DNA of 64,000 nt from Guillardia theta CCMP2712 (Eukaryota > Protista > Cryptophyta), in NCBI RefSeq assembly GCF_000315625.1, contig NW_005434574.1:215719-279718 (forward strand), given 5' to 3'. This document shows positions 1 to 64,000 of this stretch, piece after piece. Within the stretch, counting starts at the first letter, position 1. The number at the start of each line of letters is the position of its first letter. A program made the position numbers and the translations under genes. The notes beneath the pieces were generated by a model. That model saw nothing but the letters and a program-made list of their open reading frames with translations. It was not told where the DNA came from and did no database searches.

Positions 1-13
1 CTCATGGAGATGA
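1..13 (+). CDS. 3' end (…SWR*) of a TKL kinase paralog that begins upstream of the window
   Basis: Bases 1-99 are the reverse complement of 8828-8926 with 4 mismatches. That span is the last codons (TCA TGG AGA TGA) and 3' flank of the kinase at 8914-10128. Confidence 0.75.
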
Positions 14-353
14 GGGTCACGGAAGGAGTGATTTGGCTAAGGGAGCAAGACCTTTTCTAGTGTATTTTGTGGAGAGGAACTTTTGTAATTCAGTTTTGTA
101 AGATGGTTGTTGGAATTGGGAATGACAGTGTGGTTTGCAAGTACAGAGTTGTTTACTTGTTCCATCACATGCTTCCAAGATTGCCGCTGTGTGTCACATA
201 GGCTGCTGTACCTGATACATCATCACGAGTCATGCGGCTGCTTCTCAGTCTGGCTGTATCCTGCAGCAAGTCAAGTTGCAGCCGCACTGAGCAGTTGACT
301 CGGTGACCTGACATGGCAATGTCAAATAGGTTGCGCTGAGTAGTACAGAACCA

Positions 354-790
354 ATGATTGTGCGGCGGTACGGTGATCGGTCACGCTCGGCGCCGGGACC
401 GGGAGCCTGCCCGGCCCCGGGCCCGGCGGGACCGTGGAGCCCGGGCCCGAGACCCGTCAGTGACTGCCGATGTGCTGCAACTTCAACTTACGGTACTCGG
501 ACCTGGCAACCGAACGCCGTGACGCTGAGTCCCGACTGGGGCGGGAGCCGGGACTCCGGGAGGCCCCCCGGGCCCCGCACTGCCCGGCCGCCGCCGCGAG
601 TCACGCCGGTGCCGACTCTCACGGTGTGCTGGCAAGTACTGATGACCCGGATGTGAGCCTAAGGACGCCGCGACCCAACCGTGAACCGTCGTGACCGTCG
701 CCGTTTCGGATGTCACGCCGAAGTTTCTCGGAACCGTTGAACCGTCACCGTGCCTGGCAGCTCCGCAGTACGGTAGCCCAGTGTGCGGAC
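354..790. repeat. GC-rich palindromic-word island
   Basis: Very GC-rich mosaic of CCGGGCCCGG, GAGTCAC/GTGACT and ACGGTA words. The ORFs here are low-complexity and non-credible. Confidence 0.6.
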
Positions 791-1093
791 AGCCTGAATC
801 AGAGGATTTATTCGAATAAATGCAGAAAACCATTGTTCTCGGCTGGATTCTAATCGAAACAAATCGTTGGATTGTTGAAGCGACGATGGCAACCCTGAGC
901 TGTGAGTGGTGGTGCCCAGGAGAGTCGGGGAGGAGAAGAAGAGGAGAGGGATAGATGGGAGAGCGCGAGCAAGAGAGATACATGCAGGGAAGAGGAGAGG
1001 GAGCGGGAGAGGCAGGGAGGGGCAGGGAGGGGCAGGGAGAGGGGAGGGAAGGGCTGGTCAAAAACAGAAATCACCGCTCACTGTCGATCTCAT

Positions 1094-2200
1094 ATGAACA
1101 CAGGCAGCAACTGTAGTTTGACCTACTTCGTCTGGATCGTGTGGTTTTGTCATGCTGTTTTCAACCTCGTCTTCATAGGTATGCAGCTTTGATTTGCCGA
1201 AATTGGTTGATGACATTTTCCTGCGCTTCAGGCTGTGCTATCAAGTCGGTATGTTTCATTTTATGCTCGCGTTTCCTTGATCCTACAATTTGTCGTCGGC
1301 ATGACTCGTTTCATTCAAATTCTCAGTACCAAAGATATCATCAAGTTCAGGTATTCCCTCTTGATTTTCTGAAATCCAATGGATGACCCTGTTTGTAGCA
1401 ATTTCGCGATTTCCTGGGCGTAATTATCCTCATGTTCTCAGAAGGAGATTCTTGCACATTGTTTGACATGTTATAGCCCTGCATTGCTTTCGATCATGTA
1501 CCTTACATACTCGGTCATCTACCTCTTAGGAAGATATCTGAAGTCGACCAGGCATGTTTGCTTTCTTTCTCAACTGTGCTTAAAGCTTCACCTGTCACAG
1601 TTTTCATGCTGGATGGATTTCCGCGGGTTCTTTCTTCCTCATATTTCAGCACATGGTGCTGGGAGACTCTCACTCCACGCTCCGATTCCTCGCTGACAGT
1701 GTTCATACAGACATACGTGGTGTGGTCAGTGACCATACTTTGCCAGTGAGCATTTGACTGCCGATGTGAACTAACAGGAGCTGACGTCTTGACTTTGCAG
1801 TAGCGGAAGCTCAGGTATAGATTCTTCTGCACTCTCGGCCCGGATGTGAACTATGGATTGAAGAGGCCGTGTGCGACCAAACCATGTACGCAAGTTTGGG
1901 TACGTGATAGCTCCTCAACCCACGTAACCTAAAAACAAACTTTTGCGCAGTGTTTGCAGGATTTGCAATGGGCTCGGGATCACTCTTTTTCTTGTTGTTC
2001 ACATTCTATCACTTCAAGTAATGCTATTGTCTCTTCCACTTGTCTCTTTCTCAACTCCTCTTTGTTTTCTGACTAATCCAACACCTGCCCTACCTTCTCT
2101 CTTTCCTTGACTTCCTTCTTCCCGACCTCCTTTCTTCACACTTTGCATTTGCAGGTATGTCGAATCGAGCGACGGCGTAAGTAGAAGCTATGCCATGAAG
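1094..2200 (+). CDS. Putative multi-exon hypothetical gene (micro-exons; boundaries approximate)
   Basis: ATG at 1094 with a hydrophobic first exon (MNTGSNCSLTYFVWIVWFCHAVFNLVFI). A series of ~50-nt GT/GC-AG spacers follows (e.g. 1179-1231). No recognisable domain. Confidence 0.3.
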
Positions 2201-2879
2201 TACTTTTGCTCTAATATCCCAAGCTGCTTACACTTTGATCAGATCCATGGGGGGAGTTCCACGATCGGATGCAATATGACGACAGATAGACCTGCATCTT
2301 TGTCCTTATGTCATGTATGATTTGCTCAACACTCTGTCTGCCAGATATAACCAAATGCGGCACAAAGAGATCGACTGTATAAATGGTTTAATTCCCCTCA
2401 ATCCAGCGAACTAGAAGGACGATTCCTAATAGAATCAAGAATCCAATAAGAGCTACACTTTGATGAGAAAGATCAAAGCCGAGAACCTGTCAGGCAAAGT
2501 CAGATCAAAGAACCCTGTGCCAACAAATCCCTTTGAACTTACCGAAAGCAAACTATCCTTTCTTTCCACTCTTACACCAGTAGGCCGCGATAGTGGAGTT
2601 CGGCTCACTCGGTGAACCTGGTCAACGATGGTCACATGTATGGAATTCCCCCTCTTGTGAGAAGAGCTGCCTTGCTACAACCAGACTGCTTTAGTACCTT
2701 GCTGGATTTTCTACCAAACTTTCATATCATGTCTCACCCAGAGCAATGGCGTGAGAGTCACTGAGTCACTCAGAAACGTAGAAAACTCATCTGCTAATCA
2801 ACGTTTCCTCATCGTCTCTTTCCTCGTCCTCGTCCTCGTCTCCCTCCCCCCTCGTCCTCCTCAAGGCTCACCGGCGCAC

Positions 2880-3298
2880 GTTGCCTCAGGCTACTGTCAT
2901 CCATGGTTGATTGGAGGCTAGCTAATCACCCGGCGTTGCCTCGCATGATCGGCGCCGGCCGCAAGTGCGGCCGCCCGGCCGCCCGGCGGCCGGGCGCGGG
3001 CCATTCCGAAGTTCCGCCGGACTGCCTCCGCCCGGACACTGCGGGCCTAGCCAGGCTAGCCTGGGCCGGGCTACTAGCGGCTGAGCCGTAGTACGGTAGT
3101 CACTGACATGATCCCGGCTGACGGGCCGGCCCGACTCATGCCATCGGATGCCATCCTGGCCGCAGTCCGACGGGTGACATAGGCTGACCGTCCGACTACC
3201 GGGCTAGGTCAACTCAGTGCCGCCGGGCCCCCCGGGCCCATCATGCCGTCACAGAGTCACGGGCCCGGCCAACTTCGATAGCCGCACTAGTCATTGAC
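2880..3298. repeat. GC-rich palindromic-word island (left part; continues at 8402-8650 after the transposon)
   Basis: Same word composition as the other islands. Abrupt switch to AT-rich sequence exactly at the TIR. Confidence 0.6.
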
Positions 3299-3323
3299 CA
3301 TTCCGTTCCAATTCCCTTCTGGA
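3299..3323 (+). repeat. Left terminal inverted repeat
   Basis: 24/25 match to the reverse complement of 8377-8401. Confidence 0.9.
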
Positions 3324-3534
3324 TTTTTTCTGTTTTCGGAGGGGTCTTTTTCGTACAGGATTTTTATTTCACAGGGTAATGAAAGTTTGTACCACTAGTC
3401 TGAAATGTTTTCAGAACATTATTGCGCACAACTGTTTCCAAATATGGATTGTCAATGCTTAAAAGTATTATACATAATACAAATCTCCAAAAATAATATA
3501 GCGCCCTGCACTTCGTCTACCATTGCCCATTCGA

Positions 3535-4720
3535 ATGCGAGAGCCGGCAACGGCACGTCGGCGGAGCGTCAGAACAGCAGCGGCGAATGGCATACAGTCT
3601 CGACGAGATGCTGATGATCGACAAAGCTTTTCTGACTTAGAAGGATCTCCGTTATCTGCACCTGAATCTTTGTATGAACCGCTCTGCTTGGAAATCCAAG
3701 CAGCTCGAGAACAATCTCGTTTTGAGGTTCGATGGGTCAATCCTATTATGGATGAGCAGATTCTCCTCACACCAGGTGTAGGCTTATCATATTTTGAAGA
3801 TGATCAGGCAAGCATGAGGAGATTTGGTATCATAAAACGTCTTGTTTCGGAAACCAGCGTGGAGGTATACATCTTGTATGACAAGATACTCCTAGAAAAG
3901 GTTGATCAGAACATAACGAACCATGGTCTTGGCAACAGAAATCTACGGAAGATCATTCAATCGATGTCAGAAAGTATTTGCTATCAATCAATTTACCTTG
4001 ATGTCGTTGACATTGATATGATTGAAGATTTGGTAAATGTTCAATACCCAATTTTTCTTGATCCACATGCGCCAATGCCAAGCTTGAAAAATGTACAAGT
4101 TGTAGGACACATTTTCTTCAAGGATGGAGCGCAAAAGTCGTTCTGTGACATTTCTTACTTCAAAATGCCAAATCCTGAGAGAACAATCAGCAGATTCATC
4201 TCTGGTAATGACTCTATTTCATCCTCTGCAGCATATCTTCAAATGATTTCTGACATTGAATCGTTCAAGTTGAGCATGAAGCAATGGCTGAAATCAAGAA
4301 GCTCTGTGTATGAGAAGGCAGGAACCCGTTCTTTGGAGTTCACTTGTAATGTTTCCATCCGCAGCATACTTCGATTAGTTCCTAGGCAAATGTTCAAATT
4401 TATCAAAGTGAAAAGAACCAGTCACAATTATACTTGGGTGTTACCAGCCAATATTGTCAGCAGCAAGGTTTTCAGACAAGCTTTAGATCTGCCTTTAAAG
4501 TCAGCTCCACAACTGCAAGAGAACTTGACGCAGATTTTTCTAGGTTTTTCTCTTCTCATTCAAAGTCGATTACGCATTAACACAACGTTTCCTAGGTGGC
4601 CCAATGTACATTTCGATCAAGCGTGGCAATCTTGTGCTAGGGTTCGAAACCATTGCAAGCATTGGTGGCATGTTCGGAAAGCTTCAGTGGGATGATGCAC
4701 GAGGCAGGAAGAGGAGATAA
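3535..4720 (+). CDS. Transposon accessory protein, unknown function, possible BAH-like domain
   Basis: Long uninterrupted ORF (3523-4695; first ATG 3535). A candidate 52-nt intron at 4544-4595 would give the C-terminus GGPMYISIKRG…ARGRKRR* ending at 4720. FGIIKRL…VEVYILY…YQSIYLDVVDIDMIEDLVNV resembles a BAH beta-fold (by eye only). Confidence 0.7.
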
Positions 4721-7550
4721 GTGTAATACAGATTTATCAATGAACCTAAACCTGATGCAAGGAGATTTCTAAATGCAAACCAATTGCTCAGTTTTCTACT
4801 CATCATTTTGTGGTCTTCTTGTTCGGCTTCCTCAGCTGACCCCTCCATCATTTCGTCATAAGCACGCTTTTTTGATCCTGCAGCATTTGACTCCATCACT
4901 CCCTTTCTCCAGCAAGGTCTTCCATAAATGCGATGTCGCAACTCTAAAGCTGACATACTCAAGCATCCTAATGTAATGTTCCGCTTGGAAAGATGATAGT
5001 GAAACATTTCTGCCACATGACCGGCAGCAAGCATGTGGAAGTATACAGCACTGAATAGTTCCTTGCTTCCACACTCAACCACATACTTCACCACGAATGT
5101 GTTGATTCTTGTTGCTAAGGTTTCAACGCTTTCAGGAGTAAGCTCTGAAACATGAGTACAAGACAAAGTAGCAAGCACAGAAGACAATTCAGTGAAAATT
5201 TCTTGCCATCGCTGCCTTTCTTCCACATTTTCGTACAACAATACCAAGAGAGGTCCCATGGCCACATTCATCAAGTCATCATACTGTTTCCCTGTCATGT
5301 TTGGAAGTTGCTTCTTGTCATTGAGCTCAAGCTTGTAGTTGATTCCACTCTTGTGTAGGATACTTTGTGCGGCACTGATCCTCTTTTTCTTCTTGGCCGT
5401 GAAGAAAATACTTTTCAAGGCGCAGTGAACAATCCTCATCTTGAGATGTAACATACAAAGAACGAGGCACATACATGTCAACCCGATATCTGACAACTTT
5501 TCATGATCCCGAGACATTCCATGGTCTTGTTTCAATACAACAACCTTTTGGCCCTTCTTCAACATGCCGGAGGTCTTGCTGGATCTGATCTTTGTAATAT
5601 CTTGTCTGTTCAAGCTTTTCCCATCAAACATGCACGTATCAACGATGTTGTTTTTGCCACCATCCATCACCACGTCCTGCATCAGCCAAAACACATCTGG
5701 TCGGAGAGATCTGTCCTTGCAAAACTCATCTACTGTGGTTTCAGTTGCAACTTCGTTGATGTCGAAGATGCAATGGCGCTCCCCATTCTTCACTTTGCAA
5801 TACAAGCAACAGGCGTGGTCAGGATTCTTTTGGCTGCCACCACCTGTGCGAATATCTTCAGTTCATGTTTAACACAAAGAGTTGATGAATTACCTGACAT
5901 CCCCATGAGATCCCAAAATCCCTTCAAATCCCCACGAAAATCAATTTCTATTTCAATGACGAGATCAGGTGTGGAATTCGGATCACTGGCTGTTCTATCA
6001 CGTCCCCCAATGCAGTTCAAAACCCCATCTTTGTCCTTGTAGAAGTGAAGTCCAGCTTTGATTTTCTTGATCTCTCCGTTCTCACAAGTGACAAACAGAT
6101 CCTTCAAGATGCTTTTCAAATCAAAACCATAGACATTCCACAGATTCTTGTCAATATTCTCGATAGTGTCCTTCAGGTACAACAACAAGAAAGAGATATA
6201 TGAAGCAGGCGAATTCATTCTGGTCTCCTGGTCAAACATAGAGTTTGCAACGTCAACCGCCTTGTTCCACACAGCTATGAGATTCATTGCAAACTCTGTC
6301 TGTTCTGTACCTGACTGAGCTGATGATCCCAATCTCGTGCTATCGAAACAGAGGGAAAGCACCAAGAATTCTACAAGGTACATGTTTGGATCTTCTCGCG
6401 CAAGCTTCATGAACAACAGTTCGAGCAATTTGAGAATGGAAGCACCATGTCCGCCAGGAAGTTCATTGATTCCGTCCACCATGTCAGTCACAAGCTTCTT
6501 CTGCTTGGCTCTCGAAGTACTGATAGAAGATGTACTTCCAAATATTTTGACTCCGCATTTTTTCATCATGTCATAAACGAATTTCAAAGATTTGTGTGTC
6601 AGCTGTTGACCCATAGTCAAGAGACCAACTTCATCCACGTTGGGAGCTATTGCATCATACAAGCTCTGGATGGCTTTTTTGACTTTGCGATTTCTCTCAC
6701 AACGGCTGTCCAAATTCGGTGCAATTGCGTGAGCATATCCTGTCAAAAAATTTTCGAAATGAAACAATGAATCCGGATTTTGCCTCAACGTGGAAAGATG
6801 GCCGAATGCCTTTCCAGCCTGACTAGAGCCATTAAGCCCAGACATCTGACGAATACCTTTTGACAACAAAGCAGATAATGACCCAACCTCGGAGAAAATG
6901 TCTTTGAGAATTTTTTCCTTCCGATACTCGAACTCCTTGGGGATATCTTCGACATTCATGGGGCACTTATCATTGGGATAATTGGCTTTCCAAATGTCTT
7001 CGAACGTCAAGTTCAAAATTCTGTCTACGTTTGGCAACAACTCTTTCAGCGCCATATTTTCCCTAGTAAGCATTTCCTTTTCATACTGTAGCTGATTCAC
7101 CTGACATGACAGACTGAAATATCCCTGTATGGTACTGCCGACAACAGATGCTGGTGAAAACAAATATCCATTTCCAACAAAGCTCATAAATGTGCTGACA
7201 TCTGGTCTACCTTTGCAATCAAGGAAGCCTTCCATCCAAGCAAAGTACTCTACTCCCCTCCAGGTTTTCAGGTCCCATGACGGCAAACGACGGTCTGGCC
7301 TTGGACTGATCTGGTTCAAAGTCGAGGCAACCTGAGGGCTATCCAAATTCATTGGATAGAATTGATGGATGTTTTCCATATCTTGACAATGCAAAGGTCG
7401 ACGATAGAAGCATGGATGGACTCGGAAAGGATCGAAGTTTTCTGCGCGGCATGATGATTGAGAAAACAAGTTTTGCACAAAAACATGAGTTTGTTGGTGG
7501 ATTTTGTCCGGGAAAACTTTGTTGAGAAGCACAGGTTTCCACCATTCCAA
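4684..7550 (-). CDS. DDE transposase (Transib/RAG1/Chapaev-like), two exons joined across intron 5844-5893
   Basis: Removing a 50-nt GTAATT…GCACAG intron fuses ORFs 5790-7550 and 4684-5805 in frame. Motifs in order: LCFDST (D, 6342-6344), FRGDLK (D, 5928-5930), CCLYC, LHLKMRI, MTGKQYDDLM, YFHMLAAGH, LGCLSMSALE (E, 4942-4944). The true start codon is uncertain. Confidence 0.85.
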
Positions 7551-8376
7551 TGAAGAGTGAGAAAAGCACCAAAGATCCTCTTTGCAGTTTCAAATTAGAG
7601 AAAAAATATTGGTTCCTGTGGCCAAACTTTTCCATCCAGGGCTGAGCACAACAATCGAAGCTTATATAATAGTAGGATCCCACCCACCCCATGATCTGTC
7701 ATTTTTCACTACCCCCTACCACCAAATTACTATTATTTTCATTAGTTGATGGGGGTTAATTATTTGGTAGGTAGGGTAGTCAACTGCGATTGTGTTTCTC
7801 CTACCCACCCTAGGAAAAGAGAGAATCGAAGGGGTACCGAGCACAATTGTGTGTTTGATGTTAGATCAGATCATGGGGGAACACAGTACAAGTTACCCTA
7901 CCCCCACATAACCTTTAGGTAGGGGTTCCATCAAATTTGATACCGGTACTGCCTATGAAAATATAAGTCTAAAGATGGGTGCTTGATAGGTATTACAGGG
8001 TTATATCTGTAATGGGGTGGGTAGTCGACCAGCGTGGTATTTTTTTTTCACCCCCCCCGACCCTTCAACAAGTGATTATAGTTCAAGCCAATCTGTACGA
8101 GATATTCTTCTTAAAATCAACTTGTTGAAGAGGTTAAAAGGGTGGAGTCCAATCCTTGCTCAAATATTTGGCCTACCCCACCTTAAGACATATGATATAA
8201 AAACAAGGGGTAGTCATCGGCTGTCTTGCCTGAGCGGACGGGTGCCTAGAAGATTCAGAAACTTTTTGGTACAAAATTTGTACGAAGGGGTCAGGACCCC
8301 TCTGGTACAAAACATGCAACGATTTGGAACAAGTATTTTAAAGCCCGTACAAACAAAATGGTCTGGTACAATAAAT

Positions 8377-8401
8377 TCCAGAAGGGACTTGGAACGGAAT
8401 G
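8377..8401 (-). repeat. Right terminal inverted repeat
   Basis: Inverted copy of 3299-3323. Confidence 0.9.
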
Positions 8402-8913
8402 ACGCCCGGCCAACCGGTATCTGGCGACATTCGCTCAAGCCAGTGCGGCGACTCCCGACACTGTGACGCCACTGTCAACCGTACTCAGGGCGGTAGCTGG
8501 CGACGGGGGCCGCTCACTGACTGAGTGAGCCTTTCCGGATCATGAGCGGCATGCCATGATGATGACACGCCAACGCCGTATGGCTCCGAGCCTTGAAAGT
8601 TGTCGGACAGCCAGTGAGATACACGGTGCCCCGAGAAAGCTTCGACTCGATTGTGACCAAGCAGCCTATAGCAACGAAGAAGATGGCCTTGAAAGTGACG
8701 TCCAAGGCTTACAAAAGGCGCTTTAAAGGCTCAAGTGTTACCCTTAACAGACAAAAATTTCACGTGAGCTCTGCTCCCTATGAGACCTAAAGACTCAGTG
8801 AAACCAAGAGGTATTTACTACAACCTGACAAAACCGAAATACAAAAGTTCCTCTCCACAAAATACACTAGACAAGGTCTTGCTCCCTTAGCCAAATCACT
8901 CCTTCCCTGACCC

Positions 8914-10128
8914 TCATCTCCATGAGAAGACACCTCTACACCCCGCACGCCTCCCTCGCCATGCCTCTACCTCCTCCAGAAGCTCCGCCGCCCTCGGCCT
9001 CTCCTTTCCCTCCCCTGCCCATGATCGCCTCATCATCCCCTGTAGCTCTCTCGGAACCCGATCGTTGAGAAGCGACGGACGGAAGTCGTGCTTGGCCGCC
9101 ATGCTGGCCACCGAGTGTCCGTCGATGTTGCAGAAGGGATGCTCCCCGGCGAAGATGTACCACATCACCAGCGAGAAAGAGTACACGTCCACCGCCGCCG
9201 TGTACTGACCCTCTCCCCGGAAGATCTCCGGCGCCATGTACCGGTACGTCCCCGTTGTGCCTGTCAGCTCCGTCGACATGAACGACTCGTCCGACAAGAA
9301 GCCGCCAGACCCCCTGCCCCCTCCCGGTGTCAGCGGCGCCTTGCCCGGGCTCAGCGGACACATGCGGCTGAGCCCGAAGTCCCCGATCTTCACCGTCCTC
9401 CCGTCCTCCGTCAGCAGCATGTTGGCCGGCTTGATGTCTCGGTGGATCACCGGCGGCTTCTGCGCGTGCAGGTACGCCAGCGCGCTCAGGATGTCCTCCA
9501 CCCACGACACTGCCCTCCTCGTCTCGGGCCGCCAGCGCCCGTCCCGTCGCGACTTCTTCTTGGCCTCGTAGTACTGCTCCAGGCTCCCCCCCGGCATCAG
9601 CTCCATCACCAGCCACGGCAGCCCGTCGTGCTCGTAGATGCCGTAGAACTCCACCACGTTCTTGTGCCGGAACGCGTGGCTCATCATGCCGATCTCCTTG
9701 AGCAGGTCCTTGCCCTCCTCGGACCGGGCGTCGAGCTTGGAGCAAAGAGTCTTGACGGCGACCTGCCTGCCGTTATAGAGGGCGCTCCTGACCTCCCCGC
9801 AGGAGCCTTGGCCGAGGACGTCACCGAAGGTGAGGGAGGATCGACGGATGGCGAAGGATCCGCAGCGGTCGATGTCATTTTGCTTGAGGATGTTATGGTG
9901 GAAGACGAGGTCAAGGAAGATGGGGCAGTCGTCCTGAAGGGAGGGTCTACGCACAAATCCAAGCTTTACATCTTCGGTATCGATTTTCATTTCCTTGGTT
10001 GGCTTTGATGGCTCAATTTGCAATTCATCTGCGTTGCATTTGGCTGGGGGCTTATCGATGGTGAATTTTTCTGAGGATTCTTTGATCTCTATTTCAAGTG
10101 TTTGTTGTGATTGTTCGCTTTGGCACAT
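8914..10128 (-). CDS. TKL-family (MLK/Raf-like) protein kinase
   Basis: LGQGSCGEV, VAVK, HRDIKPAN, DFG, GTYRYMAPE, DVYSF. Intronless 404-aa ORF. Confidence 0.92.
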   Translation of the reverse strand: MCQSEQSQQTLEIEIKESSEKFTIDKPPAKCNADELQIEPSKPTKEMKIDTEDVKLGFVRRPSLQDDCPIFLDLVFHHNILKQNDIDRCGSFAIRRSSLTFGDVLGQGSCGEVRSALYNGRQVAVKTLCSKLDARSEEGKDLLKEIGMMSHAFRHKNVVEFYGIYEHDGLPWLVMELMPGGSLEQYYEAKKKSRRDGRWRPETRRAVSWVEDILSALAYLHAQKPPVIHRDIKPANMLLTEDGRTVKIGDFGLSRMCPLSPGKAPLTPGGGRGSGGFLSDESFMSTELTGTTGTYRYMAPEIFRGEGQYTAAVDVYSFSLVMWYIFAGEHPFCNIDGHSVASMAAKHDFRPSLLNDRVPRELQGMMRRSWAGEGKERPRAAELLEEVEAWRGRRAGCRGVFSWR

Positions 10129-11356
10129 ATTTGTCTGGATTTCAGCTGGCCTTACTAGATGTTGTCTTTGTTGTTGATGATGATTGTGTTCATACTTTGA
10201 TCTTCAACTTGCTGTCACTTCCGACACTGTCAATCTATGATGCTGGCGGAGCTCTTCCTTGTGTACGCGCTGTATGACTTGGTTTGGGCCAGAACGAAAA
10301 GTTTCGAAGGGGGTATTTTGTGTGTAAAAGGAAGGGGTAGTGTTGCGAGGTTAATCTCAAACGCATGTACCAAATTTACAACACATCTGGTGAATTTACT
10401 GATCTCAAAGGGACCCCTAAAAGGGGTGGTCAGGGAGTGCCATGGGGGGTACGAGTTCTCATTGAAGTTAACCACGACCCTTGACTTTAAAGCGGTGCAT
10501 GGGACGTGAGCGATTGAAAGCCCTTTCAGTCACGTACGACTGTGGGATAGGCTGTAACCGCTATGTAACGGAGAAAAAGTTAACCTTCAAGCGCAAAGGC
10601 TTCCTCTTTGAAGCCATCACCTACCCATAGATTCAAGCACTTCAAGGGGAAAAAGGGTGGGTGGTCTATCCCACCTTCTTTCTCGGCCGGATTTAGACCT
10701 GCCAACGGTAAGTTCAAGATGTCTCACAGAGTCAGTCATGTGTCCGGTACCTCATAGGAAGATGACTAAAGATTTCGACTGCGAACCTTACAAAAAAAAG
10801 GAGAGAGTAGTAGTATTGGTAGCCTCTGGTAGCCTCCTCTATTCTCCTTATTGTCCTCGTACTGAGTTTTACTTAACTTTGAGTAAAGAGATTGGTGTGG
10901 ATAGAAGCCCCGGAGAACTCTTACTGGATTCAACGTGTAAAGCGACAGCACGTCGTTCAAGGTTCAACAGCAACGTAAAGAGACTTAGTGCTGTACATGG
11001 GGGACCGTTCGATGTGATTGGGTAAACAGCCTTGAAAACAGCCTGAAACCACCCTTAATGATATGTGAATCTTATCACCTTCCCTTGCGTCTGCAGGGTG
11101 TCAACAAGCTGATGAATGGCTTTCACCTCATTCACAACCCGCATCATGCTCCCATGCACCTTGATCGCACACTTCTCAGCGTTCTCCTTACCAACTTATT
11201 CACCCATGAGCTCGAGCATATCATACCACGCAGCTCCCTGACAAAGTCAACCACACTCTCTTCCCCGCTCTTCCCTTCTCAAACAAAATGGTGTATTGAC
11301 AAACATAAAGAAAAACAATCTAGAAATCACACGTATGTAAACGAAGCTATCTCAAA

Positions 11357-12553
11357 CTATCTATTGCCTAACATCGCCGACAATGCATGAACAAAACAAC
11401 CGCTGCGAAAATTGCTCTGCATTCGCCATGCCTCTACCTCCTCAAGAAGCTCCGCCGCCCTCGGCCTCTCCTTCCCCTCCCCCGCCCATGATCGCCTCAT
11501 TATCCCCTGTAGCTCCCTTGGCATCATCCGCTCGCTCAGCACTGCCGGACGACACTCGTATTTAGCTGCCATGCTGGCCACCGAGTATCCGTCGATGTTG
11601 CAGAAGGGATGCTCCCCGGAGAAGATGTACCACATCACCAGCGAGAAAGAGTACACGTCCACCGCCGCCGTGTACTGACCCTCTCCCCGGAAGATCTCCG
11701 GCGCCATGTACCGGTACGTCCCTGCTCTGGCTGTCATTTCGCATTCGATACCAAGATCGAGTTTGTCCGCCATCTCTGAGTCTTGAAGATTGCACGCTCC
11801 CCAGGATGGGCATCTCCTACTCACTCCAAAGTCCCCGATCTTCACCGTCCTCCCGTCCCCCGTCAGCAGCATGTTGGCCGGCTTGATGTCTCGGTGGATC
11901 ACCGGCGGCTTCTGCGCGTGCAGGTACGCCAGCGCGCTCAGGATGTCCTCCACCCACGACACTGCCCTCCTCGTCTCGGGCCGCCAGCGCCCGTCCCGTC
12001 GCGACTTCTTCTTGGCCTCGTAGTACTGCTCCAGGCTCCCCCCCGGCATCAGCTCCATCACCAGCCACGGCAGCCCGTCGTGCTCGTAGATGCCGTAGAA
12101 GTCCACCACGTTCTTGTGCCGGAACGCGTGGCTCATCATGCCGATCTCCTTGAGCAGGTCCTTGCCCTCCTCGGACCGGGCGTCGAGCTTGGAGCACAGG
12201 GTCTTGACGGCGACCTGCCTGCCGTTGTAGAGGGCGCTCCTGACCTCCCCGCAGGAGCCTTGGCCGAGGACGTCGCCGAAGGTGAGGGAGGATCGACGGA
12301 TGGCGAAGGATCCGCAGCGGATAAGCTCCTTTTTGTGTATTTTATGGTGGGAGGCGAGGTCAAGGAAGACGGGGCAGTCGTCCTCGAGTGAAGATGGCGT
12401 TCTTTTGAGGATTTGCAGTTTTGTTGTTTTCTCCCCGTAATTGATTTCTATGAAACCATACCTGGAGAAGAACGTTGGATCAATCTCTAGTGCCAACATC
12501 CTGCAGTTTGACTCGAAGGACGAACGCTCGGAGCAGCTATCGGTATGGCACAT
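11357..12553 (-). CDS. TKL-family protein kinase (paralog)
   Basis: Complete kinase motif set. Core nearly identical in DNA to 8914-10128. Confidence 0.92.
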   Translation of the reverse strand: MCHTDSCSERSSFESNCRMLALEIDPTFFSRYGFIEINYGEKTTKLQILKRTPSSLEDDCPVFLDLASHHKIHKKELIRCGSFAIRRSSLTFGDVLGQGSCGEVRSALYNGRQVAVKTLCSKLDARSEEGKDLLKEIGMMSHAFRHKNVVDFYGIYEHDGLPWLVMELMPGGSLEQYYEAKKKSRRDGRWRPETRRAVSWVEDILSALAYLHAQKPPVIHRDIKPANMLLTGDGRTVKIGDFGVSRRCPSWGACNLQDSEMADKLDLGIECEMTARAGTYRYMAPEIFRGEGQYTAAVDVYSFSLVMWYIFSGEHPFCNIDGYSVASMAAKYECRPAVLSERMMPRELQGIMRRSWAGEGKERPRAAELLEEVEAWRMQSNFRSGCFVHALSAMLGNR

Positions 12554-12957
12554 CTGATCGCCTTTGTCTTCCCTTGCAACCCTATGGTACCTAGCTGCGG
12601 CTTTTCCGCGTGCCGTTGATACGCCTCCAAGAGGGTAAAATGAGATGTGGAGGTTTGGTTGGTATCAAAAAAAAGTTAGCTAGTTCATTTTTGTTTTTTA
12701 AAAAAGTTCACACTTTTACTACCAAATGTTACGTACCTTCAACTTTACTACACAAATTGCACCTCTTGGCGGAGCGAAAGGTCAACTGACAGGTCAACTT
12801 CGAGAGTGATCCTAGTTTACTACTGTCTATTCCCTCTCCATATCAGGGTACGGCATATGTCCGGGCCCGGCCTGCCGATCCGGACAGACCAGGACCCGGC
12901 CCGGCCTCTGAACTGACTGTCCATCGAGGGGGGCTCGGTTGCAGATGTCCATAAAAA

Positions 12958-14573
12958 ATGGCCATGGTGGTGCGCTGCGAGGGAGGAGGGGACGCGATGG
13001 TTGGAATCGACGAGTGGAACCAAAGATGGATGATTGCAAGAGGAAGGATGGAAACGGAGGAGCGGAAAGGAGAGAAGGAGGAGGGAGGGGGGAAGAGAGA
13101 GGGAGGGAAGACGTCGCAAAGGAAGAAAGACAAAGAAGGTGGTGAGGGGATTGCCGATGACTTGAGCGAGAGGATAAAGTCGATTCTTCGGGGTGGAGAG
13201 GAGATTCCATGGCTTACAGACCTCAAGGTGAGGTTGTGCGAAAAGATCGGTCGGCCGATCAAGATGAACGTGATGAATGCAAGGAGTCTTGATATTGTTC
13301 ATGCTCCTTCAAGCATTGGCTGTTTCCTTTCAGGAATTTTGTGCTCAGACCTGAGGAACTTTCTTCTCTTTTTTTGTAGTGGCCGCTCCGCTGCATTGTT
13401 GTGTTGTACATGCAGGTGCGATTGTGAATGCACTTTGTTTTGCATGTTTGGGTAAACTTGTTTTAGGTTGCTCAAGCATAAGTGCTCAAACGAAGAGATC
13501 TGGCGCCATTATCACGCGAGACTGGTTCAGAGAGAGTGCAGGTTGGGCCTATATGGACTTCTCAGCAAGGTTGCTCACATCTTGATAGACAACATGCTCT
13601 TTTCAACTCAGCAAGTGACTTGTTCGACTGTTACATCAAGAGATGTCAAAGTCGCTGCAATCTCAAGGAGTTGTACGGTATGAGAATGGTAGTGAAGTTG
13701 AAAGATGCCGTATCTCCGTTTTAAGTTGATGTGCAGGAAGCGAGGAGGAATGTGAATAGCGCGTGGGTAGATGTGTTACAGTTCTTTCCTTGGTGAGGTT
13801 GATTTTCCACAATGATCGTACATGTGAGAAAGCATTTTTTCAGTACTAGACTAAATCCCGGGGTTTCGGAACTAGACATCATGCGAATTGAACAGCACAT
13901 CGAAATTATGTTTCCTCTGGAGGTTTGTGAATATTCGATCTTTTTGATGTTTGAAACGAAGAATGACTTGTCGTTCGAACACTGAACAGCTTCGAGAACT
14001 GTACAGACTAGCCGACGGAGAAGAGTCTGGCTTCGACCGCTTCACAGTCAACGGGCTCTTCAATGGAATGCGATTCTTGCCGTTCCATGGTGAGAAGAGA
14101 GATGGAAGTGGACTCGAGGAAGAATAACAACATGAAACATGAAAGAAGCTTGTGAAGTCGCAACAAGGCAAGAAATCCCGCTCGTGGGCATGCCGAATGT
14201 CAGCCGGTGAACGTCACTCCTTGCATCGCTCCGTGTTGGCATGTGGGGAACTGAAGGGAGTCGTTCCCAGTGAAGATTGTTTGTTCCCCATCAGCTCGCT
14301 GGCAGGGCATGGCGAAGTAGGTGAGCTGATTGCGATAAGTTGTCGTTTCGTCACAAACACGTGTATGTGTATTGCTGCGAAGGCGAATGGTACGGCATTT
14401 CCGGCCAAGGGAAAGTCTTCAAGGCAGCTCGTGAGCGTTTGAGGCGACTTTTCACTGAAAATCAGGTTGCAGGTGTCGGGGATGTTCAAGAGGTCGAAAG
14501 GACCTCTTTCAGAGTTCCTGCGATCGCTGTTGCGATGAAGTTGCGCTGGAAGATGAATGTCCGTCAAGAGTAG
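12958..14573 (+). CDS. One or two multi-exon hypothetical genes
   Basis: ATG 12958 exon ends at …WLTDLK|GTGAGG. Further exon-like blocks are bounded by GT/AG (e.g. MTCRSNTEQLRELYRLADGEE…; GVGDVQEVERTSF…RQE* ending 14573). No domain recognised. Confidence 0.3.
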
Positions 14574-14852
14574 TAAAGATTGTAGAGTCGCGATTGAACC
14601 TCCCCAGTACTGCGCATATTCTCAGTGAAAAAAACGTTGTTGGTCTGTTTATTGTGAGAAGGTGTTCAGCATTGAGGAGGGCAATGGGCAAACCCTTCAG
14701 GTGACTGAATGTGATGCTGGAATGCAGACAGCGAGCAAGTTGGAGAACCTGCTGAATGGCCAAACCCAGGGGTTGGGGAAGTGACCGAGCGCTCGGTCAC
14801 ATTCGTTCCATCACTGCGAAGCCATGGTCGGGTCAGAACAGTCCGCCTTCAA

Positions 14853-14905
14853 CGATCTTCCCTCACCTTCGGCAGCGTCCTCGGCCAAGGCTCCTGCGTG
14901 GAAGT
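14853..14905 (+). pseudogene. Kinase N-lobe fragment
   Basis: Encodes RSSLTFGSVLGQGSCVEV, versus RSSLTFGDVLGQGSCGEV in the two minus-strand kinases. No downstream kinase sequence in frame. Confidence 0.7.
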
Positions 14906-15211
14906 AAAACTGCATTGCCGGCCGTCCTCGGGTCAAAAACACGTAAAGTGGACATCAGAACTGAAGAACTCGAAAAGACTGCTTTTCAATACCGTACCAA
15001 ATCTCTGTTTCACCCCGAAATTCCCCTATAACAGTACCCCACCCCCCTTGTCAAAACTCGCGGAAAGTCCTGGTCCCCTTGGCATGCGCAAGGACCGTTG
15101 GCGACTGGCGATGGAGAAGTCAGGTTGAGCACTGAAGATCGTCAAGCCAGGAAGTTTGCATCCTGACAACAACATCATCACTGTGACAAGAGCATCATCG
15201 TTGAGGTGCAG

Positions 15212-16483
15212 ATGATCTCCTATCAAGAGCTCAGAAAGAAGTACTACGTTGCCTGCAACCTCGAATTTCGCCACAATCTGCAGGCTGAGCTTTTTCCTGT
15301 ACAAGAATCCCCCGAGCGAGCAGCTTGTAGCTCTCCTCAGGTAGAGACGATCATCGTGCAAGACCAGGAAGAGAAGAAGAAGACTCCGAGAGCTATCAAA
15401 CCGAGCGCCCTCAAGAAACGATCCTCCCTCGATCAAGATTGCCCCGTCTTCCTGCAGCTTGCCGAAAAGCACAACGTACTCAAGGAGCAAGACCTTGACC
15501 GTTGCGAGACTTTCGTCATACAGAAGACTTCTCTAATGGTCGGCCACTTGATAGGAAGAGGAGCCTCGGGTGAAGTCAGGAGAGCCGATTACATGGGGAA
15601 GAAAGTTGCCGTTAAGACCTGGCGCGACCTTGGCTCCGAGGAGGGCAAGGACCTGCTCAAGGAGATCGGCATGATGAGCCATGCCTTCCGGCACAAGAAC
15701 GTGGTGGACTTCTACGGCATCTACGAGCACGACGGGCTGCCGTGGCTGGTGATGGAGCTGATGCCGGGGGGGAGCCTGGAGCAGTACTACGAGGCCAAGA
15801 AGAAGTCGCGACGGGACGGGCGCTGGCGGCCCGAGACGAGGAGGGCAGTGTCGTGGGTGGAGGACATCCTGAGCGCGCTGGCGTACCTGCACGCGCAGAA
15901 GCCGCCGGTGATCCACCGAGACATCAAGCCGGCCAACATGCTGCTGACGGAGGACGGGAGGACGGTGAAGATCGGGGACTTTGGAGTGAGCAGGAGATGC
16001 CCTCACTCGCTTAGAAACGGTCTGCTGACCCCGAGGTCTATCGTCATGACTCCGAGGAGCTCGCGCGATCCCAGCCCTTTCGCAAGCGACTTGTTTGGGC
16101 CGGAGCTGACAGGGGCGGTCGGCACTTACCGGTACATGGCGCCGGAGATCTTCCGGGGAGAGGGTCAGTACACGGCGGCGGTGGACGTGTACTCTTTCTC
16201 GCTGGTGATGTGGTACATCTTCGCCGGGGAGCATCCCTTCTGCAACATCGACGGACACTCGGTGGCCGGCATGGCAGCTAAGTACAACTTCCGTCCGGCA
16301 GTGCTGAGCGAGCGGATGATGCCGAGGGAGCTACAGGGGATGATGAGGCGATCATGGGCGGGGGAGGGGAAGGAGCGGCCGAGGGCGGCGGAGCTTCTGG
16401 AGGAGGTCGAGGCATGGCAGGAGAAAAAATCGAGGTGTGAACAGCTTTCATTTCGTCGTTTCTTCCCGCATCGCAAGCGTTGA
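15212..16483 (+). CDS. TKL-family protein kinase (paralog)
   Basis: IGRGASGEV, VAVK, HRDIKPAN, DFG, GTYRYMAPE. The 5' end may include an upstream exon. Confidence 0.92.
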   Translation: MISYQELRKKYYVACNLEFRHNLQAELFPVQESPERAACSSPQVETIIVQDQEEKKKTPRAIKPSALKKRSSLDQDCPVFLQLAEKHNVLKEQDLDRCETFVIQKTSLMVGHLIGRGASGEVRRADYMGKKVAVKTWRDLGSEEGKDLLKEIGMMSHAFRHKNVVDFYGIYEHDGLPWLVMELMPGGSLEQYYEAKKKSRRDGRWRPETRRAVSWVEDILSALAYLHAQKPPVIHRDIKPANMLLTEDGRTVKIGDFGVSRRCPHSLRNGLLTPRSIVMTPRSSRDPSPFASDLFGPELTGAVGTYRYMAPEIFRGEGQYTAAVDVYSFSLVMWYIFAGEHPFCNIDGHSVAGMAAKYNFRPAVLSERMMPRELQGMMRRSWAGEGKERPRAAELLEEVEAWQEKKSRCEQLSFRRFFPHRKR

Positions 16484-17322
16484 GAAGCTGTCCCTTTCTT
16501 TTCCAGTGTTGTATTTGATAATTATTCCTTTGTTAAGACGCTGATGCATTTAACCCTTTTGTGGAGGTGTGTTTAGAATCTTGTTTTACAGTCTGTCTAG
16601 AGGGATAATACCATAATCCTCCATTTTCGTTTTGAATACACAAGATTGTTTTGAGGAAGAGAGCTTTACCAAACAAAACTGGGCTGGCCGTAAAAAACAA
16701 GAGACGAAAGGGTCATCGACGAGCTATACGACGAGCTATAAAGCTATGCGATGTCATAACAAATATTGCAGGAAGGGCATACCTGGCAAGAGACCATCGC
16801 GTCAGAGTTTGTTTTCGTCAAGGAAGTTTCCTTGCAAGCTCTGACATCTTATCAAACCAACTTCGATTCTGAGCTTGTCCTGGTAATGCCGTTTGACTCT
16901 TCTAAAGTGCCACGTCACTACCTAGCTTCAGTCAATCTTCTCTGATAACCTTGAGCTCCTTTGGGCGTGGGACGCATGTGGCGTCCTGATGACCAAATCC
17001 GGTCAGTTTTCTTCGCGTGAAAGCAAGAAAGGGTACATGAGGGCATGGAGGTGGGACCTGTCAGATTGTGAGAAAAAAACATGAAAGTCCATGCTCTTGG
17101 TAGCAGATATCATGAGAGACAATATCATTGTTAGCAAACATCATCAGAGACCCGCCCTTGTGAGTAAACATCATACAGATCATTTTCTTGTGGGCTGACA
17201 ATTTGAGGTTTGAATTGCAGATACAATTAGATACAAGAAGTACAGTCGGTAAGAAGCCACAGCATACAAGAAAAGATCACAAATCATTCACGTCATGTAA
17301 ACTTGTTTCAAATGTTGCTCAC

Positions 17323-18610
17323 GTCAACACACCGGATAAAGAATCTCCGTCCTTTCCCAGTTCCGTATGCGCATCCCTGCACACTAAAAGCAGAGTCAGC
17401 TCTGCACCTCCCTCACCTTCTATCCCTGTCTCCAAATCTCCTTCACTTGCTTGCTCCTCCTCTTGCTTTTCTCTTAGCCTGAGCCACTCTCTCTCTCTTC
17501 CACTGTCTCTCCTCTCTATCTCTCTCACCCCCTTCTTCCCTCCTGAGCTCTCCCTGCTACTGTCTCGCTCCCTTCCTCTCTCACTCCCTGCCCTGCCTCT
17601 CCTCTCCATCTCTCCCTGCCACTGTCTCGCTCCCTTCCACGCACGCACATCTTACCTCTCGTTGTATCTGAAAATCCCTCCTCCGATCTAGAGCCTTCAG
17701 GCGAAGCTTGTTGTACTCGCTAATGAGCTATTGGGCCAATGATGAGGGGAGGGAAGGCGGGAGAAGGAGAAGAAGTAGCCAAGGGAGAAGGAGCAGGAGT
17801 ACACAAGAGGATGAGCAGGAGTACACAAGAGGAGGAGCAGGAGTACACAAGAGGAGGTGGAGTAGTAGACGAGAGAGGAGGAGCAGGATTACACAAGAGG
17901 AGTAGTACTAGTAGACGAGAGAGGAGGAGGAGGAGTAGACAAGGGAGGAGGAGGCAAGGGAGACGAGCAGCAAACATACTTTGCTCCTCTCTTCCACATC
18001 GACACTCTTGTTGATCCTCCACGCGCACACGTCGAGCTCGAGCAGGGCATAGTTCACCTTCTCCTCTGTCCTTCGTTACAGTCAGCTTCACCTTGAAATC
18101 CCTAAGGAGATCTGTCCTACCTTTTGAGGGAGTGTGCAGTCTCCTGTATTATTTCCTGTTGCAGCTCGTCTATGCTAGAATCTAGAGTTTTCTAGTAGGA
18201 CAAACTTCAGCATCTGCCATGAATGGAGCAAGCTAACACACCGCCTTGCCACCCAACTTGTTCTCAAGTCTATCAAGGTACCTTGATGAACAAGGTCATG
18301 ATCGCAAGTCAGCACACTGAGGTAACTCTTACTCGCTCTCGAAACCTTCGTCCTTCAATCCCCTAGCCAACCGCTCCCATGGATTGTTTCCGAAGCTAAA
18401 CTTCCACATTCAGCACACAGCACCTCACTCACGTATCACCTCAGGAGGTAGGACAGCATCCTCCTCGCTCCTGCTCCCTCCATCCCCTCCTTTGGCGCGA
18501 CCCAACTTTTGATGTGACAATCAAACAAAAAAGATTCGTCGGGCAGCGATAAGCTCATACCTCTTCATCAGAGCTCGCCGATGTCGAAGTACCCCAGAGA
18601 GGCCCTGGAT
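17323..18610 (-). CDS. Multi-exon hypothetical helical protein (boundaries approximate)
   Basis: GT/AG-bounded exons read …WKFSFGNNPWERLARGLKDEGFE…, …EEKVNYALLELDVCAWRINK…, …ISEYNKLRLKALDRRRDFQIQRE|CAGMRIRNWERTEILYPVL. Confidence 0.5.
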
Positions 18611-19130
18611 AGGCAAGTCAGCACAAAGGAACTGCCCGTCCTCACCATCCTACCTTTCCTGCACGTAGTGTACCTCTTCTTCCCCCCCCTCTGTTCCCCC
18701 TCCTACTTCCCTTTCATCTCTCCTCTGCTTTCCTCCCTTCCTCCCTTCTCTTCTATTTCGGTCTTCACATCCTTACTCTCTCCTCCCTCCCTCCTCCTCC
18801 TCCTCCCCCACCACCTCTTGCACTTGCCTGCATACTGGGTCTCCTTTGTGTATCGATCTGCAGCGAATTGACTACAATACTTACTAGTATGTCCTGTATA
18901 TTGATTATGGCACTTTCAGAGTCTTTGAACATTGACTATAAACCTTGATGATCCGGAATGCAGTAAAAAGGAAGAAAGCCATGGCGAGGAGAGAGGGAGG
19001 AGAGGGAGAGAGAAGAGACAGGGCAGGGGAGACAGGGCAGAGGAGACAGGAGAGGAGGGGAGGGGAGGGGAGGAGGGGAGGGGAGGGGAGGAGGGGAGGG
19101 GAGGAGAGCGCAACGGTTCTGGAGCAAGGA

Positions 19131-20520
19131 ATGGTGCCCAGAGGAAAATTCGCTTTCAATGCCATACTCCTGTACTTGCTTCTTTCGCTGCCCCCCTCCC
19201 TCTCTTTCCCTCCATCTACCATCTTCTCGTCAAGGAGTCGCAACGGACTGTCAACTTGTCCCATCATTCGGATCCAACGAGTCACTAGCCTGTCAGGCCA
19301 GCGGGACGTTGCAAGTTCAGACCTTCTACCGCCTCCTACAACTCAACTCAGCTCCTTCAGCTATAACGTGCATGTCCTCCTTGCTATGATCTACAGCATC
19401 TTTACCATCCCGCTGGTTGCCGTCCTGAAGCTGCTGGGCGTTATCAGGAGGCAGGAATACCGCTTCGAGGACATGCGGGGCAAGGTAGTGGTAGTGACAG
19501 GCTCGAGCTCTGGGGTAGGGTTGTGTACTGCAGCCAGTCTGCATGCGAGTGGAGCGACGGTGATCATGGCGTGTCGGTCAGTGGAGCGAGGAGAGCGAGC
19601 GAAGAAGGAAATCCTTGAGGACTGGGAGAGACGAGGAGGAGGAGGAGGAGGAGGAGGAGGAAGAGGAGGAAGAGGAGGAGGAGGCAGTCTGGTGGCTGAT
19701 GTCGGGCTCGAACCGCACCATGGCGGACAGTTGATCGTGAAGGAGCTGGACACTTCGGACTTTGACAGCGTGAGGAGCTTTACAGCAGACATGAAGGAGA
19801 GTTTCAGCGAGCTGCACGTGCTAGTAAACAACGCGGGGACCAACGGGAAAGACGCCTCGACCCCCCAGCTGTCCAAGCAGGGGAGAGACTATGTCTTTGA
19901 GACGAACTTCGTAGGACACTTCCTCCTGACCCTGTGCCTAGAGGGGATGCTAAGGAGAGCCCGGGGCCGGGTAGTCAACCTTTCGTCCGTCATGCACCAC
20001 TGGGGAACTAAAGATGTGACTCGGACCCTTAAGTCAGCGAGGAGGAAGAACAGCTACAGGGACTCGAAGCTTGCTATGCTGCACTTCACCGCAGAGATCA
20101 GCAGGAGGTGGAAGGGGGACGTCGCTGCTATCGCTGTCAACCCTGGGTTCGTGTCAAGTGACATCTGGCGAGGAGTTTCACGGCAGGGAGTCAAAGGATG
20201 GCTGTTTGACCGCTTCCTCTCCTTCCTCGCTCTCTGTCCAGCTGAAGGCTGCGCTACCTCTGTTGTTGCTGCTGCCATGCAGCTGAACAGCAAGGAAGAG
20301 GGGAAGGCCGGAGGGGGGCAAGCTTCCAGGAAGAAGGAGATACAGAGGACGAGGCATGAATGCTTGTACCTTGTGCCTTACGTTCTTCCTGCGGGGATCA
20401 GGTTGCCTTTTGAGGTCATGGGGCCGTTCATGCGTAAGTTGACGACCGTGATCGACGGATAAAGCTCACTCTGTCAACAGATCCGAGGTGGGCGACACCT
20501 AGGCTACCTGCTGGGGAAGG
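19131..20520 (+). CDS. Short-chain dehydrogenase/reductase (retinol dehydrogenase-like)
   Basis: VTGSSSGVG Rossmann motif, MACRS, LVNNAG, FETNFVGHF, YRDSK catalytic motif, VNPGFV. Intron after 20433 (GTAAGT); the 3' end is approximate. N-terminal hydrophobic segment followed by SLS-FPP. Confidence 0.9.
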
Positions 20521-21184
20521 TAGGAGATCTTAGCTTGTTCGTGAATGGGCTGATGTAACTGCAGTTGAGATTTCGTCACGTTTTTGGGAGATGTGCGAAG
20601 AGGTCACGGGGATGAAAGGCTAGGAGATGAGAGGTAGAAGAGAGGTAGAGGAGAGGAGAGGAGGAGCAGAGGTACGGCAGGGCAGGTGCATGGCATGGCA
20701 GGGCATGGCGGAGCAGAGAAGAGAGGAGGAGGAGGAGAGGAGGAGGAGGAGGAGGAGGAGAGATAAAATTTGGTCTGAAGTTGCAGGAGCGCAGGCAATT
20801 AGAAGCGAAGAGAGGAGAGCAGGTGACGGCTGGAACAGGATCAAACGTGCAGGACAAGAGTGTTTGCATCGCACGCGATGAATACAAAGAATATTTATCT
20901 GTCAGTGTTTGTGTTGTTCGACTTTTGAGATGTACAAGGGTGAGCACTGGCCTTGCTATCGAGCCATCCTCAAACGGGAAGGTGTTTCCCTCCGTTCGCC
21001 GACCTTTCCCTCATTTCCCTCCTCCTCTGCTCCGATTCCAGAGAAAAAAATCAAATCGATCGTCCTGTCGTGGCGAACGAGGAGTTTGCGGGGAGTTCTC
21101 CTGTACGACTCCAGCTGAGGAGAACCTTTAAAAACTCTCTGCTTTCTGACACAGTCCTGTGAACCCCCCCGGGAGAGAGGGTCT

Positions 21185-23046
21185 TCAAGGCCAATCAGCG
21201 GTAGGGTACCCTTGGAACTTTGACAGCAGCTGCGCAGTATCGCCGTCAGGCCGCAGGGCTAGTCAAAGTTTCCTACCTTGACAAAGTAGTAGACAGGGGC
21301 AGCTGTCAGCATGTAGCTGTCAATGCGGTCAAGGATTCCTCCATGTCCTGCTGGGGTGTCAGCTGAGGGCAGACTCAATGAGTCCGCTCACCAGGAAGAA
21401 GATTTCCAGTGTCCTGCAGTCAAGTGAGCACGAGGGCGAGGAAGACGCATCGTGCTCTTGCTCACCTTGACTCCAGCATCCCTCTTGAAAAGCGAGACTG
21501 TCAAATCTCCCAGCAGGCCCAGAGCAGAGATCATGAAGCCGTAGAATGGGCCGGTTATCCACCTTTACCACCTTCAGAGCTAGGCTGCTCCGACCCGTCT
21601 CGCTACCTGACCCTTCCTCCCCTCCCTCCCTCCTCCCTTCTACTCTCTCATTTTCAGGCAACTATACTATTCCACCTTCCTTATCTTCCTTCTTCAACCT
21701 CTCCTAGCCCTTCCCCCCGTTCTCCTCTTCCTCCTTCTTCTCCTCTTCCTCACTCCAACTTACCACAGGGGCCATCCCATGAGACGAGCTCCAGTGGTCG
21801 CAAAGATCGAGCAGAGGGCGACCCCTCCGAAGAATCCCTCCATCGTCTTGTTGGGGCTGACCGATATTCCAGTCCAGTCACTCAGCTTCGTCTTTCCAAA
21901 GTTCTTCCCCGCAAAGTAAGCTCCGACATCTGCCGGGGCGTCATAAACCCTCCAGCTGCCCCCCACCTGGGGCAGCGCGGGGGAGCTCACCGGAGGCCGC
22001 GATGGATATCATGGTCCACCAGGTGACGACGGCGCCTTGGGTGAAGATGTCAGCGGATCCGAGCCCGAGGAAGGAAATCCATTGCATGGTCTCGTGCATC
22101 ATGGGGACTGCCATGACCCGGCTCACTTCCTCCGACGGGATCACGCCGAGGGCCCGCAGTCGAACCCAGAAGGAGGCCAGGTATCCGACGTAGAATATGC
22201 CCATGAATGTAGTCTGCACTGAGGAAATTGTCGTCTTCTCCGACCTCTTCAATGTCAGGAGGTAGCCAACGATCAGTATGTACGCCACCGGGAGCACACA
22301 GTCCGTGTAGGCGAACGGGAGGCCGTAGGCAGTCCCGCATGCTGTCATGTACATGCTCCATAGAACGACAGTCCCGCACTTCTTGGCTGGCTTACACTCG
22401 TTGCTGGCCCGCTCTGCCATGCCGTAGTACTCCAGCAGGGCCCTTGAACCAGCCACCCCGCAAACTAGAGCAAAGGCCCAGGTGCCTGAGAAGATCCAGG
22501 CAGACACCAGAGCTCCCAGCACGACAGAGGTGAAGACTCTTTTCTGTAGCCCCAGCATCTTTCTAATGTTGGAGTTCTTCTCATACTGTACAGTCCCTGG
22601 TTCGCCCTCCAGCTGGGGCGGCACCTGGGATAGAGACGGGCCAAGAGGGATGGCGGCCATGACGCACATGACGACAACGAGGATGATGGGGAATAGAGAG
22701 CCGCGCAGAGCAGACATCGGGATGATGGTGGAGGCCTAGAGGGCACAAGGCAGGGAAGTCAGCGTTCGAGGAGGAGGAGGAGCAAAAATGTATCTACGTC
22801 GGGAAGCAGCTCTTTGGGGAGCAGGGCGACGGCAGTTTGACGAGTCGGCGGCCGTCGAACAGCGGTTGCTAGCCTCCTCCCGTCCCGCCAGCATGGATGT
22901 AATCTGGTATGAGCAAACCTGTTGAGAGCAAGTGGAGCAGGGGATTGCGGAGCGAGGCTGTGGAATCCTAGACAGTGGGGCAGGATGGAGGCCCCAAGTG
23001 CGAGCAGCACCATCAGACAACCGGGGAAAGGATGCATGCCTGACAA
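21185..23046 (-). CDS. Phosphatidate cytidylyltransferase (CDP-DAG synthase, CdsA/plastid CDS type)
   Basis: Spliced exons give [15 protein letters not shown]…[23 protein letters not shown]|DTGNLLP|[11 protein letters not shown] (the CTP_transf_1 signature). Multiple TM helices and a signal-peptide-like N-terminus (HCLG-FHSL). Confidence 0.92.
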
Positions 23047-23446
23047 CGCAAGAGTCTCTGCCGTGCTAAGAGAACATCTTGTTGCGACCCCCTGTACACG
23101 ATTTGTGTTAGCTCAGGACAAAACCTCTGCAGGAGGAGCTCTCGTCACTGTTCTGATTTATGTCTGACGTAGATGACTCTTACTACATAGTACGCATTCA
23201 AGTCTATGGAGCATCTATAGTCGACGTCAACAACCCTGCCTCTGATGACATGACACTCATTTCACGTGTATCAAGCGTGTAGTTCCTACTGATTCATATG
23301 GGTCCCCTGTCAGCACCAGGAGCCTTTGTGCTCGAGGATGAGCTGATTCCCTCCTTCATTTCGCATGTATTCGATTACGCAAATGATTGATACCTATATC
23401 TGTGATTGCTTCGGATTCGTCTACTTCAATATAGTGCTCGTGTCTC

Positions 23447-23638
23447 TTCAAAGTCAATGTTGTTCTCGTATGTTATGATCTAGCTGTCATGCACCACTAC
23501 AACAACCAGGTTCAAAGTCAATGTTGTTCTCGTATGTTATGATCTAGCTGTCATGCACTACTACAACAACCAGGTTCAAAGTCAATTTTGTTCTTGTATG
23601 TTATGATCTAGCTGTCATGCACTACTACAACAACCAGG
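23447..23638. repeat. 64-bp tandem repeat x3
   Basis: Unit TTCAAAGTCAATGTTGTTCTCGTATG…ACAACAACCAGG starts at 23447, 23511 and 23575. Confidence 0.95.
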
Positions 23639-24240
23639 ATACAACCTCGTTGGGGCCCCACAACTTGCCTCCCTGCTCTAACATTGTTACGGCCTCCGGA
23701 CGAATACTTCAGAGCCCCACCCCCTACTCGCCTAAAAGATTTTCAATGGACGGGTAGCAGATAAAAGTACCCGTCCTAAAAATGAAGGACCGGTAGTCTG
23801 AATGGGTAAAAGAGGGGTAGTCTTGACGTGGCATGATTCTGACCGTCCATAGCCGGGTCCTCCAACGTATCGCCAGCCGCCACCGTCCGACCGGGAGGCT
23901 CAACTGATAGGCTGCTCAGTGACTCGGAACTACCGCCGGCCCCGGCCGGGCGGCCCGACCCCGGCCCGGTCGCAGCCGCGGCCTGATCGGAGGCTCCGAC
24001 TGTGAGGCCGGGCCGCGGCTGCCGGCCAGGCGCCGCAGTGAGCCCGCCTCTCGGATGAGCACCGGAGTCCCGGTCCGAGTTCGAGTCGACGGTTCCGAAG
24101 TTCGTTTGCCAAGTTGGCGAGCGGCTAGATCATAAATCGGAACTTGCCGAATATGGGCCCGGCATGAATGATGATTGTCCGGGCCTGAAGTTTCTCAGCC
24201 CGGCGCTATCCAACCGTTAGATCGACGGACAACTATCATG

Positions 24241-25373
24241 ATCGCGTCGGATCAGATTGTTGCGTCGAAGGGGGGAGTTATAGACCAAATCGATGACTGG
24301 AAGCAAAATTTGCAAACCCCGATGAAAAGAGATGGTTTCGACGGGGAAACCCCTTGAGCACCCTACCTACCTTTGTCTATGCCCAAAAAGGGGTGCGGGT
24401 GCCTCAGATACAGAGAGAAATGGTTCCACCTTGAGCGTGTGAGAGAACCGCGCGCTGACATGACGAGGCAGCAGCAGGGGCATCAGCATGCTGACCTGTC
24501 GCACTAGCCTAGTAGAGGTGAGGGGATGAAAGAGCTTGAGGAGGGAGTGGAGCTCTGGACGCTGACTCATTTCCAGATGTTGTGTTGAAAGATATTGTGT
24601 TGAAAGATGTTGTGTTGGATCATGAAAGCCTTACCTAGAAAAAGCCATCTAGATCTATGCAGCAGTGTGATCTAGTCATCGAAAGCATGACGACAAACGA
24701 CACTTGGCTACTCACTGGGCAAATGCGAGGGAGAGCTCATACGCACAGAAATGCAGTGTAGTGTACTTGAAGAGGATTGACAGGACGTGGTTGAAATGCT
24801 CATTGCGTGATGTGGTGTTGTCAGGCATCGATCATCGTAGGAGAGAGATCCCATCCAATCCCAGCGCAGGCTGGATTTAGTCTTGATGATACCACTAGTA
24901 GGTAGATCTTGATGCTTTAGTCTTGATGATACCACTAGCAGGTAGATCTTGATGCTTTAGTCTTGATGATACCACTAGTAGGTAGATCTTGATGCTTTAG
25001 TCTTGATGATACCACTAGCAGGTAGATCTTGATGCTTTAGTCTTGATGATACCACTAGTAGGTAGATCTTGATGCTTTGTACCTCATGCAATATCCACAT
25101 GTCGACATGTTGAGGTGTAGAGAGGAGAAGAATAGAGATGAAATGAAATGGGAATGGATAGTGTCATAGAGATGCATGGGATGCGATGGGGGGGGGAAGG
25201 GGATGGGATGAAAGGGGAGGGTGCGTCTTGAGTTATCTATGCCACCTTTGCTACCAGTGACGCACGGCAGGGCAAAACTCTGCAGCTCAGATCAGATAAC
25301 GAGCCCGGCCAGCGTGTCATGCTGACACCGTGGCGGCGGGACAAGGTGTATGCGCAGCGGCTAGATTTCGGAT
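24241..25373 (+). repeat. ~1.1-kb direct repeat, copy 1 (five 40-bp minisatellite units, ~24876-25078)
   Basis: Runs from ATCGCGTCGGATCAGATTGTTGCGTC to …GGCTAGATT.CGGAT and is highly similar to 26541-27564. Both copies give the near-identical ORF MSQRPELHSLLKLF…. Confidence 0.9.
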
Positions 25374-25399
25374 TCAAAGCAGATTATGCATTAGTCACT

Positions 25400-26540
25400 C
25401 ATTTCATTGTACCATTGAGTCCATTTTCGGTCCGAGTGACGTGGGCCAAGGACCCTTGACTCGCCTCAGGTCATGTTTGCGGATGAGAACTCAGTCACAA
25501 CTATCATGGCAGCGCGCAGGCTTGAGGGTGACGGTCGGACCCGGAGGTCCGACGCTCACTGAGCTGCATTGGAGTCTGGGGACCGTAATCTTATCATGAG
25601 GGCCGAGATCTCCGGGCGCGGCGCGGCGCCGCGGCCCAGGCTCAGCCCGGTGATGCCAGGATCGGACCGTCACGCTATGCCGGTTACGCCGGCCCTTCAG
25701 CTGCAGTGCGGCCGCCATACTAGCCTACGCCCGACCCCTCAGCCTGGCCACACTGCCCGGGCTCCCGCCTGAAGTCTTTACTTAAAGTAAAGCCTGAACT
25801 TGGCTGGCTTGGCCCGGCCTTGAACCGTGAACAGTGTCCTGCCATGCTGGAGCCTCGGAGTCCGGCGAAGTGACGTCCCTGAGTCGGAGTCCGGCGCTCA
25901 GCGGCTACTACTGCGACAGTGTTACAGTCACGGTACCGGGGTACGGTATCAGCCTGCTGGTACTAAAGCCCGGCCCGGCGGCCCGGGTCGCCGAGTCCCC
26001 CGGGGAGGGGGGCCGGCGCCGGCCTGGGAGCCGCGGCCGCGCTCAGTCACTGGGCCCACATGGAATGGGGAGCGCCGCCGCGTCCGATCACAGTGCCGCT
26101 GGCGGGGCAGGCGGCGGCTCAGCTCGGACTGCGCGCCGCGCGCTGGCACGCTTGATCCGAAAAAAAACCGGCAGGCAGGGGCTGCACACGGTGGTCGTCG
26201 GCGGCGTGCGGCAGCGCCGAACTTGCGAACCGTGAACCCGGCGCGCTGCCTCCGGCGACCGGCCGCACCGGCGGCCGCCCCCGCGGGCCCGGCCCCCTGC
26301 CCGGCCGCGGCCCGCCTCACTGCCTGAGCAGCTGCCGTCTGAGTCATCAACGGGCGTGCTGGTTGCAGGCGAAAGGCTCACGGTCGCCCGGGGGGGGCGG
26401 AAGGCCCTGAGGGCCGCAGGCGCAGCCTGCCCGGCAGTGCTGTACGAAACGGCCAGCCTAACAGTGATCGGACGGCGTTGGTTGGATGAGAGTCGGAACT
26501 CGGAACTCCGAAGGTTTCAGAAGAAGCGTTCGCACTAGAT
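25400..26540. repeat. GC-rich palindromic-word island between the two direct repeats
   Basis: Same composition as the other islands. Similar tracts at 23850-24240 and 27600-28150. Confidence 0.6.
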
Positions 26541-27564
26541 ATCGCGTCGGATCAGATTGTTGCGTCAAAGGGGGGAGTTGTAGCCAACTTGAAGCAAAAA
26601 TTGACCCCGACTTGTGATGAAAAGGAGTGGTTTCGACGGGGTGGCTGAAAAGGCGACCCCACCCTTGAGCACCCTACCTACCTTTGTCTATGCCCAAAAA
26701 GGGGTGCGGGTGCCTCAGATACAGAGAGAAATGGTTCCACCTTGAGCGTGTGAGAGAACCGCGCGCTGACATGACGAGGCAGCAGCAGGGGCATCAGCAT
26801 GCTGACCTGTCGCACTAGCCTAGTAGAGGTGAGGGGGTCAAAGAGCTTGAGGAGGGAGTGGAGCTCTGGACGCTGACTCATTTCCAGATGTTGTGTCGAA
26901 AGATGTTGTGTTGAAAGATGTTGTGTTGGATCATGAAAGCCTTACCTAGAAAAAGCCATCTAGATCTATACAGCAGTGCGATCTAGTCATCGAAAGCATG
27001 ACGACAAACGACACCTGGCCCCTCACTGGGCAAATGCGAGGGAGAGCTCATACGCACAGAAATGCAGTGTAGTGTACTTGAAGAGGATTGACAGGACGTG
27101 GTTGAAATGCTCATTGCGTGATGCGCTGTTGTCAGGCATCGATCATCGTAGGAAAGAGATCCCAACCAAGCGCAGGCTGGATTTAGTCTTGGTGATACCA
27201 CGAGTAGGTAGATCTTGATGCTTTAGTCTTGATGATACCACTAGTAGGTAGATCCTGATGCTTTGTACCTCATGCAATATCAACATGTCGACATGTTGAG
27301 GTGTAGAGAGGAGAAGAATAGAGATGAAATGAAATGGGAAGGGATAGTGTCATAGAGATGCATGGGATGCGATGGGGGGAGGAGGGGATGGGATGAAAGG
27401 GGAGGGTGCGTCTTGAGTTATCTATGCCACCTTTGCTACCAGTGACGCACGGCAGGGCAAAGCTCTGCAGCTCAGATCAGATAACGAGCCCGGCCAGCGT
27501 GTCATGCTGACACCGCGGCGGCGGGACAAGGTGTATGCGCAGCCTGAGCGGCTAGATTACGGAT
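26541..27564 (+). repeat. ~1.0-kb direct repeat, copy 2 (two 40-bp units, ~27182-27263)
   Basis: Aligns by eye to 24241-25373. Confidence 0.9.
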
Positions 27565-29559
27565 CATCCAAAGGGCTAATAGGTAAAGTACTTGACATGG
27601 GCCAAGGATCATCATGCCGCAGCGCCCGGCCGCACAGCCGGCTGAGAGCCTGTTCGGTCTGGGCCCGGGGGACGGACTCTGAGCGACCCGGTATGGTACT
27701 GGACCGTGCCTCCGGGCCGCTGTGCAGTGCGGCCCATAAGGCGGCGGCCAGTACCGTACTCAGTGTCTACGGTTTGTCACACGGCACTGTGTCTTTTCGG
27801 CTGAGGCTCTTTCAATGAAGCGAGCCTGAAGAGGCTGAGTCGCCATATTCGATTGTCAGTGTGACTCTGAGGTCACTGACCGTCAGTACGGTGCCAGTCC
27901 GACAGCACTAGAACCGTGAGTACTTGGCCGGATTCCGAAGTTCGGAGTCACAATCATGAGGGCCCGGCCTGTCACCCGGCCGCCCCGGCGGCGCGCGGCG
28001 CCCGGCCGGGCGGCGAGGCCGCGCCGGTTGCCGGTGGCAGTGCCCACCGTGGCACTGGGCCCGGCCGGCCGGGACGCCTTGGCCCAGGCTGCCCCCCCCG
28101 GGCCCCCCGGCGGGACCGATCGGATGATCCCTGAGACCGTGCCTCAGCGGAGAGCCAGTGCCTTTCGCAGCGTTTCACATTGTTGCCCCTCGGGGGCGAA
28201 TTGTATTTTTGCGCCATTACGGGTCGTTTTAGAAGGCTCAAAGGCTGCATGTCAACGTTTCGCCGGGGCCCTCACGAAACGGTGGCAGAAGGTGAAAGGC
28301 TGCTGAAGGTACGCAGACTAAGAGCGATGGTATACGGAGGGAAAGGATTCAATGCTCTGTTTGATGATAGTTTGAAGACATTTGATAGATGAACACCTTC
28401 TATCAATCTTTTGTTACCAACTTTCGTTGGATCGGCCCAAAAGAAGCAATGGCAAGCACAGTCGGATTTGAAGAAGAACCGAGATCGGCACTTTGTATCA
28501 CCATCTATTCACATCAATCTGGGATGCTGCGACCCGATCTACCAAGCATACCATATCCTGCTCTTTGGAAATATTCTATCGTAAAGAAAAAAAACTGCCG
28601 TGCTTTCATTTCGCTCCCACAATACAGCTATGATCAGCAGACAAAAAGATGTTGTCTAGAAGCAGCCTGCTTGAACATTGCCAGCAATGTGGGGAACTCA
28701 TAACAGCAATTCATTTCACGATAAAACGTATAGACTCTAGTGCTGAAACCTCCTCAGCTTTCACCAATCACCGCTAGCGGAGATGGGGGAACTAGTAACA
28801 ATGCACACTGCTTTTGCACAGTCTACAAATCTATGACAAAATGTAAGTACTTTGATATACCAATAGGCAACAGTTGATCACATGATTGAAAGGGTTGGAT
28901 ATGCTCTTCATTGGTGTATCCAGGTCCATGGCTCCTATCCCGCTGCCTTGCCTTCATTGGGTTTCAACACTTTGTCCATCGTCAAGCCGCATTTTGGTCC
29001 CCTCTTCCCCTCCCTGCAATTCAGTGTGACTTGAAAAAAGTACTTTTGAGTGGGAAATACAATGAATATACATCGATTCGTATTGTTGCGTGCGGGCAGG
29101 GTTATAGCTTTTGTCGCAAAGATCAATATTCTAAAACATATTAAAAAAGATCCGAAGCGATGCCAGTGGAAAACCATTATGGTCCCAACTGACACCTTTT
29201 CGGATGCACCGTACATGAAACCCAACGTTTCGACGGGAGATTACACAGTCAAAACTATCTCCTGCTACCATATATTGAATTATAAAACCCTATGGAAACA
29301 ATGTTCTGAGGGGGACTCGATGTTTCTACAACACACAACGGCAGGCCTCAGTCAATTAAGGGAATTTGCCAGGTTCACAAGCTGAGACTGAGATTGCTTG
29401 AAGCAACCGTCCACTGATGACAACACTTGATGTGCTATGTACTGTGATTGGACAGCCAGGGCCAGTCTGTCAGTGTGCTGACGTTGAAGGCTCTGATATG
29501 AGATCGAGCGAACCCAACTAGCACGAACTTGATACACAGTCGACAATTTTAACAAACAT

Positions 29560-31700
29560 CATGTATTCTCATTCTCGTCTTGATCGACCCCCTTGTCACC
29601 AGCTCCGGCGTCAGTTCTCTCGGGGAGTTGGACGACCTCTAAGTCTCGACCTGCGAGCATGCCCGTCAGCAACGACAGGGAGAATGGGTTGATGGAGGAG
29701 ACCAGGGTCCCTCCCTCCCATCTTGAGAAATTCTTCAAGAGTTTTGAACTGTGAGGAATGAAACTACATCACGTCAGCCCGGCAGTGGAAACGTTGCACA
29801 TCACGTCGTGACGCTCGCTACCTCTTTGTAGCTGCTCCCACTCCCGGAGTCATCGCCGCCGTGAGATTCATCCTGATCTGATAATGTTGCAGCGGTATGA
29901 GCAAGGATCAGTGGTAGAGAGGACGAATACCTAATCCTACTTTATACGATCCGAGTCTCTCTGTAAAAGCGCTTTCAATGGGACAGCAGTCAAGGTCTTA
30001 ATGCGATGGTTCACCGCCTCCTTCAAAAAGCCCTTCTCTGCTCACAATCTCCTTGTCAGTCCGGTGTCAGTCTAGCAGGGACAGGAGGGGAAGATTGCCT
30101 GCTAAGACAGACCGCACACTTCCTCCCGTACTTTGAGTTCTCTGGATCGAAAGCTGGGCCCTGCTCAACCGTAAGTTCATGCCATGGCGGAGGATGCTTC
30201 CTACAGAAAGCTTTTCCTCGAGGAGATTGCAGTAGCAGTCTGTGCCGAGATCGTCGGTGGTTTTCTCCTCTTGGAAGATGGAGAGAGTAGCGTCAGGAAG
30301 ATGGTGCAAAAAACAAGAATCATTGCACCTGCTTGTCCTCCTCTCACCCTCAAGAGCAAGGGCACCCATGGTTTGTTGTCTGCGAGCACTGCATCAGATG
30401 CAGTCTTGTAGTCCATATTCACTTACAAGTTGGATTACCTCCCTCGATGAAAGGGGCTAAGTTACCCATCCTTTCACCAACATGGTCGGTCCGCGGGGAA
30501 CACAAAGAGATGAGAGAATACCTGTTCCGCTCTGCGATACTTGCACTAATCGTAAAGCTGTTAAGGACTAGTATGATACGTAAGTCAGTTCGATGAGAAA
30601 CACGGACATGTTCATATCAACAAACGACCTCAGCAGCCGTTGAGGACAGATGGTGAACAGAAACCAAACGCATATCGCATCATCGTGACTCAACATGACG
30701 AGGTATCATGAAGAAGTGCGAAGCCAAGGCAAGATGTCAACAAATCATACCATATCATCATATCATACCATATCATACCATATCATGCCATATCATACCA
30801 TATCATGCCATATCATACCATATCATACCATGTCATACCATATCATACCATCATGCTTTCATATCCGAACATTTCAACACTGACTGCAAGGCCTCACCCC
30901 CGCACAGCAGCCCCGCCACTGTGACCATCGTTGTCATGCTATTCGTCACGAGCTCGCCTCAGCATGAAATAATGAGGACAGAAGTCCTGTATTATTAATA
31001 CATAATCATTTCATTACAACAATGAAATTGAGGCAGCGGTCTCTTCTCCGAAAATGGTGAGAGGGAGCAGGGGGGGCGGGGGGGACTAGAACATGAGCGA
31101 GGGAGCGAACAGAACGCAGGTAGCATGAAGAGGAGAGAGTCATCAGAGCGTGACACAGTTTGAACGCATGGAGATGAAGATTGGAAAACCCGGAGCAGCA
31201 AGGGGGGGGGATGGGGTTGGAGAGAATGAATCTGGCTAGGAACATTCAAACCCCCTTCATGACGAACGCCATGCCTTGACGTGTTCGCAGGTACCGCATT
31301 CCTCATATTGAGACTCTGCAAGATGCCGGTAGAACGAGTTTCGCTCTGGCTGAACCTTCCTGCCATGATGGACCCTGGGAACTTTGGGAGATGGGGAAAC
31401 CTGTCCATCGACCCTGTGAGCTGACAGCGTGCGCGTTTCTGTTCTGACGGCAGGGCAGGAGGAGGGATGGTATACTCCGTACCTTGTGGTGCTGTCGTTC
31501 TTCTGGTTTCTTGTGATTGTTTGCTTGTGATGCCGTTGAGATGCTTGCTTTCGTTTTGTTAAGAACTGTACAACAGGGTTTGCTTTGAGCAGTATGTGTT
31601 GTACTACCAGAGGCCTTTTGAGGTGAGATCGGCAACGAGGGTCTTGCAGAGGTTGATTCTATAGCTGCAGACAAAGAGCAAGATGCGACGGACGAGCAAG
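29560..31700 (-). CDS. Multi-exon hypothetical gene(s) (boundaries approximate)
   Basis: Successive short GT/AG-bounded exons (YKTASDAVLADNKPWVPLLLR; DATLSIFQEEKTTDDLGTDCYCNLLEEK; CPIESAFTERLGSYKV). No domain recognised. Confidence 0.35.
30745..30853. repeat. (CATAT/CATAC)n microsatellite
   Basis: Directly visible. Confidence 0.9.
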
Positions 31701-32599
31701 ATCAACTGAGATTGTTGGGATTGCCATTTTCGATGCGAAAAGATGAAAATTCCAACTCGGAATCTTTTCTTCATGTCTTTGCTCGTCATTCCGTCTTTCA
31801 ACGGAGACGCTGCAAGCTCGTTTCACCGCGGTTTGAAGAAAGAAGAAGATGGAGATGATGATGATGATGATGGAGATGATGATGGAGATGATGATGGAGA
31901 TGATGATGATGATGATGATAACAATAATTGAGATTTTGACTATGCAAGATTCTCTCAGTTCTCTCGCTGCGCGGTGGATGGAGAGCAGACACTGCTGAGA
32001 CCTGGGGGAGAGGCAGCTTGGAAGGATATGAGGACTCTCCCACCCGGTTGGAGGAATATGATGATCATGTTTACATGGTTTTGATAGAGATAATGATGAT
32101 AGTGATGGTGGAGATGATTGAGATTATTGAGATGATAGCGATGATGATTGAGATGATAGCGATGATGATAGAGATGATAGCGATGAAAGATATGATAGCT
32201 ATGATTGAGATAATAGTGATGATTTACACTATGAAGATGATGATGGCAATAAAGAGGATGGAGAGGTTGGAGTTGGCAGATGAGGGTCATGGTATTGTGG
32301 TGGTTTAAAGTGCGACGAGAAGCTTGAATTGAAGTTAATAGAGATAGAAATGATGGAGATAGTTGGGCAATGATTGTGGTGGAGATGATTGTCGTTATTA
32401 TCGTGATGATCATTATGAATGCCAGTGATGTTCTTGCAGCTCATCATGAAGAGATCGTTGTTTCCAGTTTGTTGTTGATTTCATGTTTGACAACATTTGC
32501 AACGCAGAGCAGGAGAAGTTGGTTTTCCTCCAAGGCATTTCGCTCACAGAATTGAATCAGCTGTAATTTGAATTGCATCTCATGAAATTCTCCTCACCC

Positions 32600-34611
32600 T
32601 GAGATCTTACCGCAGGAGCTCACGAGCATACAGGAAGCATTAGACAAGGTTTTGTTTGGGAAGCATCATGTATGTAAGAGACTGATTCCCATTTGTTCTT
32701 GCAAAGAAATATCGGACAGTCGTAGAGTCAGAGATCATACGTCGGCCACGAGTAAACTCGATGTTGAGGTTTCAAAGATATCGGCTGAAGATTATTTCAG
32801 GAAGTGATCATTATTCCTGACGATGAAGACAACGTTGTCCATGGAGTACTCCGGTGGGCCGTCACAACTTCGTGACAACTCAAGAACATCCTTCCGACTT
32901 TTCTTGCAGTGCAGTGAAGAGCAAATACAAGGTGTTTGTCAAACCAGGAACTCACTCTTGGAGGTTGAGCCAACCCCGTGTGTTTTGCGCTTGTGAGTGT
33001 TGCTTGCAGAGGATTCATACCGCTGCCTTTCAAGTCTACGATGCATCTGTTTGCTGCTGGTGAAGACTCGACATTTCAGGTAGTTGGCATATGATGTTTG
33101 GAAACATGACGATAGGTTGTCGTTGGCAGGTTGAAGACAGGAAAGTGGCAGGGAAAGTTACCCTCGTCGGGCGTTGGGTATTTGAGCCGACAAGTCAGGT
33201 TGGTGCGCGATGTGGGATGGTGATGACAGCGCGATGATGATTGAGGCGATGATGGTGATGATTGTGTGGATAGAGATGCTCATGAGCCAGAGATGATGAT
33301 GATGGAGATGATGATGATGGAGATGATGATGATGGAGATGATGGAGATGATGATGATGATNNNNNNNNNNNNNNNNNNNNNNNNNNNNNNNNNNNNNNNN
33401 NNNNNNNNNNNNNNNNNNNNNNNNNNNNNNNNNNNNNNNNNNNNNNNNNNNNNNNNNNNNTGATGATGGAGATGATGGAGATGATGGAGATGATGGAGAT
33501 GACGACGACGATGAAACCGCCACAAATGATAATGTTATCATGACAGTTCTATATGACTTATTTGTCGCAGGGATCATTCCTGAACCTCACCCTCTCATGG
33601 AGAAAGGGCACCGAGAGTCGTCCGACAGAGGAGGGGGAGGCTGCTGACACGTTTCGATCGTGTTTACTTATCTACGGCTCTCCCTGGCTGATTGAGAACT
33701 GTGAATGTCTCAGCAGGTGAGCCCTTGTTTGATTTTTCCTGTTCCTGTCAAGCACAACATGTCTTTGAAGTGTATTTGCTCGAACAAGACGGTTTTTCAA
33801 TTGTGATTCTCAACAAATAGACCTTTCTTATCAAATACAACATTCTCACACTGAGTGCAGTGGAGGAGTTTCAATGGCTGTTTGCGGTTTTGGTCAAGCA
33901 ACGTGTCGAAGTTGCAGGATGGGGGGGATAGAGAAGGAGTTTCCAGCGTCGTGTGCTCTCTTCGTTAATCAGGGAGCGAAACTACTATTTAAGAGCTCTG
34001 TTGCCAAGTACTCAGCGTTTGGGTTGTACATGGACGGTGCAGGAAGGTCTGCAATGTTGTGAATATATGAAGTGCGTTGTCATGCGTGTTGTGCAGGTGT
34101 GTCGTTGGAGGAAGCGAATTCGTTTGCAACTTTCGAGGAAAGATCTGCATCGATCGCGCTTGTTTTCATGACAATTCCGCTTCTCTCAGGAGTGTGTTTG
34201 CGGGGAAACGCCAAGGTGGCCCTGTGGAGCAGCAGCATGAAACAAAACATGCAGAGCTCACTAAGAGTGTTTGCAAATGAGGTTTCATGTTGCTGTTTCT
34301 CCTCCGCTATGCTCTGAAGTACATCTTAGTATACAGACGTTGAGCTGGAAGACCTTGAGAGCACCGATGGGAAGCTGTGGGAGGACAACAACCGTCCTCG
34401 ACGAGTAAGCCCATTGAGCTGAGATGTTCGACACAATCACGATCATGTACAGCTTGTTGAGAAGACTGTGAGATGGCAGCCGTGTGAAGAAGTGAAATCC
34501 TTGCTTGTCGACATGTATGCTCGCATGTCAGAGATGAGCGTTACTCCTCCCTGCCTCTCCCACTCCTCCACAGGTGAAGTTTTTGTCTGTTTGCTCGTTG
34601 CATTCACACAA

Positions 34612-34710
<99 letters not shown>

Positions 34711-35542
34711 ATGATGGAGATGATGATGATGATGATGATGATGGATGATGATGATGGAGATGATGATGGAGATGATGGAGACCATGAGGTTGATGATGAT
34801 GATGCGAAGGTCTGAAGAAGGAGGAAGTGCTGGAGCTGTGCGACGAAGAGAGCATCGAAGAGATGAAGTGAGGAGTGACTTGCCTGGAGGGAACCTGCCA
34901 TTGTCATCTTACTTGTCATCTTACTGCTTTTGATATACTCTGCTCTGCTCTGCTCTGCTCTGCTCTACCTTCCCTCTTCTCTCCTCTTATATTCTCATCT
35001 TACATTTTCTTGTCGCTCGTCTCCCGTGCTCTCCAATATCCTATTCTCCTTCTTGTCCAATCCTTTCTTGCCCTCCATCTGTCTCTTCGGAGCTATCTCC
35101 TCCTCTTGTTTTCCTTCAAAATTCTCTCCTTGCTCCATCCTTTCCTCTTACCTTCGTCACAGGAAAGCAGAGCAGGTACAACAATCTGAATACTTGCTCA
35201 ACATCGGATTTGCGAGCAAGGATGCCACCGAACAAGCAAGACTGACAAAGATCATGAACAACTTTGCAAGACTCGATTCGCCCGACTCAGCGTCCTCGCA
35301 CGTCTCGACAACTTCCTTGTCTGAAGACGAGCAAGGCGGGGTCGATCGTGGCAAGCGATCCCGTTCCAAGTCACTTTCACGCTCGAGGGAACGACCAAAG
35401 GTAGGAGGAGGAGTGAAGGAGGAGGAGGATTGAAAGTAAGAGGGAGGGAGGGAGGGAGGGAGGGAGGGGAGTGTAAGAGAGAATCGGAGAGACAGGAACA
35501 GATAGTAGGAAAGAGGGGCAGAGGACGGTGAGGAGGCAGGAG

Positions 35543-35575
<33 letters not shown>

Positions 35576-37106
35576 ATATGATGGTGGTAACTGTTATTTC
35601 CAACAGTATGCGAGGACTGAACCGTCTCTCTCCGCTTCTCGCTTCCATCATCGAACATTTGGGCACGTTTCCTTGCCGAGCAGCAGCATCGAGAGGGAGC
35701 CGAGGAGTAGGAGGGAGGAGGAGCAGGAGGAGCAGGCAGGGAGGCGGTGGAGATTAGAGGAGGGGACATCTGGTGGAGGAGGAAGGAGCTCGAGCGTGCA
35801 TGGGCAGGAGCGATACCTGCACAGCAGAGGAGAGGACAGAGGAAGAGGAGGGCGTGCTAGTGTGGGGAGAAGGGGGGGAGGTGGAAGAGGTGGAAGAGGT
35901 GGAGGTTGGGAAAGAGGAGTAAGGAGTTGGGAGGAAGAGGAGGTGGAACAGCGATCGTGGAGGAGACCAGAGGGCCCGCGCGACAGGAGAGGTCGAGACT
36001 ACTACGGTTGGGAAGAGGAGAGGAGGACGAGCTGGAAGGGAGACGGTTGGGAGCAGAGTAGAGTAGAGGGCTGGGGCAGGAGAGAGGGAAGGATGGAGAG
36101 GGAGGACTGGGAACGGAGAAAGTACGGCGTCTGGGCAAGAAGGGATTGGGAACGGAGAAGGGAAGAGGAGGAAAGGGGAAGAAGGAGGGGGGATGGAGAT
36201 TGGGAAGGGAGGAGGGAGGGGGAGGATGGAGAAAGGAGGGAAACTGCAGACCGAGGAAGGAGTGCGTTGGAGGAGGAGGAAGGGAGGAGCCGAAGACAGG
36301 AGGGCATCGGTCGAGCAGGAGGGCAGGGGGAGGAGGGACACGAGGATACTCTACAGCGGGCGGTCGGATAGAGGAGAAAGACGAGGGGAGGAGGAGGGCT
36401 GGAGTGAACAGCTGGTTTGGTGCAAGCGGAGAAGGGTGGAAAGAAGACATGGGCAGCATGCTGAAGGATGATGGGGGGAGGAGGAGGAGAATGACGGTGT
36501 CAGCTGAACAATACCCTTCCCTTGGCGCACGGAGAGATACTGAGGCTAACCTTTCGCAAGGAAGGGAGGGGAGGAGGGGAGGAGGGGAAGGGAGCTGGGA
36601 GGAGAGGAGGAGGGAGGGGAGGGGGGAAGGGGAGCTAGGCTCTGTTTCCTCCTCCCGTAGGTATCAGGAGGGAGCAAACAAAGCCCTCGTTGCTGTTTCG
36701 ATGGAAAGATCCGCTCCCGAGTCAACAGCTTTCACTGGAGGAGAGGTGAGGAATGGAGGGGAATGGAGGCTGGAGGATGAATGGGGATGAGGAGGGGGTA
36801 TGCGGCGACCATGAAGAGGAGGAGGAGGAGGAGGAGGAGGAGAAGGAGCAGGAGGAGCAGAAGGAGCAGGAGGAGGAGAAGGTGGAGAAGGTGGAGGTGG
36901 AGGAGGAGGAGGAGAAGAAGGCGGAGAAGGCGGAGGAGGAGGAGGAGAAGGCGGAGAAGGCGGAGGAGGAGGAGGAGGAGGAGGAGAAGGAGGAAGAGGA
37001 GGAGGAGGAGGCATTGGATGAAGAAGGGAATAGTGCAAGACACGAGATAATCAGAGATTTTCTTAGGAGAGGACCAACAGTTTTGACGACAACAGTCCAT
37101 CCCTAG
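32600..37106 (+). CDS. Multi-exon hypothetical protein with R/E/G-rich low-complexity C-terminal half (boundaries approximate)
   Basis: Exon-like blocks such as EVIIIPDDEDNVVHG, LVEKTVRWQPCEEVKSLLVDMYARM and KAEQVQQSEYLLNIGF…RSRERPK|GTAGG, then long purine-rich ORFs ending …TTVHP* at 37106. Spans a 100-N gap. Confidence 0.4.
33361..33460. other. Assembly gap (100 N) inside a (GAT)n tract
   Basis: N run. Confidence 1.
34612..34803. repeat. (GAT)n microsatellite, intronic
   Basis: Directly visible; follows a CAG|GTGAAG donor. Confidence 0.9.
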
Positions 37107-37199
37107 CCGTCACTGATCTCAAGGTTGTATGTGTGTTTTCTTGTCAGCTATCTTTGAAAGTTTCTGTTAACTGTGATGATGTTGCATCATCAAAAACTC

Positions 37200-39340
37200 A
37201 TTGTGATCCGCAGAGATTGCACGAAGAGAATGAAGCGTTGAGGAAGCAGATTATGATCATCTCGGATGAAAAGCGACTTGTCCCGCAGAAAGTGAGTTTG
37301 CAAGCTTCAAAGTCTCCATGATTGCTTCACTCCCTTCCAACTGCATCTCAGGTTGTTGTCATTCCTTGCTGACATCTGTTGCAGTATGAGAGAAGTGAAG
37401 ACGTTGAACCTGCCTTCGCACGATGGGAGGAAATTTACACACGAGATGGAAATCTTTGTTGCATGTGACATTTTTGTTTCTTCACTACAACAGGACGTTG
37501 TCGTCTCGTGGTCACGGAAGAAGTTTGATCTAGATGCTGCTATCAATCATTTTGCAGAGCTCGAGGCCGCAGGTTGGAATCGAGGAGGAGCAGGTTAAAA
37601 CCAGATGACGGCAAGGCAGGAAAGAAAATCGGAAGCATATGGGAACACATCGTGAAGATGGTGTTGAGGGGAGAGGTAATGATTATCTGCTGTTGTTATG
37701 AGAAGAAATTTCTTGACATCCTGCTGTCTGCTCTGAACTGGCTTCTTGGTTGTCACTTTGACGTTTGTAACAGCTCAATCGGGGAAGATCGGAGGAGATG
37801 AAGAAAGAATTGATCAGTGCGGGTGAGTGAAGAGAGTTTCCAAAGCTCTCCTCAATTTTTTGTTCTCTTGTTCTGCTGTCTACGTCATTTTACAGCTGCT
37901 CACTTGTATGATGTTGTTCATATCCTGAGCGATCCACGACGTTGCTCAATCTTCAATACTTGCATTCTCCTTCTGACTGATGCTAAAGGAATTCCGCTCT
38001 TTGCTCAGAACAAACAACCCGAACAAGACACCTACGATATTGGAAAGTGCACAACACTTTCCAATATTAACGGTATCAGTTTCAGATTACATGTTCTCCA
38101 GGTGGACTCAACTAACAAACTGTGACAGGAGCAGGAGATGCTCTTGAAAGCGATGATGTGATACCGGCACGTGATGTACGTTTCAAACTTCTCCTCTGAG
38201 TCGTCACATGCATGCTGTTTCTTCTCTCAACATTATCTCCTCATATTCCATTCCTGTGTTTCCTTTCGCTCCATCATCTCCATCATGATATTCCCAGCCA
38301 GTTAGTATGCTCCATCTTGTCAACCTGATTATTTCTTTGATCACCTCATGCCTCCATTTTTTCTCATCGCATCTCCCCTGTTTGTCTTCCTGAATTTCTG
38401 ACAGGAGCAAGCTTCAATGAGAGATCTGCGAAAGTTTGCAAACAACACGGACAAGCTTGTTCTCTACCCCACTGGTGAGAATGAAATCGCTCACCCCCCG
38501 CTTCCCTCCTCTCCTTTATCTGCTCGTATGTCTCCCCCTTCTCCACATCGTGCGTCATAATGCTGCAGCTCCTTTGCTGCTCCTGCTCCTGCTCTTGCCT
38601 CTTCCTCCTGCTGCTGCTGCTGCTCCTGCTTCTCCTCCTCCCACTGCCACCACTGATCCTCCCCTCCAGTCGAGCGTCTTCCTGGGGAGTCCCTAGCGGA
38701 CAGGAAGAACGAGTACCTGAGAGAGGCGAGGAAGAAGCTGCTGTCAGCCTGCCATCCTACCCCTCCTAGCAACAAGGAGGTCCTGGAGCTGGCGATGAAG
38801 ATGAAGGCGAAGTCAGATCAAGAGCGAGGGCTGTACTACCGGTGTGATCGGAGGATGTGTTGAATCCGCTGCTCTGCTCTGCTCTGCTCTGCTCTGCTCT
38901 GCTCTGCTCTGCTCTGCTCTGTCCTGTCCTGCCCTGCCCTGCCCTGCCCTGCCCTGCCCTGCTCTGCTCTGCTCTGCTCTGCTCTGCTCTGCTCTGCTCT
39001 GCTCTGCTCTGCTCTGCTCTGCTCTGCTCTTGTGCATTTTGCATTTATCTTCGTCTTCTCTTCTCTCCTCTTTCCTACTTTTCTTCCTTTGCACTTTTCT
39101 CGTCTTCTGCCACTTGCCTTTCCTGCTTGCCGGCATCAACGTGCAAGTGCACTTACAATTCAAACAGCAAAGTGGATGATCGCGATGACAACTACAAGCT
39201 TGACGACTATGAGCTCATGAAAGTAAGCAAACTGCCTCCTCCTCCTCGTTTTCCTCCTGCTTTGTTAACCTGACTGCAATTCCTTAGCGTTATCTCTACC
39301 AAAATCTCTTCAAAGATCGCTCCGGCGAGTATAACTTCTG
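37200..39340 (+). CDS. Multi-exon hypothetical protein (boundaries approximate)
   Basis: Exon blocks RLHEENEALRKQIMIISDEK, DVVVSWSRKKFDLDAAINHF, GIPLFAQNKQPEQDTYDIG and KVDDRDDNYKLDDYELMK|RYLYQNLFKDRSGEYNF*. Confidence 0.35.
38868..39029. repeat. (CTCTG/CCCTG)n pentanucleotide microsatellite
   Basis: Directly visible. Confidence 0.95.
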
Positions 39341-39940
39341 AACACACCAATACAAAAAGCTTCTGAATATAATGAATCATGTGAAAAGAGCCCAGGCTAG
39401 GTCACATGCCCCCGTCTACGCCGGACAGTGCGCTCAACCCCCGCCGGGGGTATCAAGCCGCATGTCCAGCAGTTCGAAGGCAGCACGTAGTGCTGGCAGT
39501 GCCGAGCTGAGCTGAGCTGCCGGGCCCGCCGCAGGTTCAAGTTCGATGGCAGCCTTGGGCCAGTGGGCGCGCCGGGCAGCCAGCCGGGCACTGAGCCGGG
39601 CAGCCAGCGGGCAGCGAGCGAAAAGTAAGGGATGGCCCGCCCCCGCTTGTGTGTCATGGCATGGAAAGTGCTCGAAGCGAGGACGGGAAGAGAAGAGGGA
39701 GGAGGAGGAGGAGGAGGAGGAGGATGAGGAGCGGGGATTAGCAGACGGCACGTACCAGAGCATAGGTAGGAGAAACGCAGGAGCCAGAGCCTGGAAGGGC
39801 AAAGATGATAGAAGGGTTGGAAGAGGAGACGAGCAACATCACAATCTTGTGAAAAGATCACGATCTTGTGAATTTTTTGCTCGGCGATGATGAAAACTTC
39901 TTGCTGTGTATAACAACACCCCATGACATCTTTCAAGACA

Positions 39941-41900
39941 ATGCAGGGACTGGTGGTTGGGAAGGTCCTGGAGTGTGAGAAGATTGCAAACAAGGACAAG
40001 CTCAAGAAGCTCGTGTGAGTGAAACCCGTCCTCCGTTCTCTGCGCTCTCGATCTTGCTCTTGCTGCAGCTCGTCCTGCGTGCTTCTGCTCTTTTGTTTGC
40101 TATCTTCTTCCCGCTGAAACATTTCATCAAGCACTTGTTGTCTTCACTCTCGCTTCTTCAATGCCCTAGATTGACATCAAAAGCACCTTCATCCGTGGTG
40201 TGTTAGCATCGTCTTCAGAATTGGGATTATACCAATCTCATTCATCATTTTCACCTTGTTTGATGTTATTACATTCCTTGATTGCCAGAAAACTACATCG
40301 AAACGTCTTAAACTTTCTTGCAGGGTTGATATCGGGGGAGACGAACAAATCCAGGTCGTCACGAACGCGCCCAACGTAGTTGAGGGGTCCAACGTAATCG
40401 TTGCAACTATTGGATCAAAGGTTAGTCGGAATGCTTTGATGGATGCTCGCAATTAGAAATTGTACGTTTCTTATGCGTTTCTTTCCTGTGTATTGTACAT
40501 GATCATCTTTCTTCTGTGGTTGTTTCACACGCGTTTGCCTGATCGTCAGCTATTTTCGTGTACAGTCTACCATGTTCGAACTACCATGATTTAGATCCTG
40601 CTCTTGTAATCCTTCAATCTCTCTAGGTTCAACTTGACGGCGAGGACGTGGAGGTCAAGGAGGCGACGGTGGGAGGAGAGAAGAGTCAGGGTATGCTGTG
40701 TAAGTCTGAACCTGCTTCACGCTTGCATCCTGCCGCACCTGAGAGGCTTGTCGATCCTCAGGTGACTCCGTCATGCTAGGATGGTCAGGTGAAGGGAACG
40801 TGGAGGAGGAGGAGAAATCCTGAGAAATGGGCAGGAGGAGGAGCAGGGAATGCGGCACTGGTGCCAGACACCTTCAGTCCAGGTAGCAAGATCATGGGAA
40901 ACGAATCAATGACTCATGCTGTTCTGTTTTTGTCCGATTGTTTTCCTTCCTCTGTCTGCCCTGCCTTGATCCTGCTTCCTTCCCGTCCCGTCTCCTGTCC
41001 TGCCCTGCTCTGCCTGGTCCTCCCTCCTCTCCCCTCCTCTCCCCTCCTCTCCCCTCCCCTCCTCTTCCCTGCTCTCTCCTTCTCTTTCCGCTCCTTGTTC
41101 AGGGGACGCTCCCCCGGAAAAGCGACCAAGGATGGACGGCAAGGTTTTCTTTCCCCACTCTCTTGTTCTTTTAATCCTTGTTCCCTTCTTCATCTCACTT
41201 TCCTCCTCCTCCTCCCTCTCTCCTCCTCCTCCTCCTCCTCCTCCTCCTCCTCCTCCTCCTTCTCCTTCTTCTTGAAGCATCCTCTGCTTTCTCTGCCTCT
41301 TGTTTCTATATGCCATTCTTCATCTTGTTTGCTTGACGTTAGGGTGCGAGCAGACGACTGAGTCGGTGGAGGAGGAGGCAGCTCCCCTGAGTGCCAAGGA
41401 AAAGAGAAAGGCAGCAAAAGAAGCAAAGAAGGCGGCAAAAGGTTTCTCCTTGAAACCTTTTGAATGACGATTAGTATGAGAAAAAAGGGAAGGAGGAGAA
41501 AGAGAGAAGGAAGGAGGATGGATGTGATGATGATGATGATGATGATGATGACGACCACGACGTTGATGATGATGACGATGATGGATGATGATGATGACGG
41601 TGGTGGAGATGATGATGATGATGATGGAGATGAAGTTGTTGTTGTTGTTTGCTGTCGATGATGGTGGTGATAGTGATGGTGATGATGGAGATGATGAGGA
41701 TGAGGATGAGGATGGGTTATTGTGTTGTTCCTTCTCAGCTGCATGCGGCTGTTATTTGTGTAGACGCTTTTTTTGTGCTATCTCCTCGAATTGTCCTAAA
41801 ATGCCTCAAGTTGCTTCGGTGAATGACTTTGATGTCCAGGATCTGATTGAGCTCACACTGCAAAAGATAGACATGTTTACATCATTTTCTCCATATCTTC
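39941..41900 (+). CDS. tRNA-binding OB-fold domain protein (Trbp111/PheRS-beta B2/YtpR-like)
   Basis: Spliced: MQGLVVGKVLECEKIANKDKLKKLV|VDIGGDEQIQVVTNAPNVVEGSNVIVATIGSK|VQLDGEDVEVKEATVGGEKSQGMLC|DSVMLGWSG|GGAGNAALVPDTFSPG, then a K/A/E-rich tail. The 3' end is uncertain. Confidence 0.85.
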
Positions 41901-42025
41901 ACTCTCTCCGGTGATACTCAGGATTGAAGGAACATTCTTCTGCGATCTCACATCTTTTTGTTTAATCACAATGATTGAATACAAGTTGTCAGTCGAAGAT
42001 TTCTGATTTTTCCCTTCTCAGCCTT

Positions 42026-43448
42026 TCATGGCTTGTCCCACCGAGTCTCTCCCGTCTGTGTGTTCCTGCGACAAATTTAGTCATGAGCATAAACTAGCTC
42101 ACTGCAGCGGTGCGAAGGGCAGGAAGAGGAGGGAGGGAGTGGAGGACAGTGGGAGAGGAGGGAGGGAGTGGAGGAGGGAAATGAATGTGTGTGTGTTGGG
42201 GGGGGGGGGTTGGGAGGGGGGAAGGGGTGGAGGGGAGGAGGAAGAGGAGAAGAGAGGGAAAGGAGGACGGACAGGGATGAGGATGGAAAGAGAGAAGTGA
42301 AAGAGGGTGATAGAGTAACAGGAAGGATGTAAGCAGATCGAAGGAGAAAAAGATGTAGAGAAGAGAGGGAAGAAGCGAAGGAGCTACAGCGAAAGCACTG
42401 AAGCATTCAACAGGCCCTTACCAGTAATACGGCTTCCCGCTTGCCTGGTCCATCACCTCCTGCCATCCAGCCGGTAGCTCCTCCTGCTCCTTCCTTGCTC
42501 CCTCAACTGCCTGCGTCGCTCCAAGAGGAGAGCTCTCCTTATTTCCTCCGAACAACCCTCCCAAGAATCCTCCCAGCCCTGCCATGGGGTTTGCAGGCTG
42601 ACTATCGTCCACCCATCCCTCGTCAACGTAGTCACCCTCCACGTCTACGTACGACTTGAAGAAATCCTGCGGTACACAGTGAGGATGCGAAGGAGTAGTA
42701 GAGGGACGTGGGTGGAGGAAGAGGAGGAGGAGGAGGAGGAGGAGGAGGAGTTGCAGCTGTTGTAACAGAAGTTGCAGCAGCAGCAGAAGCAAGAGGAGGA
42801 GGAGAACGAGCAGAACAACAGAGGGCAGCATCTTACCCCTGAGGATCCTGTTGCAGCCCTTCTTGCGAATGCCGCGTCAAGCATGCTCAAGGCCTGCTTG
42901 ACCGTCTTTCCCTGCTCCAGGATCTTTACTGCATCCTCCTGGGACATTCCCTCCTCCACAAGTCTCGCCACATCCTCTGGGTTTGCCTGCGCTCTCAGCA
43001 TGCATCGAGAACCACGAGAAGCGACAGTTCTGGAGGGATTGAAGAGAGAGGAGGGGGGGGGGGGCGGTCCTGGTAAGAGAAATGTCGGTCAGTCGAACGA
43101 ACCGAGCCTTGTCGACTCTACAATGATGTCCTCGTCTTGTACGCAACATGGAGGGAAACGAGAAAAAGAGAAATGGATGGAAGTAGAAATGAGAGAGGAA
43201 GGATGAATCAGCACAAAGAAGATGGCATAATAGAAAGGGAAGGAGAACGCGCGACAGTACAAGGGATTGCCAGGGTGGGTTTGACCCGGATAGAAGGAGG
43301 GCATGCCGTCTATATAGTGAGGATGCTGCAGTTTCGCTGCCTCACCTTTCAAGCTGATTGAGCTCAGTGAGCTAAGCGTGAACGACATGCTCGGAATGGC
43401 CAGCGCTGCCATCGCTGCCATGCGCACAAGACTCCGGGCACCTGCCAT
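42026..43448 (-). CDS. WW-domain protein with signal-peptide-like N-terminus
   Basis: [19 protein letters not shown]|[12 protein letters not shown] is a complete WW domain across an intron. A UBA-like helix ([18 protein letters not shown]) precedes it. N-terminus [25 protein letters not shown]. Confidence 0.8.
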
Positions 43449-44083
43449 TTCGGCCCCCTGCAAGGATATACCCACCCCAATGTATCGGGGTACTTATGGT
43501 CAGACGGAGGGGTATCACATACCTAAAGCAAAGTTCATTCTGTAAAAATGTTGAGAACGAAAACTCAATGCATGAAGGAAGTTGACCGGAAGAGCATAAT
43601 GTGAAGGTTGCGTGCGAGCGTGATAGGTTTGATCAAGGATATGTTGAGACTTGTCTTGCAAGACACGATGGACGTCAAGTTATAGGATTGTTTGAAACGA
43701 TGAACTCAACAAGATCGAGACAAGATGATTCAAGGACTGCTTGGAAGGCGGATTGAACTCGACAGAGCAAGTCATTCTCGGTTGTGAGCTGCGTTGAATG
43801 ATATGGAACATTATAATATTCTAGCCCATGTTCGTGCTCTAATGATCAATGCGGTTTGATCATGCAACAAGGCCTTGAAGAAGCAATACCTAAGACAGTC
43901 ATTCATGGATTCTTGACAGCAAGAAAGCAAGGTATATCAGGAACTTTGACCACAGTATTATGTTCAGTCCAATTCATTGCAAACCATTATCAAACATAAG
44001 ATGAATATATACATGGTACAAATGCTGAAGTCCAGAAAAAAATACCCCCCCCCTACATCGCGTCTCTTCGTTGGCGCAAGTTT

Positions 44084-44671
44084 CTACATATCGCCACCAC
44101 TCCTCACTCTCTTAACAACACACTCCACGTTGTGGTCCGACTGATATGAAGGACAAGAAGGTATTCTCTGGAAAGCGAACCCAGGCTCCTTCCCATGCTC
44201 GATCTCCTCCAGTGTCGCATCGTAGACCGCAAAGTTCCTTGCGATGATGCTGGCATAGTACCTGCTACCGCTGCTGCTCCGGTGCAGGTGGCTCTTGGCA
44301 ACGTAACGCGAGGTACCGGAAGAGAAGCTGCTCGTTGGGGAGCGACGCTCGGGCGAGACAGAGGTTTCCCTCGTTCTATGCATCTCGACGGCTGGAACTT
44401 GTCTTCTTGTCCTTTTCTGCTCCAGCACAAGCTCTTCCAGGATTGTTGTGCTATGAACTTTCGATTGAATGGGAGCGAACTCAACGTGCTTTGGAGAGCT
44501 GTCGCCGATCTTGGGGGATAAAGCCGTCGAAGGAGATGGAGGATTCAACGCTGATTTTCTCTTTGTTGTCTTCTTCTTGATCACTATTCCGAAGAGAAGA
44601 GATGAGAAGAGCAAGAGAATCGAAGCAGGTAGCAAGAGATCATTTATCATGGCTCCGTGGCGTATCGTCAT
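44084..44671 (-). CDS. Hypothetical protein, one N-terminal TM helix
   Basis: 195-aa ATG ORF. Hydrophobic LLLPASILLLFSSLLFGIVI is followed by KKKTTKRK and a Ser/Pro-rich tail. Confidence 0.55.
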   Translation of the reverse strand: MTIRHGAMINDLLLPASILLLFSSLLFGIVIKKKTTKRKSALNPPSPSTALSPKIGDSSPKHVEFAPIQSKVHSTTILEELVLEQKRTRRQVPAVEMHRTRETSVSPERRSPTSSFSSGTSRYVAKSHLHRSSSGSRYYASIIARNFAVYDATLEEIEHGKEPGFAFQRIPSCPSYQSDHNVECVVKRVRSGGDM

Positions 44672-45699
44672 TTGCAGCTATCAACCTCCAACTACGCACT
44701 CAGGGTTCTTACAAATAGGAACGGTTCCTTCCAATATCTGTGTGCAGTAGCAGGAGACAGGAAGGGAGGGAGGAGCTACGAAGAAGAGAACAAACAAGAG
44801 TAGGTGAGCTAGGTCGGGAACAGAGGACGAAGGACTGCAGTAGCGAAAGGGGGACGAACGTGGGGCGATTGAGTTTCGGAAGGAGGTAAATCTATCGAAG
44901 AAAATGATATGATCAAAAGTGGGGGTGGGGGTGGTGAGTATCCGGAATTAGGGGGTGAGGTACAGATATCCCAAAGCTTGGAGCTCTATCTATTCGTACA
45001 AGATTTTGAACTTTGCAAATAATTTTACAAATTAATCAGCATGTCTTGTGGATATCTCTCAAGTTGTTTCAAAATCTCATATGGGTCTAAGGACACGCTT
45101 AAGCGGAAGAGGTGGTTGATCATTTGCTGGGGTGGTATCGGCAGGTGGTAGGGTACAAGTCTCAAAAATGGTGGTAGGGTGGTATTCGTGAGGCCGATAT
45201 CCCCTCTTTGCTGACTGGAACGCGACATAGTATATCTATATATGAACCTTTTGACCGAAAACATTTGTACCAGAGTTACTTCATTGTTATATATATAATC
45301 TGTGAACAGATGTATTTTCGATAATATTATAAATAAAATGAGATTACCCTGCATTCCACCTTTGATAGTACCCGTAGACGAACTCATCGTATCTCTTTCC
45401 TCGTGACCTTGTAGATATGAAAAAGAATGTTTTCGAATCTTCAAATCACAGGCAGTCATATGAAGCCCAGCCAAAGGGTCACAAGGGGCAGAAATGAAGA
45501 AATACTCCAGATAATAGTGATCAATTTTGATGCCTTTCTATTCTTCTGAATTACCCCTCCCTTCTATATGAAAATAAAGGGTCTGTTGGAAACGGAGGTG
45601 GTCAATTGGAAAGGACCTAACTGAGGCGGACTGGATATGAGGTTCAAAAATAAAGATTACAAAAAATCCCATTAAAGCGAATCACGTACCGTCAAAGGT

Positions 45700-46980
45700 A
45701 ACGTGACCATAGTTTCCCCCTTCGGACATCACGGTAAAGCGAGACCGACTGCGGCAGGGAACCAACACGGACCATCGGAACGGTCCGATCCTTTGAACCT
45801 CAGAGGCTGGTCGGACATACAACGGCTTCCGGAGTCCGACGACCGTCAGCCGAAAACTTTGATTGCAAACTTCGGGCCCGGGCCGAGAGCCTCCCGTGAC
45901 CTCGGCGCCGCGGCCCCCGACTCGGCGGCCCGGATCCGATCACAGAGTCCCGATCATTGGTGTCGGACCGTCCGATCCGGTCGGCCGCGGCCCGGGCCGT
46001 GCGGCCGCCGCCGGTCCGGGCGGGGGGCGTTGCCCGGCCAACTCACGGTTTACTATCACCGTCACAGCCTGCAGGCTGACCGTGACTCTCAGTGATTCAC
46101 GGTCCGGTCTGCGGCGCCGGAGCCGCCTGGAGTCCGATCGGAGTGCGGCTGGCTGAGCCGTCGCCGCGGGCCGGGGCCGGGCGGCCTGAGTGACTCGTCA
46201 CGGCAGTGAGTCGCGCTGCCGCAAGCGGCCGCCGTCGCCGTGTGCTGGGCTGGCACAGTCCGATCGGACGGTCGGACGGTCACGCGGCGGCGGCCCGCGC
46301 GGCCAACTCACTGTCAGGCCCGATACCGGGCCCGGCCGCCGAGTCGGAGCCCGGGCCGTGTTCATTCACCACTGAAGTAGACTCAGGCCTTTGCGCCGCC
46401 GTACGGTCACTGTCCCTGTCGGCCCACCTCCGATTGAATGACAGTGAATGGAGTTTCCGGTCTCATCATGAGTCTGGCCCACTGGCCCACTGCCAAGCCT
46501 CAACGGTTCACCGTTGCCTGCGCCTCGGCGGGGCTGGAAGCTGACTTGAAGTAAATCAGTAGAAGTTTGGAAGCTCCTTTCATGTTACGGTGTTCTATTG
46601 CCCCAGACGTCAAGTCACTAGTAAATCGCACCAAGTTTTCTTCATTTTCCACCATATTCTCTTTAGGAGAAACGTCCGATGGCTTCCCACCAATGAGCAT
46701 CAACTAAAAGGCTCTTTACTCGTACTGATCATCCTCCTTCTCTCTGCAAGTTATCTTTTGAAAGCTTGCGCCGACTGACGGCACCACGACTCGTGTACAG
46801 CAAACAGTGAGCGGCTGCTGCTTCACGGCAGCTCGTGCCGGATGACTCGGGAAAAAGCTCTCGGAGATCGGATGATCGTCAGGCCCTGTGCGACGAAAGC
46901 TGCCCCAGATCGTAGCCCGGGCTGTACTACTCAGTCGGCCCGGGCCGCCGCGGCTCACGGCGACGGGGCCCAGTGGCTGG
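45700..46980. repeat. GC-rich palindromic-word island, interrupted by an AT-rich block at ~46545-46765
   Basis: Composition as in the other islands. Confidence 0.6.
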
Positions 46981-47188
46981 CCAGAAGAATTGCACGAGCT
47001 TTTATGAAAGACTACTGAGGCTGAAGACAATGATTGATCCTCAGGATTTTGAGCATGCTTCATGCACCGCACATGGTTCTACTAATCAGCATTGCTAGTT
47101 CATTCGTGTTGCGAATGCCACAGCTCTCTCTACACAAGACACAAAAATACATCTACACACTATACAACATCTCTACTGCAACCCAAAT

Positions 47189-47642
47189 CTAAACACGAAG
47201 AGAAGCTGCTTCCCTGTTGATCTCCTTGGTACTGCAATTATGACCGCTCGCGTGCCTGACAGAGAAGAGAGCGCATATGCTGCGCGCGGTGTCCGAGCTC
47301 TGATTCATGGCAGTCAACAACCTAGCTCTCTTTGCTGCTCGCTCTGCTTCGTCACAATCCTGAAACAAGGGTCAGAATAAAGCAGGAACAGCAAGCGTTG
47401 TCGAGAGATCAGCTTCCAAGTGAAGGGATAGTATCGACAAGACATGTGAGGTGACAAGGTTTGGTAAACAAACAACGAAATAACAGGCCACAACGAGTTT
47501 TCACCTGATCATCTGAAACGCTTCTCCTCTTTCCACAGGGGCTTGGAGGTGAGCAAGCATCGAAGGAGAGGGGGCGTTTGTACTGCGAGAGGACCGTTAT
47601 CTTGAGCACTCTTCCAGGATACGTCCTGATGATCGCCTGCAT
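47189..47642 (-). CDS. Small two-exon hypothetical protein (paralog A)
   Basis: MQAIIRTYPGRVLKITVLS…VSDDQ | phase-0 intron 47360-47504 | DCDEAERAAKRARLLTAMNQSSDTARSICALF…LRV*. Homologous to 51894-52491. Confidence 0.7.
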
Positions 47643-50600
47643 CTTATTGTTCGAGCTCTGCGAAAGATTCTGCATGCGGCCGCCACAAACAGCCCCGATA
47701 TGCAATTTATCAAGCAAGTTCCAGATGTCGGAGAAGAAATTCAGAGTTGTCTCGCGAAGCTGTTGCTACACGTCTTCTTCACAATGGGGTTGCAAGCTTA
47801 CGACTGTTGGTCTAACCTATGTAGAGCCTTCAACAATCCAGCGATGCCGTGCTAATCAATGAGGTTGGACTTTAGTTTCTTCCTGTAGCCTCGCTCTGGT
47901 TGATGATTCCTAGTGCTTTCCAACAGCCTTGAGCTCAGCTTACACCAAAGAAATAAGGCTCCGAAGATGCTGAGTCGCAATGCACGACCGGGCAGCTAAC
48001 AGCCGGAGATAGTATGGACGAGGAAGCGGTAGACGCGAAAGCTACTCTGCACTGATAAGAGGAGTCAGAGAAGTGTGAAGAGATAAGGAAAGGAAGGTAG
48101 CCGCGAGCACTGGGGGAGGAGGAGGACGGGAAGCGGGTGTTGAAGGAGCGGAAAGGAGCGGCCGGACCAAGACAAAGTTGGCCCCCTTGCCTAGTTACCA
48201 CCCCAACCCTCCTTCGGTCAACCCCCACCCCCTCTTTTCCCTACTTGCACCCCACGGATTGACCCTGTAAAATGGGTAACTCCCTCCGGTCAAAAATCTG
48301 TACCTCATGTCGAGCCAAGACTCCTGACCCCTACCCCCTATTCATCCTTTCTGTACCCCACCTTTGGTCACTCTTTACCACCCCATTCCATGGACCATCC
48401 TGGTACCGCAAATCCGTGTGAAATTGATAAGTAAAACTTATCTGGTACCATTATCTGATGTACCCCCACCGTGCCTCTGGACCGCCTTTTCACTGTCTTT
48501 GGGAAGGGACACATTTCCATGACCAGGGGTCTGATGGAGTCGTTGACCAGGGGTACGATAGAGGCGCTCAGGGACTGAAAGTAACTTTCACCGGGTACTT
48601 TTCCAGTAAAAGAACGGGTACACTTCAACATGGACCCCACCTCCGATAAATTGTGACCATCGCCGTTTTCCGATAGTGCTCATAAGAACTACCCCACCCC
48701 TAGTTTTACCTGCGAATAGCCACAGCCCTTGAGAACGAGGGGGGCAGGCCCAAGGCCTTTGTTCATTTACGGTAGGGTGGGGTCTTTTCCGGGGTAAAAT
48801 TTAGGGAAACAAGGGGTACTATTCATACTGGAAGTACAACCCCGAAGTTGACTGCCCATGGGTTCAGAGAGTCGGAAAGGGGGTTCATACCAGCATTCAC
48901 GAGGAGGGTAGGGTACTGCTTTCCTTTGCAGGAAGTGGTGTAGTAAAGTCATGATTGAGGTTTCCCGCGCAAAAGATCGCAAGGAGGGGGTAGGGTCCTG
49001 AGAAACGGAATCGGTTCAGTAGATGTACGGTAACAGAAATGTATGGGTGGTAGGTCCATTTCTTGTGTGAATGATGGTAATATCCGACCTCCTTTACAGC
49101 ACAGAGGGGTAGGGTGGTACCCTGCAGCATGGGTGGCTGAACATGGGAAATTGGGGAGTATATTGCAACAGGGGACGATCGAGGGTGGGTAGGACAATTG
49201 GGAAGACAATTGCGAAAATAGCGTCACAACCGACAAAAGTTTTTGTGCTACCGTACAAATCCCTGGAAATTGGAGGGGTACATGCAGAGGCGTATCTTGT
49301 TACGACTGGAAAAGAGATGGAACGTTGTGAACCAATGACTCTTCACAAGAGACTGTAATGGAAAAGAGAACGCTTCATTTAGATATATGACGAGGAGGTC
49401 AGCAATTGAAGTTTGAAACCATACAAGCTCATGACCCCCGCGAGTCCAGATTTGAAAGGAACTTTTCAAATATTCCAGCAGACTTTGAAATATCTGTGAA
49501 CCTTATCACGATTTATTTTTATTCCGTTTTCTGAGGGCAATTTGCTATTTTTGTAATCGTTTGTATAGCAAACATGGCAGATCAGTGCAAACGAAAGTTG
49601 AGCCGCAGTAGTGTGTGCTGTTTGTTTGGTTCGTCTTGATCCGACCAGAGATACGCTAACACCATCAAGTTTACTCTATAGAACGTCTCTCAATAACACA
49701 GGGGGGGGGGGGTGGAGGAAAGGAGATTCTGGAACACAACTCTGTGTTAGTTCGAAGTGCTTTCTACTTTCATGAAAGCTAGTGCCGGAAACCGTTCTTT
49801 GCCAAACTTGCAATCGACAGTGCCGGAAATGCTCAGGATTCCAAGGATCGAAGCAAAACAGATGGAGACAAGTTGGGAAGAGGGGGTGGCGACGTAGGAA
49901 AAGTGGGTGGATACTTGCGACCTGGGTTAGAAGGTGACTCAGTGAGAGGGAACTGAATCCGTCTTGTAAAGTGTTCAGTTTCAAAGCTTCCAAAGTCCCT
50001 GCTCCCTAGTTTAATAAGAAATTTCAACCCGTGTATTCCAGCTGTCAAGTGGCTTCCTCTCATGTTGAGAGAGTTCCATCGCTGAATTGCTCAAACGATT
50101 GCCTTCCAATGTAAGCAATTTTCTGATAAATGTTCAACTTGGCAAGCCATGCCATCTGATACGCCTTCAATTCAACGTACGCACTGCCGCAAAGACTGCG
50201 GTCCGTCATCGTTGTCTTTTTCAGATCATTCATTATACTCTCATCCACCAAAAGCAACGCATCACGACCCCTGAGTCTGTCCTTCTCCATGCCCAGCGGT
50301 TCCCGAAGTTCTATGTGCCCGTTTTCTGGAGTCGCCAGCCCGGGCCGGCGGTGGCGCCCCGGCGGGGGCCGTATCACTGAGATTGTTGCTAGTGACACCC
50401 GGATTCAACTTGAAACTTTGCAACTACAAGATTCAAGCCTCAAACTTTGCAACTTTTTGCAATCTGGTATATTATAATTATAGAAGTGTTTTTGAACAGG
50501 CTGGCTAAAAACCAGTTTTATATGAAGGGTTTGGTTTTGAAAACTGGTCATACCGTCGGGTAGAGAGTTTTGGGAAATCATCATGAAATATTCCGAATAT

Positions 50601-51893
50601 TGCTGTTTTATTTGAAATATATCGATTGATGTTTTTCAACTTTGTTTTGACTTGCCCTTACACCAGGTAGAATCTGTGACTGGGATCTTGTTGCGGGGTA
50701 CTGTGAACACCACCCTACCCTACCTTACCAAAGGAATTTAGAGAGACAACTACCTTGTCAGCAGGCAAACACCCACCCCTTTCAACATCATATCCTCTAA
50801 AAACCGCGCCGAACATTGATCCTCTATGGGGTGTAACAACGTACCCTAGATGTACCGGTACCTCTGCATGAGCATTCAAGAGTGTGCGTGCAGAATTTCT
50901 CAAAGCAATATGCATGGATCAAATCAATTGAAGAAGAAATAAGAAATCTCTCCTGTACTCTACTATACCTTAGACTTGGTACCTATCGCTCTCAAACCAC
51001 CTTTACCCCCAATTCTTCTACACCTCGTTCCATTGCGGCCCATGATACCCCCACCCTTGTTTCCTCTGTACACTGCAGGGGTCCTGAGATAAGACGGGGT
51101 GGCCAACTTCTGTCCTTACATCTGATCTTGGAATTCGTAACACTTTATTTTCACAACGTTTCAGAAGTATTTAAGCACGGAGATGCGTTATTGTGTCCCT
51201 TGATATTGTAGTAAAAACTGAAATAAAGGTTTTTCGGAAAGTCCTATTGTACCGGAGGACTACCCCGGAGGGACAGTCTGATCCTTCGATTTCTGACCCA
51301 TGCCTACCCTACGTTCCTTCTTCCACCACCCACCCCTCGCAAGTCGAGGTTTCAGTATTGGTACCTGGTGGTCTTATTGGTCAAATCTGTTAAACTTCAA
51401 TGGTACCGGTGGTTTTGACACCCTACCCCCCATCCGACACTCCTTTACATGGCTACTTTGCAGTAATTTCGACTGTTTGTTGGACCCCACCCTACACTAA
51501 CCTACCTTCCTTTTTTGGGTCCCCCCACCCGCTAAACTACAGGACGGAAGCCGGCGGCCGCATGGCGAACAGTACTTAAACAGAGCGAGAGAGACGGGAA
51601 CGGGACGCGAGCAAAAGATTGTTCATTGTGTACACACTCAAACAACATTCGAAACTCTTGTCCGCACTTGGTACCTGGTAGCTGGTAGAATATCGCTCGT
51701 TCCAGCGATCAAAAGTTTCTTGCTACTCTAAAAGCGGCCCCCGTGCTCTTGGTCCAAAGGAAGCTCAGGTGTGGACCGATAGAGCAGCAGTCTTGGTGAA
51801 GGTACTTTGTCGTTTGGACGGAGGGAAGAACAGCAAGCTTTCAATTGATACACGTGGTCGTCTGATCTGCGAGTGCTGATAGTTCCATCCAAC

Positions 51894-52491
51894 ATGTCAA
51901 CACCTCCACACCAAGGTACATCGGGGCACCTTCAAGCAATCATTCGGACTTTTCCAGGGAGAGTGCTTCAAGTGACTGTGTTGTCTTCGCACTCCAAGAG
52001 ATCGTCTTCTTTCGACTCCTGCGTCCCTGAACCATGTGCCAAGAAGGCCAGGATTTCGTCTAGCACCATGGTAAGCTCATAATTGGTTTCTCGGATTGTC
52101 GCTGGAGTACCCACGTGTGCTATGATGTTGCATGTCTTCACGTAGCTGGTTGTCTCTTCTGTTTCTTCCTGCCTGCTCTTGTTTCTTTTCTCGCTCGATT
52201 CTTGCTCCCCATCTTTGCACCACCTTGTGTTTAGACAGTGCTCCTGTTGCCCTTGGTCTGTTTTGACAAGGCATGCAGGGGTCAGTCGCTAATGGGCTAG
52301 GGAGAGAAAAGCTTCTGACAGCTCTGGGTCACGACAAAGAGACAGCAAAGACTATATCGGCTCTCTTGGCGAAGAGCATGGACAAGATGGGGGTTGGAAG
52401 GGCGGGCAAGGAAGGCAAGGGAGAGGGTAGCAAAGAGTTGAAGGTTTCAAGGTTGCAAGAGGACGGGAGGATGAAGGGTTGTATTGTTTGA
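51894..52491 (+). CDS. Small two-exon hypothetical protein (paralog B)
   Basis: …LQAIIRTFPGRVLQVTVLS…SSSTM | phase-0 intron 52071-52278 | GSVANGLGREKLLTALGHDKETAKTISALL…CIV*. Confidence 0.7.
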
Positions 52492-52763
52492 AATCTAGGA
52501 GGGAGAAGGGGTGGAAGATCCTTCTTTGTGGTGTTTGTCAATATTTCGTTATTCTTTTTTCTTAATAATAGGAGATCGTTTCGAGCCAGAAGGCTGGATG
52601 ATTGTGTGGGCTAGAAGGAGAACAAGGGACTCATTACATCTCAGCCATGGTTTATGTACACATTGATTTTACAAGTCTAACCATCATGCATGGAAAGTTG
52701 AATATCTGCAGCTTGAGAAGCAGCACACACTGATAGATCAGCGATGCAGCTGAACATTGCACT

Positions 52764-55700
52764 TCATGTGCTGGGCTTGTCCTGATCGCATCGGATGACA
52801 ACAACGCTTGTCAGTTGCGAGCTCTCCTTCTTCGCTCTCAGAGTCCAGTAGCTCCTCGAGACAGACTCTGCCGGCCAGCCTTGCATGACCTCGTCCTCCT
52901 CCACAACCTCCCCGCTCAGTATCAGCGTGTGCTCGAGCAGCATGCTTCCTCGCATCATCCCTGAGCCGGAGAGCAGGCGGGTGTTTGCTCGCAGGGTGCA
53001 ACCCTGGCCAACGTGCACGCGATTCAGAGAGAACTCTCCTCTGCTGTTGAGATGCCCTATCAGTGAAGCGTTGTCCACCGCCGCCCCGTCCTCGATGTCC
53101 ACCAGCTCCGGTTCGGTCATCATAGGGTCAGCTCCAAGAGGATACAGGCAGACCCTGCTGCCGATGTTGCTGCCATGGAGTCGGAAGAACCAAACGAGGT
53201 AGGCAGAGCCCTGGAGGTAGGAAGGAATCGCACGACCGTTGTAGGCAGAGCGGAGGATCGAGGTCGAGCTGAGGTACACTTGCCACCACTGACAGTAGGA
53301 GGAGGCGTCCCAGTTGTAGCTCCCGACCTTTCTTCTCCCCAAGAAGATCCACTTGAACGAGACTGCAAGCAGGAGCGCGGTGATCGATGCAATTCCTTGT
53401 GTGCCCACGTAGATTGGGACGAGCCTGGCGGCCATCGTGATAAAGTAGAGGTGAGGGTGGTGGCCCCCGTACTGTCCTTGATGATTTCCAGTCTGCTGCA
53501 CGTTGTTCCCTCCTCCTCCTTGGCCTGACTGGTAGTTGCCTGTCTGCTGTCCTCCTCCTCCTCCTCCTCCTCCTGCGGCCAGGTACTCCGCGTGCATCCA
53601 TGCGAACGCAAGCTTGAACGCTGCAACGATGATCATGGAGCGGAAGCATGCGGTCAGGGCAGCACTGAGGCAGCCAATGGCTGCATGTGCCCATTCCGGG
53701 AGGAGCAAGTAGGGGGCGTTGTTGAGGTAGAAGGCATTGCCGAAGGGACGGAGGGTGGGGGCACTTGCTGTCTCCTCGTTGCCGTCCTCCAGCTTGATCG
53801 GCCTGCCGTCTCTGCTTCCTACCCACTTTGACCCAGCAGGAAGCAGCATGTCCTCGCACGCTATCCCCCCCGACCCCAGCACGGCGTTTCTGCCGACAAC
53901 ACAGCCAGGAAGCAAGACGCATCTGTCTCCGATGTTCGCGCCATCCTCTATCCTGATCGTCTTAGCGCAGTGAGCATGGCACGCCATGAAATTTGATCTG
54001 CTCCCAAACACAACGTCGTCTCCGACATGCAGCAAGTCGTACTCCACCAACCCCTCCAGCCCGCTGCCCGGCCAGTAGACTCGCTCTCCTACCTTGGCAC
54101 CGAGGAGGCGCAGGACCCAGGACATGGCGGAGTAGTGGGAGCCAACGAGCTGCCCGAGAGTCTGAAGTCTCTCGCCAGGAAGGAGCTCGCGCATGAGCCA
54201 GTGGCGGAAGATGCTGTACTCGGAGGCATCCCTATCGTCCTCCTCGGTAAACCGTCCTATCACCGTCCACTTGACCAGGAGGACGAGGAAGAAGCGGAGG
54301 AACGGGATGACTGTAGCTCGAACGATCCTGATGGCAACGTAGTAGCCGATCCTCCCGGGAGTGAGGAACCACATGATAGCCTGGTAGTAGTTGTGCACAT
54401 GCGAATGGTACCATGAGTGTCGCACCATGGCGACGAGGATTCCGAAGATTGGGAGGGCGCATGCAAGAGCGATTAGGAACTTGATGAGCAGCCCTGCCAG
54501 GTACCAGCCCATGCTCGGCCCTCGCGCCCTTGCCCTGCAGTACTTGGCGTTGTCACTCCCTACCCAGTTGCTGCTGATCTCGTAGGAGGAGGAGGAGGGC
54601 GGGAAACAGCAGCCGTCGGGCACAGGGATGCCGGGGACTAGTGACACGCGGACGGGGACTGAGACGCTGTTTCCGAGGAGGAGGGGTGCGAGTACCATGC
54701 TGCCGTTGTCCAGGCAGAAGGCTCGCAGAGAAGTCTTGTCGATGCACGAGTCGGAGCCGATGCTGATCTGCGAGGAGAATGAGAAGAGGGAGAGAGGGAG
54801 GGAGGAAAAGAAACAGAATAGTGACTGAGCAGCAGCAGGCAATTACGGTCAGGAAGGAGGAGGAGAAGGAGAAAGAGGAAGACAAGGAGAACGACAAGAA
54901 GGAGGAGAAGGAGGAGGAGGAGAACGAGGAGGAGGAGGAGGAGGAGAACGAGGAGGAGGAGGAGGAGGAGGAGGAGGAGCAAGAGGAGGAGAACGAAGAG
55001 GAGGAGGAGGACACTTACAAGGTCAAACTCTCCCATCTTGGCCTGATTGCTGATGATAACATTGCTCCCTATCTTAGCCCCCAGCATCCTGTAGTACCAG
55101 CGGAGGGAGGAGGAGGTGGCGTTGAAGACGCCAATACCGCAAATGCTGTGCATCTGATCCACAAGCCACCAGCGCAGGTAGTACTGATCTTGTGTCAGCG
55201 AGAGATTCAAGGGCGGAGAGAGGAAGAGGAGGAAGAGGGGGAAGAGAAAGAGAACCAGTGACAGAAACAGAACAGAAAGAGAAAGAGAGGAGAAAGAGAA
55301 TATTGGGGGATGCAGGGAGGGAGGGAGGGAGGGAGGGAGGGAGGGAGGAAAAAAGTAACAGAAGAGAAGGAAGAGGAGGAGGAGGAGGAGGAGGAGGAGG
55401 AAGAGGAGGAGGAGGAGAAGGAGGAGGTATTACCTGTCCCCAGAGCGGGTACCTTCCCTTCTTGTACCTGCCTATGATGGTCCACTTGAAGAGGATGAAG
55501 ACGATGGGAAGGACGATGGAGGAGGCGATCTGAGTGAGGAGGATCGCGATGATGAGTGTGTAGAGCCTCGGGACCCCAAGGGTCTGGAACTCAAACCAGA
55601 GGAAGACGAAAAAGAGCCAGACGGCAATGCGCTGGAGGGGATGGAGGAGGAAGAGGGGGAGGGCCTGGAGCAGCAGAGCTGAGAAGCTTGTGGAAGAGAA

Positions 55701-57517
55701 GGGAGGGCAGCGATCTTGGTCGAGGCTCTTGAATGATGCTGATCCTCCCTGCTCCATTACGATGCCCTTGCAGCTTCCTCCTGCCTGAGACCCGTAGGTG
55801 AAGGAGGAGGAGAGAGACGGAGCTGTCAGTTCCTCCTTCGCCTGCTCCAGCGCAAGCCTGTCCGCCAGCGCTGCCAGTGCCTCTATCGTCCTGTGCATGA
55901 AGACGGAGGAGGCGGGCAGGGAGACTTGAAGGCTCTTCCTGATCTTAGATGCCATCCTTCCCGCGAGCAGCGAGCTTCCTCCGCTCTCGAAGAAGTCTTC
56001 ATCCACTGCCACCTGCCTCCCAAGCAGTTCCTCCCAGATGCTCTGAATCTTCTCCTCGCTTATCGACTTTGGTGCCTTCCCCTCCCGACATGCCGAGCAG
56101 CCAGCCAGCAGGCTCGTCCTGTCCAGTGGGATCGTATCCACAGCAAGGATCTCCTTGGGGAGGAGGTATGCGTGCAGTCTCAACTTCAGCTTCTCCTGCA
56201 GCACGTCGATGATGACGGAAGAGGGGGAGACGAAGAGGAAGCGGGACCGGTACCCGTCCCTTCTAAGTGCCTCGTCGTGTACGATAGCAAAGTCTTCTAC
56301 CCCGACCTCTGACTTGATGGAGTCGAGGACGCGCTCCACCTGCTCTTACGATAAGAAGATGCTACCTTCACCTGCTCCCCGCCTCTCCACTCTCGTCTCC
56401 TGCTTCCTCCTTGGCCCCCATAGCTCGTCCTCCCTCCCTCCCTCCCTCCCTCGCTCCCTCCCTCCCTCCCTCCCTCCCTCCCTCCCTCGCTCCCTCCCTC
56501 CCTCCCTCCTTTTCCTCCCCTCCCCTCCCCTCCTTTTCCTCCCTCCCTCCCTCCCTCTCACCTTCTCGTCGTCACATGGCACAGCTCGCATTGGGATCAT
56601 CACGTTCAACCCGCTCCCTCGAGGAGGAGCAGACGCCTCAAACAGCCGCAGCATCTCCCCAGCCTTGTCCTCCACCTCTGCTATCCCCAGCCTGCTCGCC
56701 AATCGGATCCTCTGCGCCTTGTTCGCCTGCCCCTTGGGAATCTCATCCATAAACACAAGCAGCTGCGGCCACTTTGCGGGGTGCAGCAGGGAAGACGCGT
56801 GTCTGTGAACTTCCTCCAGGTCCACCCGCGGCATGCCGGGCTGAGGGACGAGGGCTATGGCGACTACCTCCTGGAAGACAGCATGAGGAGCTGAGAAGGC
56901 GATCACATCCTTGATCCTCTCGTGCTGCACCATCGCCTCCTCAACCTCGAATGGAGAGATTACTTCTCCTCCTCTGTTGATAATCTCCTTCGACCTCCCC
57001 GTCAGGTAGATCCATCCGTCCTCGTCCACGTACCCCCTGTCGCCCGTGTTGAACCATCCTCCCTCTAGGAATGCTTCTCTGTTCGCCTCCTCGTCCTCCT
57101 CGTACCCGTTCATGACCGGAGCTCCCTTCAGAGTGATGTTCCCTTCCTCTCCTACCCCAGCGTCCTCCCAGTATCGTCCATGATCCTCACCAGCGGCCCC
57201 ACGATCTGCCCGCTCGAACCGGGGCGGTCGAGCTGATAGGAGGAGGAAGGAGAAGAGATGGGCATGCATTCAGTCATGCCGTAGCTGGGGAGGACGGTGC
57301 AGTTGAGCTCTGACCGCATCCTCTCTGCCAGTGAGGCAAGCAGGCCACCAGCAGCATTTGCCACCATTCTCAGCTTGCTCTTGTGCTGGGTGGGACGGGA
57401 CGCCTTCTCCTCGAGAATCATGGTGTGCATCGTTGGACCTGCAAAAATCAATCAACAAATCACATCATCTCCATCATCATCATCATCATCGTGATCATCA
57501 TCGTGATCATCATCGTG

Positions 57518-57605
<88 letters not shown>

Positions 57606-57607
57606 AT

Positions 57608-57690
<83 letters not shown>

Positions 57691-59380
57691 AATTTTCTCT
57701 TCCCTTGTACCTGCATAGTACCACGTGATATTAAGAGATTCCATCACATCCCAGAACTCTGATGCATCAAAACTAGACGCGCAGACTGCTCCTCCTCCAC
57801 TGAGAATCTGAAAAATCCATCAGTCTTTCTCCTCCTCCTCCTCCTTTTCCTCCTCCTTCTCCTCCTCCCTCTCCTCCTACTCTCCCTCCTCCTCCTCCTC
57901 CTCCTCTCCTCCGCCTCTGCCTCCTCCGCCTCCCCTTTTATCCTCTTGCTCTTCTCCTCTTTCCTCCCTCCCCTTCCTCACCGGAGCAACGATGTTTCTC
58001 AATATCCCCCCTATGTGAAACAGCGGCATCATGTTTATACAGCAGTCTTGCTTGCTGAGCCCCCACGATTCGATAATGCAGGCAGCGCCGACAATGATGG
58101 TCTCCAGGGAGTAAGGTACCATCTTGCAGTGAGCGAGTCAGGTTGACGCATGTCAAACTAGCCAGGCAGCACCTTCTTCTTCCCTGATGTCCCTGATGTG
58201 TGCAAGACGAGCGCTACGTCATGCATCCTTGTGAAACAAGTCTCTTTCCTCCCTCCTTCCGTCTCTCTCCCCTGGACAAGCTTCAAGGAGAACAACCCGG
58301 CTGTCTTGTCGCTCGGGATGATCGCTAGCTGCACCAGTCCAAGGCAACGGCAGAGCTCCTCGTGCTGTGCTCCTTCACTCTCGAGCGAGATGAGGGCCTT
58401 GCACCTGGTCCCGCGTACCTCCTGCTCGATCTGCACCAAGATGATCAGCAAGCATCGCAGCAGGAAAAGAAGAGAAGAGTGAAGAGGAGGGGATAGAAGA
58501 GGAGAAGCAAGAGGACAAAGAGGGCTATCCAGGAGGAGGAGGAGGAGGAGGAGGAGGAGGAGGAGGAGGAAGACGAGAAGGACAAGGAGGAGGAGGAGAA
58601 GGAGGAGGAGGAGGAGGAGGAGGAGGAGGAGGAGGACGATGAGGACGAGGACGAGGAGGAAGACGAGAAGGACAAGGAGGACGAGGAGGACGAGGAGGAC
58701 GAGGAGGACGAGGAGGACGAGGAGGACGAGGAGGACGAGGAGGACGAGGAGGACGAGGAGGACGAGGAGGACGAGGAGGACGAGGAGGACGAGGAGGACG
58801 AGGAGGAGAACTGCTCAACCTCTGAAAGCGTCTGCTGGTAGTTGACCGGCACACAGCAGCACCGCGACATTGCCAGCAGCAGGCATACCGCCAGCTCTGG
58901 CCCGTTGGGCAGGAGGATGGCGCACCGGTCCTGCGGGCTGACTCCGAACTTACTGAGATCCTCGTCTCTTAAGAACTGGACAAGTCTGCTGTGGGTAAGA
59001 GGAGAACGCTTCATATGCTCGGGGTCTGATATGGCGAACGCCCCGCAGTGTTCTCTCGCCTGGGGCATGAGCTCAAGGAGGGTAGTGACCCCCTTGCTCT
59101 TCAGCGCCTTCTTCACGTCCTCTCCTTTCATCCTAGGAACGACCTCCACTGCTCCCGTCTGATCCAGCGCTCTAACGCGTGCCTCTCCTGTCACGACCTC
59201 CTGCAGCACATCGAAGATGCTCATCTCTGACCCATCCAACCTCCTCCTCGACACTGTCTCGGCATAGCTTCCCGTCGGCTCGTGCTCCACATCCTCGTCG
59301 TCTCTCTTCCACTGGGTGATCGAGCCCTGAGGAGAGGGCATGTCTATCTGCTCTTCAAGGTTTTCCACCTTCACTGGCAT
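52764..59380 (-). CDS. Membrane-bound NRPS-like enzyme: adenylation + carrier (T) + TM/hexapeptide-repeat terminal domains (Pls/polymalate-synthetase-like architecture)
   Basis: A domain: LHTSGTSGKKK, MPLFHIGG, SYGMTE, WFNTGDRG, GRSKEIINRGGE. T domain: DFFESGGSSLLA. Three repeats of TM + KWxxxGR…YYLRWWL/GAKIG/GAKVG/GSNIG with hexapeptide strands (VGDDVVFG, IEDGANIG, VGQGCTL). About 8 exons. One apparent frameshift at 57155-57158. Confidence 0.88.
57463..57690. repeat. (CAT)n microsatellite filling intron 57439-57710 of the NRPS-like gene
   Basis: Directly visible; the flanking exons join as WYYA|GPTMH. Confidence 0.95.
58531..58808. repeat. (GAG)n/(GAGGAGGAC)n microsatellite in intron 58431-58819
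   Basis: Directly visible; the exons join as QQTLSE|IEQEVRG. Confidence 0.95.
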
Positions 59381-60699
59381 AGCGCGTGATCTAGTTCCGC
59401 CTGGACATGAAACTGCTCCGCCGGGAGTCCTGTGGAAACAACTTTGTGAGCTTGACGTGTTATGCGATGTTCTTTCTCAGGTAAGCACATCACTCCTGAG
59501 ATTGACCTCTAACCCTCCTCCCATCAACCTCTTTGTTCTTCTGCGAGCTTCTGCCTCCTCTGATCAACTCTTATCTGCTCCTGTCTTCTCACGTACTCTC
59601 CGTATCCTCGATGTCATTCCGTCCCATCCTCCTATACATTCTCCACTCTATATGCTCGCTCATCCGCCCGCTCTCCTTCCTTGCTCCTCTCCCCTCCTCT
59701 CCTCTCCTCTCCCCTCCCCTCCCCTCCTCTCCTCTCCCCCCTCTATATCACGGGAAGTTCCTTTCCCCTGATCCACTCGTTTCCGATTGACTCATTGGAT
59801 TTCTTGGAAGGCGCATGTACCCCCACCCCCTGTAAGCATAAAAACTACCCACCCTTGAATAGTAAAATTCTGAAGAAATTCCACCCCTACCCCTACAACG
59901 TACACGATCTTTTATATTTCTCCACTTGTATATGTCACTGCTCAAAAAAGAGAGTACCCCTTCGATGGCGGGGAAAAGGACCCTCCCCTATGTAGAGCTG
60001 AAATATAGATAGGAAGATAGGGGTGATCTTGATCTTAAACGGTGTTTCGTCCCAAGGACCGGTGGTACAGTTTTTGAGAGTACGAACTTGGGACTCGGGA
60101 AAAATGTACGGGTCCTTGGATGTCAATTTCCTGTTTGAGGCAGTGGGGAAATGAGGGGTAGGGTACCAATGAATTCCATGGAGTGGGGTCCTTTCATTGA
60201 GGGGGTGATTTTGCACGGGTAGTTGAGGCCTGGATGCATCCAAGTATGGAGGCATCGGGACCGCATTGCCTCTTCCAATATGAAACGATGCATTTTAACA
60301 ACGTTTCGAATGTAGTAAAGACTTCATGGGGAGTGTGTGTGGTCATTCAAGTGTCCAGCGAACCTTATCCCCTCAACGCAGAGTAGGGGTCACCCAAGGT
60401 ACCCCAATTTAAGAAGTCTCCGGACCGGGTATTGATAGCATTGGTCAGTCAGTCATGACCGGTACTACCGGTGGCAACTTACAAAGGTTAAAAAAAAAAT
60501 GTCATCGGGTCCACCGTGGCAGGTTCAAGGGCTTGAACGGTAAAGTTCCCCGGGCTCCCCGGGCTAGCCCACCCCCTCCCCTCTGCTACATTGGACCGGT
60601 CCGAGTACGACCAACAGCGCATGTCTAGAGGCACGACCCCCCTCACGATGCCTCCCATAATGGAGGCACCTCAACCCGCTAAGTTTGATTCGAGGCTAT

Positions 60700-61490
60700 A
60701 AATGGGAGCCCGGGGCCCGGGCGGCGGGGGGGCCGCACTGCACGGACCGATCGGACCGTCGGACGGTGCGGCACTGCCCGGCGGCCGATCGGATATCCGA
60801 CGGTTACTAAAGTTACCGGACAGTCACTCCGGCCGGACTCCGGTGACATGGAGCCCGCTGAGCCCGGCCCTCAGTATTCACAGTGGTGGCAGGGGCGGCC
60901 GGTGGCCGATCATCGATCATCCCGGACGCGCGGTGAGACCGTACGGACTGGGCCGGGGGCCCCCGCGTTAGTCCGATACGGTCACCGGGGCACGGAGTCC
61001 CCCCGGGGCGTCAGGCTGGCGGCCGGGCGGCCGGGCGGGTGCCACGGACGGTGCACGCCGGTACGGCCCGCCTGAGTGAGGGCCGGACTCCCGGCCGGGG
61101 CGGCCGGCCCGGGCGGCCCCGCGGGCATCATGATTGCGATCCGGAGCTGTGAACCGTCAATTCACGGTTCCTGGAGTCCGGGAACTTACGGAAGCCCGGC
61201 CGCTCTCCCGAGTCCGACTCGATGATCTTGGCCCGGGCCCGGGCCGGCAGTACAGACGCCGCCGGTACCGGGTACGGTCCCTGCAAACGCATCCGATCCA
61301 GGATCCGCCCCCCCAGGCCGGCCGCCAGTCACCATACCGGCGGGCCCGGCCGGCCGGGCGGCCGCAGTAGTCCGACTGAGTACGGTACTCCGTATGTGCA
61401 CTGCTGCCGCTGTGCAACTGGCCGGGCCCCGGGCCGGGCCATCAACGGTCGCGCCGGGTTCCGCCGGAAGTTCACTCGGAAGTTTCGAGA
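60700..61490. repeat. GC-rich palindromic-word island
   Basis: Composition as in the other islands. Confidence 0.6.
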
Positions 61491-61763
61491 TACTATTGGA
61501 ATCAATTCCTGACTCCTAGAGTCTGTGCACAGATGAATGACTAGTAGAACAGCTCAACAGCTGACTGATAAGTCCAAAGACCAAGACTCACAGATGATGT
61601 GCGCATGAAGACACCAATGACTTTCACAGCCAACCAAACACCTCAGGTAACTCAGATCAACTTCCCAACAATCCCCAGCACTTTATTCCCAACACTCGTA
61701 GCAGCAAGACCAACCAAACAGCTTCCCTTCACACACCACCGCCTTACTTCCACCACTGTACGA

Positions 61764-62605
61764 NNNNNNNNNNNNNNNNNNNNNNNNNNNNNNNNNNNNN
61801 NNNNNNNNNNNNNNNNNNNNNNNNNNNNNNNNNNNNNNNNNNNNNNNNNNNNNNNNNNNNNNNNNNNNNNNNNNNNNNNNNNNNNNNNNNNNNNNNNNNN
61901 NNNNNNNNNNNNNNNNNNNNNNNNNNNNNNNNNNNNNNNNNNNNNNNNNNNNNNNNNNNNNNNNNNNNNNNNNNNNNNNNNNNNNNNNNNNNNNNNNNNN
62001 NNNNNNNNNNNNNNNNNNNNNNNNNNNNNNNNNNNNNNNNNNNNNNNNNNNNNNNNNNNNNNNNNNNNNNNNNNNNNNNNNNNNNNNNNNNNNNNNNNNN
62101 NNNNNNNNNNNNNNNNNNNNNNNNNNNNNNNNNNNNNNNNNNNNNNNNNNNNNNNNNNNNNNNNNNNNNNNNNNNNNNNNNNNNNNNNNNNNNNNNNNNN
62201 NNNNNNNNNNNNNNNNNNNNNNNNNNNNNNNNNNNNNNNNNNNNNNNNNNNNNNNNNNNNNNNNNNNNNNNNNNNNNNNNNNNNNNNNNNNNNNNNNNNN
62301 NNNNNNNNNNNNNNNNNNNNNNNNNNNNNNNNCGCTGCGGATGCAGTGCGGTCGCACCCCGCCAACAGTGCACCTGTGCTGCTCCTCCACCTGCGCTGCG
62401 GCTTCTCCCCACCATCGTAGGGCCTGCGCTGCTCCTCCAGCGCTTGCGCTTCAGCAGCACTCCTGCAGCACCTGCGCTGTCCTCCTCTAGCGCATCCTGA
62501 TGCTCNNNNNNNNNNNNNNNNNNNNNNNNNNNNNNNNNNNNNNNNNNNNNNNNNNNNNNNNNNNNNNNNNNNNNNNNNNNNNNNNNNNNNNNNNNNNNNN
62601 NNNNN
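61764..62605. other. Assembly gaps (61764-62332, 62506-62605) in a degenerate tandem repeat
   Basis: N runs. The unit CTCCAGCGCTTGCGCTTCA…TCCTCTAGCGCATC.TGATGCTC occurs on both sides of the second gap. Confidence 0.9.
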
Positions 62606-63281
62606 CTCCAGCGCTTGCGCTTCACTCTGCAGCACTGCGCTGTCTCCTCTAGCGCATCATGATGCTCGTGCACACGGGTTCCTCAGCTTGTACCATCCGC
62701 ATGCCACAGAGACGCTCCTCATCCGCTGCGCTGTCCGCATGCACCTGTGCTCCTCCTCACCTTCCATCATAAACTCTTCCCAGCTGCCTGCAGTGTCAGC
62801 TCAAGACTAAGTCCTGAACACATCTGCATCTTTCAAGTCAGACAGCTCCTCCTCCTCTTCAACCTGATCCTCATGATGGGATTGGTCATCATGTGACCTC
62901 TCTGAAGCTTGCGCATTGAGCAATGAAGACATCTCCACCCATTGATGATGCCAAGAATTTAGAATTCCAATCAAGCTCCAGAGATCAGGTTCAGAATTCT
63001 TGCAATGCATTGATTGATCTCTGATTGTTTTGAACACAATTTTCTCGTTTCTAATCTATGGGCCCTTTCTATCCTATCTACCCCGGGGATCATTGTTTTG
63101 CCAAGGCACAATCATTTTTGACGTCAGCGCTTTCATTTCAACCACATGACTTATCGATCTCGACTCATCCGTCATTTCTTTCTCAATTTTCATTTTTGGC
63201 CATTCAATTTCATCGTTCACTACCGTCATGGGTTCCATAGATCAGGATGAGCGAGTTTCTAAGATACTAACCTAGAACAGA

Positions 63282-64000
63282 TGTCTTGGTTGCAGCTAGC
63301 CACAGGCTTGAGGAAGACGTGTCTGTCTTTATCCTCCTTCCGATTCATCCGATTCCTTCACGTTCTCCATGAGAGTCTCCTCGGTGACATCACCCGAGAC
63401 ACCCTCCCTGAATCGGATAGAAGACGGAAGACTGACAATTCTCGAGCGACACGGACTCGGTGGCAAGGGTCCGAGAAACCCTCCCTGAATCGGAGAAAAG
63501 ACGGAAGATAAAGCCTGGAAGCCACCGCAGCAGGATCGGTTGAATCTCCTTGTCGGAGACTGGAACTCGGATCACCGTCAATCACACACGGGGCATACAA
63601 CTTTGGCGACTGACGGCATGGGAACAGAGTAGCACTGTCCCTGACAGAAGCGCAGAGAGCATGAAGCGCAGAGAGCATGACAGGCGAGCATCCTCAGAGC
63701 AGCATATCCGGTAAGGGGTCTCCGAAGAGAAATTCACCAAGGAGCCTCCACCGATTCAAAGGCAGAACTTTCGTCAGCAAATCGCCAGGCTGATAAGAAG
63801 TATGAATCTTTTCTGGATAGAGCTCGTCCTTTTCTACCAAATCAACAGCATACTTCGTTCGAATATCAATGTGTTTGAGTCGACTATAACTTCGCTTGTC
63901 CCACAAAAGCCTCAGACATGGTTCATTGTCGATTAGCAAGAGAGTAGGACGAGTCTGCGTAAATCCCAGAAATCGGGCTCACTGCAGACTATATGGCAGC
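63282..64000 (-). mobile_element. 3' end of a Ty1/copia LTR retrotransposon (RNase H, PPT, candidate 120-bp LTR)
   Basis: LGFTQTRPTLLLIDNE…KHIDIR…IHTSYQPGDLLTK is copia RNase H (63694-63978). Purine tract AGGGAGGG (63402-63409, minus) abuts TGTCTCGG. Imperfect inverted end TGTCTTGG at 63282. An in-frame TGA at 63979-63981 suggests decay. Confidence 0.8.

What the first reader, a model, noticed from the sequence alone, without database searches (positions are those of the whole stretch)
52764..59380. Algal membrane NRPS-like polymer synthetase candidate with an acid-CoA-ligase-type A domain
Seen: a single A-T module followed by three TM-flanked hexapeptide-repeat units, with no canonical C or TE domain. 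Known: this terminal architecture typifies epsilon-poly-L-lysine synthetase Pls, and a similar A-T-membrane layout was reported for Aureobasidium polymalate synthetase. The A domain (LHTSGTSG, MPLFHIGG, WYYAGPTMH, SYGMTE) resembles oxalate-CoA ligase (PCS60/AAE3)-type enzymes rather than amino-acid A domains. Inference: it may polymerise or transfer a small carboxylic or hydroxy acid, a product I am not aware of from cryptophyte-like algae.
Basis: partly seen in the sequence, partly recalled or inferred. Interest (0 to 1): 0.75.

Follow-up and report, generated by a model that had tools for sequence, protein, structure and literature searches.

The report
Polymalate-synthetase-like membrane enzyme gene, Guillardia
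This is a nine-exon nuclear gene of the cryptophyte alga Guillardia theta for a one-module, membrane-anchored "NRPS-like" enzyme of the family that probably includes the fungal polymalate synthetase; the family is widespread, and this copy carries an unresolved one-base frameshift in the reference assembly.

Summary
On the minus strand, 59380-52764 holds nine exon pieces. Seven introns were read and are GT-AG; the eighth (E6/E7) has its acceptor read, but its donor lies in a stretch I could not examine. [quoted passage not shown] There is no C or TE domain.

The genome is Guillardia theta CCMP2712. The gene is already public as hypothetical protein GUITHDRAFT_145316, and that model is wrong inside the A domain.

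The A domain is closest to oxalyl-CoA synthetases (AAE3, LsOCS and a third oxalate-CoA ligase entry, 8aff). However, the two oxalate-specific residues are replaced (Ser289 to Ala, His319 to Pro) and His216 is Gly.

The same pocket is nearly invariant across a large family in fungi, Physarum, diatoms, green algae, cryptophytes and some bacteria. That family includes the Aureobasidium cluster that most probably is the published polymalate synthetase. The best reading is therefore a malate-type (hydroxy)acid polyester synthetase, a new member of a known kind.

Caveats:
- A 1-nt frameshift at 57155-57157 could not be resolved; no reads were laid.
- Substrate and product are untested.
- An intact paralog lies on contig C8.

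The parts
58820..59380 (-). Exon 1 (187 codons): start ATG at 59380, N-terminal extension and start of the A domain; ends ...QQTLSE followed by GTTGAG
   Evidence: ORF and frame reading; donor GT; weak AMP-binding match; colinear with residues 115-262 of the Hanusia transcript P0152
58173..58430 (-). Exon 2 (86 codons): A domain including the P-loop/A3 motif LHTSGTSGKKK
   Evidence: Acceptor CAG and donor GTGCTG; AMP-binding match; maps to P0152 263-358
57982..58122 (-). Exon 3 (47 codons): A4 motif MPLFHIGG. The His corresponds to AAE3 His214; the AAE3 His216 position is Gly
   Evidence: pocket mapping from the alignment to 5ie0 and PMC8905533
57711..57807 (-). Exon 4 (32 codons plus 1 nt, phase 1): ILSGGG...NITWYYA(G); missing from the public gene model
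   Evidence: Acceptor TTTTTCAG, donor GTACAA; maps to P0152 406-437; absent from P0186
57155..57438 (-). Exon piece 5: (G)PTMH...RMVANAAGG...SYGMTECMPI...DDTGRTLG. It carries the positions equivalent to AAE3 C288-S289 (Ala-Ala), A313-M314 (Gly-Met) and H319 (Pro). Its frame runs into TAG at 57154-57156
57155..57157 (-). Frameshift site. The assembly reads CTGGGGTAGG. The homologous reading ...TLG|VGEEGN... needs one more G (a run of five, not four). The last codon of piece 5 and the first codon of piece 6 share base 57155
   Evidence: The paralog and all relatives read straight through. The public model bridges the site with an implausibly small intron that drops the conserved VRIMDDTGRTLG
56568..57155 (-). 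Exon piece 6 (196 codons examined): end of the A core, hinge GRSKEIINRGGE, C-terminal A subdomain with the A10 lysine (PKGQANKAQR) and a linker.
55434..56339 (-). Exon 7 (302 codons): linker; carrier (T) domain at about 56054-55866 with the phosphopantetheine serine in FFESGGSSLLAG at 55973-55971; TM1 (about 55685-55581); TM2 (about 55568-55476); start of the terminal domain (...GRYKKGRYPLWGQ)
   Evidence: PP-binding 49.7 bits and TIGR02353 profile positions 2-78 on the same ORF; helices; junctions
55019..55183 (-). Exon 8 (55 codons): YYLRWWLVDQ...GAKIGSNV...EFDL, first part of beta-helix unit 1
   Evidence: TIGR02353 profile positions 79-132; acceptor CAG, donor GTAAGT
52767..54767 (-). Exon 9 (667 codons; stop at 52764-52766): rest of unit 1; TM3 (about 54512-54420); TM4 (about 54389-54258); unit 2 (about 54257-53715); TM5 (about 53696-53568); disordered Gly/Gln-rich insert (about 53561-53466); TM6 (about 53456-53340); unit 3 (about 53339-52815) with the family-invariant His in ASLIGHLNSRG at 53054-53052
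   Evidence: TIGR02353 107.7 bits and Hexapep; 1,414 relatives; model and hydropathy; invariant columns of alignment A1; coordinates

Best explanation
The locus is the G. theta nuclear gene GUITHDRAFT_145316. It is one of two paralogs encoding a single-module, membrane-embedded NRPS-like synthetase.

Shown:
- The gene has an ANL adenylation domain built on the oxalyl-CoA-synthetase scaffold, a carrier domain with its serine, and a Pls-type terminal domain.
- In that terminal domain, six membrane helices in three pairs carry three left-handed beta-helix (hexapeptide acyltransferase) units.

Inferred:
- The A domain adenylates a small (hydroxy)dicarboxylic acid larger than oxalate, most likely L-malate. 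It loads the acid as a thioester on its own phosphopantetheine arm in place of CoA.
- The three beta-helix units, packed as a pseudo-trimer on the membrane helices, use the arm-bound thioester as acyl donor in the way hexapeptide O-acyltransferases use acyl-CoA. They transfer the acyl group to the hydroxyl of the next unit or growing chain. The invariant His at 53054-53052 is the candidate general base.
- Repeating this step builds a poly(beta-malate)-like polyester at the membrane.

The enzyme belongs to the family that most probably includes the Aureobasidium PMA synthetase. In the reference assembly this copy lacks one base in a G-run. It is either intact with an assembly error, or a very recently disabled copy whose intact paralog on contig C8 carries the function.
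For: - Domains and order.
- Gene structure: the seven introns read are GT-AG, and the exon pieces are colinear and gap-free on the 1,725-aa Hanusia phi transcript, which has A, T and terminal domain in one ORF.
- A domain: the best solved relatives are the oxalyl-CoA synthetases 6qjz, 5ie0 and 8aff (E 1e-52 to 1e-68 for the cryptophyte A domain). Malonyl-CoA synthetase scores 1e-38 and NRPS A domains about 1e-26 to 1e-27.
- Pocket: AAE3 V215-H216, C288-S289, A313-M314 and H319 read I-G, A-A, G-M and P here. The Aureobasidium cluster has the same residues apart from V for I, and the same motifs recur in the Physarum, diatom, green-algal and bacterial members examined, with conservative variation such as V/I/A or A/G (PMC8905533).
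- PMA synthetase is described as A-like, T and C-like with six TM regions and no TE, from a 5,049-bp gene (PMC11286673, PMC9210645). Aureobasidium has one ortholog cluster per species in this family, of 1,688-1,690 aa.
- Terminal-domain model: pLDDT 90.8. Its beta-helix units match only hexapeptide O-acyltransferases such as serine, maltose and galactoside O-acetyltransferases. The pseudo-trimer has been described for PosA (PMC10522769).
- Purifying selection: against a 93 % identical environmental contig, dN/dS is 0.11 and mismatches by codon position are 7/8/46.
Against: - No biochemical or transcript evidence exists for this copy. Read laying laid nothing, and RNA runs of the species hold only 0.01-0.02 of the sampled words.
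- The assembly has a frameshift at 57155-57157.
- The only close relative found, contig L009, carries a TGA stop and a 1-nt deletion.
- I could not verify by accession that cluster P0272 is QHD40385.1.
- As reviewed in the papers read, the published evidence summarised for PMA synthetase is gene removal and restoration plus domain prediction, and the enzyme had not yet been isolated.
- The family is ubiquitous in Pezizomycotina (Fusarium, Trichoderma and others). I know of no polymalate reports for most of these, so the product may differ across the family.
- In the tree the cryptophyte clade lies in the major branch that does not contain Aureobasidium.
Confidence: 0.6

Rival explanations
1. 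The window copy is a recently inactivated pseudogene. The family assignment holds, but this locus makes no full-length enzyme, and the C8 paralog (GUITHDRAFT_84689) is the working gene.
For: - A one-base deficit in a G-run puts exon pieces 5 and 6 in different frames, and no intron can repair it.
- The public model had to skip conserved residues to get past the site.
- The 93 % identical environmental relative L009 has a TGG-to-TGA stop and a 1-nt deletion.
- Transcript-derived proteins exist for the C8 type (Hanusia) but none for the window type.
- RNA runs hold almost none of the sampled words.
Against: - There is only one lesion in about 1,670 codons.
- All donor and acceptor sites examined are intact, and every catalytic motif is kept (A3, A4, A5, hinge, A10 Lys, carrier Ser, invariant His).
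- dN/dS is 0.11.
- A missing base in a G-run, in a gene whose introns are largely microsatellite, could be a consensus error (my inference; assembly quality was not examined).
- The absence of G. theta transcripts in the protein collection applies to the paralog too: P0176 also has a single member.
Confidence: 0.35
2. The enzyme is not a polymerase. It activates a small acid and transfers it once from the carrier arm to a membrane or cell-surface acceptor such as a lipid, glycan or protein hydroxyl or amine.
For: - The beta-helix units resemble single-turnover hexapeptide O-acyltransferases.
- The family occurs in very many fungi and protists, for most of which I know of no homopolymer report.
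- No chain-length or release element is recognisable.
Against: - As far as I know from the papers read, every characterised enzyme with this terminal domain is an iterative homopolymer synthetase: Pls and PosA (PMC10522769) and PMA synthetase (PMC11286673).
- The three-fold arrangement with paired TM helices is conserved from those polymerases.
Confidence: 0.2
3. The enzyme is an oxalate-activating enzyme: a true AAE3/PCS60 function fused to a carrier and a membrane transferase.
For: The oxalyl-CoA synthetases are the top solved relatives by a wide margin. Several fungal members are annotated as oxalate-CoA ligase or peroxisomal CoA synthetase.
Against: - Ser289 and His319, the residues conserved only in oxalyl-CoA synthetases and in direct contact with oxalate (PMC8905533), are Ala and Pro here.
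- His216 is Gly and Ala313 is Gly, which enlarges the pocket.
- Oxalate has no hydroxyl or amine with which to form a chain.
Confidence: 0.05
4. The enzyme is a cationic homopoly(amino acid) synthetase like Pls or PosA.
For: It shares the A-T-terminal-domain architecture and TIGR02353 homology. Amino-acid-type homologs are reported in some lower eukaryotes (PMC10522769).
Against: - The A4 position that holds the alpha-amino-binding Asp in amino-acid A domains (first specificity residue; Asp217 is essential in PosA) is occupied by the ANL gate His in PLFHIGG. This rests on my own motif correspondence.
- NRPS A domains score about 40 orders of magnitude worse than CoA ligases.
- TIGR02353 scores below its cut-off.
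Confidence: 0.03

Closest known systems
Polymalate (PMA) synthetase of Aureobasidium melanogenum (QHD40385.1; Wang et al. 2020, as reviewed in PMC11286673, PMC9210645 and PMC11905612)
   Same: Both have one A-like domain, one T domain and a C-like membrane domain with six TM regions, and no TE. The size is similar (about 1,680 aa against about 1,670 codons here). The Aureobasidium cluster P0272 is homologous over its full length: about 50 % identity to the cryptophyte A domain and 32-34 % over the 800-aa terminal domain. Its acyl-pocket residues are the same.
   Different: The cryptophyte clade sits in the other major branch of the family tree, with Physarum, a diatom, Mesostigma and the bacterial members. 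I did not verify by accession that P0272 is QHD40385.1. The window protein has a Gly/Gln-rich insert between TM5 and TM6. No polymalate has been reported from cryptophytes, to my knowledge.
epsilon-Poly-L-lysine synthetase Pls and delta-poly-L-ornithine synthetase PosA (TIGR02353 family)
   Same: Both have the single A-T module, a terminal domain of about 730-800 residues with three pairs of TM helices and three beta-helix units packed with approximate three-fold symmetry, and no C or TE domain (PMC10522769).
   Different: TIGR02353 scores 189.5 bits against a cut-off of 423.1. The A domain is of the acyl-CoA-ligase type, not the amino-acid type. The expected bond is an ester, not an isopeptide.
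Oxalyl-CoA synthetases AtAAE3 (5ie0), LsOCS (6qjz) and the oxalate-CoA ligase of entry 8aff
   Same: These are the best solved relatives of the A domain over its whole length. The P-loop, gate His, hinge and A10 Lys are conserved.
   Different: Those are soluble enzymes of about 515-545 aa that use free CoA. Here the acceptor is a fused carrier domain. The oxalate-specific Ser289 and His319 are Ala and Pro, and His216 is Gly (PMC8905533).
Hexapeptide-repeat O-acyltransferases (serine, maltose and galactoside O-acetyltransferases)
   Same: They share the left-handed beta-helix fold, and they are the only solved structural matches to the three units. They transfer an acyl group from a pantetheine thioester to a hydroxyl, and they work as trimers.
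   Different: Here the three units lie in one chain, each preceded by two membrane helices, and the donor thioester sits on a covalently attached arm.

Membership tests
Pls/PosA-type homopolymer synthetases (NCBIfam TIGR02353) | Single A-T module followed directly by the terminal membrane domain, with no condensation or thioesterase domain | tested here: met
   the precomputed Pfam of P0186 lists only PF00501, PF13193, PF00550 and PF00132
Pls/PosA-type homopolymer synthetases (NCBIfam TIGR02353) | Six TM helices in three pairs, each pair followed by a soluble unit of about 180 residues (C1-C3) with beta-helix fold | tested here: met
   AlphaFold2 model with pLDDT 90.8; hydropathy of the six helices; hexapeptide acyltransferase fold matches
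Pls/PosA-type homopolymer synthetases (NCBIfam TIGR02353) | TIGR02353 score at or above the curated cut-off of 423.1 bits | tested here: not met
   189.5 bits, E 9e-56, for P0186. Hanusia, Aureobasidium, Physarum and bacterial members of the same subfamily score 166-220 bits
Pls/PosA-type homopolymer synthetases (NCBIfam TIGR02353) | Amino-acid-type A domain with the alpha-amino-binding Asp as first specificity residue | tested here: not met
   A4 is PLFHIGG. The best relatives are acyl-CoA ligases, and NRPS A domains score far lower. The Asp requirement is from PMC10522769. The motif correspondence is my own reading
PMA-synthetase-like family (Aureobasidium PMAS) | A-like domain, T domain and C-like domain with six TM regions, no TE, about 1,680 aa | tested here: met
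   against the description in PMC11286673 and PMC9210645
PMA-synthetase-like family (Aureobasidium PMAS) | Full-length homology to the Aureobasidium enzyme, with the same acyl-pocket residues | tested here: met
   P0272 is in the hit lists and in alignment A1. The pocket reads V/I-G, A-A, G-M, P in both
PMA-synthetase-like family (Aureobasidium PMAS) | The Aureobasidium cluster used here is the published QHD40385.1 | tested here: inconclusive
   The accession is not among the 15 of 52 members listed, and no cluster carries the name. Only one ortholog cluster per Aureobasidium species exists, and the sizes agree (1,688 aa against a 5,049-bp gene)
PMA-synthetase-like family (Aureobasidium PMAS) | Activates L-malate and makes poly(beta-L-malate) | not testable with these tools
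   Needs adenylation assays and polymer analysis
Oxalate-CoA ligase (AAE3/PCS60) | Ser289 and His319 (AtAAE3 numbering), conserved only in oxalyl-CoA synthetases and in contact with oxalate | tested here: not met
   Ala and Pro in the window exons and in the family members examined (PMC8905533)
Oxalate-CoA ligase (AAE3/PCS60) | Free-standing soluble ANL enzyme of about 515-545 aa | tested here: not met
   Here it is fused to a carrier and an 800-aa membrane domain

The most novel reading that the evidence does not exclude
Cryptophyte algae, and by extension the many diatoms, green algae, chrysophytes, chytrids and some bacteria that carry this family with an essentially invariant acyl pocket, make poly(beta-malate) or a closely related polyester at their membranes. 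That would be an unrecognised, widespread biopolymer. The Physarum member (P0191) would then be the long-sought Physarum polymalate synthetase.
Probability: 0.3. Interest if true: 0.7.

Novelty: new member of a known kind. Interest (0 to 1): 0.45.

Why it matters
As far as the papers I read go, polymalate is known from Physarum, Aureobasidium and Penicillium cyclopium (PMC11905612), and a 2022 review states that the Physarum synthetase has never been identified (PMC9210645).

The same A-T-membrane enzyme, with the same acyl pocket, occurs in cryptophytes, diatoms, green algae, chytrids, most Pezizomycotina, Physarum and a few bacteria. This turns the question "who makes this polymer, and why" into a directly testable one, and it gives clear candidate genes.

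For this locus alone the result is modest. The gene is already in the databases as a hypothetical protein, with a faulty model, and it may be disabled in the sequenced strain. The public labels on fungal relatives ("oxalate-CoA ligase", "peroxisomal CoA synthetase") are probably misleading, because the oxalate-binding residues are absent.

Tried and rejected
Expression, splicing and the G-run length are therefore untested for this copy. After I sent no reference covering 56496-56567 to any tool. Searches had covered it earlier. In later scripts that blasted against the window I masked those places.
- A second copy of the frameshift region in the assembly: only the locus itself and the 69 % identical paralog turned up.
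- Near-identical protein fragments covering exon piece 6: the best was 66 % identical, which is paralog-like.
- Close relatives in metagenome contigs: the best was 48 % identical.
- Linking QHD40385.1 to a cluster by accession or name failed.
- The mixture-model tree did not finish. The tree shown is a quick LG+G4 tree with SH-aLRT support only and a midpoint root, and it holds no amino-acid-type Pls outgroup. It therefore supports clade membership but not direction of transfer.
- Rfam found nothing in the window.
- I rejected an intron as the explanation for the frame change at 57157. The only GT...AG options are 9 nt, or 39 nt (a multiple of three that removes conserved residues).
Pieces were searched by reference. 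For whole-domain work I used stored natural sequences: the public model P0186, whose terminal part agrees with my junctions, and the Hanusia transcript P0152.

Full report
**What is in the sequence.** On the minus strand between 59380 and 52764 there is a chain of open pieces whose translations are unmistakably one protein. I scanned each piece by reference. In order they give AMP-binding, AMP-binding_C, PP-binding, then TIGR02353 (Pls/PosA terminal domain) with a Hexapep match, and no condensation or thioesterase domain.

**Gene structure.**
- There are nine exon pieces. Seven introns were read at both ends and are GT...AG. For the eighth (E6/E7) the acceptor is read, but the donor lies in the stretch I could not examine.
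- Six of the eight introns are largely microsatellite arrays: (AGGAGGACG)n, (CTC)n, (ATC)n with 78 copies, (CCTC)n, (GAG)n and (AGG)n.
- The pieces map colinearly and without gaps onto residues 115-1692 of a 1,725-aa transcript-derived protein.

**Whose gene it is.** The assembly has 87.1 Mb in 669 contigs. A word search names it as Guillardia theta CCMP2712. The gene is public as hypothetical protein GUITHDRAFT_145316 (P0186, 1,616 aa). A paralog, GUITHDRAFT_84689, lies on contig C8 with the same exon breaks but ordinary introns.

P0152 is an MMETSP transcript in the Hanusia phi cluster and is the ortholog of the C8 paralog. It carries A, T and terminal domain in one ORF. This answers the "separate transcripts" objection by homology. 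In addition, the T domain and the first two membrane helices share exon 7 here.

**Faults in the public model, and the frameshift.** P0186 omits exon 4 and the start of exon 5 (ILSGGG...WYYAGPTMHTMILEEK). It also jumps over VRIMDDTGRTLG through an implausibly small intron.

The reason is a frame change. Piece 5 ends ...DDTGRTLG and runs into TAG, while the homologous continuation VGEEGNITLKG... is in another frame and shares base 57155. The assembly has CTGGGGTAGG where an intact reading needs one more G. The paralog and all relatives read straight through, and no intron can repair it.

I could not settle whether this is an assembly error or a real lesion:
- The assembly has no second copy of the region.
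- The protein collection has no near-identical fragment.
- Metagenome contigs have no close relative of this part.

From then on I worked beside them, so the donor site of exon piece 6 was not examined.

**Selection.** L009 is an environmental contig 93 % identical to 53023-54090. Against it, mismatches by codon position are 7/8/46 and dN/dS is 0.11, so this gene lineage has been under strong constraint. Yet L009 itself carries a TGG-to-TGA stop and a 1-nt deletion. I read this as a functional gene family in which this particular copy may be decaying recently in more than one lineage. Alternatively, there may be errors in two assemblies. I put the pseudogene reading for this copy at about 0.35.

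**The A domain.** Its best solved relatives, by a wide margin, are the oxalyl-CoA synthetases 6qjz, 5ie0 (AtAAE3) and 8aff. NRPS amino-acid A domains score tens of orders of magnitude worse.

The specificity residues differ, however. In AtAAE3 the oxalate pocket is formed by V215-H216, C288-S289, A313-M314, H319 and K500. S289 and H319 are conserved only in oxalyl-CoA synthetases (PMC8905533). From the residue-level alignment and the motif table, the window has I-G, A-A, G-M and P. The A10 lysine and the gate histidine are kept. The pocket therefore looks enlarged (my inference from the smaller side chains) and lacks both oxalate-specific residues.

The same signature, PLFH(V/I/A)GG ... NA(A/G)GG ... 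SYGMTECMPI, is nearly invariant in all family members examined, from bacteria to fungi to algae. This argues for one shared substrate across the family.

**The terminal domain.**
- TIGR02353 matches at E 9e-56 but scores 189.5 bits against a curated cut-off of 423.1. Hanusia, Aureobasidium, Physarum and bacterial members score alike, at 166-220 bits. This is a sister subfamily of Pls/PosA for which NCBIfam returned no better-scoring terminal-domain model.
- I ran an AlphaFold2 model of the terminal part of the stored public model, using 64 aligned relatives. It is confident (pLDDT 90.8, pTM 0.90). It shows three pairs of long hydrophobic helices, each followed by a beta-helix unit, and the only disordered part is a Gly/Gln-rich insert between TM5 and TM6.
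- Foldseek finds only hexapeptide O-acyltransferases for the units, and no solved whole domain.
- The layout fits the pseudo-trimeric model published for PosA (PMC10522769).
- Invariant or near-invariant residues include a His in unit 3 (ASLIGHLNSRG, 53054-53052).

**The family.**
- The exhaustive search finds 1,414 representatives at E up to 1e-3, many of 1,300-2,000 aa.
- Named members include chytrids, Pezizomycotina, a mucoromycete, Physarum polycephalum, a diatom, Coccomyxa, Mesostigma, chrysophytes and a cercozoan.
- Bacterial members are found in Novosphingobium, Kitasatospora, Planctomycetota and Myxococcota. These have the same CoA-ligase-type A domain.
- In a quick tree the window protein sits in a 100 %-supported clade with the C8/Hanusia pair and four environmental sequences. 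The Aureobasidium/Pezizomycotina clade is the other major branch.

**Link to a known function.** PMA synthetase of A. melanogenum (QHD40385.1) is described as an NRPS-like enzyme with an A-like, a T and a C-like domain, six TM regions and no TE, from a 5,049-bp gene (PMC11286673, PMC9210645, PMC11905612). In this family Aureobasidium has one cluster per species: P0272 for A. melanogenum (1,688 aa) and P0349 for A. pullulans (88 % identical). I take P0272 to be the PMA synthetase, but I could not confirm the accession.

**Mechanism.**
- Shown: the domain order, carrier serine, adenylation motifs, six TM helices and three acyltransferase-fold units.
- Inferred: the acid (most likely L-malate) is adenylated and loaded on the arm. 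The beta-helix pseudo-trimer then transfers the thioester-bound acyl group to a hydroxyl, iteratively, at the membrane.

**Rivals.** The alternatives are a single-transfer acyltransferase (0.2), oxalate activation (0.05) and an amino-acid polymer (0.03). Independently of these, this copy may be a pseudogene (0.35).

Noticed in passing
window 58531-58807, 57829-57933, 57459-57690, 56429-56495, 55364-55427, 54855-55011: Six of the eight introns of this gene consist largely of microsatellite arrays, for example (ATC)n with 78 copies and (AGGAGGACG)n with 31 copies. Several stay open in frame, which makes the ORFs look longer than the exons. The paralog on C8 has introns at the same positions without such arrays.
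   Followed up: partly
public protein P0186 (GUITHDRAFT_145316) against window 57155-57807: The public gene model omits exon 4 and the start of exon 5, and it bridges the frameshift with a tiny intron that deletes the conserved VRIMDDTGRTLG. The deposited protein therefore lacks part of the A domain core.
   Followed up: yes
window about 53466-53561; L009:520-600: A Gly/Gln-rich low-complexity insert lies between TM5 and TM6. It is disordered in the model, absent from the paralog, and differs in length by 15 nt from the 93 % identical environmental contig.
   Followed up: partly
L009 (ENA ERZ930071 contig, 1,052 nt), aligned to window 53023-54090: This environmental relative of the window copy shows a strongly synonymous substitution pattern (dN/dS 0.11) but contains a TGG-to-TGA stop and a 1-nt deletion. 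It is either a decaying ortholog or a contig with errors.
   Followed up: partly
P0191 (Physarum polycephalum transcript, 1,728 aa): Physarum is the classical polymalate producer, and a 2022 review says its synthetase is unidentified. It has a full-length member of this family containing the family's NAAGG and SYGMTECMPI pocket motifs; my motif scan mis-anchored on an upstream SSGSS in this protein, so its A4 motif was not read. It is an obvious candidate.
   Followed up: partly
L012, L013, L015 (Novosphingobium), L021 (Kitasatospora), L014, L017, L020 (Planctomycetota), L016, L018 (Myxococcota): A few scattered bacteria carry the same CoA-ligase-type A-T-terminal-domain protein, 35-40 % identical to the algal terminal domain. 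In the unrooted quick tree they form one clade among eukaryotic sequences, which suggests horizontal transfer in one direction or the other.
   Followed up: partly
G000:C8:1086000-1095999 (L008), minus strand: This is an intact paralog (GUITHDRAFT_84689) with the same exon breaks. Its Hanusia ortholog is expressed (MMETSP transcript). Identity to the window copy is 52-54 % in the terminal domain and 65-73 % in the A-domain core.
   Followed up: yes
window 60500-62500: The sharp GC drop after 61500 is an artefact of a scaffold gap (a run of N from 61765). The stretch 60500-61450 before it is very GC-rich (0.67-0.72), with repeated GGCCGGGCC-type motifs.
   Followed up: partly
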